DNA of 64,000 bases from Neophaeotheca triangularis. Lineage: Eukaryota. The DNA lies in assembly GCA_054600435.1 (NCBI GenBank), contig BAAIJX010000001.1:992001-1056000 (forward strand), written 5' to 3'. Below the pieces are notes generated by a model that did no database searches, had not been told where the DNA came from, and saw only the letters and a list, made by a program, of their open reading frames with translations. A program made the position numbers and the translations under genes. This document shows, piece after piece, positions 1 to 64,000 of this stretch; the first letter of the stretch is position 1, and each line of letters starts with the position of its first letter.

Positions 1-2927
1 GACTTTCGCGTCGGTGCTGGCGCTTTCGCTGCGTGCTAGGGCAATCGCACTTTGGAATGCGTTGCGGATCTGACGACCGTTCCAAGCTGGTCCTATGGAG
101 TTGATGTTCTGGTTTTGCTCTCCATAAAGTTGCCGTGCAAAGGCGATCAACGAATCTGGATTGCACTCCAGCTCCATTGGTGACTCGCATGCACGCCGCA
201 TCAGGTTCCGCCAGATCTTCTCGGTGGTCGGCCAATTCAGCGGTGGGTAGTACAAAGCCATATGTATCCTGGATTTGAAAGCCTCATCAAACACGCCGAT
301 CCTGTTGGTCGTCAAAAACCTAATGAACATGTTAAAGAAGCTCACGGTCATAAAACTATGGTTCTGACTTACAGGATGCCTTCGTAGTACTCCAGAATTC
401 GCAAAAAGACACTCACGAGGGCGTTTCGTTCGATATCCTGATTTGTGCGCTGCGCAAGAAAGATGTCCGCCTCGTCGAGAAGCATTACACAGTCCCATGC
501 TTGTGCCAATTGGAAGGCTGTCTCTAACGTCGTCTCGACTTCCCTGGGTTTGAGCCCCAGGTCGCCGCAGGTAATGGGCAGAAGAGGCTTGCCATACGAG
601 GCAGCCACACACTCTGCAGTCGCAGTCTTGCCGACGCCAGGTACTCCATGAAGTAATACGATGACTCCTTTGCCCTTTTCGCGGACAAGATCGAATTCCG
701 CGTTTCTCGACTTATCTTCCGAGAAATGAGTGTTGATGAGCGCCTGGACGATGTTTTTATGCCCAGTAGGAATCTCAAGGTCTTGCCAGGGGTCGCTTCG
801 CTGGTCGACATGAGTGAGATGCTTTCTACCGGAGTCGTCGGCACTGAGTCGTAGACAAGCTTTGTGTTCGGTCAGTTCTCTTCTGTCGGTCTGGTGGTCG
901 CGCAGACTTACCCCAGCTCCGTGTACGTAAGACGTAACCAAAGACCCTGTCGGGGAGAAGTAGAAGGTCATCGCCATCTGGCGTTGCCTCGCCTTTGTTC
1001 CACCGCTGCCGTTTCAGTTCCTCCGCCTTTAGAAAGTCCTCGCTGACTCTCGCATCCCAAACGTTATCTCTCGCAGCCCTCTCAATCCCGTCGAACAACT
1101 CGGCAACGTCACTTTTCCACCACTGTGGCTCGGTAGTCGCAGGCCCCCACTCCGGGTTCGCTTGTATACCGCGTTCGAAATCGATGACCACCTGACTTTC
1201 CACTCGTTCGGTGAACAATCGATGGGATTCGAAGTCCTCTTTATCCCGCCGGTAGAGAGGCTCTCCCCCTGGTGTTTGTGTTATTGTTGTGCCTTGATAG
1301 TACCGATGCTGTGGTTTCATATAGCCCAAGAATTGTTTCCCCCTTTCGCGAAGATATTTCCGGCTCGCAACGTGGCCTATGTCCTCAGCGACTGCAAGAG
1401 GGATAATTGGAAGGCCTGCAATAGACATAGAATTCTCGAACATTTCGATCTGGAACTGCCGATAGACCCGAATGAAGTTGGCGCCATCATGATCCAGGTA
1501 ATAACAGTCTACGATGAAGGGACTAAACTTGCCCTCCCAATCTAGAATGTCTTCGTTGGGCGTGCTCAGATATTTTCGGCCCCCAGTGGCTTGGACGACC
1601 TTCCAGATTTTCTGCGGCGTTGACCTGTCCATGGCATACGCGAGAGATCCAATGGGAAAGAGATGCCAAATGTTGCTGAAATTTATTGAAGTCGGCTCGC
1701 TGTTGAAATAGGTCCAGACAGGTTGCAAGTACTCGCTAATGAAGCGAACAAGACATCGAAAATCATCAACGGCTTCCTTGACTTCTGACAAGGTAAGCTC
1801 GGACCAGTCAGTGCCCGTGAGGAATATCATGTCCTGTGGAAACTTTCGTTGGGCCAATGATTCAGCTTCCTGCTTGGATTTGTTGTCCTTGGGCTGGATC
1901 TCAGTGTTCTCTTCGGTGTCGAAATCTTTGGCGTCGGTCCCGTGAATCCTTTCACTTTGCTGTTCGCAAGCTGCTGCCATAGGTTCGAGCGATTGACTGA
2001 GGCTGGTCTTAGCTGACCCGGCCTTCTGGAGTCTTTCATTATACAAGCACTCTATATCGGCCATCTTGTCTTTGATCTGACCTTCATGTATGGTGAGTAC
2101 CTTGTATGGGCGCATCATGACCAGCGTATCTGTCTCCGAAGAGAACTCCAATTCATCATTGCAAAGAGAATCCAGTAGTCGCTTGGCCGGGACAGAATTG
2201 ATCCTCAGTCTTGATGGCAAAGCTTTTGGAGCTGGCGTTGGCCCATCTTCTTTGCTAGGCAAACTCGATCGACCTTCCGGTATGGCAGCTGTGCTCGATC
2301 TTGGGATCCCGAGCAAAGATCTTCGGCCGCTTGTCCGCTGCGGTTGCGGCTCCTCATAGAGGATATCGATAGCCGAATGGCCTTTCCGGGTGCCTTCTCT
2401 AAGCGCGGTTCTCATCCATTCTTCCCAGGACATCAGCCTGATCTCGGGTACTGCAACTTCACGCGAGCCTTCTCCCGCTGTTGCGCTCGGTGGAGGCTCT
2501 TCGTACGCAAGTGTGTTGAGAATGAGATCGGTGGCAAGCGCAAGCTCGAGAAATATGTCTATCGCGCGACTTGAGACTTCATCCCCTGTCTTCTTACTAA
2601 TCTCCTCCCTGATTTTTGATCTTGTACTGAACGAATTCAATAGACTCGTGCTTCTCCCAGGGCCTTCGGCATTGTGGTAGTCGGCAGTCTTGCCTACTGT
2701 ATTAGCCTAAGCGAGGATCTCGGCCTAGACTCATGAAGTCGTACCTTCTCGTTCACGCTGTCGTTCTGTTGCTCTGGCGTGGGTTTTGCGAGCGGGTCAT
2801 CTTCTATCGTGGTGTCTGCTTCCTTTGCAGCTGCGCGAGGCTTTGGGGCTTGATGAGCCGCGAGTGGCTGGACAGGCGCCGTTTCGGTAGAGTCCGATGC
2901 CAATAGCGAAGATGCCACGGGATCCAT
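1..2927 (-). CDS. Large fungal AAA+ ATPase with long N-terminal region; 3' end runs off the left edge of the window
   Basis: ORFs 826-2640 and 369-977 join through a GTAAGT...AAG intron (911-860). Walker A GVPGVGKT and Walker B VMLLDEAD are present. After a further intron (~372-320) the frame continues FLTTNRIGVFDEAFKSRIHMALYYPPL...WNGRQIRNAFQSA (sensor/Arg-finger and lid motifs). The first exon (ATG 2927, donor 2744) is less certain. Confidence 0.9.
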
Positions 2928-3492
2928 TTCAAAGTAATCACCCTTGTCTCAGTAATTTCAGAGGCCTGGCGGAGCACTCAAGTCTGCACATACAAAGCGA
3001 GCGGGGAACTATATACTTAGCTGTGTGACTGGTGAAGGCGGCTTTGAATGGCAGTTTCCACCATGCAATGATGCTGCATGTGTTGGCTAATCATCGAGCT
3101 CGCCGTAATGGTTGTCCAGCAGTCAGATTTGTGGCTTAATGGAGCACATATTCCCGCAGTGCTCGAGGATCGCATGGACGCCTCCATTGGCCGGATTCGG
3201 CGCCTCGTTATATATGAGCTGAGCCAGCTGGGGCGAAGTGCAGGCTCGCTTCTACACGCATGTGATGATATATGAGCAGCTGGGACCGGTCGAGAGCGAA
3301 TCTCCGTGTTTAGAATAGATGTGGTCACGCGCACACGGTACGAATGGGGCGATACAACGTTGAGTACATGTAGTCGTAATCAGCAGCAATGCTGCGCCCA
3401 GTATGGGCGTCCTGATATCAGGCGAGGTGTCTCCCGGATCGGCCAGCATCGAGATCGCTTCTGTAGAGATATCTTAACAGCTCCCCGAAGAG

Positions 3493-5462
3493 ATGTCCAT
3501 GGCAGATGAGAACGCCGTGATCCAGCCGTATGTTACGAACACAGCCGCAGCGATCATTCGGCGCGACTCCACCGCCGCCTGGGATTCAGCTGTGGAAAAG
3601 TTCATTCCGCCGCGGCCCTCGTCAACGTATGTCCTCCATCCCCGCCGTCCTTTGCTCTTTCATTGTTTTCAGAGTATATCGTGATGCGCAGCAGGCACAG
3701 TGTTGATGGGATATCAGAGTTATCGCACGGACGAATGGCTTCAAATCCTTTGTCAACAAGCTCACTCATGAGTCGAAGCAACCTGCGCTCAAAAGGTTCC
3801 AGCTGTGCCAGAACTTCAAAATATCAGATGTACAACGCGAGGCGAACGCTGCGCTCCAAGCCTACGAAGAGCGTGGCAGCAGTCTGAGATTGCACTTCTT
3901 CCGCACGCTGGGCCGAGACTACAGCAACAACGCATCTGCGGCCGAGGCCTTACTAGCATTTCTGCCCGATGGTGAATACACATTCATCCTCTGCGGAGCG
4001 CTCACCCTTGTCTTCAACGTGAGGGTCGCCCATTGGTCACCACAGCCATACTGCTGATCGAAAGCTAACATCAGCTCAGGCCGCGAAGCGAGTGGCCAAA
4101 GTGCGTGAACAAATCCTCGACTGTCTCGGAGCCCTCACCCGCACTGTCGACGGGACAAAAGCCTTCCAGGAGCTCTACATTGGCGACAAGAGGCTGTGGG
4201 AAACTGCGGAGAGCTTGTATATCGCCTTGCTAGATGCTGTGCAGGATATCCTTGCATGGCTCGATGAAAGTGCCTGGAGGCGCACACTCGGCGCACTGTT
4301 CAAGCAAGAGAATTACAGCAAGCCGCTCGAAGACAAGATCAAGACGGCTGTCGAGACAAAAGTGCAAGAGTTTCACGACCAATTGGCATACTGCCAGCAC
4401 AAGAGAATCCGGCTGATTCACATCGGTGTAGATGGGATCGCTCGAAATATCAATAGCGTTCAAGCCAGCATACAGAAGGGGCAGACTGTTCAGCAGGAGC
4501 ATCACGAGGAGTTGATACATTTCCTTGTCTCAATGCTCAAAGGTCAGTTCTACACATTTGAGTGGCAGCGTAAATCGCAGCAGGCATTGCGGGAGGCGGT
4601 GGATCGGCTTGCTCAGAGGGACTATGACCAAACTATCTTGGTCACTCGAAGGCCACCGACGATTAGCTTTCGGGACCTGTTGAGCCTCCTGCAAGTCAAC
4701 CAGACAATCGTACAAGACGACTTGCGGCTCGCCATCCAGGATGGCCAAATGCTCTCGCCGGAAAGACAGGCCCGAGCCGCTTCCCTGTTCCAGCATGCAA
4801 GATTTCAATCATGGCTCCAGAGTGGGAGATGCGAGATCCTGGTCGTCAATGGGAAAGACCCGCAAAGCCAGTCGGCCACAATGTCACCCTTGACATACGT
4901 CGTGGGGCTGCTTGCACAGACGCTGTGGTCGACCCAGACGGCAGTACCCTTGGTTTGTATCAGTGGCAGACACGCCTCGCCTGACGATCCTCTCGATGGC
5001 GCGGAAGGCGTGTTGCGTCTTCTGATCTACCAGCTACTTTTCTACGCAGGAGAATCCTTGGACCTGTCACCACTCGACTACAACTTCATCGAGGCAATCG
5101 AAGCGGGCGACATCAGATATCTCCGCGAGCTCTTCAGGTTACTTGTCGTCTCTGTGGTCGTCACCATCAACAAGCCATGCACGATCGTGTGCTTGGTGGA
5201 CGGTTTGTCCTTTCTCGAGACAGACGCACGCAGACCTAAATTGGAGATCTTGGTCGCTTTCCTCCAACAACTTGTGCTTGACATTACCGACCTCGGCGGT
5301 TTTCTCGTCTTCAAGGTTCTGCTCGCCTACCCCTATATGAGCCAATACGCCCAAGAATGGTTCCTACCTGAAGCCATCTTGACCATGTCCGAAGATGCCG
5401 GCGGAGATCGCCAGGGTTACAATCTGGCGCGAATGTCGATGGTCTCAAAAAGTTGGTTATGA
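3493..5462 (+). CDS. NACHT/NLR-like protein with helical N-terminal domain and degenerate P-loop, ~605 aa, no C-terminal repeats
   Basis: Exons 3493-3626, 3718-4018 and 4080-5462 splice in frame (1818 nt). N-terminal LPDGEYTFILCGALTLVF-type helical domain; FQSWLQSGRCEILVVNG (pre-Walker-A motif of fungal NACHTs, but no GxxGxGK[ST]); Walker-B-like CLVDGLSFLE; FKVLL strand. Confidence 0.75.
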
Positions 5463-5754
5463 AGTATGGCATCTTTGTATGGGGCTGTTGCGGAGCCGCT
5501 TATGCGGGCGAGTTATTACGAAGATTACGGCGGCCTCATTGGCACCTCGTTCCGGTCGTTACATGTGTTTAGAAGGCTTTGCAATCTCTTGACCGACCTG
5601 GTGATACCAGCCGCGGTGCCTCCTGCTTCATCCACAATGTCAAGACCGAGTGGCGGTAGGTTGGTTTCGTTGCGTCGCTGAGGAACGTTAGTAAGACAAT
5701 CAACGTGGCCTTGAAAGCCACAAGAAGATGCTCTCGGCGGACACCTATCCTTGA

Positions 5755-6073
5755 CACCTCAATGCCGCTTTCTCATTGGCTCCTCGCCACCACCACTAGC
5801 GCATGGACGTTTTTGACTTTTGCCCTGCCCTAGACTTGATACTTAGGAGAAACCAATGGGACTGTGAAAAGCCGCCCGGGACAGCTAAATGCTACCACAA
5901 AACACCTTGAAAATCGCGAGAAGACGCTCCCGGCGAGCAGATATTCTAGCCACCTCAACGCCACCTTCTCATTGGCTCCTCACCGCTGAAGCTAGCGTAT
6001 GGACGTTTTTCCATTTTGGTCCTCCCACGGTTCCATGCGCGTGAGAAACCGGTAGGACTGTGAAAAGCCGCCG
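5755..6073. repeat. Diverged direct duplication, two ~120-bp copies with ~196-bp period
   Basis: Copy 1 starts at 5755 and copy 2 at 5951. They share, in order, cacctcaa-gcc, ttctcattggctcctc, ctagcg-atggacgttttt, gagaaacc and ggactgtgaaaagccgcc. Confidence 0.85.
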
Positions 6074-7176
6074 GAGACGAGCCAAGAGGCTCTTGTCTTT
6101 CTGTTTTTTTCCATTTGGAGCTGTCCCTGGCAGCTTGTTTGGAACACTTTGGACGATCTGGCTCTTGCTTAGCTGTGAGAAAATAATAGAATGAGTAGCA
6201 ACCCGCCGGGGACACGGCTGCGCTTCACTTTTCTGTCAGATCAGCAACCCACTGGCCGGAAAAGGCCTACTGAGATTCTGCATTTTTCAAAACACAGCTT
6301 AGGTCGGCTAGGTTCTCGAAATGATATCAACTGTGGAAGGAAGCGAGTAGTGCGGAAGTGTTTCTTCGTTAATCAACATTGCAAGGGACAACCTTTGCTG
6401 TGGCTTGGTGACACCTCCATCGCTGACTTCGAGGAGGCTTGAAGCATCACATACCCTGCCGAAGAGTATCCGTCAGCATCACGTCGGCACCCTGTGCAAT
6501 ACCGGACCGGCTTCATCTTGATAGTTGAGTACGTATTCAGCTCGGCCCGCACTGTCTGAAAGGCGCAGTCTCAGCGGCGGTGTGAGAGGACAATGCAAGA
6601 CCGACGATAAGGCTGAGTTCGTGGATGGGGAGCTAGAGCAGCGTCGGATATAGTTCAACAATGTAAATCCTTTGTTAATACGACGGGATTGACATGAACT
6701 GCGTGACATGTCTTTTAAGACGTCCAAAAGGTGTGCGGAGATAGTTGAGCCCCTTTAAAGTTCGACTATGGCAAAAAGTTGCCGGATGCCACGACCTTGG
6801 CAGCCAGACACTAGCGCACCAAGTCCCCTGGCCAATGAGAGACGATCTGTGTCTTTGTGCGACTCTCGGTGGCTGTAAAGAAAGGCATGGTGGCATGCTA
6901 CCAATAGTCAGCAATAAGGACGACTTGCATTGGTACCTACATTCAACGTTGCGAGAAACCAACAGGAATGGGAAATCTTGAAAGCAGACTGCATTTTCAT
7001 CATACTTAGTAACGTGATGTGGAACCGTGTCGAGTGACAGGCCTTGCCAGCATCAGCCCCGTCTTCATCGTCTTACCACGCCAGAAATAGCGTACACGCC
7101 TTCCCATCCCCACCGTCATGCCAACCCAAAGCCCTCCCGCCCAAGCTCTAACTTACACCACCACGACCCCCCCAGC

Positions 7177-9741
7177 CTAAACAAACCCCCAAGCGCCTCC
7201 CCCACCCCCGCCCGCCACGCCCTGGACCCCAGCCCTACCCCCCTCAAGCCTTAAAACCTGATGCGGCGTACTAGCCGGATCGAAATAAAGGCCCTCGACC
7301 CTACCATCACTCCTGCGCAAGCTAACATAATAGAAACCTGAAATCGTCAGCCCATGTCCGCGATCTTGATCGCCTTCCTCGAGGGCGCCGGTCCGGGCAG
7401 CACCGGCAGCGCCCCCAGCGCCGCGCGATTGCTGGAATTCGCATTTCTCGTCCTTGGAGTGAATGAAGCAGCGCTCTTTCCAGCGCATGAAGATGTAGTT
7501 TTCCATTAGCTCGTTGAGGGAGGCCGTCGAGAGGAGGTTGTGGGCTATGGTGTCGGGGTTGGGGGGTTTGGATGAAGGAGGCTGCCAGCTGGTGGTGTTT
7601 GAGGAAGGGTCTTGGTCCGAGGTTTCGGATCGCATGTCGCTAAATGGCGGGAGGTGCGCCCAGTTTAAAGCATCTATGCCTGCCGTGGCGGCTGGGAAGG
7701 GAATTGAAGTTGCATGGGTTGTGTAAGGCGTGGCGTTTTGGGGTGCTGTTTCGTAGGCACCATGAGCTGATGCGCGACGCTCGCCGCGAATGGCCTCTTC
7801 GTAACGTTGGAGGGGCGACATGGTTGAGGAATGCGAAGGTGGTGTTAGGAAGGAGTGAGTACGGAGGTCGATGATCTGGCCTTCGACGAAAGTGGTGATT
7901 GGGGCGGCTTTTTTGCCAGCCCGGGGTGGAGCATTTGTGCCTTCGGGCAGAGGACCCGCGTGCTGAGGTACGTCGTAGGCTTCCATTGTACCCTGCAGGG
8001 TCATGGCTTCGGCATCGACGGAATGAAGTACGAAACGGACTGGCCATTGATCAAAGTGGTTTGGTTCTGCCGTAGGGTGTCCATTCGCCCAAAGGCGCTG
8101 GAATTGGGTATTTGGATCTGTAAATTGAATCACCATTAGACCAGGGACAAACGCGGACGCATAAGTTCGACCCCTTTGCCTGAGGCTGCGATCGTGAGAA
8201 CGAGACCTACCGCCTACTGTGGGTCTATGACCTCCCCGTCTGGTAAAGTTTGGGTTTATCTGCTCAACGTTGCGGTTGACGCTCTCCTGCCCTCTAAATA
8301 TCGCGTCGATGGGCGCAAGGTTGACGGGGGATGGTATAGTCGGGTTGGAGCTAGCGGGCTGTGGGTTAGTCTGGTTCCGGTTCGCGCTATCCTGTCTCCT
8401 ATGCGTGAGGTTGGCAGTGATATGGTTAGTAGCATGCTGATGCCCCTCAAACACTGCACCGGGTCGCAGCCACGAGCTCGCAGCTAGTGGCCGTATCCGG
8501 TCCAAGTCCATCACAAAGTCGTCCTGCTGGTCAACAAAGTGCGCCTTAGTGGCCAGGGAGTTTTCGATAGCCATGGTCACGCTATCATGGTAGTCCGAGG
8601 TGTCGCGCAAATCACTAAGAAATTTGAGCGTGTTCTCGAGTAGCCAGGGCTGCGGATTTCCTCCACTTGTGTTCGTCTGCGCTGTGGCTGGATCTTCTGC
8701 AAGTACCGGCGGCGAAGCAATGCGCGGTAGCCGTGGATAACCAGTCTCAGCCAAGTAGCCCCTTCTGAAAGCTGCAACGCGCTCCTGTCTATCCCGCTCC
8801 TGCCTAACGCGCTCCCGCCTCTCATTCTCTCTGGTAACAGTGTTGGCCCTTTCGTTCGCTCCGCCAATCCAGCCCTGTCTCTGCGCCCTTTCTTCCTCTT
8901 CACTCATCCCGCTCCTTTCACGCTCAATAACATACCGCAGCATCCTATCCGTGGCACTTGGCGATCCCTCCTGCCTTGCCCTTTGCAGCACCGCCCCTCT
9001 CCGCAGATTGAACCTCTCGCGCTCTCTCCGTCGCCTCACCTCAGCCTGGGTCTCGCCCGTGCCTCGTGCCACCACCGCATCAGCTTGGTCCCGGAGGTGT
9101 CGCGCTTCACCACGCTGGCGAATTATTTCCGCTCGGGCCATGACCCTCATCACTGCAGGATCTCCGCCCGGTGTTTGATACTGTCTCAACTCCGCAAGAA
9201 TGCTTTCCAGCTCTGCCTCATCTTGTGCTGCTTCCGCGTAAGCTGGCGCCCAATCGTACAAACTTTGTCTAGTCGGCGAAGGTGGACGGTCACCATAAGC
9301 AGCTGGTGTAGATTGAATGTAGGGCGCGGCGCCGCTGTCGGTAGACCCATGTGAACGGTTCAGTCGAGCGAGGACCCTCTGCAACCTCTCGCGCCTAGTA
9401 AGATCTTCGGAGATGTCTCGTGTGGGAGACGGGCTGGCAGCCGCGGTCTGAGCTTCGTTCTGGTCGTCCATGCTAGAGGGCTGGCCCCTCGCTGCTGCAG
9501 CTGTACGTTGTGTTCCCGCTTCTCCTAGATTGTTCGAGGCGTGAGTTGCCCACTCTTCGTGCATGCGGCGTAGCTCTCCTTCAATGCGTTCGTTTCTCAA
9601 GGCGGCGCTGCCGCTGTTTTGAGCCTGCTCTGCAGTCTCTGTGTGCAACGTGCTGGCGAGATCGGGCGCGGGTGATTCGAGATATGCTAAGGGTGGCAGA
9701 GGTGAGTCTGAACGTCCATTGGGACTATTGGCCGGCGGCAT
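7177..9741 (-). CDS. GID4/Vid24-family (vacuolar import and degradation) protein with long N-terminal extension
   Basis: SWLRPGAVFEGHQ, WPVRFVLHSVD, ITTFVEGQIID, YIFMRWKERCF and GLTISGFYYVSLRRSDGRVEGLYFDP motifs typical of the Vid24/GID4 domain. Probable in-frame intron at 8210-8118. Confidence 0.85.
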   Translation of the reverse strand: MPPANSPNGRSDSPLPPLAYLESPAPDLASTLHTETAEQAQNSGSAALRNERIEGELRRMHEEWATHASNNLGEAGTQRTAAAARGQPSSMDDQNEAQTAAASPSPTRDISEDLTRRERLQRVLARLNRSHGSTDSGAAPYIQSTPAAYGDRPPSPTRQSLYDWAPAYAEAAQDEAELESILAELRQYQTPGGDPAVMRVMARAEIIRQRGEARHLRDQADAVVARGTGETQAEVRRRRERERFNLRRGAVLQRARQEGSPSATDRMLRYVIERERSGMSEEEERAQRQGWIGGANERANTVTRENERRERVRQERDRQERVAAFRRGYLAETGYPRLPRIASPPVLAEDPATAQTNTSGGNPQPWLLENTLKFLSDLRDTSDYHDSVTMAIENSLATKAHFVDQQDDFVMDLDRIRPLAASSWLRPGAVFEGHQHATNHITANLTHRRQDSANRNQTNPQPASSNPTIPSPVNLAPIDAIFRGQESVNRNVEQINPNFTRRGGHRPTVGGRSRSHDRSLRQRGRTYASAFVPGLMVIQFTDPNTQFQRLWANGHPTAEPNHFDQWPVRFVLHSVDAEAMTLQGTMEAYDVPQHAGPLPEGTNAPPRAGKKAAPITTFVEGQIIDLRTHSFLTPPSHSSTMSPLQRYEEAIRGERRASAHGAYETAPQNATPYTTHATSIPFPAATAGIDALNWAHLPPFSDMRSETSDQDPSSNTTSWQPPSSKPPNPDTIAHNLLSTASLNELMENYIFMRWKERCFIHSKDEKCEFQQSRGAGGAAGAARTGALEEGDQDRGHGLTISGFYYVSLRRSDGRVEGLYFDPASTPHQVLRLEGGRAGVQGVAGGGGGGAWGFV

Positions 9742-11447
9742 ATCTCTGCCTTTGTACTCTCAAAGTGAGAATGAGGTTGTCGTCGGGCGGCTATTGCATG
9801 TTGCTAGCGAGTAAGAAACGCCTCAACAACGCGGCGTACTGGATTTCCTGAAGAATTGAATTCTTTCGATCGGGTTAGGACTCGACGAGGGTCGTTTGGT
9901 CGACGGTTGCAGACTATTTGTGCCGTAGTCGTTGAGGTAAACACAAAGGAAGTCGTAGGTCAAGCATCGCGAGGTTCCTTGGGCGTCATCAATCGCCAAG
10001 ATTGTCGCTGTCACATGCCACCATCTCGAACGCAGCAATCAACTACGCCCCAATTATTGTTAGATGGCTTTGGATCGAAGGCCAGAAGGATCTACTAGAT
10101 TGGAAAGCAAAGGAGTCGTAGATGAGACGCAGACGGCTTTCTCGCGAGTCGAAAAGAAATTTGATTAACAACTAAACAAACCGTAGAACCAGCTACGGTG
10201 AAGCCAGCAAAGGCAAACTAACTTAAAAATACCAGCATCCATTTACCCCAGCCAGACCCATCAAGGGCAGGCGCAATATTCCAAGGGGCTTCTCCTCCAA
10301 GCCGGTGGGGAGTATAGCAGGATGATCGCTATCCTTTGACCGCCCCCACCCCTCTTCCCTCCAAAACCATTTCCCACCTTGCCAATCAAGGCGTACGAAG
10401 AGTTCTGGTACCCATGGTCCAAAGACAGGAATGGTTAGAAGAACCGGTGAATCCACCACTTGGAGCGCGCTGGGAAGTCTACCTCTCCACTACGCAGTAG
10501 GGAGAAACAACCGACACGCAACTTCAAGGCAAGTCCCATCACAGATGAGGAGTTGTCGCAGGTGAAAAATTCAGTCCGGTCAGATCAACCAATCCGTGCA
10601 ATCTTCCTGGTGAGGGTGAGAGTAAGGGTGGACGGCCATATTAAGAGCCAAGCGCTCCCAGAACGCTGTCAAAGGGCCCAAAAAAGGGGGTCGCCGGTCG
10701 CCGAAGATGGTCTCAGCAGGTGCGGGGATGGCGCGGTGAAGCAACCACATCCCAGGCGCAAACCAGTCGCGCCCTCCGCCGAGACCTGTGAATTCGTCGT
10801 GCAGATGCCCTCGTCACCATGCGCGGCCTGCCCTGCAACCAATCCCGCCTGTCTGGCAGAGCGAGAAAGTTCACAAGAGCTGGTATTGCGCAGGCTTCCA
10901 GGCTTCCGCAAAGGCATTGGTAGAAGCGAAGCGAGTCTGTAACCCAGCAGTCTCGCGAGTTGGTAGTGTAATAGTATCCGAAGCCAGAGAGGAAACCGTG
11001 GACGGACGTTAGCACCCGTGAATGAAATGAAAACGATCCTATGTGCTGCTGGCCGTGAGGCCTTCGAAACGCTGTCTTGCAGTGCATGCCTCGCCATTCG
11101 CTTGCCACAACAGGAGAGTCGAGGTTTCCAAAATGCTTCGATGCGCTGAAAGATGAACGAAAGCCATACGAAAAATTAGCGCCATCCCGTATGCGTGTCC
11201 CGTGAAAAGAAAAATTTGTCCCGTGATCTTTCTGGTTTATCGGAAATATGTTTGACATGATGATCAACATCGGGGTATCATATCGCATTGTACATCGTCG
11301 AAAAAGAGAGAATTGGGAAGACAGTCGTGGTACCATTGTCAAGGGAATCCTGATGCGCATCCAGGTGGTGTTGTCCCTTTCCGAAAGCTCGATGATGTTG
11401 CGTCGAGAAGAGCAGAGCGGCATTTGCTTCGGTTGCCAGGCAGCATG

Positions 11448-12509
11448 CTAAATGGTGGTAGCATACTGCGGCGCAAAGTTGGTCTGGCTCCAGCCGAAGT
11501 CGTTGAATCCGCCCATGCCCGTGTCGAAGCCGCAAGGTTGCGGTAGATGACTGGGCAAGCCTAGCGATATCGGTACCGGCGCCATGCATTCTGGCGAGCT
11601 GTAAAAATCGGCAGGTGCTGAGGTACCGAAGATCGGTTGGCTGTAAGACGGTGTTGGAGAGGGAAGCTGAAAGTTGTTGCTCATGTCTTGCCAGTAGTTA
11701 TTGGACTGGTTGTCACCGCTGCAGGAGGTCGAGCTCGGTGACGGCGTCGATGGCAGCACTCTCCAGGAGTCGACGGGAGCTGGATTAGGGGCTAAACATT
11801 GCGGCTGGCCCCACCAATTCCCAGCCATGTTTTGGCTGGGTAGAAGTGGTGCTGGGTGAATGACATCGACAATCCTGGGTGGTGGTGGCAGAAGGGGCAG
11901 GAACAGGTTCATGATTGCGCTCTTGACGTCTTCTGACCTGCCGTCCAAGAGCTCGCCAGCGCCATCCTCCTCGAGACCCTCAAGTGCGCGGATGCCGGTG
12001 CGGAAGACAAAGCGGTTCGCGGCTTGCACAAACTCATCCTGCATCTTCTTGACCTGCGCTTCCTTCTCGGGCCAGCTCCAAGTGTTGGCCGAAGCGTCGA
12101 CGGAGTAAATATCGCGGTGGTACTCGACGAGAGCCTCGATAGTATCTTTGGTCAGCTTGAAGGCAACCTCATGCTGAGATACCATGTCCACGTGCACAAC
12201 GTAAGCCTCGACATGGACAAGTTGGTAGTTGAATAGGGCTTCGACCAGAGGATCGTCGTCTTTGCGCAGCTCCGAGTCGGGTCCTTTCGGAAGCATGAGG
12301 GATGCGAGCGACCATATCGCTGCCTCACCACCGAGTGTCTCTGTTAGACATCTGAAGTGTTGCGGGACGCTGTTGAGCGGGCGCTTGATCTTATTGATGC
12401 GCTTCAGCGTCTGTGTTAGCCAAGGCTCGACCTTGTTGTTGAGGACGATGGTCGGTGCGGATCGAGGCGCAAAGGCCTGAGCGGAGGCGGGAAGAAGTTG
12501 CAGAGGCAT
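11448..12509 (-). CDS. Conserved fungal hypothetical protein, 353 aa, with a P/S-rich C-terminus
   Basis: Open frame with strong coding codon usage from ATG 12509 (MPLQLLPASAQAFAPRS...VEPWLTQTLKR...HVEAYVVHVDMV). The upstream extension to 12875 looks like pyrimidine-rich 5' UTR. Confidence 0.8.
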   Translation of the reverse strand: MPLQLLPASAQAFAPRSAPTIVLNNKVEPWLTQTLKRINKIKRPLNSVPQHFRCLTETLGGEAAIWSLASLMLPKGPDSELRKDDDPLVEALFNYQLVHVEAYVVHVDMVSQHEVAFKLTKDTIEALVEYHRDIYSVDASANTWSWPEKEAQVKKMQDEFVQAANRFVFRTGIRALEGLEEDGAGELLDGRSEDVKSAIMNLFLPLLPPPPRIVDVIHPAPLLPSQNMAGNWWGQPQCLAPNPAPVDSWRVLPSTPSPSSTSCSGDNQSNNYWQDMSNNFQLPSPTPSYSQPIFGTSAPADFYSSPECMAPVPISLGLPSHLPQPCGFDTGMGGFNDFGWSQTNFAPQYATTI

Positions 12510-14677
12510 GGCGGGAGGGCGATTAGGGATGTGTTTTTCCAGTACCAGACTGTTTGTTCGTGATGATGTAATGCGATTGATGTTCCACGGGACAGGACAG
12601 GACGGGCGTCTAAACGTTAGAAGAAAAAGACGAAAAATGGAACGAGGTCGTGTATTCTTGAGCAACGATTGGAAATTAGCAGCGCACCCTCGTAGGGAAG
12701 GAGTATGAAGAGCGGTAGGGGTGGAATGGCAGGTGGGCGAATGAGGAGTGGCGCTTTGGGTGAGGTTCGAGAAGAAGAGAGAGGTGGGGTGGAGGCCGCT
12801 TAAAGAGGGAGCCAGAAAATCCAGCGGCACTAGTAACTGCGCCTCTTTTGAGGCAAGCTGCAGTAGGGCATGCATAGTACTACTAATAAGTATCGTAGCT
12901 CGAAGACATGCGTCGCTAGCTTTGCCGTCCAGCTTCTATTCTGCTGCTCGACATGGTGCATATGCGAGCATGAACATGCAGTAAGCAGCAGTGTTGTTGT
13001 GTCTCGAGCTCTTTTCTCGGTGGGTCGCCAGTCCCATCTCGTTGCCTAAGTTTGTGCCATGAATAGTAAATAGTGAATAGTGAATACAAATGAATTGAAT
13101 GGCGTATGCCGAGTCCCCAACCCAAAGACTATGCCGCCGTCGTCCGTCGGTCAAACATTGCAATAGTATCGACGCCGACGCGAACCTATATTCTGTTAGA
13201 GATCGACATGCAAGTTTGCATGCGCGTGGGAGCAACATTCCCATGAGCCCAGCCCATAGGAAGCTCTGACGACAGACCTACGACAGCGAGATGAAACTTG
13301 CCTACAGCCGTCACAATTTCCTCATAGATAGGAGTTATGACTGAGGTGGTGTGTGTGATATACATACCTACACGGGCGAATGCGTCGGAGTCGGTCGAGG
13401 TAGCCTCGCCAGTAAGTTTTAGATCCAGCTGCCTGGCGCCGTGCCGGCGCATACGTGACCGATTTCCGGTGGTGTTTCCACAACGGGTATCTCAACATCC
13501 AGCGCGTCGGCGGCCACGGTAATATTAAGAATGAATCGTTCACGCTACGAGACTACCGATTGCTAGCCCGGGATGAGACTTTTGATGGCGCGCGCGGAAA
13601 GGAGAGGCAGCCTTCCGCGACCCCCGAGTCCAAGTCTTTTTCCGCGTTGTGGTGTTAAAGGGCAATGAATGGATGTCGTGCGTCGTGAGATGTGCGGGCA
13701 CTAGTCAAAAAGGCTTCTCATGTCAGCCAATGAGGCGGCAAGAAAGGACTTGGTCCCAGGACGGGTCGAGAAGCACAACAGTCAGCGAGCATGGAGCATG
13801 TGACGGTTGATGGCATCCAAGTCCTCGTACAAGTTGTACGAGCGCCTCCTGCTACATGCACACACACCGCATGACTACCTTCTTCCATTGCTTGCTCTTT
13901 GAGTCTTGTCTTCCAGAATAGAACAGATGACGAGCGATCGGGGGTTCCATGTCTCTGGTGGCGATGTCCTGACCTGAGTGTGGCAGTGAGAGCCCCTGTG
14001 CCGATCATCTCGGTCATGTCCTAGTGGCTGAAGGCTCGGATGCGTTGGCTATTTCCCGATCAGTCACGTGATCGGGCAGCTGTCTCCTCCACCGTCGGGT
14101 CTTCCGATGGCAACACGTGTGTTGTGCACACGTGCAGTGCCCTGTTCATCTTTCCGCAATCCGTGCCGGGCGTTAAGAGAACAGGCAATACTTCAATGTT
14201 CGCAGGCTGCCCCGGTGTAGGTAAGGTACCTACCTAGGTAGTCGTCGATATAAAGGTGGACCTGACACGTGCAGTTCCCGGTGAAAGCCCGGGATATATA
14301 ACTCGCCAAGGCTGAGGTATCCTGTCCGGCTCCCGGCTTCCCCCGTCGGCTTCCAGGTTCCATTTTCACCCCCGCCCTTTACCGTACCCTTCCAGCACAC
14401 CCACCACACCACACACCCTCTACAGCACATGGAATCGAGTGCGCTCACATGACCTTTTGCCCGACGATCCTGGCGCCCGGCTGCTAGGGCGATACCATAC
14501 ACTTTTCCTGGCTAGGCGGCGGATCCTGCTTCGACGACAATTTGCATGCACCGAAGCTCGAGAGTGTTTCATCTCTGCATGTCGGCCGCATATGCAGCAG
14601 TGACTCACCAAAGCGCATCTATAGCTGCTAGCCGGCAGTGACAGTTTCAGCTCGTGGATAAAGCTCGACTGGTTGAC

Positions 14678-15229
14678 ATGGCAGCCGGTGCTAGACGTCT
14701 GCCTGAGCTGTCAGGCGACCCGAAACTCTTCGCCGACTGTTGCGTTGGCATCTCGGAGCCAATGATCGAAACTCTAAGACGGACCTTGCCCGATCCTCCG
14801 GCATTGATCCTATCGATAGGCTGTGGTAGTGGTCTCCTGGAAGCCCTTTTAGTTGAACGAGGTGTCAACGTTTGCGGCGTAGAGGTGCCCTCGTGCGAAA
14901 ACAAGTATCTTGCCTTGGATCGCTTACTCCGAGTGCCGACTGCTCAGACTCTTCATCAAGATGCCATTCTTGCCTCTACTTTGTTGTTCGTCTATCCTCG
15001 ATCGCCAGAACTCGTCCGGAAGTATGCAGACCACTTCGCGGGCGGTGCTCTGGAAAGCGTGCTCTGGCTCGGTCACCAAATGGACAAGTCGGACTACCAG
15101 GAGCCGCTGAGATCCGCTTTTGATTCACTCACGGTACTAGACGCCCCCTCGATGTTTCCATATGAATGTCTCTTCAAGGCCAGTAAGCCTCGTGGCCAGA
15201 GTCGGCCAAGCGAGGGTATTGAACATTGA
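14678..15229 (+). CDS. Small class I SAM-dependent methyltransferase-like protein
   Basis: Motif I ILSIGCGSGLLE, followed by VCGVE (acidic end of strand beta-2) and LLFVYPR. Confidence 0.7.
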   Translation: MAAGARRLPELSGDPKLFADCCVGISEPMIETLRRTLPDPPALILSIGCGSGLLEALLVERGVNVCGVEVPSCENKYLALDRLLRVPTAQTLHQDAILASTLLFVYPRSPELVRKYADHFAGGALESVLWLGHQMDKSDYQEPLRSAFDSLTVLDAPSMFPYECLFKASKPRGQSRPSEGIEH

Positions 15230-15244
15230 ACATTGAACATTGAA
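15218..15244 (+). repeat. (ATTGAAC)x~4 short tandem repeat overlapping the methyltransferase stop codon
   Basis: attgaac attgaac attgaac attgaa read directly. Confidence 0.9.
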
Positions 15245-15467
15245 TTTTTGATGGCAATTTATCTCTCCAGCCGGTCACTGTGGTCAGCTTGCTTTGCGTG
15301 ACAACTAGGCCGACATCAACAACTCATCGTGACCACTCATAGCTTGGACGGTGACCGTCCTCTAGGTTAAGTATAAAGACCTTTGTATGCCAAGACTTCT
15401 GCATCTTTCAAACAACATCTATTCATCAATATTTTCTCTCTTTCCTCCCACACATTCCCAAACAACC

Positions 15468-17474
15468 ATGTCCACAAATTCACCAGAAGCATTCCACCCA
15501 CATGGCAACTTTGCCCCGCCTCCAATCACCAGTCAACACATCGATATCTGGGAGCATGCAGCTCTACTCTACTGCAATTTCGAATGGCTTGATGCTGCCA
15601 ATACGTTCGAATACCTTTCTCGAGTCATCCCGAGCCCTAGACACGCAATGGCATGTACACTAAACGTTGGCCTAATCCAAGCCCGTTTAGGGGAGCTCGA
15701 CTCGGCGCTGATCCGCTTCCAACAAACCCTGCACACTAACGCAGCCATGGCTGTAATATACTTTTTGATCGCTCTTACCGAAGCCGAACTGGGAAAGCTG
15801 CCACAAGCGGAAATAGCCTACCAGATTTGCCTCGGAGTCTTGAACGATGAAGGAAACAGCCACGTTGCCCTGGGTTTTGATTTTGAGATCACTACTGCGA
15901 AAATATCGAAGAATATCAGAGCAGGCCGCGAGAGTCTTTTCACTGACTTTCTCGCGCTTGAGCGGATTCCTGCCGAAATCATTTTCGAAGCGCCGGACAG
16001 GGAACCAGAGGACTCTGACGGCGATAGACTATGGTCGCCAGACGAGCTCCAAGAGGCAGTTCAACGAGAATTGAGGAAACCCCTATCCTCTCAAGATGCT
16101 CTGCATGTCTTTCAAGATCCACCACAGGAGCTTGTCAGGGAAGCACTCGAGGCTTTCGTGGGCATGCAAGGCGACCAGTCGTGTTCTACGAATACCACTG
16201 TGGTGCCTCGCAATCCCACCGCTCGCCCAGCAGCTCCCTTCAAGATCAGGAACAAATACATCGCAAAAGGGAATCAACAGGCCGATGCTTCATCTCACCC
16301 GCTCCCACTAAGCCAGGCCACACAGTCGAAGAAGACAAAACTCGAGCCTCGATCTGCACGAGTCGTCAATGAGTCCGTAGGCGAACTGGCGCGTTTCATC
16401 AACGTCACCTATCCCGGCATGAGCATGCGAACTGCACAGCTACTTCTCGAAAACGAGCCGTGGTGGGCCGTTCGCAGCTCCTCTACCAGACACGCGAGCA
16501 CACGGGTTCCATTGGCTGCTGCATTCGATTCAGATACTCTCGGCATAACACCCCGCGTGACACGTATCGAGCCGCCAAGGTTGCACAAACGACCAACATC
16601 CGCGCCTGCAAGTCGCCCACCTTCACCTATCCGTGGGCAAAGGGGTCAGCTGCCGCGAATTCAATCGAACCCTTTCTTGAGCGCATTGGATGGTACGGCA
16701 ATTTCGTGTCACTCATCGGAAAGCGGCAGCTCTGTTGGTGATGCTCAGTTGTTTCGGTTGATCGAGCCACAATCGGTGGCTTCACAGCACCAATCTGGGA
16801 TCAACGGCTCGCAACAAAGTAACCCTCCGAGTCCGCTAAGCAGTGAAGACGACAAGATCGTGAGGCTGACCGAGGAATTGCACTCTACGGTATTGGAAGG
16901 CAAGTGGTCTGTCTCAGAGGAGCACCTTGAATTCCTGCGAGCCGATACCTTTAGATCGCCCGGGCCTGCTGGAGACCGGCTCAGTGCGAGCTCAGTACCT
17001 TCATCTAGTGACCATTGTCAGCCAGATCAGAACCTCGATGGCCTCTTTTTCGATTCGGCCAAGTCATCACGATCGGCTTCAACAACGACCATGCTTGACG
17101 ATGCCTCCCTTCGTCCTCCGCCACTCAACCTTACACCAGCGATCCACCGTCAAGCAGCCCAGCAGCAGGTGAGTAATGCGGAGATCGCTCGGCCACCAGT
17201 GTCTCCTCACCACCACATACGCGAGAGGAAGCCGCTGCCTCCTGTCCCCACAACAGCTCCGACGAGGCCTTCGCCCCCTCAAGTTACCGCGCTCTCACAG
17301 TCGACGGGAGTCTTTGGTCAATTGTCGAGGACGAAGACTGCTCCGTCGTGGAGCAAGCAGCCTAGTCGGCTTGTCAAGCAGCCTTCGCCAAATGGGAGTC
17401 TGGCGTCACTTGATATTCTGGGCTTTGGGAAGAAGTGGAGGAAGATTCGGGACAAGCGGTCGTCGAAGGGCTGA
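15468..17474 (+). CDS. TPR protein resembling the N-terminus of NoxR/p67phox, with a long disordered S/P-rich tail
   Basis: IWEHAALLY..FEWLDA, LNVGLIQARLGELDSAL, MAVIYFLIALTEAELG, LGFDFEI and RIPAEIIFEAP parallel, in order, the fungal NoxR TPR region and activation segment. Confidence 0.65.
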   Translation: MSTNSPEAFHPHGNFAPPPITSQHIDIWEHAALLYCNFEWLDAANTFEYLSRVIPSPRHAMACTLNVGLIQARLGELDSALIRFQQTLHTNAAMAVIYFLIALTEAELGKLPQAEIAYQICLGVLNDEGNSHVALGFDFEITTAKISKNIRAGRESLFTDFLALERIPAEIIFEAPDREPEDSDGDRLWSPDELQEAVQRELRKPLSSQDALHVFQDPPQELVREALEAFVGMQGDQSCSTNTTVVPRNPTARPAAPFKIRNKYIAKGNQQADASSHPLPLSQATQSKKTKLEPRSARVVNESVGELARFINVTYPGMSMRTAQLLLENEPWWAVRSSSTRHASTRVPLAAAFDSDTLGITPRVTRIEPPRLHKRPTSAPASRPPSPIRGQRGQLPRIQSNPFLSALDGTAISCHSSESGSSVGDAQLFRLIEPQSVASQHQSGINGSQQSNPPSPLSSEDDKIVRLTEELHSTVLEGKWSVSEEHLEFLRADTFRSPGPAGDRLSASSVPSSSDHCQPDQNLDGLFFDSAKSSRSASTTTMLDDASLRPPPLNLTPAIHRQAAQQQVSNAEIARPPVSPHHHIRERKPLPPVPTTAPTRPSPPQVTALSQSTGVFGQLSRTKTAPSWSKQPSRLVKQPSPNGSLASLDILGFGKKWRKIRDKRSSKG

Positions 17475-18171
17475 GGGAATCTTGGCTAGCAAATCTTTGC
17501 GTGGTGTTGAGAGTCTTGATATGTTTGTTTAGCGAAGGCGGGCAGCCTGGGCGGTCCATCAAGCTACGCTGGGGTGGAACTCGGAGTGCTTTGGAGTTGA
17601 TTTGCTCCTAGACGTAGTTGTTCCCAATTACTACCTCACCCGGATGTGGAGGCTGGGTGGGCGGACTTGCTATTTCCCGAATCTCTACCTTACGGTTCAC
17701 ATTACGATGCATTGGTGATTCAAGAAGGCGTCTTCTGCTCTGATTGGTGTAATGTCGGTCCGTCTTCTTACACATCTCCACTCTCATTTCTCTGTTATAC
17801 CTTTTGTTCCCGGCGCTTCGTTTGCTTTTACGTTGCTTGACATTGGCCTGACGTCGCCAATGCAGCGCGGAGAGCAACGGCACCCCGCTTTTCCCTCCAG
17901 CTTCTCCACGCTGGAGATGCGCCGCGAAAGGGCCGTCCGATATTACCACCGTCCAATCCACCTTCGATGTCACTACTCGTCAAACAGCTGGTAAATGTTG
18001 CAGGCTCGGTCAATCGTGGCCTCTCGACGATCAGAATGTTGGTAGCCCAGAGACGAGGTAGGTCGGTCCGCCCGCCGTCCGTGGTTAGGGAAGGCAACAC
18101 CTTCAGGGGTATAAGAAGAAGCAAACTCCTGGCTCAGCATTGTCTGTTTTCAAGACCAAGGTACTCAAAAC

Positions 18172-21100
18172 ATGGTTTCTCCTGCCGCGCAACTTGCGCT
18201 TCTTGCGTCCGTTGTGCCCTTCGCAGCAGCTCAAGATGCCACGGGCACCGAGCGCATTCTTTCCACCCTGAGCCCACAGGTCAACGCGGCCCCGAGTCTC
18301 ACGCCAACAGTCAGAGACCCGACTGCTCCAGAACCCCAAGATTGCCCTGGTTACAAGGCTTCAAATGTGGCGGATACGGCCCAGGGGTTCACAGCAGACC
18401 TCACCATGGCAGGCGCCGCCTGCCAAGCGTTCGGAAACGACATTGCCGATTTGGTGCTCAATGTTGAGTACCAGACTCGAGACCGATTGAATGTCCAAAT
18501 CTACCCGAGAAATGTCGCCCCATCGAATTACACCCAGTTTATCCTAGACCATAGCCTTGTCTACGCACCGACCGCTGATGGGTGCACGACCGCGGCTGAG
18601 CACGATTTGACCTTTACGTGGGATAACGAACCGTCATTCCAGTTCAAGATCAATCGGGAAACGACTGGTGAAGAGCTATTCTCGACGTATGGCCATGTCA
18701 TCGTATTCGAGGATCAATTCCTCGAGATGAAAACTAACATGGTCGATGACTATAATGTCTACGGCTTGGCCGAGAACACCAGGGACTTCAGGCTTGGAAC
18801 GAACGCAACTCAGGCGCATTATGCCGTCGACGCTGGAAATACTATTGATGGAAACTCTTACGGCACCCATCCCTTTTTCCAGGAAACACGATATCATGAG
18901 GGAGCCAACACCACTGCACATGGTGTCTATGCTCGCAACGGTGAGCATTGGCTTTAAGCTCTAGACCTCTCCGTCGTTCGATGCTGACGATTTGATAGCT
19001 CATGGCCAAGAATGGCTGCTAAGGAACAAATCAATCACTTACCGGACGCTTGGCGGTAGCTTTGACATGTACTTCCTTAGTGGCCAGAAGGAAGATGGCA
19101 GCTCCAGCGCTCTTGAAACCATCAGGCAATACCAGACTGGTTGCATTGGAACTCCCGCTATGCAGATGTACTGGACTCTTGGCTATCACCAAGCCCGATG
19201 GGGCTACCAGAATATCAGCGTTCTTCAGGGCGTTGTGGATAGGCACCGGGAAGCTAAGATCCCTCTGGAATGCATCTGGTAAGACCTCATGACGGCAGAA
19301 CGGCCTCCTCCTTTCCGTATAAATACTAACAACTTATCGTCAGGAACGATCTCGATGTTTACTACCTCTATAGAAATTTCGACAATGACGAGGAGACTTA
19401 TCCTGCCGCGGCAATGCAGGAGTTCCTTGCGGCGCTGAAAGCAGGCGGGCAGTACTACGTGCCTATCGTCGATAGCAATATCTATGCGCCTAATCCTGCC
19501 AACGCTAGCGATGCATACGAAACCTTTCAACGAGGCGCTGAGCTTGAGGCATATATAAGAGATCCAACCACGGAGGACTTCTACTATGGTGCAGCTTGGC
19601 CAGGTACTGTTTCGTTAAGCCGGCGCGATCGGGACCAATGCTAATTACTCGATTCAGGTTTCAGTGTTTGGGGCGATTTCTTGCTTGAAACTGCGCAACA
19701 ATGGTGGACAGAGAGCCTTTTGACTTGGCATAAGGAAACCCCGTTCGACGGTGTCTGGATTGACCTTTCGGAAGCAGCGAGCTTTTGCTCAGGGTCATGC
19801 GGTAACGGCAGAATCGAAGAGAACCCTGTCCATCCCCCGTTCCTGCTCCCGGGCGACCCTCTCAACGAAGACTTCAGGTACCCCGAGGGCTTCAATGTTA
19901 CGAACGCCACGGAAGCCGCTGCTGCATCCAGCGGCGCTGCTTCGCAATCTGCCGCTTCCTCTGCTTCACCAATCTTACCAGAGCCTACGACATCCACACT
20001 GGGCCGTACCGAGCCGACCCCCGGGGTGCGCAACTTGAACTACCCTCCATACATGATTGATCATGTCCAAGACGGTCATGCCCTGGTCAAGAGTGCCATC
20101 GCCCCCAACGCCACGCACAATGACCAGTTCAATACCACCGAGTACGAGCTTCACAACCTGTATGGCCACCATATCAGCAATGCCACTTACCACGCTCTGC
20201 TCGACATCTTCCCCAACCGCAGGCCCTTCACTGTCGGACGAAGCACCTTCTCTGGATCGGGAAACTTCACGGCTCACTGGGGCGGGGATAACACCTCCAC
20301 ATGGGGTTCCATGTTCTTATCGATTGCTCAAGCACTCCAGTTCATGATGGCTGGTATTCCCATGTTCGGTGCGGATGTCTGTGGATTCGCTGGCAATACC
20401 GATTATCAGCTGTGCAGTCGCTGGGCTCAGCTCGGAGCGTAAGTGTCCATCACCCCAGTCCTGCGTCGACAAAGCTAACTTCCATGGACCCTCCAGCTTC
20501 ATGCCATTCTACCGAAACCACAACGTCAGAGACACCAGATCCCAAGAGTTTTACATCTGGAGCTCGACAGCTGAAGCTGCCAGACGTGCAATGCACGTAC
20601 GCTACAGCCTGATCGACTACATGTACACGCTCCTCTACTACGCCAACACCAAGGGCGAGACCGTCAACCGTGCCCTTGCTTGGGAGTTCCCTAACGATGC
20701 CTCTCTTGCTGGTACTTACAACCAATTCATGCTCGGCCCCAGCATCCTAGTCACGCCAGTGCTGCAGCCCAACGTGGACTACGTCAACGGCGTCTTTCCT
20801 GGCGTCGAGGACGGCGAGATCTGGTACGATTGGTACACTCTGCAGCCTATAGACGCTAAGCCTCAGGAAAACGTCACCCTGAGCGCGCCTCTGGAGCACA
20901 TCAACGTCCACGTACGGGGAGGCTCTGTGCTGCCGCTGCACGAGCCTGGCTACACTACTGGTGAGACGAGGGACAATCCTCACAGCCTGACCGTCGCTCT
21001 CGATCAAAACGGCGAGGCTAAGGGCACTTTGTACCTCGACGATGGTGTCAGCTTGGTGCAAGAGACTACGAAGATGGTAGAGGTAAGCCCCATCGTCCGC

Positions 21101-21391
21101 TCTGCTTGGATCAAAACCGTCGCTGACAAGTCCTAGTTCACTTACGCTGCCGACACGCTGTCAACGGCCATCAACGGAAATCACAAAGCGTCTGCGCCGC
21201 TTGCCAATGTGACGATTGCCGGCGCTCCATGTCTGCCTAAGCATGCTTCCTTGACCATTGCGGGCGAGCCTTGCGCTGTGAGCGAGCTCTCGCTCTCCTA
21301 CGCCGAGGGAGTGTTGTATGTAACAGGCCTGGAGGCCTTCACTGGGGATGGAGCCTTCGAGGGCGAGATGGAGATGAAGTTTGAATACTAG
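18172..21391 (+). CDS. Secreted glycoside hydrolase family 31 alpha-glucosidase
   Basis: Signal peptide; CPGYKASNV, YGTHPF, YRTLGGSFD, LGYHQARWGY, FDGVWIDLSE (nucleophile Asp), HWGGDN (acid/base Asp), PFYRNHN, GTLYLDDG. Five GT-AG introns start near 18941, 19279, 19604, 20439 and 21083. Confidence 0.95.
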
Positions 21392-21830
21392 TTTCTGTGA
21401 CGGAGATCTGTATGATTCACGCAGTTCTTCTCAATGTACTTTCTTTTAAATCTCATGTTCAGCTTCAACTCACCTTGACGCCTTCTGCTGTCGGCGATGC
21501 TAGTAACACCGTGGGAGACTGCAGCTCAAGCGAGTAAGCAGATGTCCACTATTGAGCCTAGCAAATCTCAGTAAGACACTCGGAAGTGCCATAACTACCT
21601 ACCAATTCTGGCTATCTGAGTTCTTGCGGTGTACTTTACACAAGATTGTTAGCTAATTGAGACCACGGATTCTGAGCAAGATACTTCGAGACTAAAAGGG
21701 TTAGCGTTTGAGTGTTTAAGACCACTTTCTTGATACAGTATAGTGCGAGCTGCCCGACATCCCCAATCTACATTGTTATGTACTTGTTCGCGCCCCGATA
21801 TCTCTCTTCATCAGGCCAATTCCAACGAAT

Positions 21831-24674
21831 ATGGATAAAGACGAGCTACCACGTTACGATGAGCTGGTCGCTCCAAGAAGGCGTAAACATCGCCACCGAA
21901 AGCGTCGGATTGTCAAACTTCTCGTCATCTTTTGCCTGATTTACTTAGTCTTCACGACTTTATATAATGCCCGAGGCTCAAAGCAGCATAGCAATGCGCT
22001 ATTGTCACAACGAAAGCTTCGAGAAAACCACGAGACGTGTTCAAAACTTCGTTCGAAACCAAAGGATCCCTCCGGAAGCCGAGAACGCAACGCCAGGTAC
22101 ATCGAAGGCAACGAACCCGTTCTGATCAGGAACGCCACGGTATGGACTGGCGATCCGATTCCTGGCGCCTCTCCCGAGGATATTAAGTCCGGACAAGGCT
22201 ACTCATGGCACCAGACCGATGTTTTGATGGAGCACGGTCTCATCAAGCGCGTGGAACCCGGCATCGCGAGCTTGCCCGAGGGTTGTGTGGTGTACGAAGC
22301 CCACGGGAGACAGCTGACTGCTGGTATTGTGGATATGCACTCGCACGCTGGCCCGGATCCTTTACCTGAGCTCACCGGGGGCGAAGATGAAAACGAGGTG
22401 TCCGGTGATGTCACGCCATTCGCTCGCGTCCTTGACGCTATAAACCCACTTGATAATCAACTGCAAGTCATAAAGTCAGGTGGCGTGACATCCTCATTGG
22501 TGTTGCCAGGTTCTGCAAACAACATCGCTGGCGAAGCTGTGGTCATCAAGCACGCTGTGGGCAAGCCAGATGGCAGGGCTCAGATTAGCGCCGAAGACAT
22601 GCTTGCTGACCCTGAACGGAACTGGAGGTACATGAAGATGGCTTGCGGTGAGAACGCAAAGCGTGTCTATGGTAGAATAGGCCGAGGCCCTGCAAGCCGG
22701 ATGGGTGAGGCCTGGCAGTTCCGACACGGCTTCGAGCAGGCGGCGGCACTCAGGACCAAGCAGGACGATTGGTGCGCCGCTGCTGATGAGTACGGCGTCG
22801 AGTCCATGACCGAGTACTTGCCCGAGGATCTGAGATGGGAAAGCCTAAGCGCCGTACTTCGGGGTCAAGTTCACGTAAACACACATTGCTACACCATCGC
22901 TGATCTGGAGTCTTTTGTTCGGCATACTAACGAATTCGCGTTCCCGATCCGGGCTTTCCATCACGCACATCAGACATACTTGGTGCCCGAAATTCTCAAG
23001 CGAGCCTACGGAGAGCGCCCTCCAGCTGCCGCTCTATTTGCCGACAACATGTATTACAAGCTCGAAGCCTACACTGCTAGCGAACAAGCAGGAAAAATCC
23101 TCAACGAGCAGGGCATCACCCCCGTCTATGTGAGCGACAATCCCGTCCTCAACGCGCAGCATGTAGTCTTCGAAGCCGCCAAAGCCTACCGTTACGGTTT
23201 ACCGTACCACGTCGCGCTTGCCGGAGTGACCTCAGCATCGGCCGAACTCCTTGGTCTTGGCGAGAGGATCGGCAAGGTGAAGCCAGGTTACGATGCTGAC
23301 GTTGTTGTTTGGGACTCGGATCCACTAAGTGTAGGTGCTGCTCCTGCTCAGGTATGGATTGACGGAGCAGCGCAGTTCGACCATCCTGTTGAATTGAACA
23401 AGGCGTTTGCGCCTACTGAACCGGACACCGCGATCCGAGACACATATGATAGCTTGATCGAGGAGACAAACGCTATATTCACTGGCATTACCAAGGTTAT
23501 GCTCCCGGGCCACGAAGAGGACTTTACGCAAGGCCACCGTAGACGAAACAGGGCAACGCTTGTAATGACGAACGGCACGATTACCTGCCTTGGTACGTGC
23601 GAAGCTGAAGTCCAGACAGCCAAAGAACATAACTTCCCAAGCTTCTCGCTCAGGGACGGACACATTATCCCTCCCCTGACAGCATTTGGATCGTCCCTGG
23701 GCATGGAGGAAATCGCCGGCGAAAGCGACACCAAAGACGGAGCTAACGACGACGATTCCTTCAGCGCCGCAATAGACGGTCTGATGCTCGACGGTAAAGG
23801 TCTTGCCGCAGCTTATCGCCACGGTGTAACTCGCGCAATCTCGGCACCAGCGTACAAGGGTGGAGGCAGTAAGGGCGTGAGCGTAGGCTTTCGCACCGGT
23901 GCTATCAACACAGTGCAAGAAGGCGCGGTCTGGCAGAACCGAATATCGCTACACTATGATCTGACCCTGAACGCGAAGCAAGGAAAGACCCCTAGTCTTT
24001 CGAGCGCTGTAGGCGAGCTTCGGAGAAAATTGCTCAAAGCGGTGAAAGACGAGGATGCCGAAGCTTCTAAAGAGCCCTCTGACGAAGAAACCTCTCTCTT
24101 GGCAGTCGTACAGGGTGCCCTGCCCCTCGTGATATCGGTGCACAGCGCAGACATCATCGCTTCTCTTCTACGAGTCAAGTCTGAAATTGACCAAGTTCTC
24201 GAAGTATCGTCCAAGGCCAAACCGCTTCGACTTATCATCATAGGCGGTGCAGAATCCCACCTTGTTGCCCCAGAGCTCGCGGCTGCAGAGGTCGGCGTAG
24301 TATTAGCTCCCATGCTTCCATACGCGGTCGAGTGGGACCAACGCAGGTCGCTGACAGGCGCACCGCTTACCAATGGCACGGCTTTGGATGCGCTCATCTC
24401 TGCAGGGGTAAAGGTTGCCATCAGCACTTCTGAAGATTGGGAGACTCGCGATCTGGATCTGTTGGCGGGTATAGCGTATGCCAACGCGGGCGGGAAGGTC
24501 AGCGAGAGCGAGGCACTGGCGCTTGCTGGCGCCAATATATACGAGATGTTAGGGCTGGAAGAAACGGGTGAGGGGCTTGACGAGTTTGTGGTGTATGAAG
24601 GCAATCCTTTGCGGATCGAAGGTAGGGTGCGAGCGGTTATTGATGGGAGGGGCAAAGCTAGTATCTGGTCTTAG
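21831..24674 (+). CDS. Membrane-anchored amidohydrolase-family metallo-dependent hydrolase with two amidohydrolase-like halves
   Basis: 947-aa ORF; N-terminal TM helix after a basic cluster; GIVDMHSH (HxH metal motif), KMACGEN, HCY, FHHAH, SDNPV and GKVKPGYDADVVVWDSDPL. The second half lacks HxH. Confidence 0.9.
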   Translation: MDKDELPRYDELVAPRRRKHRHRKRRIVKLLVIFCLIYLVFTTLYNARGSKQHSNALLSQRKLRENHETCSKLRSKPKDPSGSRERNARYIEGNEPVLIRNATVWTGDPIPGASPEDIKSGQGYSWHQTDVLMEHGLIKRVEPGIASLPEGCVVYEAHGRQLTAGIVDMHSHAGPDPLPELTGGEDENEVSGDVTPFARVLDAINPLDNQLQVIKSGGVTSSLVLPGSANNIAGEAVVIKHAVGKPDGRAQISAEDMLADPERNWRYMKMACGENAKRVYGRIGRGPASRMGEAWQFRHGFEQAAALRTKQDDWCAAADEYGVESMTEYLPEDLRWESLSAVLRGQVHVNTHCYTIADLESFVRHTNEFAFPIRAFHHAHQTYLVPEILKRAYGERPPAAALFADNMYYKLEAYTASEQAGKILNEQGITPVYVSDNPVLNAQHVVFEAAKAYRYGLPYHVALAGVTSASAELLGLGERIGKVKPGYDADVVVWDSDPLSVGAAPAQVWIDGAAQFDHPVELNKAFAPTEPDTAIRDTYDSLIEETNAIFTGITKVMLPGHEEDFTQGHRRRNRATLVMTNGTITCLGTCEAEVQTAKEHNFPSFSLRDGHIIPPLTAFGSSLGMEEIAGESDTKDGANDDDSFSAAIDGLMLDGKGLAAAYRHGVTRAISAPAYKGGGSKGVSVGFRTGAINTVQEGAVWQNRISLHYDLTLNAKQGKTPSLSSAVGELRRKLLKAVKDEDAEASKEPSDEETSLLAVVQGALPLVISVHSADIIASLLRVKSEIDQVLEVSSKAKPLRLIIIGGAESHLVAPELAAAEVGVVLAPMLPYAVEWDQRRSLTGAPLTNGTALDALISAGVKVAISTSEDWETRDLDLLAGIAYANAGGKVSESEALALAGANIYEMLGLEETGEGLDEFVVYEGNPLRIEGRVRAVIDGRGKASIWS

Positions 24675-24822
24675 ATCTTCATAGCCAGGATACCCATGAA
24701 CGCGGATTCATGTGTGCTGTTGATAGATTTCAAGATTGTCTGTAGAGGGTCAACTGTCACGCATGATTTCCTATCGCCGCTATTTCAGGTGGGGCGTAGC
24801 GCGCGAATAGCAGCTACTAGTA

Positions 24823-24927
24823 TCATGTGCCATCTTGTGCATGTCGGATATCGTATCTACCTTGAGTATTAGTTCATGTGCCATCTTGTGCATGTCGGAT
24901 ATCGTATCTACCTTGAGTATTAGTTCA
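24823..24927. repeat. Perfect 51-bp tandem duplication
   Basis: tcatgtgccatcttgtgcatgtcggatatcgtatctaccttgagtattagt occurs at 24823 and 24874. Confidence 0.95.
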
Positions 24928-25164
24928 AACATAGGCATTGTGTAGGTATGGAGCACCACCTGGGCAATTAGAGAGGGACGTGACGTTGCATCACTGCGGC
25001 TAACAAAGCAGCCATTGCCTAGCGTGATCTCCGAGCAGCCAATAGTGTCAAAGCCGATAACCACAACTTCCGCAGCTCGGCCTCAGCAGCAATGCGCGCA
25101 TAGTCGGCAGCCAAAGACCGCCCATTGAACCCGCACCAAGCTCTCAGTCACCACAGCAATCACA

Positions 25165-25775
25165 ATGTCGTCTGGCTATGGTCTCACCGGAGGTATGGCG
25201 CCCCAACAAAAATCGCGCAGACTGCGCAGAAAACCAGAACACCCAGCTCACTGCCCTACTCCTCAACCCACCAGGTCCCTCCCGCTGCTTTCCCTTCTGG
25301 CAAGAGGTGCTCGCCTGCTACGTCGTAAACACTTCCGCCGAGAACGACGAGGGCAAGCGGAAGTGCCAGCCCATGCTCGAGGACTACTACGAATGCCTGC
25401 ACCACCGGAAAGAGGTACGCAACCACGCACACCAGAAAGAGTAGCAACGGAAGCCCACACGCGCCGCAATAGCAAAGAGCGTGGAAGACACTTGTGGTCT
25501 CAGAATGGAGCTCAAATTGACTGACTATTCGCGTCTCCGTTCTGCAGAAAGCCAAGGTCTCCGCCCTGCAAGCCGCCTACCGCAAGAAAGAGGCCTCGAC
25601 CTCGCGAGACGAAGCCCCGAGCGCGGGTCAAGTACGGAGTCTGGGACTTATAGATGGGAACAAAGAGGAGAAGAACCTGAAGCCCGCGAGCTTGCTGCCG
25701 GCGTACGATGACAACTTGCCCAAGGGCGCGGCGTGGGCGGGGAATAGAGGGGTTTTGGGGACGCGGGCGTTTTAA
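25165..25775 (+). CDS. NDUFS5: Mitochondrial complex I accessory subunit (NDUFS5/15 kDa family, twin CX9C-type)
   Basis: Exons 25165-25192, 25275-25414 and 25548-25775 give MSSGYGLTGGPSRCFPFWQEVLACYVVN...KCQPMLEDYYECLHHRKE (131 aa). Confidence 0.9.
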
Positions 25776-25873
25776 GGGAATACGGTTGTGTATATACTTT
25801 GCTGGTATGCGAAAGCGTAGGCAAGTGATGGGTTGATTGAGCTATTTGAAGGGGATGGTTGTATGCGTGGGCT

Positions 25874-27032
25874 TCAGAGTGCTGCTTGGAGCCGTGCTCC
25901 TGGGCCCGTGGTGAAGGCTGCCCATCGCCCTACCCGCCTGCCGTATCTGTCTTGCAGTACCTCGAGTACGTCGACTTCTCGCCCGCGTCGTTTCCCCTCA
26001 CCACTGCCAGAGCGAGTGCCATCCGTACTTCTTGGCACCTTATGCAGCAGCAAATGTAGGTCCAGTAGGTAGTTGAAGCTCCTTCCCAGCGCAGGCTGCA
26101 AGTTGCACGAAGAGAAGACACTCGGGGAGTCGCCATCCTTGCTAGTCGCTGAAGAGTAAGTTGTGCTCAGCAAGATGGTGCAGAGGTTTTGCCCCCGGGT
26201 CAGGTGGGACAGCGAGCGCATGAACGAGCCGAGGAATGCTTGGCCTTGTGGGTGATTCTGTTTGAGTAGTGGCGAGGCGACGTGGGCAATGTCAGTAATC
26301 AGCAGGAGGCCAGGACTTTTAATACGATCGCCTTGGGATTCTCCATGAGTGAAAGATGCTTCTCCCGGCTGTTGTGCCTGTTGATACGCTATCGACGCGT
26401 GTGCAGGGAAATCGAGCATCTCTTCTTCGTCACCCTGGCTATCTGCAATGGTGCTCTTGAGTGCCGGAGGCCGTGGTGTTGTCCAGAGCCGCGAGGATGT
26501 CGCGTTTTTCAAATTGGAGCGCACCTCATCAACACTTTCAGTCATGCCCACGAAGTCAAAGACTTTCATAATCTGGACACGATCGAGAGTTGCCAAAGCT
26601 TCTTGCCTAAGGACATCTTCTGCGGCTTCTGGCTTCTGATTGCGAAGTCTAGCCAACAAGGCATCGTTTAATTGGCGAATGTCAAAGCCGAGTGTAGTGT
26701 CGATAATGGTAGCTTCTAGTAGTGGTTCCGACGTTAGATGAGAGGCGAGGAACGACAGAACGAGCTGGTGGAATTGTCAGAATCGACCTGTTGATGCTAA
26801 TTGCTGAAGAAGGCCTCACCTCGCTCGGACTGCTCGTGTCTTCGGCACTGATACAGCATAAGCTGCCTTCACTGCCATAGTCGAGCCCGCCGTCGAGGAC
26901 GCCGTCAATAGGCTGACAGCCGGTTGCGAGCTTCCTGCATGTCTTTGGAGCGTTGCCGAGTGCGTAGTCATCAAAACCAGGGGACGCAATTCGAAACAGC
27001 GCAGATGCAAGTTGAGGCTCAGCCGCCGCCAT
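25874..27032 (-). CDS. Rad51/RecA-fold paralog with degenerate Walker A
   Basis: Exons 27032-26820 and 26764-25874 (367 aa). LATGCQPIDGVLDGGL, TIIDTTLGFD, LDRVQIMKVFDF, LLLITDI and QPALGRSFNYLLDLHLLL match the Rad51-paralog layout. Confidence 0.75.
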
Positions 27033-27490
27033 GGCTCCTTGATGCTGCTATCGACGGCTTCAAGTGGGAAGAAATATCAATATTTGCTTAATCCCACATC
27101 GTGGAATTGATGTGCGTCCGACATCCCGTGATTATTTTATGTGTCCAGTAGCTTCTGGTTGACTACTCCCATGTAGCTCAATACATCAGAGTCTGAGGGA
27201 ATATCTGACCTGGAGCGGGAAATGAAGTGGCCCGGTTCCATGTGCATGTCTGGTAGAATCCATCCGTGGCCTAGCGTCGACTTCGTTTAAGCCAATTAGA
27301 TCTCATCCACGCCATCTTCACATGCAAAAGTTACGACAGGGCAAGCTTCAGTCAAACAACAACCTCTCTCGCTCTTTTCGAACACACAGTCTCTTGTCGC
27401 AATTCCACAAATTCACCGAAGAGAGGACATAGCTGTACAGTTGGTCGCGGCTTACGCCTCCAAGTGTACACTGCAACCGCGCAGCACATT

Positions 27491-28480
27491 ATGCAGTCTA
27501 TCCGCACCATCGCCAAACTCAACGACCTCGAGCTCCAGAAAGTCGTCCCGCCAAACGCCTCCTGGCACACAGACTACCGCGACACTGCTTACATCTACTT
27601 CGGCGGCATTCAAACCGACCCAGAGTTGAGTGAAGGTGACGTGCTCACCATCTTCTCCCAGTACGGCAACCCGGTGCACATTCGTCTCCAGCGCGACAAT
27701 GACACTGGCGCGAGCAAGGGCTATGGCTGGCTGAAGTATGAGGACCAGAGAAGCTGTGATTTGGCCGTGGACAATTTGAGTGGGGCGGAGGTTATGGGGA
27801 AGAAGTTGGCGGTGGATCATGCGAGGTATAAGAAGAAGGAAGGCGAGGTTGAGGGGATCCCGGATGAGGATGAGGAGGATGGGACGGATGACGAGGGTGG
27901 GAGGAAGAGGAGACGGATTGAGGGCGGTAGGGAGGAGAGCGATAGCGAGGAGGAGAGGCCGATGTTGAAGGAGGAGATGGAGTTGGCAAAGCTGGAGAGG
28001 GAGATGGATGATGAAGATCCTATGAAGGCATACATGGTCAAGGACAAAAAAGCGGAGGTCGAGGAAGCTCGGAAGACGGTTTCGAAGGGGAAGCAAGACA
28101 GGAAAGAGAAGGAGCACCGGCACCGGCAGAGATCGAGGAGAGACGGCTCGGGCGATGAGGACGATCGAAGAAAGCGCAAACACCACAGGTCAAGACGTCA
28201 GGATGACGATGACGATGAACAAAAAGAGGGCCGCGAGCGCAGACATCGGAAATATCGTTCGCGCCGTGATGGGGAAGACGATGACGCAGATGGAGATCGC
28301 GACCATCATCGTTCACGACCAGAGAGGTCTCGCTCTCCGTACAGGAAGCGCAAGCACTCGCGTTCTGCTTCCAGGGAAGAGCTGAGAGAAAGCCACAGCT
28401 CCAAGCGCGAGGAACAGAGGAATTTGCCAAAGGAAAGGTCACGCAGCAGGGAGCCGTACAGGAGGAGATCACGTTCTTGA
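27491..28480 (+). CDS. IST3: RES complex / U2 snRNP RRM protein Ist3/Snu17 (RBMX2) with RS-rich tail
   Basis: SWHTDYRDTAYIYFGG...LSEGDVLTIFSQYG...SKGYGWLKYEDQRSCDLAVDNL...VDH. Confidence 0.92.
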   Translation: MQSIRTIAKLNDLELQKVVPPNASWHTDYRDTAYIYFGGIQTDPELSEGDVLTIFSQYGNPVHIRLQRDNDTGASKGYGWLKYEDQRSCDLAVDNLSGAEVMGKKLAVDHARYKKKEGEVEGIPDEDEEDGTDDEGGRKRRRIEGGREESDSEEERPMLKEEMELAKLEREMDDEDPMKAYMVKDKKAEVEEARKTVSKGKQDRKEKEHRHRQRSRRDGSGDEDDRRKRKHHRSRRQDDDDDEQKEGRERRHRKYRSRRDGEDDDADGDRDHHRSRPERSRSPYRKRKHSRSASREELRESHSSKREEQRNLPKERSRSREPYRRRSRS

Positions 28481-29639
28481 GTTCGCACATCACGGGAGAG
28501 GCAAACTTCGTGCATACTAGCAACGATCTCTGGCAGGATGGTGAACCCGGCATCTGCAGCAGATGAGCTGCGAAGGCTCATAAGCGTTGAGGGACGTGCG
28601 ACAGACCACCAGACTCCGCCGAGGTCAGTTGTGCGTAAATGCCAAAGGACATCTGATTTGCCCGGGACAAGATTCTCAAGTCGGAGCCATTCCCTGTTTG
28701 CTTACCTCGGGCGGAATTTGCACAAGAAAACATCCCGGCGAGTTTTACTCCAACTGGAGCGACTGTGGTCACCATAATTCAAAACCCGTACGTAAATTAG
28801 CGTGCACCTACAGGAGCCAATGAAGAAGCGTTGATGGATTGACATGACTTGGCGCACTTTTCTGCCAGCATGGCATCAACATTCACCCCGACAGGCGGCT
28901 TGTCGCAGGCACGAAAGCTTTTGCAATACCTCCATGCGCATCATCGGCCTCGCTCGCGCGTTTGCTTGATGCGCTGACCCGTGTGTCCAGTGTTGCTTTC
29001 TGTGTCGGCATGTACCGAGCATCGAGCGACCCCCCTCTGTCGCACAACATATGTCAACGGACCAGGTTTGGTGCGACCGGCAACCACTCCAGTGTTACCC
29101 ACACTCGCTCGAGTACACACCTCAGTCGAGAGCTTGATTACCACCCGCGTACCCTCAACTCGAGCCGACCACAGTGCACTTTCCCCTTAGAGATTGATCA
29201 GATCTTACGCAGAAGCAGGAGCTTATGTATGTAGTACCTGCGATAGCCGCAGGCGCGACAAAGTCTCGATCCCATCGCATTCAAGGTCACGCTTACTGCC
29301 TTCTTACACCGTGGCCCTCGTGACTGCACACATCCGGAGACCTGTCACCGTGCCAACGTGAAACAGTGCCACCGACGAGTAAGTACATACCAGCGGACGA
29401 CGGCAGGGAAGGTAGATCAACCCAGCAGTCTCATATAATCCCTTCCTACACCGCCATCATCGCCTTGACACATATACCGCGCCTTACCCACAACCGAAAA
29501 AACCTATACTCCAACTCATCAAAGGGAACAAAGTACCGCGAACAGCATCCTAGCACCTATAGCCTCCTAAGCCGGTATCGAAACAACACCAACAACACCA
29601 AAATCCACCGCCACCGCCACCATCAACGAACAACCAATC

Positions 29640-30015
29640 ATGCCTTCCTTCCAGATTGTCATCCTCGCTCTCACCGCAGCCTTCGCCCAGGCTCTCGCCA
29701 TGCCCGCCCCAGCCCGCATGGCTAGAAACAACCTCATCGTCAGCCGGCAAGACTCGACCTTTCCGGAAGGCCTCTGCGACTGGGAAGACACTTGCCGACC
29801 GCTCTTTCAAAGCTGCGTGAGGGATTGTGGGAGCTTGAGGGGGAGTGAGTGGTAAGTTCTCCTTTCTGTTGCCCAGGCCTTGCCATGGGCCGAAGCTGAC
29901 GTGTGCCGGGGGGGTTAGTTTTGGCGCTGTCTCCGCGCCTGGATGCCAGGGGTGTGTAGTTGTTATTGCTGGGTGTGCGGCTGAGGATGAGGAGATTGAG
30001 AGGGCTGCGGCTTGA
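29640..30015 (+). CDS. Small secreted cysteine-rich protein (102 aa, 8 Cys), effector candidate
   Basis: Signal peptide MPSFQIVILALTAAFAQALA; intron 29852-29918 (GTAAGT...GCTGAC...TAG); mature region CDWEDTCRPLFQSCVRDCGSLRGSECFGAVSAPGCQGCVVVIAGC. Confidence 0.75.
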
Positions 30016-30963
30016 GCGGTGGTTTTCGTTCAGAGATTCGATTTGTGACTTGGGTAATGGATGGACTGGAGGCTTAAAGTTGATTTGGTTACCTGCAATG
30101 GCTGCTTTACTTATGGTTGATGGTTTTGGAGACGGAAATGCTTGGAGGGAGGTTTGGGTTGCTTGAGCAGCGGGTGTGCCGGCGCTTCGATTCTTGATAA
30201 GTTCAGCATCACGCAATGATGGAGCATAGTACACTTTGACTCTTATGACTTGCTCGATGCTGTGGCTCTCTGGGTCGAGTTGCCCTCTGCCTTGGCGACT
30301 GCTCCTGCACTTGGGTAAGTCTTAGAGTTGGATAGGTAATTGCCGAACATCAATACCGTTTTCAAGAGCGCTCTATGTAGCTCAATTCGGACACTGCCAA
30401 CCATGGCTCCCCATGGGGAGTTATGTGTTCAGCGTGAGCAGCTGCAGCCCATGGGGTATCAGAGTCGAGAGGCGATCGGAAAAGTTGCCGAAAGGGGCCT
30501 TGGCATGGAAACCAATATCACGTGGCAGCCGCCAACTCACCCTGTCATGTTCCGGAGGTAAGTTTTAACCCGATACTCACAGCGCTAGAGTAACGATGCT
30601 AACCTTGACCAACTTTTAGCAGCCTAAGGTATCATTATTATTGACGGAGAAACATTCCTTTGGTTAGGATGTCTGACTCGATAGAAACGTTCCTGTTGCT
30701 CATGTCGCCTAATAATAAAGATCGGGAGATGAGCCTCACAGGCCAAGACTCAAAGCATCCTTCGGCTCTTGGATTCCGAAGGATCGCGTCTTCGCTCCAA
30801 GAGTCCAACCTACAAGAATGGCTGTGTCCTTACTCCTCAGCTGTCTCTACAGCCGTCTCCTCTATAATAAGAGGTCCGTCAGGAGGCACGAAGGGTTCGG
30901 ATTGACTTCGGTCGAATAGCTTCCACCTTTGGCTTGTTATCTCAGCATACATACCTCACAAAG

Positions 30964-33555
30964 ATGTTACTACGCGCCGCGGTACTGTTGCCTGCCGCTC
31001 TCATAACTGGGTTAGCCACGGCCGCGCTGTCACCCAGGCAAACCTCGGAAGAAGAGCCTTGTGCGCAACTCGCCTCATTATACAACGGAACCCACCGACT
31101 CTATCCTCCAGAACTTACCCTGCAATGCCTCCGTTCTGTTCCCCTGGCCAAAGAAGACAACGCTGCTCAACTCGCCGGCCTCAAGCAGTTTGTCCAATTT
31201 CAGAGCGATCTCGAATACCTTCGCGAGCGTCCAGGGGGTATCTTTCCAAGCGTCGATTTACTCCAAAGCCTTGACGACCTGGCTGATCGCCTGGAAAACG
31301 ATGAGTACTCGAACGAGTACGACTTTCAGCTGGATATCTATCGTCTTTTTCAATCTGCTCATGACGGACACCTGAGTTATCTGCCCGACATTGTTGGAGT
31401 GTTTGCCTTTATGAGACCCGACGATTCAGAATCACCAGACTTTTCAATCACCACGGGCGACTTGAACAATACAACTGCCTTGGTCTCGGTGAGTTCGGAA
31501 AAATTGGTGACGAGGGCACAGCCTCGCCGCTTGATGTAAGGTGTTCTGTTGGCTGATATGGCACGTGTGCAGCTATCTACGAACAGCACTTCTTTACCGG
31601 AGGTGTACGCTCAAAGGGATGTCGCAGCTCTGCTAGACCCCGACTCTGCAGATTACAGTCCATCGGCCATCGAACAGATTAATGGTGATGACGTAGAAGC
31701 TTTTCTCAACGCCTACGCTCTTCAAAACGGGTTACAATCCGATCTAGACAGCAATTACAACAGCCTGTTCCCCAGCGTACCCCTACAAGCGCGAGGTCCC
31801 CAACATGGCGTATTTTCGTACTCACGACAGTATCAAGGGAACGTAACACAGCTCTCTTTTGAGAATGGTACCGACCTCGTCATCCGTAATGCAGCAGTCT
31901 TGACAGCGTTTTGGGAGACCCAAGGCTTGGCGGACATTGCTAATGGACAGGACTTCTTCGAAAGGTTCTGTACCAGAGACATCTTGAATACGACGGCACA
32001 GGGGACTGTGGTGGATTCCATCTTCCCAACCGATAATACCACGCAGGTTCCATACGAGCCGGTTTCCACCGAGGGCGTGAGCCCGCCTAGTGACGCGTTT
32101 CCTAGCCCAGTGGTAAAAGCTGGAGACTCAAGTGTTGCTGGGTATTTGCCCGAGGACGAGCCAGAACTGGCAGTTCTTTCAATCAGCAGCTTCAACCCTC
32201 TTGAACCGGTTGATTTTCAGAACACAGTTCGCCAACTGTTGGCGACCGCAAACGCAAACAACAGAACGCGGCTCGTGATCGACCTTCGCGGCAATGCCGG
32301 GGGCTTGATTGCCTTAGCTACCGATACTTTTCGCCAGCTATTTCCGTCCGAGGTACCGTACTCGGCAGGTAACTACAGGGCTCACGATCTGTTCGACTTC
32401 ACTGGGAGAACGATCAGCGAGGCCGATGATGACGTCCTGGACAATGTTCCCGACCTTAGCCTTGACGACAACTCCACCATCTCTGGAAATTCCTCCCAAC
32501 TCGTCTTGAGTCGCGACGCGCTAGGATGGATCGCGTATCCGTTCAACTATCGGTACGTCTTGGATGTATCGAACGAGTCCTTCAGCTCCTGGGAGGATCT
32601 GTACGGTCCACAGCAAACTGACGGAGACAACTACACTTCTCTCGTGCGGTACAACTTCACTACTTCTAGCAGTGTACAGGTTCCGGTGTATGGCTTCGGG
32701 AACAACACGCAGCCCCAGCCGCAGACCTTTGAACCGGAGAACATTGTGCTCCTCCAAGACGGTCTCTGCGCCTCTACCTGCGCCATCTTCAGCGAAATGA
32801 TGAAAACCCAAGCCGGCGCTCGTAGCGTCGCGGTAGGAGGCCGCAAGCAAACCGGGCCCATGCAAGGCGTAGGAGGCACGAAAGGCTCCTCGCTGGGAAG
32901 TATGGCCCTCCTTTACACGTTGGTCAGCGTGTCTGCAACTGCGGCGTCAATAACCGAGCAGCTCTCGCTCCTGACCGACTACGGCACGGACGAAGGCAAC
33001 TTGTTGGAAATTTCCCAGCAAGCGTTGAACCGACATTCCGCAGCAAGTGCCCCCGCCGTGAATTTTGAAAACAACATTCGTCGCGGGGATGAGTCTCTCA
33101 CGCCTTTGCAGCACGTATATGAGGCTGCTGACTGTCGTATATTCCAGACGGCGGAGATGCTTGATGACCAAGCGGTCCTGTGGACTACGACGCACGACCT
33201 GATGTGGGGGGTTGGAGATGCCGAGTGCGTGGAGGGCTCGACGGGGCAAGAGTCGGCTACCAATGGAACTGACTATTTCAACGCCTCGCTGCCGCAGGGC
33301 GCTCTAAATCTCTTCGGCGGTAATGAAACCGTTTTTGTGAATGGCAGTTTGGGCAATGGTACTTTTAGAGCGTCCCCGAGCGAAGATGGCGACGACGAGG
33401 ACGGTAATGACAACGGCGGTGACGATGGCGATAGAGCGAGTGAGTCATCAAGTGGTGAGGATGATGGCGGCGACGAAAATGATGCTCCGAGGCCGTACGC
33501 TCCTACCGTTGTGACTTTGTCAGTGGTCGGCGTCGCGGCGATGCTAGCCTTGTAG
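30964..33555 (+). CDS. Secreted, probably GPI-anchored peptidase S41-family protein
   Basis: Signal peptide; AHDGHL; intron 31489-31572; LVIDLRGNAGG, LLQDGLCASTCAIF, GPMQGVGGTKG; acidic linker and hydrophobic C-terminal tail. Confidence 0.88.
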
Positions 33556-34456
33556 TTCAGTCGGAATCAATGTCACGATTTAGAGGAGGTTAACTCGTGC
33601 CATACTAGTCCGGTACACTTCAACTGCCAGGGTCGACTTGGAATCCAGGAGTCTACGCTACCTACAGATTCAAGCGTGTGTCTGTTGTGAGTTTTTTTAT
33701 TTCCCCCAGAACTTGGCCTAGCGGCGATGACTGCGATCAATAATATCATCGCTCCACCGCCCTGCCCCGCCCTACCTTTTTGCAGCCCTGAATGGATCCA
33801 TTATTGCGAGCAAATAAGCAAATTGCATGTGGAATTGGAAGGTCTTGTAGAGTCTTGTGGAGTCTTGTGGAGGCTTGTGGGGTAGCAAAGCGTGCAGGTG
33901 GACTGCGAGTGGGCGCATCGGATGGACACCTCATCATTGATTAATAAATGACCAAACATCACACCATCCATGGATCCCTAGCACTCCACTTCGATATACG
34001 GATTAGGTAGTCGGATACTTGGTGAACTCTGCAGCCACCAACGCTTTTTGCCGATCGCCTCACATTTCGTGGCGACTACTGCTTCTCCTTCTCGAGTTCG
34101 ATGCCGTGTCCCGGGTTCCATCCGCATTGCTGTGGGGGTTTTTGGGGGTCTTAGCAAACCTTCAGGTCGAACATGAGCCCGACGTCGCTTCTTCTACCTC
34201 CCACATCTCGGTATTGGCGTAAATTGGATCTCACTGGTCAATGGCAGAAGCAGATCCTTGGGTCAATGCCGTGGGTCTAGTCTGATCATTTCCCGTACTG
34301 AGCAAGGGTTGCACCGGTATCTCCACGCTTTGGAGGAACGTGCCAGCACGGTAGATGAGACGGCGGACAAGGCTGGCATGGCAGAGAGATGATATAGACC
34401 ACGGCGTGACCCTCCTTGTTCTGGCCGTTCGTCCACTTCCTTGATCAACGCCAATC

Positions 34457-36506
34457 ATGTTTTCCACTGGGGTTATAACGCCGCTTCTGCTATTGCTTTC
34501 TTCCAGTGCCGCTGCTCTGGAGCAACGCTCCAACCACAGTGATGAACTACTCAACGTTGAGCAGCCTGTGGTCGTCAAGCTCAGGCCACAACAAACCACA
34601 ACGCGAGAGCTGCTGAATCTTGATGGTCTATGGAAGTTTGCCCTTGTGCCTGAGGCTGGCAACTCGACGTACGACATGCAATCTTGGGCGGCGCCCATGT
34701 CAACAGATCTCGAATGCCCTGTCCCCGCGTCTTACAATGACATCTTCCTTGATCCGGCCATCCACAACCATGTCGGATGGGTCCGGTACCAGCGCAATGT
34801 GATCGTCCCGAGAGGCTGGTCCCGTAACGACCGATTCGTCCTCAGAGCCGAGTCTGCCACGCACAGGGGCCGCATGTACGTCAATGATCGTGCGGTAGCG
34901 GATCACCAAGGTGGCTACACACCGTTCGAGGCTGATGTCACCGACTTGGTCACCGCTGGAGAGGAGTTTCGCCTTACTATTGCCGTCAACAACGAGCTTA
35001 CTGATCACACCATTCCACCGGGAGTCATCAGTCGTGACGAGTACACTGGAGTGCTGAAGCAAGACTACTACCATGATTTCTACAATTATGCCGGTCTTGC
35101 GAGGTCTATCCTGTTATACACGGTGCCTCAAGAACACATTCAGGATGTTACCGTGACTACAGACGTCGACGGCGAGACTGGAATCATCAACTACGACATC
35201 CAGACGGCTCAGGGCGGAGAAGGCCAGGTAAACGTCCGCGTGCTAGACGAAGACGGCACCATAGTCGCAAATGCCAGCGGGGCCCAAGGATCCGTCCGAA
35301 TTGACTCTGTCAACCTTTGGGAGCCTGGAGCGGCATACCTATACCAATTTCAGGTCAACATCGTCGCCGGAGACGGCAGCGTGATCGACACTTACAGCGT
35401 TGCAACTGGCATACGCACTATCGAGGTCCAGGGTCTCGAGTTTCTTGTAAATGGCAAGCCTTTCTACTTCAGAGGTTTCGGCACACACGAAGACGCTGCA
35501 GTACGCGGGAAAGGACACGATCAGCCCTTTATGGTCCACGACTTCCAACTCCTGAATTGGATAGGGGCCAATTCTTTCCGTACATCTCACTACCCCTATG
35601 CTGAGGACATTTATGAGTACGCCGACAGGAAGGGCATAGTCATCATTGACGAGACTCCCGCAGTGGGCTTGAATATTGCCCTCAATGCCGGATCCCCAGA
35701 AGAGGCCGGCTTGACTTTCAGACCTGGCGCTATCGACAATGTCACTCAACAAGCACATGCACAAAGTATTAGTGAGATGATTAGTCGCGACAAGAACCAT
35801 GCAAGCATTGTCATGTGGTCCATTGGTATGTGTTCCCTCCCCACTCCTGCAAAAGACCCAGGCTAACGTAATTCAGCGAATGAGCCAGCGTCTCAGGAAG
35901 ATGGCGCAAGGCCCTACTTCGAGCCCTTGGCCGCTCTGACTCGCAAACTTGATCCCACTCGGCCCATCACTTTTGCCAATGTGGGCGTGGCCGACTACAA
36001 GGCCGATCAGATCTCAGATCTCTTCGATGTCACGTGCATCAACCGCTACTTCGGATGGTACGTAATAACTTTCAGTCCATTTCGAGTCCTTACTAACGCA
36101 ACACAGGTACGAGGAAACCGGAGACCTCGCGGCCGCAGAGGTTGCCCTCAAAGACTCGCTCCAGGGTTGGGAAGCCCGTTTCCCACGGCCTATGATCATG
36201 ACCGAGTATGGAGCCGACACCATCGCGGGACTCCATGCCGCCCGGGAGGGCGTGATTTTCAGCGAGGAATTCCAAACAGAAATGCTCGATCTATATCATA
36301 GGGTCTTCGACCGTACTGCAAGCATGTCTGGAGAGTTGGTCTGGGCCTTTGCCGACTTTCAGACCAAGGTGGGAACTACGAGGGTTGATGGGAATAAGAA
36401 GGGGATTTTCACCAGGGAGCGCCGACCAAAATCTGCTGCTCAATTGCTGAGGAGACGGTGGACTCCGACAGACAACTATGGTCAATCTGGCAATGCCACG
36501 AGCTAA
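34457..36506 (+). CDS. gusA: Secreted GH2 beta-glucuronidase, UidA/GusA-like
   Basis: Signal peptide; LDGLWKF, PVPASYND, HQGGYTPFEAD, DFYNYAGL, GFGTHED, NSFRTSHYPY, WSIANEP (acid/base Glu), MTEYGAD (nucleophile Glu) and the GUS-diagnostic GNKKG. Introns at 35826-35876 and 36058-36106. Confidence 0.93.
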
Positions 36507-37527
36507 ATGAGTAGATAGAGATTGTGCAAAGGTCTGGTGGTACCTCGTATTGCATATCCGGTGGAGGAGGTATGGTCAAAAATTTAAGGGGGTGCCCAAG
36601 CAGAAATCGGGGAAACCTTCGATATAACCACAAATAAGCGCCTCAGCCTACCCTAATTCCAGCAAAAGTACGTCCTAGCATCCAATGGCAATAGCTAACG
36701 TGCCATGACTTCGTCACATTTCCAGTCACGGCGAACCTAACGAAGCTCCTCACGGTCCTGCAGATATCGGCTACGAGAGCTCAGGCTGCTCAGCTATGGC
36801 AAAAAATGGTGTTACGGGCTCCGTAACCTGTCAATGACGTTGCCAAAAGACATGTGCCCTGCTGCAATATATATTCCGGTTCAATGGAATCTGTCTAAGA
36901 TTTCTCGTGTGTCCAGTCCTCGCTGCACGAGCTACCTCGCCAGAATCACTACCCTCTGGAAACATACATCTAGTACCAAAACTCGGTCTATCTTCCCCTA
37001 GGCCGTCGCACTCCCTTTCGACTCGTATGGCAAATCAACCAACCGCTATGCCATGAAAGGTTGCAGTGCACTTCTCGCTACTGAAGAGTTGCTCCCGGCA
37101 GATACAAAACTTCCTATCACTTTGTCTCCCGACCAGACGGCATATTGAAGAGACTGTCCATCCAAGCAGCACCCAGCAGCAGCAGTCTAGGTAAGCTTCT
37201 GAAACGTGTTGTGTGTTGCTGCAGACTTCCTTTTGCCCTGCATTTCGAGCAAACGCTTTCCTTTGTCTAAGCTCAGGGGCTATAGCGATGGCACTTGTGT
37301 CTGACCAAGGCAGAAAGAGATGGAGGTACTCAACACCTTTAGAGTGTTTCAGCAGCAAACAACACAAGCGTGCGTTGAAAAGGACAAGCTCTCCCATCCC
37401 ATAGGCTCTTCCCTCATCCCTCCTACCATCACCTACTACACACTGGTCCATCTCTCACAGCACCCGTAACCCTCTACCTCGTTCTACATCAGGGACGTTC
37501 TCTAATCCTCATCTTCTCGCATCAACG

Positions 37528-39132
37528 ATGGCTTCCTCCGATGAGGAAGAGGCGATTTCCGCTAACCTGGAGTCCTCCGTCGACAAGGAAAAGCAAATCC
37601 TCGCGGACCTGAAGTCCTTCGTCGACCAACAGACACATGCCTCCACATTCGCCTGTGGCGGGAGTCTAAGTCTCGCAGTAGGCAAGGGTGGCAGCCCGGA
37701 GGACACTGACAAGGACCACAACACCAAGCCCGTCACGATCCGCTTCGAAGACAAACACTCGGCTAACCATGTGCTACGCATCCCGTCCCCGGCCAAAAAT
37801 GACATAAGCGATTCCGAGACCCTGATCACGCTGTTGCAGGTCTGCGAGCCAGCCACATTCGGCCGCGGCAACGAGAACGTCCTCGACGAAGGCTACCGCA
37901 AAGCCGGCAAGATGGACAGCGAAGCTTTCGACACCAATTTCTCCCCCTACGAGACCGGCATCGTGGACCAGATCGCTCAGCTGCTTTTGCCGAACCTGCG
38001 CGCCAAGGAGAGTCTTGAACGCAGCGTCAGGGCTGAGTTGTACAAGCTCAATGTCTACAGCGGCCCCGACGGCAGGTTCAAGAAGCACGTCGACACGCCT
38101 AGGAGTCCGGAGCAGTTTGGCTCGCTCGTTGTCTGCTTGCCGGTGGAGCACAAAGGTATGCATGTATTTTGTTTGAAGCAGATGTGTTTCGTATCGAGGC
38201 TCACGCGGTCTTCGCCGGAGGGCAGCTCGTCTTTCGTTACGGCGGCAAAGATGTCGTCTTCGACTGCTCGCAAGAAGCTTCCAGCGGCCAGGCTCCCAAG
38301 ATCCGATGAGCGGCTTTCTACAGCGACTGCGAGCACGAGGTGTTGCCCGTGACCAGCGACCACAGGGTCACCTTGACGTACAACCTCTACGCCACCAAGG
38401 GTCTGGGAGCGCTCGCTGGCAGTGTCTCCGGGCTCGACGCCAGCAAGTTCCCCGTGTACCAGAGCATGAAGCAAGCCATCACCGATCCAGCGTTCTTGCC
38501 TCGCGGTCCGTCTCCCTGGTCCTTTCTCAAGCCATAGCCATGCGGAAAGCGCTAACGCAATCACCAGGCTGCAAAGTCGGCATCTTCCTCAAGCACGCCT
38601 ACGCCCACACTCATCCGCAAGTCAACCTGCTCCCGCACTCGCTCAAAGGCGTCGACATGGTCATCTACCAAACCGCCAGAGCCCTTGGGCTGGAAACCTC
38701 AGTCCGCCCAATCACGGAATTCGGTTACGGCAGGTACAAGTACACGGCGGCGGGGCGCGACAAGGTCAAAGACGACGTCGTCGCCGGCGATCTCTACGAA
38801 GACCAGGCGCCCTCGCGCTACTGGGCGCACGACCGGTTGCGGAGCCGCGATATCGTTTGGCTGAATGCTCGCGATAAGAAGAACCAGGAGCTCGCGCTGG
38901 CGTATACGGTGGTAAGTCTGAGATTGCCGGTAGTCAGACTGACTGGACCTAATGAGTGTTTTGGCAGTATGGCAACGAAATGGCGAACTTGGAAGTCAAC
39001 TACTCTGCTGCTGCTCTGATCATCCAAGTGCCTTCGGCAGTTGCTCGCGGCGTCTTGGTGGAGGAGGAGGAGGAGGAAGAGGAGGAGTGGGACGAGGGTG
39101 AGGATGAAGATGAGGATGAGGATGATTACTAG
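37528..39132 (+). pseudogene. 2OG-Fe(II) dioxygenase (prolyl-hydroxylase-like) with an in-frame premature stop
   Basis: LYKLNVY...FKKHVDTPRS...FGSLVVCLP, then KIR*AAFYSDCEHEVLPVT...RVTLTYNL. TGA at 38307-38309 sits where the family has Trp. The intron 1 acceptor expected at ~38217 reads CCG. Later exons are intact to TAG at 39132. Confidence 0.8.
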
Positions 39133-40027
39133 TGTTGGCACTTCTGCGACTACTCTCCTGCCTGCCATTTGCAGTATCCGGTATCGATTGTGATTCAAGA
39201 TGAAGAAGCACTTCAGTCATGTCGAGCTACAAATGCAGCTCGTGGCATGGCCCAGTGGGCCGAATCGCACTTCCGCTCGAGCAAGATTACTTGCTCTCTG
39301 CCTCGAGCGGTTTGGTGAGAGAGCCTACCACCTACCTTGACCGTTGGGTACAAAGGGAATGGAGGCTTGTCACAACAGCCACCAGAATCCTTGGGGACAT
39401 TTGTACGCTCCTACGCGTAGTGTTAGCAACCATACTTCGCCATAGCACTCTGCCCTCCTCTCATAACCCGCAAAGCGAGAAAAAGTGGAGTAAGTCAAGC
39501 AATTGTCGACCACGACTTTACAAATGGTCTGTAACCAAGCACAAGACACTTCCCTGCACGAAAAACCTGCCGAGCAAAACCACACCCATCAGACGAATAG
39601 GACACTGAAGACCCGCCCGTGCAAGTAGCGCAGCAAATGTAAAAATGGCACAGCACGACGACAACTACAGCACTAGGACATATGGAAAGCAGAAACGCAA
39701 GCGTAACTCCCGGATAAATAAGCTTACGAAACTGTAGCATAAGCGAAATCCCTCCCTCCACAAAAAAACCCAAATGTGAAGTCAAGAGCACTATCCGCCC
39801 GACATCAGTCTCGCACCCCAAGATATTTCCCGTCAAGACGCCCTAGCCACAGCCTGACTAATTAGCTACAGTAGTAGTCGAGGCGAAACGCCAGCCCAAT
39901 CGAACGAACCCCATCCGTGACACATCAGCGGTCGTAAGCGTCGTGAGCTCTCGCAAGAGCTCTGTGTCAAAAGTTGGGACACGGCTGGGAGAGCTTGTGC
40001 CTCCTCGAGGATTCCAGAAGGGATCGC

Positions 40028-42153
40028 TCAAGCGGCGCTGGGCAGCGTTGGGTACCGCACGCCCTGCTGCTCTTCCTCCTGCGACTCCTGCTTAATGGCC
40101 GCGGCGAGCTTCTCTTCGGCCGTGCGCGCAATGTCCATGTGCTCGGGCTCGGTTTGCTTGGGTGCGTCGGATTGCTCAGAAGCGATCTCAGAGAAGTTGC
40201 CTGTCCTGAGTTGGTCTGAGACCCAGTTGCGGAGCGCTTCGATGACGCGAATGTTCTCGACCCATTGCTCCTGCCTGCGGTCGTCGCTCTCAGTGTTCGG
40301 TGGCGTAGTGGCTGGTTCGGAAGAGCCTTCGTGTTCGGCGCGAAGGGCGGGGTCAATGCTATTGGGGGTCTTGGACTTGGCGTCGGCGTTCTTGCCATCT
40401 TCGGGGCGTGGGGTGCGCTCGCGGTCTTGAGCGTCGGCCTCGCCCATTTCGGTGTCCTGCTGGCCGGGTGCCTGGCGTTGCAGTCTTCCGCCGCTGTAGC
40501 GACGTCCGTCAAGACCCTCAAAGCCGGATGCAAGACCGGAAGCCGGAGCTGAAGTGGTGGTGGGGTAGCCTGCGCCGAGGTCCGACATGCCTGTCACGGA
40601 TGGCAAGCTAGGGTACATGGCGTTGCCGGTCATGCTGCCTACGGAGGACCTGCTATGGCTGCTCATAGGTGACTGACCGGAGCTGTTGTAGGAGGAGATG
40701 GAGGCGGGAGTCAACGCCGGAGTGTCGAGGGATGAAGCGGAGGATTGCATGCCCGGCATGCTAGGGACGCCAGACGTGGCAGTGCTGGCACTCATGGCAC
40801 CGCCGCTGCTATTGAGGTGCTGGAAGTTTGGTGGGCTGTTGCTGTTACGGTATTGACCTTGGTGGTTGTTGCCAAAGCCGTAGTCGCCAGTGAATTGAGC
40901 GTGGGTGCCTGGTTGCTGGACACCGGCCGCAGCGGCGTTGTTGCTAGTCTCGTACACGGTGGCCTGGAGCTGCTCGAGGAAGCGATCGATGTCTTGCAGG
41001 TCGCCCTTTGTGCGAGCGTTTGGAAGAGGCAGAGAGTAGCCCTGGTGAGCCATGGGACCCTGCATGCCGCCACCGCCACCGCCGCCGCCCATGCCGCCGC
41101 CATTGCTGAAGGAGTCAAGAAGGCTGGCCGTGTTGAAGTTATTATATCCTCCTCCACCACCGCCGTACCCGCCGTATCCGTTGCCGCTCGAGACGGGGAG
41201 AGGAAGCGAGTTGCCTTGGAGTCTGCCGCCAACGTCGTAGTAGTTGCTTGGGTCGATTGCGCGACGCTTGATGTCACCGAGGAAATCGTTAAGCGCCTCA
41301 ATGGCACGTTTGCGAGTATCCATGCTCTGAATGTCGGCCATGTTGTTGTTTGGGTAGCTCACAGAGCCGTAACCGGCATACTGTCCGTTGGCGGGATGAC
41401 CGTAGGCGGCACCGTTCGCACCGTTGCCCATTTGAGGTTGGTAAGAGGGGTATGGGTTGCCCATGTCGCCGTGGGAGGGGTAGTATGAGTTGGCTGGAGG
41501 GCCGGCGTTAATAACGTTGCCCTGATACACTCGGTCGAACGTATAGTACTTACGCTTTCCATTGTGACCCATTGCACCACCTGGACCCATGCTGCTGCGA
41601 CCGTTGGTGGCAGGCGCGGGCGAGTTCATGAGAACGCTGTCATCGGCGTGTGTCTTGACGTGCTTCTTGAGATCCTGCGGACGCTTGAAGGCCTTGCCGC
41701 AAAAGTCGCATTTGTGCGGCTTCAGTGGGACGTGGACGCGGATGTGGGAGGTAATGTGGTCGCGTTTGACCGTGGTGGTGCGACAGGCGCCCCATTGACA
41801 GGTAAGGTTGAGGTTGTTGGTTGACTTGCGACCGACATGGCGTTCGCAGACGTGGTCCTGGTGATGAGCGCGTTAGTCTTGTTGTTCTTGTTGCTGCTGC
41901 CTTGGGTAAGATCGCGACGACGCGACGGCAGTGTATTACAGCACGTGTCGAGTGTGTATCAACTTACATATAGAGCCTCAGCGCTGTCGCAGCGTTCGCC
42001 GCAGCCCTGCCATTGACAGGTCAGGTTGTCGATGGTGCTGCTGCTCTGCGGGACCTGCTGCACCGGCTGCACTGGCGGCGAGGGTTGCGACACGGCGCCC
42101 TGTGTGGCGGCCTGCACAGCTTGCGCGACGGTTTGGGGGGTCTGTTGGTCCAT
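40028..42153 (-). CDS. pacC: pH-response C2H2 zinc-finger transcription factor PacC/Rim101
   Basis: Three fingers LTCQWQGC...[21 protein letters not shown]...[44 protein letters not shown] and YPTL (PalA-binding YPxL) flank the signalling-protease box [12 protein letters not shown]. Introns at 41967-41858 and probably 41553-41494. Confidence 0.97.
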
Positions 42154-42156
42154 CTT

Positions 42157-43856
42157 CTTGGCGTAGAAGTCGAGGTTGAAGTTGCAGCGGGAGAGGGATG
42201 GGTTCTTGGCGAGGAGGTAGAACGCTCTCTCACTCTCAAAGCCCGACTTTCGGTCTCTCCACTCGTTGACAACTACCACTTCACGTCACGTAACGGGACG
42301 GAACGTAACTCGTCGGAATGCGCGTGTTGGAGTGGTATGGTGTTTGACGAAATTGAAGAGTGATGAATAGGTGGAAAAAGAGAATCGGGAGAGTCAGAGG
42401 CAGAAGAGGGAGGCAAACGGGGGGATGAGGATGGGGATGGGTCTGTTGCTGGTGCTGCTGGCTGGGGGTGCAGTGCAGCGTCGAGGTCAAGAGGGCGCAA
42501 ATTTCTGGGCATCCGCAGCTGGGGGGGGGCTCCGCCGTCATATACAAGGCAGGTAAGGCAGGTAAGGCAGGTAAGCCAGCCAGGTGTGCAGGCCCCGGCA
42601 GGCGAGTCTCGCCGGAGCACGCAGAAGCGCCCCTCGACCGGCTGCTGCTTGGGGGAAAGGAGGGCGCGGAAGCACCAAGACCGCTGCCTTGGCGCCTCGG
42701 TCGTCACAGCCACGCCGCCGACGACGAAGTCAATCAGGATGCGAGTGGGGCTACTGCTGCCATCCCGTTGCCGCTGATTGGCTTCGTGATGGCGAGACTG
42801 GTCCTTGGCGTTGCCAAGCGCTTGGCTTTGCATGCCAAGAGCAAATGCTGACCGAACAGGCGTCTTTCCCGAATTATGAGAATGTTCATACGCGATTCAT
42901 AAATGGCGTACCACGGCACGTGCATTACTCGACACAAACAAGACTTTCACTGCCCTCCCACCTGCACCATAAATCACCCCGTGGGAACGCCTGTTCAGGG
43001 TGGCAGCGATAGCATGCCTCAATGAAACATTCCTCGCAAGGCTCGCAAGTCGTCGATTGCAACATCGCGTAGTAATTGACATCACATTTCACAACGTGAA
43101 AAACTCAATAGATCAAAATCTTGGCAGAGATTTCACCAACCCCTCACCTTCTCGCAAACCTCGCTCGACGCCTCCCCGAAACAAGCGAGCGAGAAAGGCT
43201 TCCTGCAAGCCTCCCACCCAAAGAACGGCGAAGCATCCCTCATCAGGCCAACCAAGACTCCAAAACCGCCAATTCACGCGAACCAGGCCAACCGAAAGCA
43301 CAGTAAGTAAGCAAAAGGGTACAAGGCTACATCACGTGGCAATAGTAGTGATAGGGGACCACTGTACCATTGCTCCCTGGCCTGCTAGGTGTTCAAGACT
43401 GATGAACGTCCACAACCAAAGAAGAAAGCAAAAGCAACAACAGCCCGAAGACCTGCTCACCCACTTCAACACTTCACACCTTCTACAAGAGCAAAAACCC
43501 CAAACCCTCAAGAATAAGCTTCTTATGCAAAACCAAACAAGGGCCCTCAGATACACACATTACTAATAATAATGATGACCTCAACACAAAACACCCAACC
43601 CCCTCCCCTCCCCTACCCTCCCCGGCTGCCGCTGCTGAGGCAAGCAGCAAAACACCCGCCAAGAGCGGCGTCCAAGCCCCCCAAGACTTTCCGCGCAAAC
43701 GCCCAGAGCGGAGGTCTTGGCCAGCCAGCCTTGGCGGGAAATCGGCTGTTCAGGTCCGCTCGCCTTCTTCGCTCCCCTTCTCAAATCACGACCGGTGCTG
43801 GTTTGGTTGGTCGAGCCACGCGTACAATTTTTCTTCCTCCTCCTTTGGTCCCTGGC
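42157..43856. promoter_or_regulatory. Cluster of PacC consensus sites (GCCARG) upstream of pacC
   Basis: 14 GCCARG/CYTGGC hexamers counted by eye at 42157, 42205, 42579, 42688, 42804, 42813, 42821, 42834, 43120, 43376, 43658, 43716, 43730 and 43851. Confidence 0.85.
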
Positions 43857-45354
43857 TTGTGGGCGAGATTATTGAGGTATGATACGGTAGAGGATGCTGG
43901 TGTCGTCATTGGAATTCGATTTTCATGTTCTCTCTCACTCCAGGGCTTGCTCGCTTGGTTGCTTGGAGAGTTTCTCTTTGGTCTTTCTTCTCGCTAGGTC
44001 GGCTGTCGTGATAACTTAGTTGGTGGTGTAAGACAAACCGAATAGAGGCGGCTGTTGGTGGTGTACCTATTGAAGTAGTAATAACATCATCTACTCACGT
44101 GACGAAACCTTTATTTCTGCGAGAATCTAGTCTGTTGAAACGATGTCCACGGACCCCGTGATCAACCCGCCGAATCCTTCACTTCCCCCATCCGGTGGCT
44201 AACCCTCCTAATCACGCCCTCTCGTAGCCCGCAGACTTCCAAATTCGGGGCTTGATACTCCATCGCCGCGGCCACCGTCTCGAAGAGCAACCTCAGCGCA
44301 GGCAAACTTTAACGCTATTTCTGCCGGGCCCCCCTGAGATCAGACACGCGACCGTCTCCGGCATCTCTCTTGCCCAGTCTCTGAAAAAACGGACGGCGTC
44401 CTCGTCGCTTGTATGGCGAGTATGGAAATCGCTGGCATTTTCGCCAGAAAGCGGGCTGTCGGCTTAGCGCTCCTAACGTGCCGGGGGGAGATGGCATTGG
44501 CTTTGAGCAAGCAGCCTTGATTATCAACTTAGCAACGAGCCAGTGCAGCATTTACTCCCTTCCGATGGTGGGGCTCGAAGGCTCCGAAGACGAGAGAAGG
44601 CGATCGATCCTGTTGGGCTCTCGCTGGCTAGAGGTATGTAGCTCGTCTAGATTCCATCACATGCTCTCGAGCAGTCTTGCTGGTCCGGAGCGTGTTGTCT
44701 TACGGTCGATCGAAGAGTAAGGAAATCGGCCCCTAAAATATCCTCGTAACTTGGGAAGTTCGCGGCTTCTTTCGTGCACCGAGCGCTGTGGCTTTTGCGT
44801 TGTTGCTGGGGCGATGCCCAGGGCTAGAGTCCTATGCGCGGCCAGCGGGGTTGGAGAGCGGGACTTCGTTTCCGACGCAACATGGATGCTTGTTCAAGTG
44901 GTGCAGCTGTCTGGGGGTGCACGAGGCGTGGGTAGCGGGGGATATTTGAATGGCTCGATTCTATGGGAGTTGTCTTGTGGTTTTAAAGAATGGATCCCTG
45001 GCTCTTGGTGGTGCAATCCTCCCACCGGCTCCCTTTGACATCAACACTCTTCTGTCCGATGGCAAGCATTCAGCGGCCGCTTGACGCTTTAGTGAGGAAT
45101 CATGCGTGTCGCGACATCATGTTGTTAGTTCCTTTGGCCAGCTGAGTCCTCCGTTTGCCATCGAAGCCTCTTACGCCACAGGCACTCCAGACTCGCGATC
45201 GCGACCGGAGGTATTACAGACCATTTGCTTGGGGAGAGCGACTTCGTTTCAGCGGTCCGGAGGCGCTACTCCGCGGTAACATCTTCAGGAGGTAATAGAC
45301 CGGCCCAAGACGCATCTTCCTCAGGGTTCACGACAGATGGAGAGTCTTGCTCCC

Positions 45355-45885
45355 TCAAGGTGCCAACCCCTTCGTCGCGGCCTCGAAACCCTCGGCAACC
45401 ATCCTCTCGACGACCTCCGGGATGATGATGTCCTTGCGGAACTGCTCAATCTGCAGCAACTCGAGAGCGCGAATTGTAGGGCCCGGGTAGCTACATCGAT
45501 CGTGTCAGCTGAAAATGCCAAATTGAAAGGCGAAAAGGCGAAAGTCTTACGAAAGATAGGTGATGTACTCGGGCTTGGTCCAGTATTGCAGATACCTCAG
45601 GTACTGGACGAACTCGGGCTTGTCGTAGTATTTCTCTACGGCGAGGTGAGAGAGATACAGCGGGTTGGAGAGGGCTTGGACGAACTGTGGTTCGGACAGA
45701 CCTTGTTAGTTTTGGATGGGTCTGTTGACAATAACAGCAGGGGTGCTTCTTCTACTGACCTCCAGCTCTATCTCGAAGCGCGAGTATCCCCCGTATAGAC
45801 GCTCAGGGGCTGGTGGAGGTGGCGGTTCGTGATACGGGCCTGCCTCGTCGGCCGTGGTCGTGGTGGGTTGATATGCTTCGGCCAT
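45355..45885 (-). CDS. MED31: Mediator subunit Med31/Soh1
   Basis: Exons 45885-45760, 45684-45551 and 45490-45355 give RFEIELEFVQALSNPLYLSHLA...FVQYLRYLQYWTKPEYITYLSYPGPTIRALELLQ (131 aa). Confidence 0.93.
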
Positions 45886-47098
45886 TGCTGTGGTGGTACT
45901 GTTTAAGCGCGTCAAGGCTGAGGCTCCTGAATCCGGATGCCCTGTTCTTAGACTCGTTTACCTATTCCCGAGCGTTCGTGTTAGGGATGCTCTAAATGAT
46001 GGGTGTGTAGTGTGCAAGTATGCAAGTATGCATGTACCTAGGTATCTATTTTGCAGCAGGATGCTGGTGGTGAAGAGTACTACTAAGGTAAGGTATGTAG
46101 TAGCAGTGGCGCCTCCGCAAGCCGTGGCTAGCGCGAACCGTCGGTGAGAAGGCTGAAGCTGTGCCCTTTTCCAATTGGCGCTGCCTGCGGTTCTGTGGTA
46201 ATGAAGCTTCGGGGACTGTTCACGTGGGCTGGAAATAATTGGATGGATGGGTGGAGAGGTCAGGGCAGCGGTTCATATGGTAAGGTACCTCTCAGTTCAT
46301 CATATAAGGTAAGTTACCTAGGTAGTTCACACCTTCCAGCTTACTTTTGCCCGCCCGCGCTTTCCTCTGCTCTGACAGCTGTGTTTACAGTTTATCCAGC
46401 CCTACAACACGGGCAGTGATTATAATACAACACGGTCAACCTCCATTGTATCTAAACTTGGAAGCGTTGTTATTCCGTCATCTAAATATCTTGACTCACT
46501 CGCAGCTAAAGGTGTCGTGCTAAGGTAACAAGAGTGGTGTGGGCACGCGGGTGGTGGGGTGGTGAGGTTGTCCATAAGGTACATGCTTGTAAAGTTGTTA
46601 GGTACCTGACGAGATGCTGGAGAGAATGATATTTGGGCAGTGTGATTAATGAGTTGCCGGGCCAGTGGTGTTACTGTGTACTATTACCTATATAGTAGCA
46701 CCTTACCCAGTCTAGTAGACAGTTCACAGTAGTGCAGAGTCAAATGCTACACAATTTGTTTAGAGCCGAGGAATACGATCACCTTCACTACCTACCTTTT
46801 ACCTTTCCCCCTTCGACCCTTCTTCCCCTTTCGAATGGAGGTAAAGCCTGCTCTGCTCTTTACCAACCACTCCCGTCTACCTTGTTATCCAACTCAACTC
46901 AATATTACCGCCCACCCAAGCAAGGTACATGACCAACAAATCCTGACAGACACCAAAGCCCAAGGCTCGAGCCCACTCACGCGCGGCGAATACATCATCC
47001 ACCAAGACTAGGCACCTACCTGCATATCCGGTCAAGGGCGTAATCAATAACAGCGCATAACGATCCATCACCTCCAAACATTCAATCTATCCGCTTTC

Positions 47099-47141
47099 CT
47101 ACTACTATTACTACTTCTACTACTACTACTCCTACTCCTCC
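47099..47141. repeat. Imperfect (CTA)n microsatellite
   Basis: ctactactattactacttctactactactactcctactcctc. Confidence 0.8.
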
Positions 47142-47385
47142 TAGCACCCTGTGCTCTGACCTTACCCTGGACCATCATTCCTCGGCATCCCTACCTCTAC
47201 CTGCCCCCGGAAGAGACAGACAGGCATACGGTCACACACTAGTACCTAGCCGACAGCGACTGCCCCTCCGACCGATCACAATTGCTACCTAGGTACAATT
47301 ACTCCCTGCTACCTTACCTTACCGTCCCTCTGTTTCGGGTAGCCCAACTACTAGTACTGTACCTACAGTAGCTAAGGTATTGACA

Positions 47386-47397
47386 AACAACAATAAG

Positions 47398-47428
<31 letters not shown>

Positions 47429-47440
47429 GCAGCAGCAGCA
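47386..47440. repeat. Compound (AAC)n(AGC)n microsatellite in the probable pal1 5' UTR
   Basis: About 10 uninterrupted AAC units followed by 4 AGC units. Confidence 0.92.
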
Positions 47441-47524
47441 AAACCTACATACAGCCGGGACACCGTCCCTTGGCAGATAGCAGCAGAGATAACGAGCACC
47501 ACCAACACCACCATCTTCCCGACA

Positions 47525-49711
47525 ATGGCCTTGGCCAATCCCCATACGGTCCCTGGTATGTACCACGATCCGCGCAACATCACATCATCACTTGCTGCTA
47601 CGACAGGGCACGCGCTGCCCTTGCCCCACCGCTTCAATACCCATAGTCCCCTGTTTCACACCAAACTCCGTCCATTTTACTGACAAGTCGCCCTCTTGCG
47701 CAATTGCAGACCGCCAGCCTTCACCCAACGGCCTCTCGCTCAATCTCCCCTCCAACAATCCCTTCCGCAACCGCGCCCACTCGCCCTCTCCACGAGCACC
47801 AGACGCCTCGAGGCCACAACCCCCTACAACCAACAAAATGTCCAACAATCCATTTCTTGACGCCAGCGAGCTCTCAAAAAGCAACCACAAAACAAACACT
47901 TCGGGCGGACCTGGCAGTGCTTCGGATATTTTTGTAAGTGGCTAGCACTGCTTCACCCAATATGCACCCTGCCGAATCCCTGTGAAACCTTCATCTCCAC
48001 ACCACCACTGCAGTCACATCACACTCCATGGCACACTCCTCTCTCGCTACATCTTGTGTGAAGAGAATGACTCTACCGATACCATACACACGCTGTAGTC
48101 GCCGTCATGGACCGCTTTCGTACCTTCTCCCATATGTTTGCTGATTTTCCTACTCTACAGAAGGAGCTCTCTCTGCTGGACAAGCCCGATCCTCCAATCG
48201 GTAAGTGTAGCACAAGCCGAAGTAATGCGGTGTCCCGAGGTCTGCTTGCTAACCGCAAAACACAGCAGGCAATGCTCCACCCGCACGTGCTGCTCCCAGG
48301 CCGAAGGCCGGTCACCGCGCAACAGGATCCGAGGAACGCCGTGAACGCCCGCGCGACCCGCGAGGGCTCCCTCGACCCCTTGATGGCCCCCAACGTCGTG
48401 AACGACCACATCAACGTAGAGCATCGGCATCGTCAGTTATGGACAGGGAAGAGAAGGATCGCCCACGTCGCGATCCGCGTGAAAGAGAGCCCCGTGAGCG
48501 AGAACGTGAGAGAGGCGAGCGTCCAGTGCGGACAGAATCTGAAGAGCGAAGAAGGCGTGAGAGGCGCAAGGAGAGGGAGGAGCGTCACAGGCGGGAAAAG
48601 GAGAAAATCCGCAACGGAGGCAAGTCGACTAAGAAGGCTCAAGGCCTCGACATCATCGACAAGCTTGACGTTACCGGAATATATGGTCCAGGCTGTGAGT
48701 ACTCTCAGCTAACCGACCATTGGGCTTAGTGCTAACAGCATGACAGTATTCCACCACGACGGCCCCTTTGATGCCTGCAACCCTCACCGCAACGCCCGCA
48801 AGGACCGCCGTGCACCCATGCAAGCCTTCCCCACCGGCAGCGCCAATATGGCACTTGGAGGTTCTGGGCCTGTAAACTCGCGCATCGACCTTGAAAAGTA
48901 CTCCGGCCGCGGCGAGGAAGGCTTTGCCGATTATGGAAACACTCGCAAAACCGGTCACACCTTCGTCAGCCCAACCGACAAGATTGAACAAATCCACGCC
49001 GACGAGACATACGGTCTAGGTACATCTACATTCCTCGAGGGAGCCCGCGCCCCTGGCCACAAACCTAGAGAAAGTGACGACATCGCCGCCCAGAAGGATC
49101 AGTCCACTAACGGCATCAACAACGGCGGCGGCATAACCCGCAAAAAGAGTCTTGCCCAACGTTTCCGCGGCATGTCCGCCTCGCGCCGCAACGGCCCAGA
49201 CAACACCCGCAGCCCCGAAGCCAGATACCACCCCGGCAGCGTCAACCTCACCGACAGCGAGCGCAACTCCCCGCCCTCGGCCTCCGGCGGCCATTTGATG
49301 CAGAACAAAGCCATGTCCGCCGGCGGTCCCATGCGCGCCAAGTACACCCGCGAAAACGAAGTCAACGTCTTCGAAGAAAACTACGACGCGGCTTTCGAGC
49401 GCAAGGGCCAGCAGATCCGCATCGCCGAGCAGGAGCGTCCCAGCCACGCTAACCGGAGGCCTAGCTCGCCGCTTGCTCCTGCTGGTGGCGCGCAGGGCAG
49501 TGTCGGCGGTGGGGGCAGTTCAAGAATCGGCTACGGGCTCACTAGGAGCGTGACTTCGGACTCGGCTACGACTCCCGCGCAGCAGAGGGGACGCAGCTTT
49601 AGCGGCGAAGAGAAGGGCGTTGCTGCGAACGGAGGGGGCGGCGGATTTTTGAGCCGGATGAAGAGTCTGAAGGGCGGAAAGCGGGCGAGGCCTGAGAGGA
49701 GGGAATCTTAG
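47525..49711 (+). CDS. pal1: Pal1 cell-morphology family protein
   Basis: NPF motifs (SNNPFRNR, SNNPFLD), LDIIDKLDVTGIYG, FHHDGPFDACNPHRN, APMQAFP, GLGTSTFLEG. Multi-exon, with the first exon inferred at 47525-47555. Confidence 0.88.
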
Positions 49712-50908
49712 ATTGTTGCCGTTGAGGTTGGATAGAGAGGAGGCTTTCTTGCAGTAGGGCTTCCCACCGCTCTTGCAGTCAGCAAGGCTGGGAACTGCCC
49801 GTGGCTCGGCGTCGGTTATTGCGTTTCAGGATACCATTACTTTCTCTTCTCTTTCTGTCGTCGGACGAAGAGCTTTTCCCCACTTGAAGTGGCTGGGAAT
49901 TTCTTCTTTTTTCCCATCTTAGGTCCTGGCGCAGTTAAATGGGTCGTCAGTTGGTTACGAGAACAAAATAGGGCGAACAGGGGGGTATAGTACTAGGCGA
50001 ACACAGGGCGATGGCATATGGGAACACGGGAAATTGCTGCTTTTGGGTCTTTTTTTTCGGGGGGCGGTTTTATCATATCTCTCTCTTGAATGCAGGTTTT
50101 TCCGTCCAGTTTCTTAGGCTCTGAGGCTAGTTGCCTCGCTGGCTTCGTAGTACTTGTTCTCTTTTCTGGCTCTAACTACGCTTACGTTCTAGTTTGTCGC
50201 ATGTTGTTTATTCTAGCTGTCGACAGTCTTCTAAACCAAGGGAGCAGCACTGGGTGTGGATACGCTTCGCTTGAGACTAGGAGTCTGCATCACTAGCCAT
50301 ATCAACGGTGGTCTGGTCTACTGTCTCTGCCAATCATTGCGACGGTGAGTGAGGTGATTCAGGCGCCGGTTGTCCGGGATCCCGGAAGCAAGAGTGAATG
50401 AGGGTTTGTGGAAAAGTGAAGTTGGAGTGAGTATGCGTGTACTATATATACTGTTGCAGAACGCCGGACGCCTTCGCTACGCAATCAAATGGACACTAGC
50501 GTTGCTTCGGTGGAACGGAAAGAACGGCTTTTCCCTCTTTCCAAGGGAGGATTGGGGGTGAGCGATGTCGAGGCTGTCGTTGTCGGGTTGGGATTTGGCT
50601 GGCTCTTGTCGCGGTAACGTGGTTGCTTGCTTGGGTGTTGTGGGGGCGCGGGACTCGATGCAGCAGTTGGAGGTCTTTTGACGGGCAGAGCCAAAGACAT
50701 GTCGGTTTCGAAAAAACGGCGAGGTGGCGGAGAGGCGTTGTGGGTGTGTTGCTGGGATGTCAAGACACCGGAGCTCCGTGGGGAGGGAGTAGCGATTCGC
50801 CGTCTCGGCTGGGCAGAAAGAAAGCTCTTCCTCGTATTCTTCGCTCCAGTCATCCAGCCGCAACCCCCCCTTCCCTGACCCGTACCCCAAAACAACACGA
50901 CCCTTGCC

Positions 50909-51478
50909 TTAATTCTCCCTCCACTCCGCCGCACAAAGCACACACTTGTAAAAACTCGTCATGGGCTCGTCCGCCGACCGAATCTGGACCTGTCTGAAGT
51001 AGGCTTGCAACGAATCGCAATCGTCTCGCGGACAGCGCGTTTCGGTCTTGTCCACGTTCGCCCAGGCTTCGGAACCGCCCAGGACGTCTGGGGTGTCGTT
51101 TTGTTCGGATTTGGAGAGGGGTTTGCGTTCGTAGTAGCTGTGGGGATGGGGGTTAGGGGTTACGGGGGTGGGGGAGGTTTTTGTGTTTTATGGGATGGGT
51201 GTGGCGAGGAAGGGGGGGTCTTCGGAGTTGGTGGTTTTTGTTGATGTGTGGCGCTTACCGGCGGTCGAGGATCATTTGGTACGGGCAGCTGCGGCATTCG
51301 AAGCGGTTTTTGCCCGAGTCTTTGAGGTCTTCGCGCGCGACGAGGCCTTGGGCGGCGTCGGGCATGGAGGTTACCATGAGCATGTTGCTGCAGGAGGGGC
51401 AGACTTGGGGTTGGAGGTGTCAGTTTGAGTTGGAATGGAGTGTGGGGTTCGCTGGTGGAGATGCTTACAGAGGAGCAT
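50909..51478 (-). CDS. RPC11: RNA polymerase III subunit C11 (TFIIS-like zinc ribbons)
   Basis: Exons 51478-51469, 51403-51259 and 51137-50909 give MLLFCPSCSNML...FECRSCPY...AYFRQVQIRSADEPMTSFYKCVLC..WREN (127 aa). Not shown in the ORF track. Confidence 0.93.
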
Positions 51479-52081
51479 TTTTGTGCTCTTGTTTGAGGGC
51501 TTGCTTCAATTTGTTGGGGGGTTTTGGTTGGAGGTTTTTTTAACCGAGGAGAGGAGGGAGTTGTGAGAAAGGTGGTTTTAGTTCAAAAGGTCTGGTATTT
51601 TTGGTTGTCGAAAGAGCTTAGACAAGACAGTAGTGAGGCCAGTTCCCAGATGGTGTAAAAGATCGCAAGTGTCTAATGCCGCCAAAAGCACTAGCGCACT
51701 GCTCAAGTGAAGGGAAAGGTGGAATGCTTAGTCAGGTAGACAAGCTGGAACGTCATTGGTTCGAGGCGTAATCGGTGGGGTCCACGGGTGTTGGAAGTCG
51801 GTCCCTGAATAATATGGGGATCGACCGAACGAGTAAGAAGCCACTACCTACGCGCGTGCCTCTCCCTAATAGTGTTTTGTCTGTGGCAGTGAAGGTAAAG
51901 GCAACCAGTCTAATAGTAACCACAGCGACCACGCACCTTATCGAAGAACTTTGCTCTTGGCTCGGATCTCTACTGCGACCTCCAAAAGATACGCTCTGTC
52001 TTCAGAATCCACAGACCTAGCCGGAGGCCCACATCCTACGCCAAAGAACCGCCTGCCTAATCACCGGCTCACACGACAAAC

Positions 52082-52633
52082 ATGTCCACCAACGACGACG
52101 GCGCAAGCCCCAGCGAACAACTCCTCTTCGCCTGCCGCCGCAACAACATCAGCCTTCTCGAAGCCGCTCTAAACGATCTCTCCAAAACCTCCACCTCCAA
52201 AGACCGCTCCGAAGCAATCGCCCACTACCTCAACACCACCACCTCCCCTCTTGGCGCTTCCCCACTCCACATCGCAGCCGAGCACGGCAACTACGAAGCT
52301 CTAGACTACATCCTGGACTGCGAGGGTGTGGAGATCGACCACCGGGAACCGCGAGAGGGTGATACGCCGCTACACAAAGCCGTCAGGTACACGAACGGGG
52401 TTGGGAAGAACGGGTGGGAGGATGGTAAGGCCGTCGTGGAGATTCTGGTCGATGCGGGATGTGATGCGCGGTTGGTGAATAAGGCGAGGTTGAAGCCGTT
52501 GCAGCTTGTGGATCCGAGGAATGAGGAGTTGAAGGAGGTTTTGAGGAGGGCGGAGTTTGCGAGTGGGGCTGGAGGAGATGTGGTCCAGGAGGAGGATGAG
52601 AGGAGGGATGGGCCTGGGAGTGAGAGTGATTAG
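52082..52633 (+). CDS. Small ankyrin-repeat protein
   Basis: EQLLFACRRNN, GASPLHIAAEHG, GDTPLHKAV, VEILVDAGCD. Confidence 0.88.
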   Translation: MSTNDDGASPSEQLLFACRRNNISLLEAALNDLSKTSTSKDRSEAIAHYLNTTTSPLGASPLHIAAEHGNYEALDYILDCEGVEIDHREPREGDTPLHKAVRYTNGVGKNGWEDGKAVVEILVDAGCDARLVNKARLKPLQLVDPRNEELKEVLRRAEFASGAGGDVVQEEDERRDGPGSESD

Positions 52634-53221
52634 TTTTGTGGATTGCAGGGGCTGGGTTGTGGAAGGGTGGGGTGGGAAAGGAATGGATGATTGTTGGGTG
52701 GGCGGGGAGTTCGTGGTTTGAGATGGGCATAGCGTTGGCGTTGATATGGTCGGCATAGCGCTCTGGAGAGCTATACAATTATTGTCGCGCTTTTGGTGCG
52801 ATAGAGAATAAACCTTGTCATGTCGACTTGTGCAACTGCAATTTGTGCAGATCTAGAAGAGCGGCTGTACAGTCTACATGGTAGTACTAGAATGTGTTCT
52901 CCCGCAATAAAGTGTCCCCGAACACATCACCCGACATGTCCTTGAAGACGATCAACATGTCCGCACTGACAAGCTCGCCCCAGCACGACTGAGCACAGAT
53001 CTCAAAGCCAGTACTCTTAAAGGTCTGTCAAGGGCATGAACCAAGTTGTCGTATATAGGAGTTCTCTTCTCATTCGCAAAGCAACATGCTCTGCTACAAA
53101 AGACCACGACACCTCCAGTCCACACGCCTAAACTCCAGCAGCCCGACAAACACGCCAGCCACCACACAAAACAAGATTGGGTATCATGACTTCACCGCCC
53201 ACAGCTCCACCATCCACCAAC

Positions 53222-53610
53222 CTACCGCCCATTCTTCGGCGCCTCCCCACCAACCTCCGCCCCCTCCTCTTCCTCCTCCTCATCCTGCGCGGGATCATAC
53301 CCCTCCACCTCCTCCTTGGGTTTCGGCCCCACGGGCAAAACCATCCTCTCCATCATCTCTGCTCTCAACGTCTCGGTGGGTTTTCCCGATGCCAGAGCCG
53401 TGTAGTGCAGCAGCGGGTCGTGGCCGACGAGCGAGCTGTAAGTGTCGCGCGCAATGTTGGAAGCGAAGTCGTGGTTGGTCGTGTCGCTGTGGCCGACGCC
53501 GACGAATTTGTTCTGGAGAGACTCGAGCTGTTGCGCGTTGCGGAGTTTGTCGGCCTGGGGTGGTTAATCTTGTGACGGTCAAAGATCTGAGTGTTAGGGG
53601 GGATTACCAT
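53222..53610 (-). CDS. SF3B5: Splicing factor 3B subunit 5 (SF3b10/Ysf3)
   Basis: ATG-only first coding exon (53610-53608), intron 53607-53555, then ADKLRNAQQLESLQNKFVGVGHSDTT...NIARDTYSSLVGH...MERMVLPVGP (111 aa). Not shown in the ORF track. Confidence 0.9.
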
Positions 53611-53902
53611 TGTACTTTTTGGGGGGTTGGAGTTGGGTTTGGTCGCGGTTTATGTTCAAGGATTATTATGTGCCGAGATAGCTTTTATAATGGTGTGGGA
53701 ATGGTAGGTATGGTAGGTAGTCAAACGTGAAGATTGATCGCCGGCTCTCGGTGTTTGCCGAGTGGCTGATAAGCGATAAGGCCTGCAAGCAAGGTAAGCG
53801 CGTCGCGTCGCGACTGCCTCAATATATCTTGGTGCCCTACGCTGCGACTGTATCCCCGTCGCTTGCAAACGGGCCGCAATTTACCACCGGGTCGCCGTCG
53901 AC

Positions 53903-55027
53903 ATGCCTCAACTACAGTCAAGAAAGCGTCGCGCGGTGAGTAAACCTGGTGATCTCAAATCGATCTCCACCTGATACCCCCACCAGGCGCCAGAGCCCTC
54001 AGAAGAAGCCTCCTCCCCAGAAGAACCAACAACCCAACGCCGCCGCACCTCCAACAATGACGCAACGCAAAACGACGAAGAAGAAGGAGATTATACGGAA
54101 AACGGCCTAAGCGCCGCCACCCAAACCAATACAACGCTCGAAACGCAAGTGAAAAAGCTGGTCCGCTTCGCCCTCGCCAGCGAACTCAACCGCAAACCCA
54201 TCCGCCGCCCGGACATCAACGAGAAATGCCTGGGAACGGGCTCCCGCGCTTTCAAAGAAGTCTTCGCAGCGGCGCAACTCCAGCTCCGCGATATCTTCGG
54301 CATGGAAATGCAAGTAGCGCCCGCCAAAGATCAAGTCACGCTCGCGCAGAAACGCGCCGCGCAGAGGAGTCAGACGCAAGCTACGCAGAGTGGGAGGGGC
54401 GGGGGGAGCATGGCGGGACCGTGGTTTTTGGTTTCCACGCTGCCGCCGGAGCTGAGAGGACCGGTGAATGTTCTTGAGCCCACGGCTGGCGCGAGTGAGG
54501 AGGACAAGTATCGGGGTATTTATACGGTGTTGTGTTCGCTTATCAGTTTGAGCAATGGGAGTTTGCCTGAGAATAAGCTGAGTCGGTTTTTGAGGAGGCT
54601 TATGTTGGAGGATTCGACGCCGTTGGCTGGCACCCCTAAGCCCGAGGCGCTGTTTAAGAGGTTGGAGAAGGACGGGTATATTGTCAAGGTTAAGGAGAGT
54701 ACTGGTGGGGGAGAGGACGACGTTTCGTTCACACTTGGGCCGAGGGGAAAGGTGGAAGTGGGGGAGGCTGGGGTGAGGGGATTAGTTGGGCAGGTTTATG
54801 ATGCAAGGAACATGGATGATAAGCAAGAGGAGGAACTGGTGAGGAGGATTGACAGAAGCATGGGGGTCGATGAGAAGGAGAAACGCCGACAAAAGGAAGA
54901 TGAGAAGGCTGCCAAGGCTGGTGCGCGGCAGAAGGGCGGGAAGGGTAAGGGGAGGAAGAAGAATCGCGCTGAAGAGGAAGAGGAAGAGGAAGAGGAGGAA
55001 GAGGACGAGGACGATGAAGAGGAGTGA
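53903..55027 (+). CDS. NSE3: MAGE-domain protein, Smc5/6 complex subunit Nse3
   Basis: Exons 53903-53935 and 53987-55027; VKKLVRFALASE..RKPIRRPDI, FKEVF..AQ..LRDIFGMEM, WFLVSTLP, LEKDGYI, LGPRGKVEVG; acidic tail. Confidence 0.85.
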
Positions 55028-55912
55028 GTCTTGATGGTGGGCTATATCCCAAGACGCCAGCATCTATATGCCGACGTTTCGTTGTACTTGGAAGGGAGCT
55101 CTGGGCTACCTCGACACGACACGTGACATCATTGCTAACAACCTCGCCGAATGTTCATCAAAGACGAGCCGCTATTCCAGCGACGTTTCGTTCACCCCAA
55201 GGAAAGCCATTATTGGTATCGTACCCAGCGCACACCAAGCGGCCAATGAGCGATGCCCATTCACAACCTCACAGCCTGTCTCGGCACGCGGAGAATGAAC
55301 GGGGAATAAACGGGTGAATGCACGGCTTTTAAGGGATGGATCAAGAACGATTTACTACCTAGTGGTGCATTTCGGGCCGAGGGCGCGGGTTCATGTTAGG
55401 GGCGGCGATTGTGGCTTGAAGAAGTGGGCTTGGCGGTGTTGAGGTCTACTGGTAGGAGCCCGGTAGAAGCCTGACTTGCCTCGCAAGAGACAACGATACA
55501 GTAGTACCGGGCCGCATGTATTGATCGTAGCGAACAGATGGGATCACAACGACACGTCCTAGCTACTCTTCAACTACCTCATCTTGAAGGAAGTAAGTTC
55601 AAACACGGCCAATAACGTAATGTAGGTTGCCGCAATTCGTACGGTCCCGGGCCAGAACAGAGCTCTGCAAAGTACACAGCCAAGAAACCTCCCTGCATCG
55701 GTCACGGGCGTCAGCTCCAGAGGCCGCTTTCTAGGTGGAAAGTACCTGACGTGATGTACTAGTACCTCTGTAGTCTTGCTGAAGAATGCCAGAAGCTGCA
55801 TCACCTTCTGCTTGGACACTGCAAGTTCGAAGCACTTTATTTCCTCACCTTCTCACATCCTTTCCAGTCCTCCCATCTCCAACACCCTCCAGCAAACATC
55901 CACTCTGCCGCG

Positions 55913-55941
55913 CACTCGGACACTCGGACACTCGGACACTC
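55913..55941. repeat. (CACTCGGA)x3.6 short tandem repeat
   Basis: cactcgga cactcgga cactcgga cactc read directly. Confidence 0.85.
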
Positions 55942-56577
55942 CCATCCGCTTCCCCCAGGTCCCACCACTACCAGCCCTGTCTTCCCCGCCCGCTACCCCA
56001 CCTTGGATCCGATAAGAGCGATAAGCCGCCAGCCGAGGAGGCAATCAGGCGACTACCTTACATAGTACACTCCACGACACTCCTACTAGTACTGTAGCAC
56101 ACATACACACCTATTACTAGGTTTCCACCGCACGACGACCGCTCGCTCGCTCGCAGAGAAAACCGTGATCCGAAGCAAACACAGCCACGAACTCAAACGA
56201 AGCTCTTGTCGTGCCATGGTCTTGAGCTCTGTCTGCCCGTGAGCAGTAGCGTAGCAAATTTCATCAAGTAACCTTTGCAGGTAGGTCAATGTGATGCTTG
56301 CGCCGGTCGTGTGAGCTGTATCAGACTATCAGCTTGTCTTGAGACGATCCCGGCTGATCACGACTGAACGTCCTGCTGACTTTTTCCTTCGAGGCCTGGA
56401 AACACCTGATTCTCCCGTTCGCTGTGCTGCTGTTTGAGCTGCGGGGCTGAGGGTGAAGAGCTTGCTTTCTATATACTTTGATACGCTGGTTAGAGCTGTA
56501 TTTTGAAGGAGTGGTTTGGCTGTGGTAGAGACAACGAATGATTGACGGGCCATCATCCCCACCTAGCTGCTTCCACA

Positions 56578-58785
56578 ATGGCAGACACATCCCTTGAGTC
56601 CGTCGTCGAAGGGCATGGAGCCCCAGCATCCCCGTCGAGCCCACCAAACCGTCCAACGCCCTTCAACGAACGACCTGCGAAGCTCGGAAACCGGGAGAGA
56701 TTGCTCGGTCGGCTGCATCGCATTTCTTCGTCACAGTCCGTTGCACGTCTAGGTAAGCCAAGATCGCGAACATACAGTGGCTCGGGCAAGGGATCTGTGT
56801 CTTGCATCTCGTTAGGCTCAGGAGCCACGCCGTACAGTTCCGCTTTCGATACATCCCTGACTGGCGATTCGGCGGCGAGCTACTCCACCGCGCCCACTTC
56901 GAATGTCAGCACGCCTGGAGGGATACAGATACCGACTTTTGATGAGCGGGCTCGATTGCGCCATCTCTCAAACCTCGACGGCAAGAGCTCGGCTGCGGTC
57001 CCTTTGGATCTAAGACCTTCAACCAAATCCGGCCAGACTCCCAATATCGTCGAGGGGGATGAAGATTACTTCTCCCGTCCCATCACCCATCGTTCAGAAT
57101 CTAAGCGCGACTTCAGCTTCTGGCGTGACATGCCTTCGGAGATCAAGATGGAGATTTTGACTTACCTGAAACCGAAAGAGATTGTTCGCTGTTCAGCCGT
57201 ATCGCACTCATGGCACAAGATGTGCTTCGATGGGCAACTATGGGCGATCCTTGACACTACCGACTTCTACAGAGAGATTCCCGCAGATGCCTTGGTCAAC
57301 ATCATCACTTCCGCTGGACCTTTTGTGCGAGACTTGAATCTCAGAGGCTGCGTTCAGCTTAGGGAGCGCTGGCATGCCAAGGGGCTCTCTGATGCTTGTA
57401 GAAACTTGCAAAACTTCAACCTCGAGGGCTGTCGTATTGATCGATCTTCGATACACAATTTCCTGTATCAGAACAACCGGCTGCTACACATCAACCTTTC
57501 TGGATTGGCTGGGGCGACTAACGCTGGCATGAAGGTTCTGGCTACTCATTGTCCCATGCTGGAGCATTTGAATGTGTCCTGGTGTAACAATATTGACACG
57601 CGTGGTTTGGGTTGGGTTGTGGACGGCTGCAACAACTTGAGAGATCTCCGAGCGGGTGAGATTCGAGGTTGGGACGACAAAGAGTTTGCCCAGAAGGTCT
57701 TCGAAAAGAACAAACTTGAGCGCTTAATTCTGACAAATTGCGATTCGTTGACCGACGAGTCGCTAGCTGTGCTATTCGAAGGTACTGGAAGTGAAATCGA
57801 CTACTTGACTGGCCGACCGATTGTTCCTCCGCGGAATCTCAAACACCTCGACCTAACCCGCTGTCGAGGCATCTCCGACCAGGGCATGCGGTCCTTTGTC
57901 AACAACATCCCACACATCGAAGGCCTGCAACTAGCAAAATGCTCCAACGTCTTCGACGCTTCTCTGACAGATCTCCTCCCCACAACCCCAATGCTCACCC
58001 ACCTCGACCTTGAAGAACTCGAGGACCTAACCAACGCCGTGCTTCACTGCCTCTCCAACTCCCCCTGCGCCAAACGCCTCCGCCACCTTAGCATCTCCTA
58101 CTGCGAAAACATGGGCGACACGGGAATGATCCCACTACTCAAAAGCTGCACTAACCTCCGCTCCCTCGAAATGGACAACACCCGCATCTCCGACCTCGTG
58201 CTCACCGAAGCAGCGAGCATGCTCCGCAGCCGTAGCTCCCGCAGCTCCGTCCACGGGAAACCCACCATCGGCCTCCGCCTTGTCGCCTACGACTGCCAAA
58301 ACGTCACCTGGACGGGCGTGCGCGAAGTCCTATCCCGCAACGCCGAAGTCTTCACCAGCACCGTCGCCACCGAACTCCCGCCCCTAGAAAAAAACCTCCC
58401 ATCCACCTCAACTTCCTCGACTCACCTCACGATCCCCCACCCCGGCCCCCGCATCCACGTCCTTCAAACCTCATCCTACCCCTCCACCCTCCTATCGCTC
58501 AAATGCTTCTACTCGTACCAACCCACCGTCGACGAGCACACGAAACGCTGCTTACGGGGCGAATTCGCCGCCGCGCGACGGCTAGAGCGGAAATGGGCGG
58601 ATTTCATGATCGCGCAGGAAGAGGCTGGGGCTGGGGGCGCGGGAGTGCGGCGTAGACGGCGTAGAGCGCGCGAGGCGGCTATGGGGTACGCGGATGAGGA
58701 GGAGGTGGAGGGGAGTGGAGCTGTGGGTGGGGTTGGTGGGGGGAGGAGGCGGAGGGCTAGGAGTGGGGGATGTGGGGTTATGTGA
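56578..58785 (+). CDS. F-box / leucine-rich-repeat protein (SCF substrate adaptor)
   Basis: F-box MPSEIKMEILTYLKPKEIVRCSAVSHSWHKMCFDGQLW, then Cys-containing LRRs (LNLRGC, LNVSWC, LDLTRC, LSISYC). The C-terminus GCGVM resembles a CaaX box. Confidence 0.92.
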   Translation: MADTSLESVVEGHGAPASPSSPPNRPTPFNERPAKLGNRERLLGRLHRISSSQSVARLGKPRSRTYSGSGKGSVSCISLGSGATPYSSAFDTSLTGDSAASYSTAPTSNVSTPGGIQIPTFDERARLRHLSNLDGKSSAAVPLDLRPSTKSGQTPNIVEGDEDYFSRPITHRSESKRDFSFWRDMPSEIKMEILTYLKPKEIVRCSAVSHSWHKMCFDGQLWAILDTTDFYREIPADALVNIITSAGPFVRDLNLRGCVQLRERWHAKGLSDACRNLQNFNLEGCRIDRSSIHNFLYQNNRLLHINLSGLAGATNAGMKVLATHCPMLEHLNVSWCNNIDTRGLGWVVDGCNNLRDLRAGEIRGWDDKEFAQKVFEKNKLERLILTNCDSLTDESLAVLFEGTGSEIDYLTGRPIVPPRNLKHLDLTRCRGISDQGMRSFVNNIPHIEGLQLAKCSNVFDASLTDLLPTTPMLTHLDLEELEDLTNAVLHCLSNSPCAKRLRHLSISYCENMGDTGMIPLLKSCTNLRSLEMDNTRISDLVLTEAASMLRSRSSRSSVHGKPTIGLRLVAYDCQNVTWTGVREVLSRNAEVFTSTVATELPPLEKNLPSTSTSSTHLTIPHPGPRIHVLQTSSYPSTLLSLKCFYSYQPTVDEHTKRCLRGEFAAARRLERKWADFMIAQEEAGAGGAGVRRRRRRAREAAMGYADEEEVEGSGAVGGVGGGRRRRARSGGCGVM

Positions 58786-59472
58786 GACGGGGAGTATAGG
58801 GAGGTGGGTGGAGGGGTTTGGCTATTGGTCGTGACTTTTCCACTCTGGCTGGAGAGGGGTCTTGACGGCTTCTTTCTCTCTGTCTTTGGGGATGTCTTGG
58901 GATAGGCGCTGCGGCACGAGAAACACGAGCATGACTGACTTGACTCTGCGAGGGAAACTCGGCGAAGGGCGTTTTGTGCTTTTCTTTGAACCTTGGTTTC
59001 TTGTTCCTTTTTTTTTTCCCTACTTGATGATCAGGACGGGGCGTCTTTCGGCTTGGAAGGGATAGGAAGGTGTTGACATGGTTATACACCCGAGACTGAG
59101 ACTGACATGCATGGGCTTGATTTGTTTCACCTGCTTAGCTAGCCTGGCCCAGCCTTTTGGAACGAGATATACGAGTAACTACCTTACTTGCATCTGCACG
59201 TTCGTGTTTTTGCGCGTTTCTAGTTTGGTAATGTGAGTCTGGTTGATTTGTTTTAGCTCCGACTGCTTTTCCAAGGTCTGGTGCTGCGTCGTTCGAGCTA
59301 GGCAAGAATATTCCATGGTTCTATCTCCATCGTCGTCGTCTCTCCGTGCTTCAGGCTCTTGCAGACTTCTTCTTCTTCATCGTTCTCGACCCGTGCCCAT
59401 GTTCCCTTCCTAGCAACAGAATTTTCCCTCCCCACCTTCCCTTCAATAGGTAGATACCCCCCGCTTCCCTTG

Positions 59473-61706
59473 TCAAACATCAAGCACAGCCCCACCACTC
59501 GTGAAAAGCATCCCAGGCCTCTCAGGACCAAACACGGGTTTCGGCTTCCGCGCCTCTCCATCCTCGAGCCCGCGCAAACCCTCCGCCACACTCACGACCC
59601 CGCTCTCAGCCGACGGATCCAGCGCCACGCCCCCGCCCTCACGGTCCTCGCTCTCCTCCCTGTCGCCAACAACACGGGCGCCAGCATTACCACCGCCGTC
59701 GTCGTCGCCGCCCTCGTCCAAGACATAGCTATCGCCATCCTCGGCCAAACGCGCTTTGACAGTCGTCCAACCCTCTTGGTCGTTGAAAACGGCATCGTCA
59801 TCATTGGCGACGACGACGCGATCGTCGCTCGTGTCGAGATAGAGCGGCTCGTCGCCTTCGTCGCCCTCTTCTCTCCACAGTTTGGGCGGCGGAGCTGTGG
59901 CCTGCTTGGCGGGGGAGTTTACGGCAATAGTTGGAGCCTTTGCTTCGCTGCCCGTAGCACTGGAACTGGGGTCTTTGCCGCCTGCTGATACGACGGCGCC
60001 TGCGACCGCTAGTCCCAAGAACGCCCAGAGCGTGTATACTGCGTCGTTGGCGGCGTTGTGGCACCACCAGGCCGTCATGTCGAAGGCTTCGCTGAGGGTT
60101 TTGCTCAGGCTCTTGCTGTTGACGTCGCCGCTGTAGGCGCGGTAGATGGAGGCGGTGTCGAGGACGTTGTCGTTGGTTGGGTTACTGCGGGTTAGGGGGT
60201 CGAAGCCGAGTTGGCGGAGGTAGGCGATGTCGGTGCTGATGTCGTGGCCGAGGAGGACGAGGTTGCGGAGGGGAGGGGCGGGAGGAGGATTGGTGTGTTC
60301 GATGGGGCTGGTGGCGGCGGTAGGGTGTTCTTCTGCCAAGGCTGGCTTGCTGAAGGGTTCTTTGAAGCAGGCGGCGAGGGCGCGAGGGATGTCTGCTAGA
60401 GGGACGAACTCGCTCGTGCCGAATTGGAATTTGTCTGGGCAGCCTTGCACGAACTCATGATTGACGATGTGTTTGTTCTCGTCGATGCGGACGTGGCGGG
60501 CGCGGATGTGCTTTTGCCAGTTGCTGCCGTTGGGGCCTGGGGGTTCGTTGGAAAGATCGCGAGTGTCGAGGGTCGCGATGCCGACTTCGGTGATAGTCTT
60601 GTGGTGTTTTTCCCACGCTTCAACGTCGATGGCGATGATGACGGTGTCCTTTTCACAGGAAAAGGGGGCAGGTTTGTTGGGGGAGAGGGGAGAGATGGCG
60701 AGGTTGGCGAGGTTAGGCATGGAGGCGTCTTCGAGCTTTCGAGCGAGACCCAGCAGCCTCTGCGCCTTGGAGAGCTGCCCCTTGCTCTGGATTTGCACTA
60801 TGGGGAGACCGGTTCCCGTCTCTTGACTCTTCTTTGACTTTGCACCCTTTTTCTTGTTCTTACCGACATCGACCGCGAGCCCCATCTTCTCCTGGAAAGT
60901 AGTGTAGTCGCCACCTTCCTTCGAATCGTAGCCGGGAAGAGTAATGTTGACAGAAAAGTATTCAATCTGCTCGCGAGAAGTGGAGTGACCGAGCAATTTA
61001 GGACGCAGCTCTGGGTCTTGACTATCGAACTGCATGACTAGACCTTCGTCAATCATGTAGTCGTCGATCTTGATGTTGGCGCAGCTGAAAGCGCGGTTCA
61101 TCTCGTCGATAAAAGATTGCAACTGATACTCGGGCACGAAGAGGGTGGCTTTGGCAGTTTGATGATAGGGCGACCAGATGTAGTAGCTGTCGTGTAGTTA
61201 GTCAGAGATTGCCCTTCTCAAAAATAATGTATGGTCCCAAGAGCAACTTACAGATCCCAGGCCCGATTAAAGAATTTGCCTTTATCGAAGAAGGCCGTCG
61301 CAAAAGGCTGTAACAACTCCTTCTGGACAAACTTGTAAGGGAATTTGTGGATTCCCAAGAACACCGCAAAACGCATACCCGGTGGCGTTGGCTCGCCCAT
61401 GCGCTCATCCAGCTTGAAATTATTGGGGTTGGGAATGTCGACGGGTTTCGTGGGAGTCAACCTGGCGGGCATGTGCGTGGTTGGCATGTGTGATTTCCCA
61501 GTGGAGCCGCTGGAAGGGTCTGGGTGAGGGTTCTCTGCTAGGAATTGGTCGGCGGAGGGGAGTAGGTTGTGGAAGGCGGCTTCGTGATCTCGATCGGGGT
61601 TGGTGGCGGAGGTTTGGGGTTTGGGGAGTTTGGGAGGGAGATTCTCCATGCCTCCTAACAGTTTGACGAAGCGTTCGAGACGCGGGTCCGGTGCTTGAGT
61701 GGCCAT
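59473..61706 (-). CDS. qip: QDE-2-interacting protein (QIP)-like DEDDh 3'-5' exonuclease (Gfd2-type domain)
   Basis: Exons 61706-61252 and 61186-59473 (722 aa). N-terminal KFPYKFV...FFDKGKFFNRAWDLYYI; Exo motifs AIDVEAWE, LLGHDISTD and HNAANDA. Confidence 0.82.
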
Positions 61707-62279
61707 TTTAGTGGGTGGGTGGGTGGTGGAAGGTGGAAGTGAAAGTGGATTGACAGGTAGAAGTGTCGTATAAGCAGAACTCCCAGCCAGGTGGAGGTTG
61801 ACAGCTTCACCCAAGGCTAGATGAGGTTTCGCGAGCTCTTTCCAAATAACTGAAGTGGATAGAAGGGTGAAAGTGTAAGGTAAGGGAGAGTCGGCGAGAT
61901 GCAGCTAGGTGTTTATGTTTTCAGGCAACCTCATAAGCAAAGCGAGGTATCACGAGATCCTTGTAGACGCATCAAAGTGAAATGATTCGAGCTGGCTGGG
62001 GGCTCGAGGTGAATCTCGCAAGAGTCGAGAAGCCCAGGTGAGGTGAAGTTAACGTGAGGTAACAGGCCAGAAACGCGTAGAAGGCGCGACAACATGTGCA
62101 CCTTCAGAAATGCTTCAAGGCATTCGCGGCAAGCCTTGGATATTACATGGCATACCTGTATTTGAACATAACCAACCTAGATTGTGGTAAAAAGGCGTTT
62201 GTCAAGGCATCGTGCTCCGCTTGACGGGAGCCCAGCGCCCCGGGAGACGGTCACCCAAGCATACCCAGCGACGGATTTC

Positions 62280-64000
62280 TGTCCTAACGCCCTACTTGAA
62301 CTTTTATCTTGCACTTTCCTAGTCCTAAGATAATTGTATATACCTCGCTATATAGACTTCTACTGTCGAGCGGCGCGAGCACTCGAGACGCCGGGAGACC
62401 AGTTTTGCTCGGGGAGGTATTGTTCGCAGCGGTTGCGAATAATGTAATAGGATCGGGAATTAGGTATAGTCTATAAGACTAAGACTATAACTCGGTTAGG
62501 ATCACGGTATAGCGAGGGCGGGACGTAATAATGGTAACAATAGTAACAGTCCTTTAATACAGAAACTATTCGATAGTAGATAGGAGACTTCATTGTTAGC
62601 TATCTTATATACTTTCGTAGTATGTATACTTAGTACTCCTAAGCTACTCCGTAGCTTAGGCCGCTAATATCCTACTAGCGCTACGGTCGTGACAATTGCC
62701 TCTCTCTCTAGTAGCTCGTCCTCGAGCTAGCACTCATAAATATAGTTATATAGGACCCTAGTATAGCACGTATGTTAGTATCCTCGTTAAAAACCTTAGT
62801 AGTGTCTTTACTAAGGAAAAGAGTGATACTACATACTACCGTCATACTATTAGGTCCCTAGAGTGAATTCACCCCAAACCTGAGTTCGCTATAGCGAGGT
62901 GCATTATTGTTATGATAAGCGGTATTAATGGCTACGTGGCGGTGATCTAGTAGGGTAGTAATTACTAGTAGAGCCTTAGCGTAATTATGCTATAATTATG
63001 CGGAGGTGACCTACTAGCCGCTTCTCTTTCGAAGACTTCCTCCTTTTAACTACAACAACAATAACAGCCTCTACTCCGTCGTAGTCCCTTCGGTATACTA
63101 GTCTACCTTTTAATAAGGTAACCTTCTTTATTAGTAAGTGAACTTTAGTTCTTTATGTATACGCTACTATTAGTCCGTATGTAGTTCTTATTGTTCTTTA
63201 ATAATGAAACTAACCTCACCTAGTTTCCTATTATTACCTGCTTCTAGTGACCTTTCGAAAACCTTACCTAGCGCGGTTTAATAAAAAGGCGCTCCTCGTA
63301 CCTCTAACACCTTCTTGCCTTCTTTATTAACTACTTTTTTCGTGATCTCGCTATCGCCCTTTTTTCCGCTAGCTTTATTCACTACCTTCATTACTCTACT
63401 ACTATTCTATCATACCTCCGCGTGTTAGTAAGCGTCTAAAGGCGCTAGTCGACTATAGCGTTAGCGCTATAGCCATTAATAGTAAGGGTACCTTTACTAT
63501 AGATAGAGCGATTATCGCTAAGGGAGTCTTTATGACTAAGGGCTACTATTAGATCAACACTAGTAGTTTTATAGAGGAGGAGTTAAAGGATCTAGTTAAT
63601 GAGTCGAAGTCTATCAAGAAGGATTTGAAGTTAGAGGGTGTTAGTACGAAGCGTACTGTAGCTATTAAGGGCGTAGGCTCGAAACGTAAGTATGCTATAG
63701 GTAATAATAGTAAAGAGAGTGAGTCTAATAAGGGTATACTAGCGTTCTGTCGCTTCGCCGACATCGATAAGGGTAAGAAGCTTACTCCTATTAATGTTAA
63801 TCGCCCTCGTTATTCGCGCTACATTAATGTTATGGTAAGAGGGAGGGAGCCCTTTTGGTTTAGTAGGGAAGGTAGTAGCCTAGCCCTAGGCTAGCTACTT
63901 CTACCTCTATAGCTAGATAGCTTCATTCATCTATCTTGTTTACATCTCACACTTTGTACTACACCTATTAGTCGTAGTAATTAGTAGCTAAGAATAGCAA
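62280..64000. mobile_element. RIP-mutated, AT-rich transposon block extending beyond the window
   Basis: Sharp drop in GC with abundant TpA and scarce CpA/TpG; stops in all frames; contains an LTR and a PPT. Confidence 0.88.
62443..62694 (-). mobile_element. 3' LTR (~252 bp) of a Gypsy-like retrotransposon
   Basis: The minus strand reads TGTCACGA...ATTACA (TG...CA termini) and is immediately preceded by a polypurine tract, AGAGAGAGAGGCAAT. Confidence 0.7.

What the first reader, a model, noticed from the sequence alone, without database searches (positions are those of the whole stretch)
1..5462. Head-to-head AAA+ ATPase / P-loop-dead NLR-like gene pair: candidate fungal defence or cell-death module
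Seen: two divergently transcribed genes with starts ~565 bp apart. One is an intact AAA+ ATPase; the other is a ~605-aa protein with a helical N-terminal domain and a NACHT-like fold, with no Walker A lysine and no WD/TPR/ANK sensor repeats. Established: fungal NLRs often work as tightly linked gene pairs, and bacteria have two-gene AAA-ATPase-plus-partner toxin/defence modules such as IetAS. Inference: the pair may be a co-regulated system in which the AAA motor remodels, activates or restrains a catalytically dead STAND-like partner. A third component, such as a protease, could lie left of the window. I know of no functional description of this arrangement.
Basis: partly seen in the sequence, partly recalled or inferred. 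Interest (0 to 1): 0.8.

Follow-up and report, generated by a model that had tools for sequence, protein, structure and literature searches.

The report
Conserved AAA ATPase and pseudo-NLR pair
Two neighbouring fungal genes, a working AAA+ ATPase and an immune-receptor-like protein that has lost its ATP-binding loop and sensor, have stayed side by side across distantly related black-yeast relatives, so they may work together, though nothing yet shows how.

Summary
On the minus strand lies a fungal AAA+ ATPase gene (DUF7025 + AAA + AAA_lid_13) with intact Walker A and B motifs; the window edge cuts off its last 218 aa. On the plus strand, 3493-5462, lies a 605-aa protein with a DUF7708 (Goodbye-like) helical N-domain and a NACHT/STAND-type nucleotide-binding fold. 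It has no Walker A lysine, no winged-helix arm and no repeats.

The P-loop loss is ancient and family-wide: 0 of 89 relatives have GxxxxGK[ST].

Linkage is conserved. Divergent adjacency was read directly in 2 independent metagenome lineages. Locus tags are consecutive in Cladosporium fusiforme, Oleoguttula sp. and Bogoriella megaspora, the last at only 37-39% identity.

No defence or cell-death role is shown. The locus sits among housekeeping genes. In the one relative where the far side of the AAA gene is visible, the next genes encode a VPS9-domain protein and phosphoglycerate kinase, not a protease.

This scan noted the same kind of pair on other DNA (four earlier notes, unchecked here). 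My literature searches found no description.

Best reading, about 50%: a co-inherited two-gene unit in which the ATPase acts with or on the pseudo-NTPase. Main rival: retained neighbours sharing a promoter region.

The parts
1..319 (-). AAA gene, last exon visible in the window (lid domain, cut by the window edge; 218 further residues lie outside)
   Evidence: Pfam AAA_lid_13 1.2e-10. Exact prefix match to P0026.
373..859 (-). AAA gene, exon with the ATPase core: Walker A GVPGVGKT at 624-647, Walker B MLLDE at 471-485, sensor-1 TTNR spanning the next intron
   Evidence: Pfam AAA 5.6e-14. Alignment to NVL/Rix7/Afg2 AAA domains. Sequence read.
912..2706 (-). AAA gene, large 5' exon with the N-terminal region and DUF7025 (about 1390-1695). 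The coding frame is open up to 2706 and the start codon is not settled (deposited start 2118; first in-frame ATG of the open frame 2433; possible 5' exon from ATG 2927).
   Evidence: Pfam DUF7025 5.3e-20. tblastn shows window 2434-2706 conserved as protein in L001 and L003. P0027 N-terminus.
2707..3492 (.). Shared divergent intergenic region, which may also hold a short AAA 5' exon at 2745-2927. Contains a conserved non-coding block at 3215-3251 (TGAGCTGAGCC...GCTCGCT).
   Evidence: blastn among intergenic regions and printed blocks. The GAGCTGAGC core is present 246-465 bp upstream of the partner ATG in the window, L001, L002 and L004.
3493..3626 (+). Partner gene exon 1 (residues 1-44 and part of 45)
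   Evidence: Gene model identical to P0001. Exon conserved in L001-L004.
3718..4018 (+). Partner gene exon 2 (residues 45-145; start of the DUF7708/Goodbye-like helical domain)
4080..5462 (+). Partner gene exon 3 (residues 146-605 plus stop): rest of the DUF7708 match (to about 4313), a predicted helix of about 100 residues, then the nucleotide-binding-like domain (about 4671-5414)
   Evidence: Pfam. AlphaFold model with mean pLDDT 83.9. VIA-align matches over residues 343-593.
4851..4886 (+). Degenerate P-loop: GKDPQSQSATMS in place of GxxxxGK[ST]
   Evidence: Alignment A1. 0 of 89 family members have the canonical motif.
5190..5204 (+). Retained Walker-B-like strand CLVDG (D519 conserved in at least 90% of 85 family members)

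Best explanation
This is a co-inherited, divergently transcribed two-gene unit of Dothideomycete fungi. One gene encodes a classical-clade AAA+ ATPase of the fungal DUF7025/AAA_lid_13 family. The other encodes a derivative of the Goodbye-like/DUF7708-NACHT lineage of fungal NLRs that has kept the N-terminal helical domain and the nucleotide-binding fold. It has lost the P-loop, the winged-helix arm and the sensor repeats. I infer that the pseudo-NTPase cannot switch on nucleotide exchange as a true NLR does. I further infer that it works with the neighbouring ATPase as its client, adaptor or regulatory subunit, so that ATP-dependent control of its assembly state is supplied in trans. Shown here: gene structures, domain content, family-wide loss of the P-loop, the fold, and conserved adjacency. 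Inferred: co-regulation, physical contact, and the direction of action. The biological role (immunity, cell death or housekeeping) is open.
For: Divergent adjacency was read directly by tblastn in L001, L002 and L003, which is 3 of the 3 metagenome loci with enough upstream DNA. The fourth locus, L004, has only 519 bp upstream. L001 and L003 are 99.6% identical over 979 bp and so count as one lineage. Locus tags are consecutive on contigs of equal length in three named genomes. In Cladosporium fusiforme they are Q7P37_005541 and Q7P37_005542. In Oleoguttula sp. they are LTR95_003425 and LTR95_003424. In Bogoriella megaspora they are M1820_007285 and M1820_007284, at only 39% and 37% identity. 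Four further partner/AAA hit pairs share a 'longest contig' length: 7603, 9142, 12158 and 8353. This is suggestive only. The P-loop loss is an old, maintained trait and not decay: 0 of 89 members have GxxxxGK[ST], while the Walker-B-like aspartate and the fold are kept. The partner is well conserved, at 64-80% identity among 17 of its 24 hits. A conserved non-coding block lies in the shared intergenic region. Four earlier notes of this scan report the same kind of pair on other genomes. Those are leads that I did not check.
Against: Every case I verified belongs to one orthologous lineage within Dothideomycetes, so descent with retained synteny could explain it. No control for how well other neighbours are retained could be run, because the window and the related loci overlap only at the pair. 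For the three named genomes, only the order of locus tags is known, not orientation. Cryoendolithus antarcticus has two partner homologues but no AAA orthologue was returned. Rachicladosporium has an AAA orthologue but no partner was returned. These searches are demonstrably incomplete: one search missed three members of its own query alignment. None of the 56 relatives of 600 aa or more that were scanned is fused to an AAA or DUF7025 domain. The AAA pore-loop-1 position lacks an aromatic residue (GDLGLKPREVE), which speaks against simple threading of the partner. The genes around the pair are housekeeping genes.
Confidence: 0.5

Rival explanations
1. The two genes are only neighbours. The pair has been retained by descent, perhaps because it shares a bidirectional promoter region that is costly to break, and the two products have unrelated functions.
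For: All verified adjacencies are orthologous and lie within one fungal class. The locus lies in a housekeeping region: VPS9-domain and PGK genes on one side in L002, and a Vac_ImportDeg protein, glycosidases and an RRM protein on the other side in the window. No fusion of the two families was seen in 56 scanned relatives. The two proteins share no sequence motif (best E 0.20).
Against: Adjacency survives down to 37-39% protein identity (Bogoriella). Dothideomycete gene order is known to be shuffled within chromosomes (mesosynteny; recalled, not checked here). Earlier notes of this scan report the same kind of pair in at least four other genomes, one of them 'in distant fungi' (unchecked).
Confidence: 0.35
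2. The pair is an immune or cell-death module. The Goodbye-like domain of the pseudo-NLR is a death effector, and the AAA ATPase holds it in check or triggers it, possibly with a third component such as a protease.
For: The partner descends from the Goodbye-like/DUF7708-NACHT lineage of fungal NLRs (UniRef name of P0052). Fungal NLRs are tied to non-self recognition and cell death (PMC4986451, passages read). Among anti-phage defence models, the AAA protein's best match is IetA (1.6e-9, 35.7 bits).
Against: Dyrka et al. list the function of the Goodbye-like domain as unknown. The IetA match covers only the generic AAA core. No protease or other third gene lies next to the pair in L002. The partner has no PADLOC match. 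The pair is conserved and sits in core genome, unlike the variable, patchy NLR loci described for fungi. There is no sensor domain to receive a signal.
Confidence: 0.15

Closest known systems
Fungal NACHT-type NLRs with Goodbye-like/DUF7708 N-terminal domains (Dyrka et al. 2014, PMC4986451; passages read)
   Same: Same N-terminal domain family (DUF7708) and the same type of nucleotide-binding domain. Relatives match NPHP3_N at up to 1e-14. The fold matches Avs3, ZAR1, NRC2, CED-4 and Apaf-1.
   Different: No Walker A in any of 89 members. The protein ends about 15 residues after the nucleotide-binding domain, so it has no winged-helix/HETHS arm and no ANK, TPR or WD40 repeats.
Fungal DUF7025-AAA-AAA_lid_13 ATPases (Pfam PF22942, PF00004, PF23232)
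   Same: The AAA gene has all three domains in order, with intact Walker A and B motifs.
   Different: No function is described for this family; full-text searches for DUF7025 found no paper. This member has a Q/P/S-rich C-terminal tail and a conserved pseudo-NLR neighbour.
IetAS two-gene bacterial defence system (AAA ATPase IetA plus protease IetS)
   Same: A two-gene layout with an AAA ATPase. IetA is the best PADLOC match of the AAA protein (1.6e-9).
   Different: The partner is not a protease and has no PADLOC match. The similarity is confined to the AAA core. The host is a eukaryote.
Nucleotide-blind AAA+-like subunits inside ATPase assemblies (ORC subunits, clamp-loader delta-prime; the comparison is recalled, only the fold matches come from calls)
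   Same: The partner's domain aligns with ORC/Cdc6 subunits at Z 10.5-11.6. Like some of those subunits, it keeps the fold without a working P-loop.
   Different: No evidence that it joins a ring with the neighbouring ATPase. By sequence it is of NACHT descent.
Linked NLR gene pairs: NWD2/HET-S in Podospora (PMC4344463, abstract in search listing) and head-to-head plant NLR pairs (PMC4246468, listing only)
   Same: Tight linkage of an NLR-type gene with a functional partner, in divergent orientation in the plant cases.
   Different: Here the second gene is an AAA ATPase, not an NLR or a pore-former. No shared signalling motif links the two proteins.

Membership tests
Fungal NLR (NACHT-type STAND protein) | N-terminal effector-type domain (here Goodbye-like/DUF7708) | tested here: met
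   DUF7708 at 1.3e-5, 25.5 bits against a cut-off of 25. Relatives reach 1.9e-13.
Fungal NLR (NACHT-type STAND protein) | NACHT nucleotide-binding domain recognisable by sequence and fold | tested here: met
   NPHP3_N scores 19.7 bits in this protein, below the cut-off of 24.8, but 25-55 bits in many relatives. Fold: Avs3 Z 11.8 (rmsd 3.6, 193 aligned), ZAR1 Z 11.0, CED-4 Z 9.3. Cdc6/ORC score the same (Z 10.5-11.6), so the fold alone does not separate STAND from ORC-type.
Fungal NLR (NACHT-type STAND protein) | Working Walker A motif GxxxxGK[ST] | tested here: not met
   The position reads GKDPQSQS. 0 of 89 family members have the motif.
Fungal NLR (NACHT-type STAND protein) | Helical/winged-helix arm after the nucleotide-binding domain and C-terminal ANK, TPR or WD40 repeats | tested here: not met
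   The protein ends at residue 605 and the domain ends at about 590. No repeat family was found in this protein or in 56 relatives.
DUF7025-AAA-AAA_lid_13 fungal AAA+ ATPases | DUF7025, AAA and AAA_lid_13 domains in this order | tested here: met
   5.3e-20, 5.6e-14 and 1.2e-10. The same precomputed domains are listed for P0026-P0032 and P0034-P0036, 10 of the 11 hits.
DUF7025-AAA-AAA_lid_13 fungal AAA+ ATPases | Intact Walker A, Walker B and sensor-1 | tested here: met
   GVPGVGKT, LLDEAD and TTNR, aligned to NVL/Rix7/Afg2.
IetAS defence system | IetA-type AAA ATPase | tested here: inconclusive
   PADLOC IetA at 1.6e-9, 35.7 bits, over the AAA core only; TRIP13 models also match.
IetAS defence system | Adjacent IetS subtilisin-like protease | tested here: not met
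   The partner has no PADLOC match and no peptidase Pfam match. The genes beyond the AAA gene in L002 encode VPS9-domain and PGK proteins.
NWD2/HET-S type NLR-effector pair | Short amyloid signalling motif shared by the two linked proteins | tested here: not met
   BLASTP of P0001 against P0026 gives a best E of 0.20. This is a coarse test for a short motif.
Threading AAA unfoldase (Msp1, p97 D2, Vps4 type) | Aromatic-hydrophobic-glycine pore loop 1 between Walker A and Walker B | tested here: not met
   The aligned position reads GDLGLKPREVE, with no aromatic residue, resembling NVL/Rix7 D1.

The most novel reading that the evidence does not exclude
An ancient Pezizomycotina module in which an NLR lineage gave up its own nucleotide switch and sensor and handed control to a dedicated neighbouring AAA+ ATPase. 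The ATPase would assemble, or hold apart, the Goodbye-like domains of the pseudo-NLR. That would be an 'NLR in two genes', possibly governing a cell-fate or stress decision. The large P-loop-less family (1117 cluster representatives) would then be a second, unrecognised branch of fungal NLR biology.
Probability: 0.2. Interest if true: 0.85.

Novelty: new variant of a known kind. Interest (0 to 1): 0.6.

Why it matters
Fungal NLR-like proteins are numerous, and most have no known function. This locus belongs to a large branch that keeps the NLR scaffold but cannot bind nucleotide in the usual way: 430 cluster representatives at E <= 1e-10. One lineage of that branch has stayed next to a particular AAA+ ATPase across deep divergence. 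If the two act together, both uncharacterised families (DUF7025 ATPases and P-loop-less DUF7708-NACHT proteins) gain a testable functional partner. It would also show a new way of regulating an NLR-type scaffold. If they do not act together, the pair is just a well-kept piece of synteny.

Tried and rejected
Whole genome of the window: none is held, so paralogues and the left flank could not be inspected in this organism.

I then worked from single-exon references and from the stored proteins P0001 and P0026.

Complex prediction (AAA residues 1-420 with partner residues 40-605): no verdict, score 0.00, controls not run.

Foldseek against the PDB: no match at E <= 0.001 with either model. The weak top rows were ORC subunits.

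Sequence profile of the partner against solved structures: nothing (best E 0.29).

Profile search with the AAA alignment: it did not return the locus tags I needed. It even missed three members of its own query alignment, so absences in it mean little.

Second naming call for ten more partner relatives: no tag next to a listed AAA gene.

Earlier findings by sequence and by place: nothing.

Scan of prokaryote genome contigs, hoping for stray fungal contigs: only bacterial AAA homologues were found. Two of their neighbourhoods looked unrelated.

Right-flank synteny: the roughly 960 bp downstream of the partner in L001 match nothing in the window, so no neighbour control was possible.

Shared motif between the two proteins: none.

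Literature: 0 papers hold 'DUF7025' or 'DUF7708'. Three further term searches and passages of PMC12258605 and PMC4986451 do not mention this pair.

AAA gene 5' end: not resolved. The 38-nt intron needed to join ATG 2927 is unusually short.

Full report
WHAT IS THERE

Reading the sequence and building gene models gives two genes transcribed away from each other.

The plus-strand gene has three exons: 3493-3626, 3718-4018 and 4080-5462. It encodes 605 aa. This model is letter for letter the deposited protein P0001, named by its source as a hypothetical protein of Neophaeotheca triangularis.

The minus-strand gene has exons 1-319, 373-859 and 912 upward, separated by introns of 53 and 52 nt. My reading is an exact prefix of the deposited 889-aa protein P0026, counted from that protein's start. 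The window therefore lacks the last 218 residues, most of them a Q/P/S-rich tail.

The 5' end of the AAA gene is not settled:
- The deposited model starts at 2118.
- The frame stays open to 2706.
- Window 2434-2706 is conserved as protein in related loci and matches the N-terminal part of the 1103-aa Cladosporium orthologue.
- Joining the ATG at 2927 would need a 38-nt intron, which is unusually short.

THE ATPase

Pfam finds DUF7025 (5.3e-20), AAA (5.6e-14) and AAA_lid_13 (1.2e-10). Walker A (GVPGVGKT), Walker B (LLDEAD) and sensor-1 (TTNR) are intact.

The closest solved relatives by sequence are classical-clade AAA proteins: NVL/Rix7, Afg2, fidgetin-like 1, p97 and Msp1 (E from 3e-9 to 1e-6).

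At the pore-loop-1 position the protein reads GDLGLKPREVE, with no aromatic residue, as in the D1 domains of NVL/Rix7. A simple substrate-threading mechanism should therefore not be assumed.

Among anti-phage defence models the best match is IetA (1.6e-9), but only over the AAA core. Bacteria, mostly Burkholderiales, carry AAA proteins 40-49% identical in the core, with different N-terminal regions and unrelated neighbours in the two loci I inspected.

THE PARTNER

Pfam gives DUF7708 just above its cut-off (25.5 against 25 bits) and NPHP3_N, the P-loop part of NACHT, below its cut-off (19.7 against 24.8 bits).

A search of 1.84 billion cluster representatives finds 1117 relatives at E <= 0.001 and 430 at E <= 1e-10. 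Most are 550-740 aa and align end to end.

I scanned the 56 relatives of 600 aa or more:
- 54 match DUF7708 and/or NPHP3_N at E <= 0.001, many well above the cut-offs.
- The only other family listed is one sub-threshold DUF1664 match.
- None has repeats, and none has an AAA or DUF7025 domain.

The 20 relatives I had named come from Dothideomycetes, lichen-forming fungi, Aspergillus, Colletotrichum, Fusarium and Xylariales.

At the Walker A position the window protein reads GKDPQSQS. In an alignment of 89 family members, none has GxxxxGK[ST], and 2 have a stray GK[ST] tripeptide. These 89 were 5 named homologues plus the 84 representatives of at least 500 aa. The 63 shorter representatives were left out as likely fragments. 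The Walker-B-like strand (CLVDG) is kept; D519 is conserved in at least 90% of 85 sequences.

A first structure model built from 12 sequences was poor in the N-terminal half (pLDDT 56.7). A second model built from 85 sequences reached pLDDT 83.9. It shows:
- An all-helical N-terminal half, with one helix of about 100 residues.
- An alpha/beta domain over residues 343-593.

That alpha/beta domain aligns with Avs3 (Z 11.8, rmsd 3.6, 193 residues), Cdc6/ORC subunits (Z 10.5-11.6), the ZAR1 resistosome (Z 11.0), NRC2, CED-4 and Apaf-1 (similar). By structure alone, STAND and ORC/Cdc6 types are tied. The sequence matches of relatives to NPHP3_N decide for NACHT descent.

The protein ends about 15 residues after this domain, so the arm and the sensor of a true NLR are missing.

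The P-loop loss is an old family trait, not recent decay.

IS THE PAIRING KEPT?

A scan of metagenome contigs returned four related loci. tblastn with the window's exons shows an AAA homologue upstream of the partner, on the opposite strand, in L001, L002 and L003. The fourth locus, L004, has only 519 bp upstream. L001 and L003 are 99.6% identical in the intergenic region and so count once.

In named genomes the best AAA and partner homologues carry consecutive locus tags on contigs of equal length:
- Cladosporium fusiforme: AAA 005541, partner 005542 (AAA N-terminal region 55% identical, partner 72%).
- Oleoguttula sp.: AAA 003425, partner 003424 (38% and 50%).
- Bogoriella megaspora: AAA 007285, partner 007284 (39% and 37%).

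Four more partner/AAA hit pairs from assemblies share a 'longest contig' length (7603, 9142, 12158, 8353). That is suggestive only.

A block of about 37 bp (TGAGCTGAGCC...GCTCGCT, window 3215-3251) is conserved in the shared intergenic region. Its GAGCTGAGC core is found 246-465 bp upstream of the partner start in all four lineages.

LIMITS OF THE LINKAGE EVIDENCE

- All of this concerns one orthologous pair within one fungal class.
- I could not compare it with the retention of other neighbours. The window shows only the partner's side and L002 only the ATPase's side, and the roughly 960 bp downstream of the partner in L001 match nothing in the window.
- Cryoendolithus has two partner homologues with no AAA orthologue returned. 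Rachicladosporium has an AAA orthologue with no partner returned. The searches are incomplete, though: one search failed to list three members of its own query alignment.

CONTEXT

In L002 the genes beyond the ATPase encode a VPS9-domain protein and phosphoglycerate kinase. There is no protease and no other candidate third component.

In the window, the partner is followed by a Vac_ImportDeg-domain gene, glycoside hydrolases, an amidohydrolase, an RRM protein, an S41 peptidase, a C2H2 factor, Pal1, MAGE and an F-box/LRR protein. This is ordinary core genome, not the variable kind of region in which polymorphic fungal NLRs are usually described.

HOW IT MOST LIKELY WORKS

Shown:
- An intact ATPase.
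- An NLR-derived scaffold that cannot use the canonical nucleotide switch and has no sensor.
- Long-kept divergent adjacency with a conserved intergenic element.

Inferred, at about 50%: the two are co-regulated and act together. The ATPase would supply energy-dependent control of the pseudo-NTPase's assembly or availability, or the pseudo-NTPase would serve as its adaptor.

The main rival, at about 35%, is retained synteny without a functional tie. The lineage of the partner points that way. However, the Goodbye-like domain has no known function (PMC4986451, passages), there is no sensor, and the locus does not look like a variable immune locus.

KNOWN OR NEW

No paper in the searchable library holds 'DUF7025' or 'DUF7708'. 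Three further searches and the passages I read in PMC12258605 and PMC4986451 do not mention a P-loop-less NLR relative paired with an AAA ATPase.

This scan's own notes list four earlier findings of the same kind of pair on other genomes: e1-7679964, e1-7565649, e1-7567070 and e1-7639469. One of them says the pairing recurs in distant fungi. None shares close sequence with this window, and I could not check them. They raise my odds slightly but are not independent evidence.

I file the finding as a new variant of known kinds. It combines an NLR-derived protein with a known but uncharacterised AAA family, in a conserved pairing that has not been described.

Noticed in passing
window 3215-3251: A non-coding block, TGAGCTGAGCC...GGGGC.AA...GCTCGCT, is conserved between the window, L002 and L004. 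Its GAGCTGAGC core is also present in L001/L003. It lies 246-465 bp upstream of the partner start and may be a shared promoter or 5'-UTR element.
   Followed up: partly
outside the window (P0026 residues about 720-889): The AAA protein ends in a tail of about 170 residues rich in Q (30), P (27) and S (23). A similar tail is present in the Cladosporium orthologue P0027. It is low-complexity and prion-like in composition.
   Followed up: no
window 2118-2927: The deposited AAA gene model (P0026, start at 2118) looks truncated at its N-terminus. The frame is open to 2706, and 2434-2706 is conserved as protein in L001, L003 and Cladosporium P0027. The true first exon and start codon remain unresolved.
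   Followed up: partly
window 548-580 (AAA pore-loop-1 position): The ATPase has no aromatic pore-loop-1 residue (GDLGLKPREVE). In this it resembles the D1 domains of NVL/Rix7 rather than threading motors.
   Followed up: partly
L005-L045 (for example L012:6969-8726, L005:6993-8636): Burkholderiales and other bacteria encode proteins of 550-590 aa whose C-terminal AAA core is 40-49% identical to the fungal ATPase. Their N-terminal regions have no Pfam match, and their best defence-model match is IetA (down to 3.8e-20). In L005 the neighbouring gene has HATPase_c plus Toprim domains.
   Followed up: partly
P0044 (Fusarium sp. NRRL 52700): A member of the P-loop-less family is named '(dimethylallyl)adenosine tRNA methylthiotransferase' by its source. 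This looks like a mis-annotation.
   Followed up: no
P0038 (Bogoriella megaspora, 973 aa): This partner orthologue carries about 420 extra C-terminal residues with no Pfam match at E <= 0.001. They could be a real extension or a gene-model artefact.
   Followed up: no
window 7180-9759 (-): The next gene after the partner is a long, low-complexity protein with a C-terminal Vac_ImportDeg (Vid24/Gid4-type) domain (2.6e-20). The rest of the window holds ordinary housekeeping genes.
   Followed up: no
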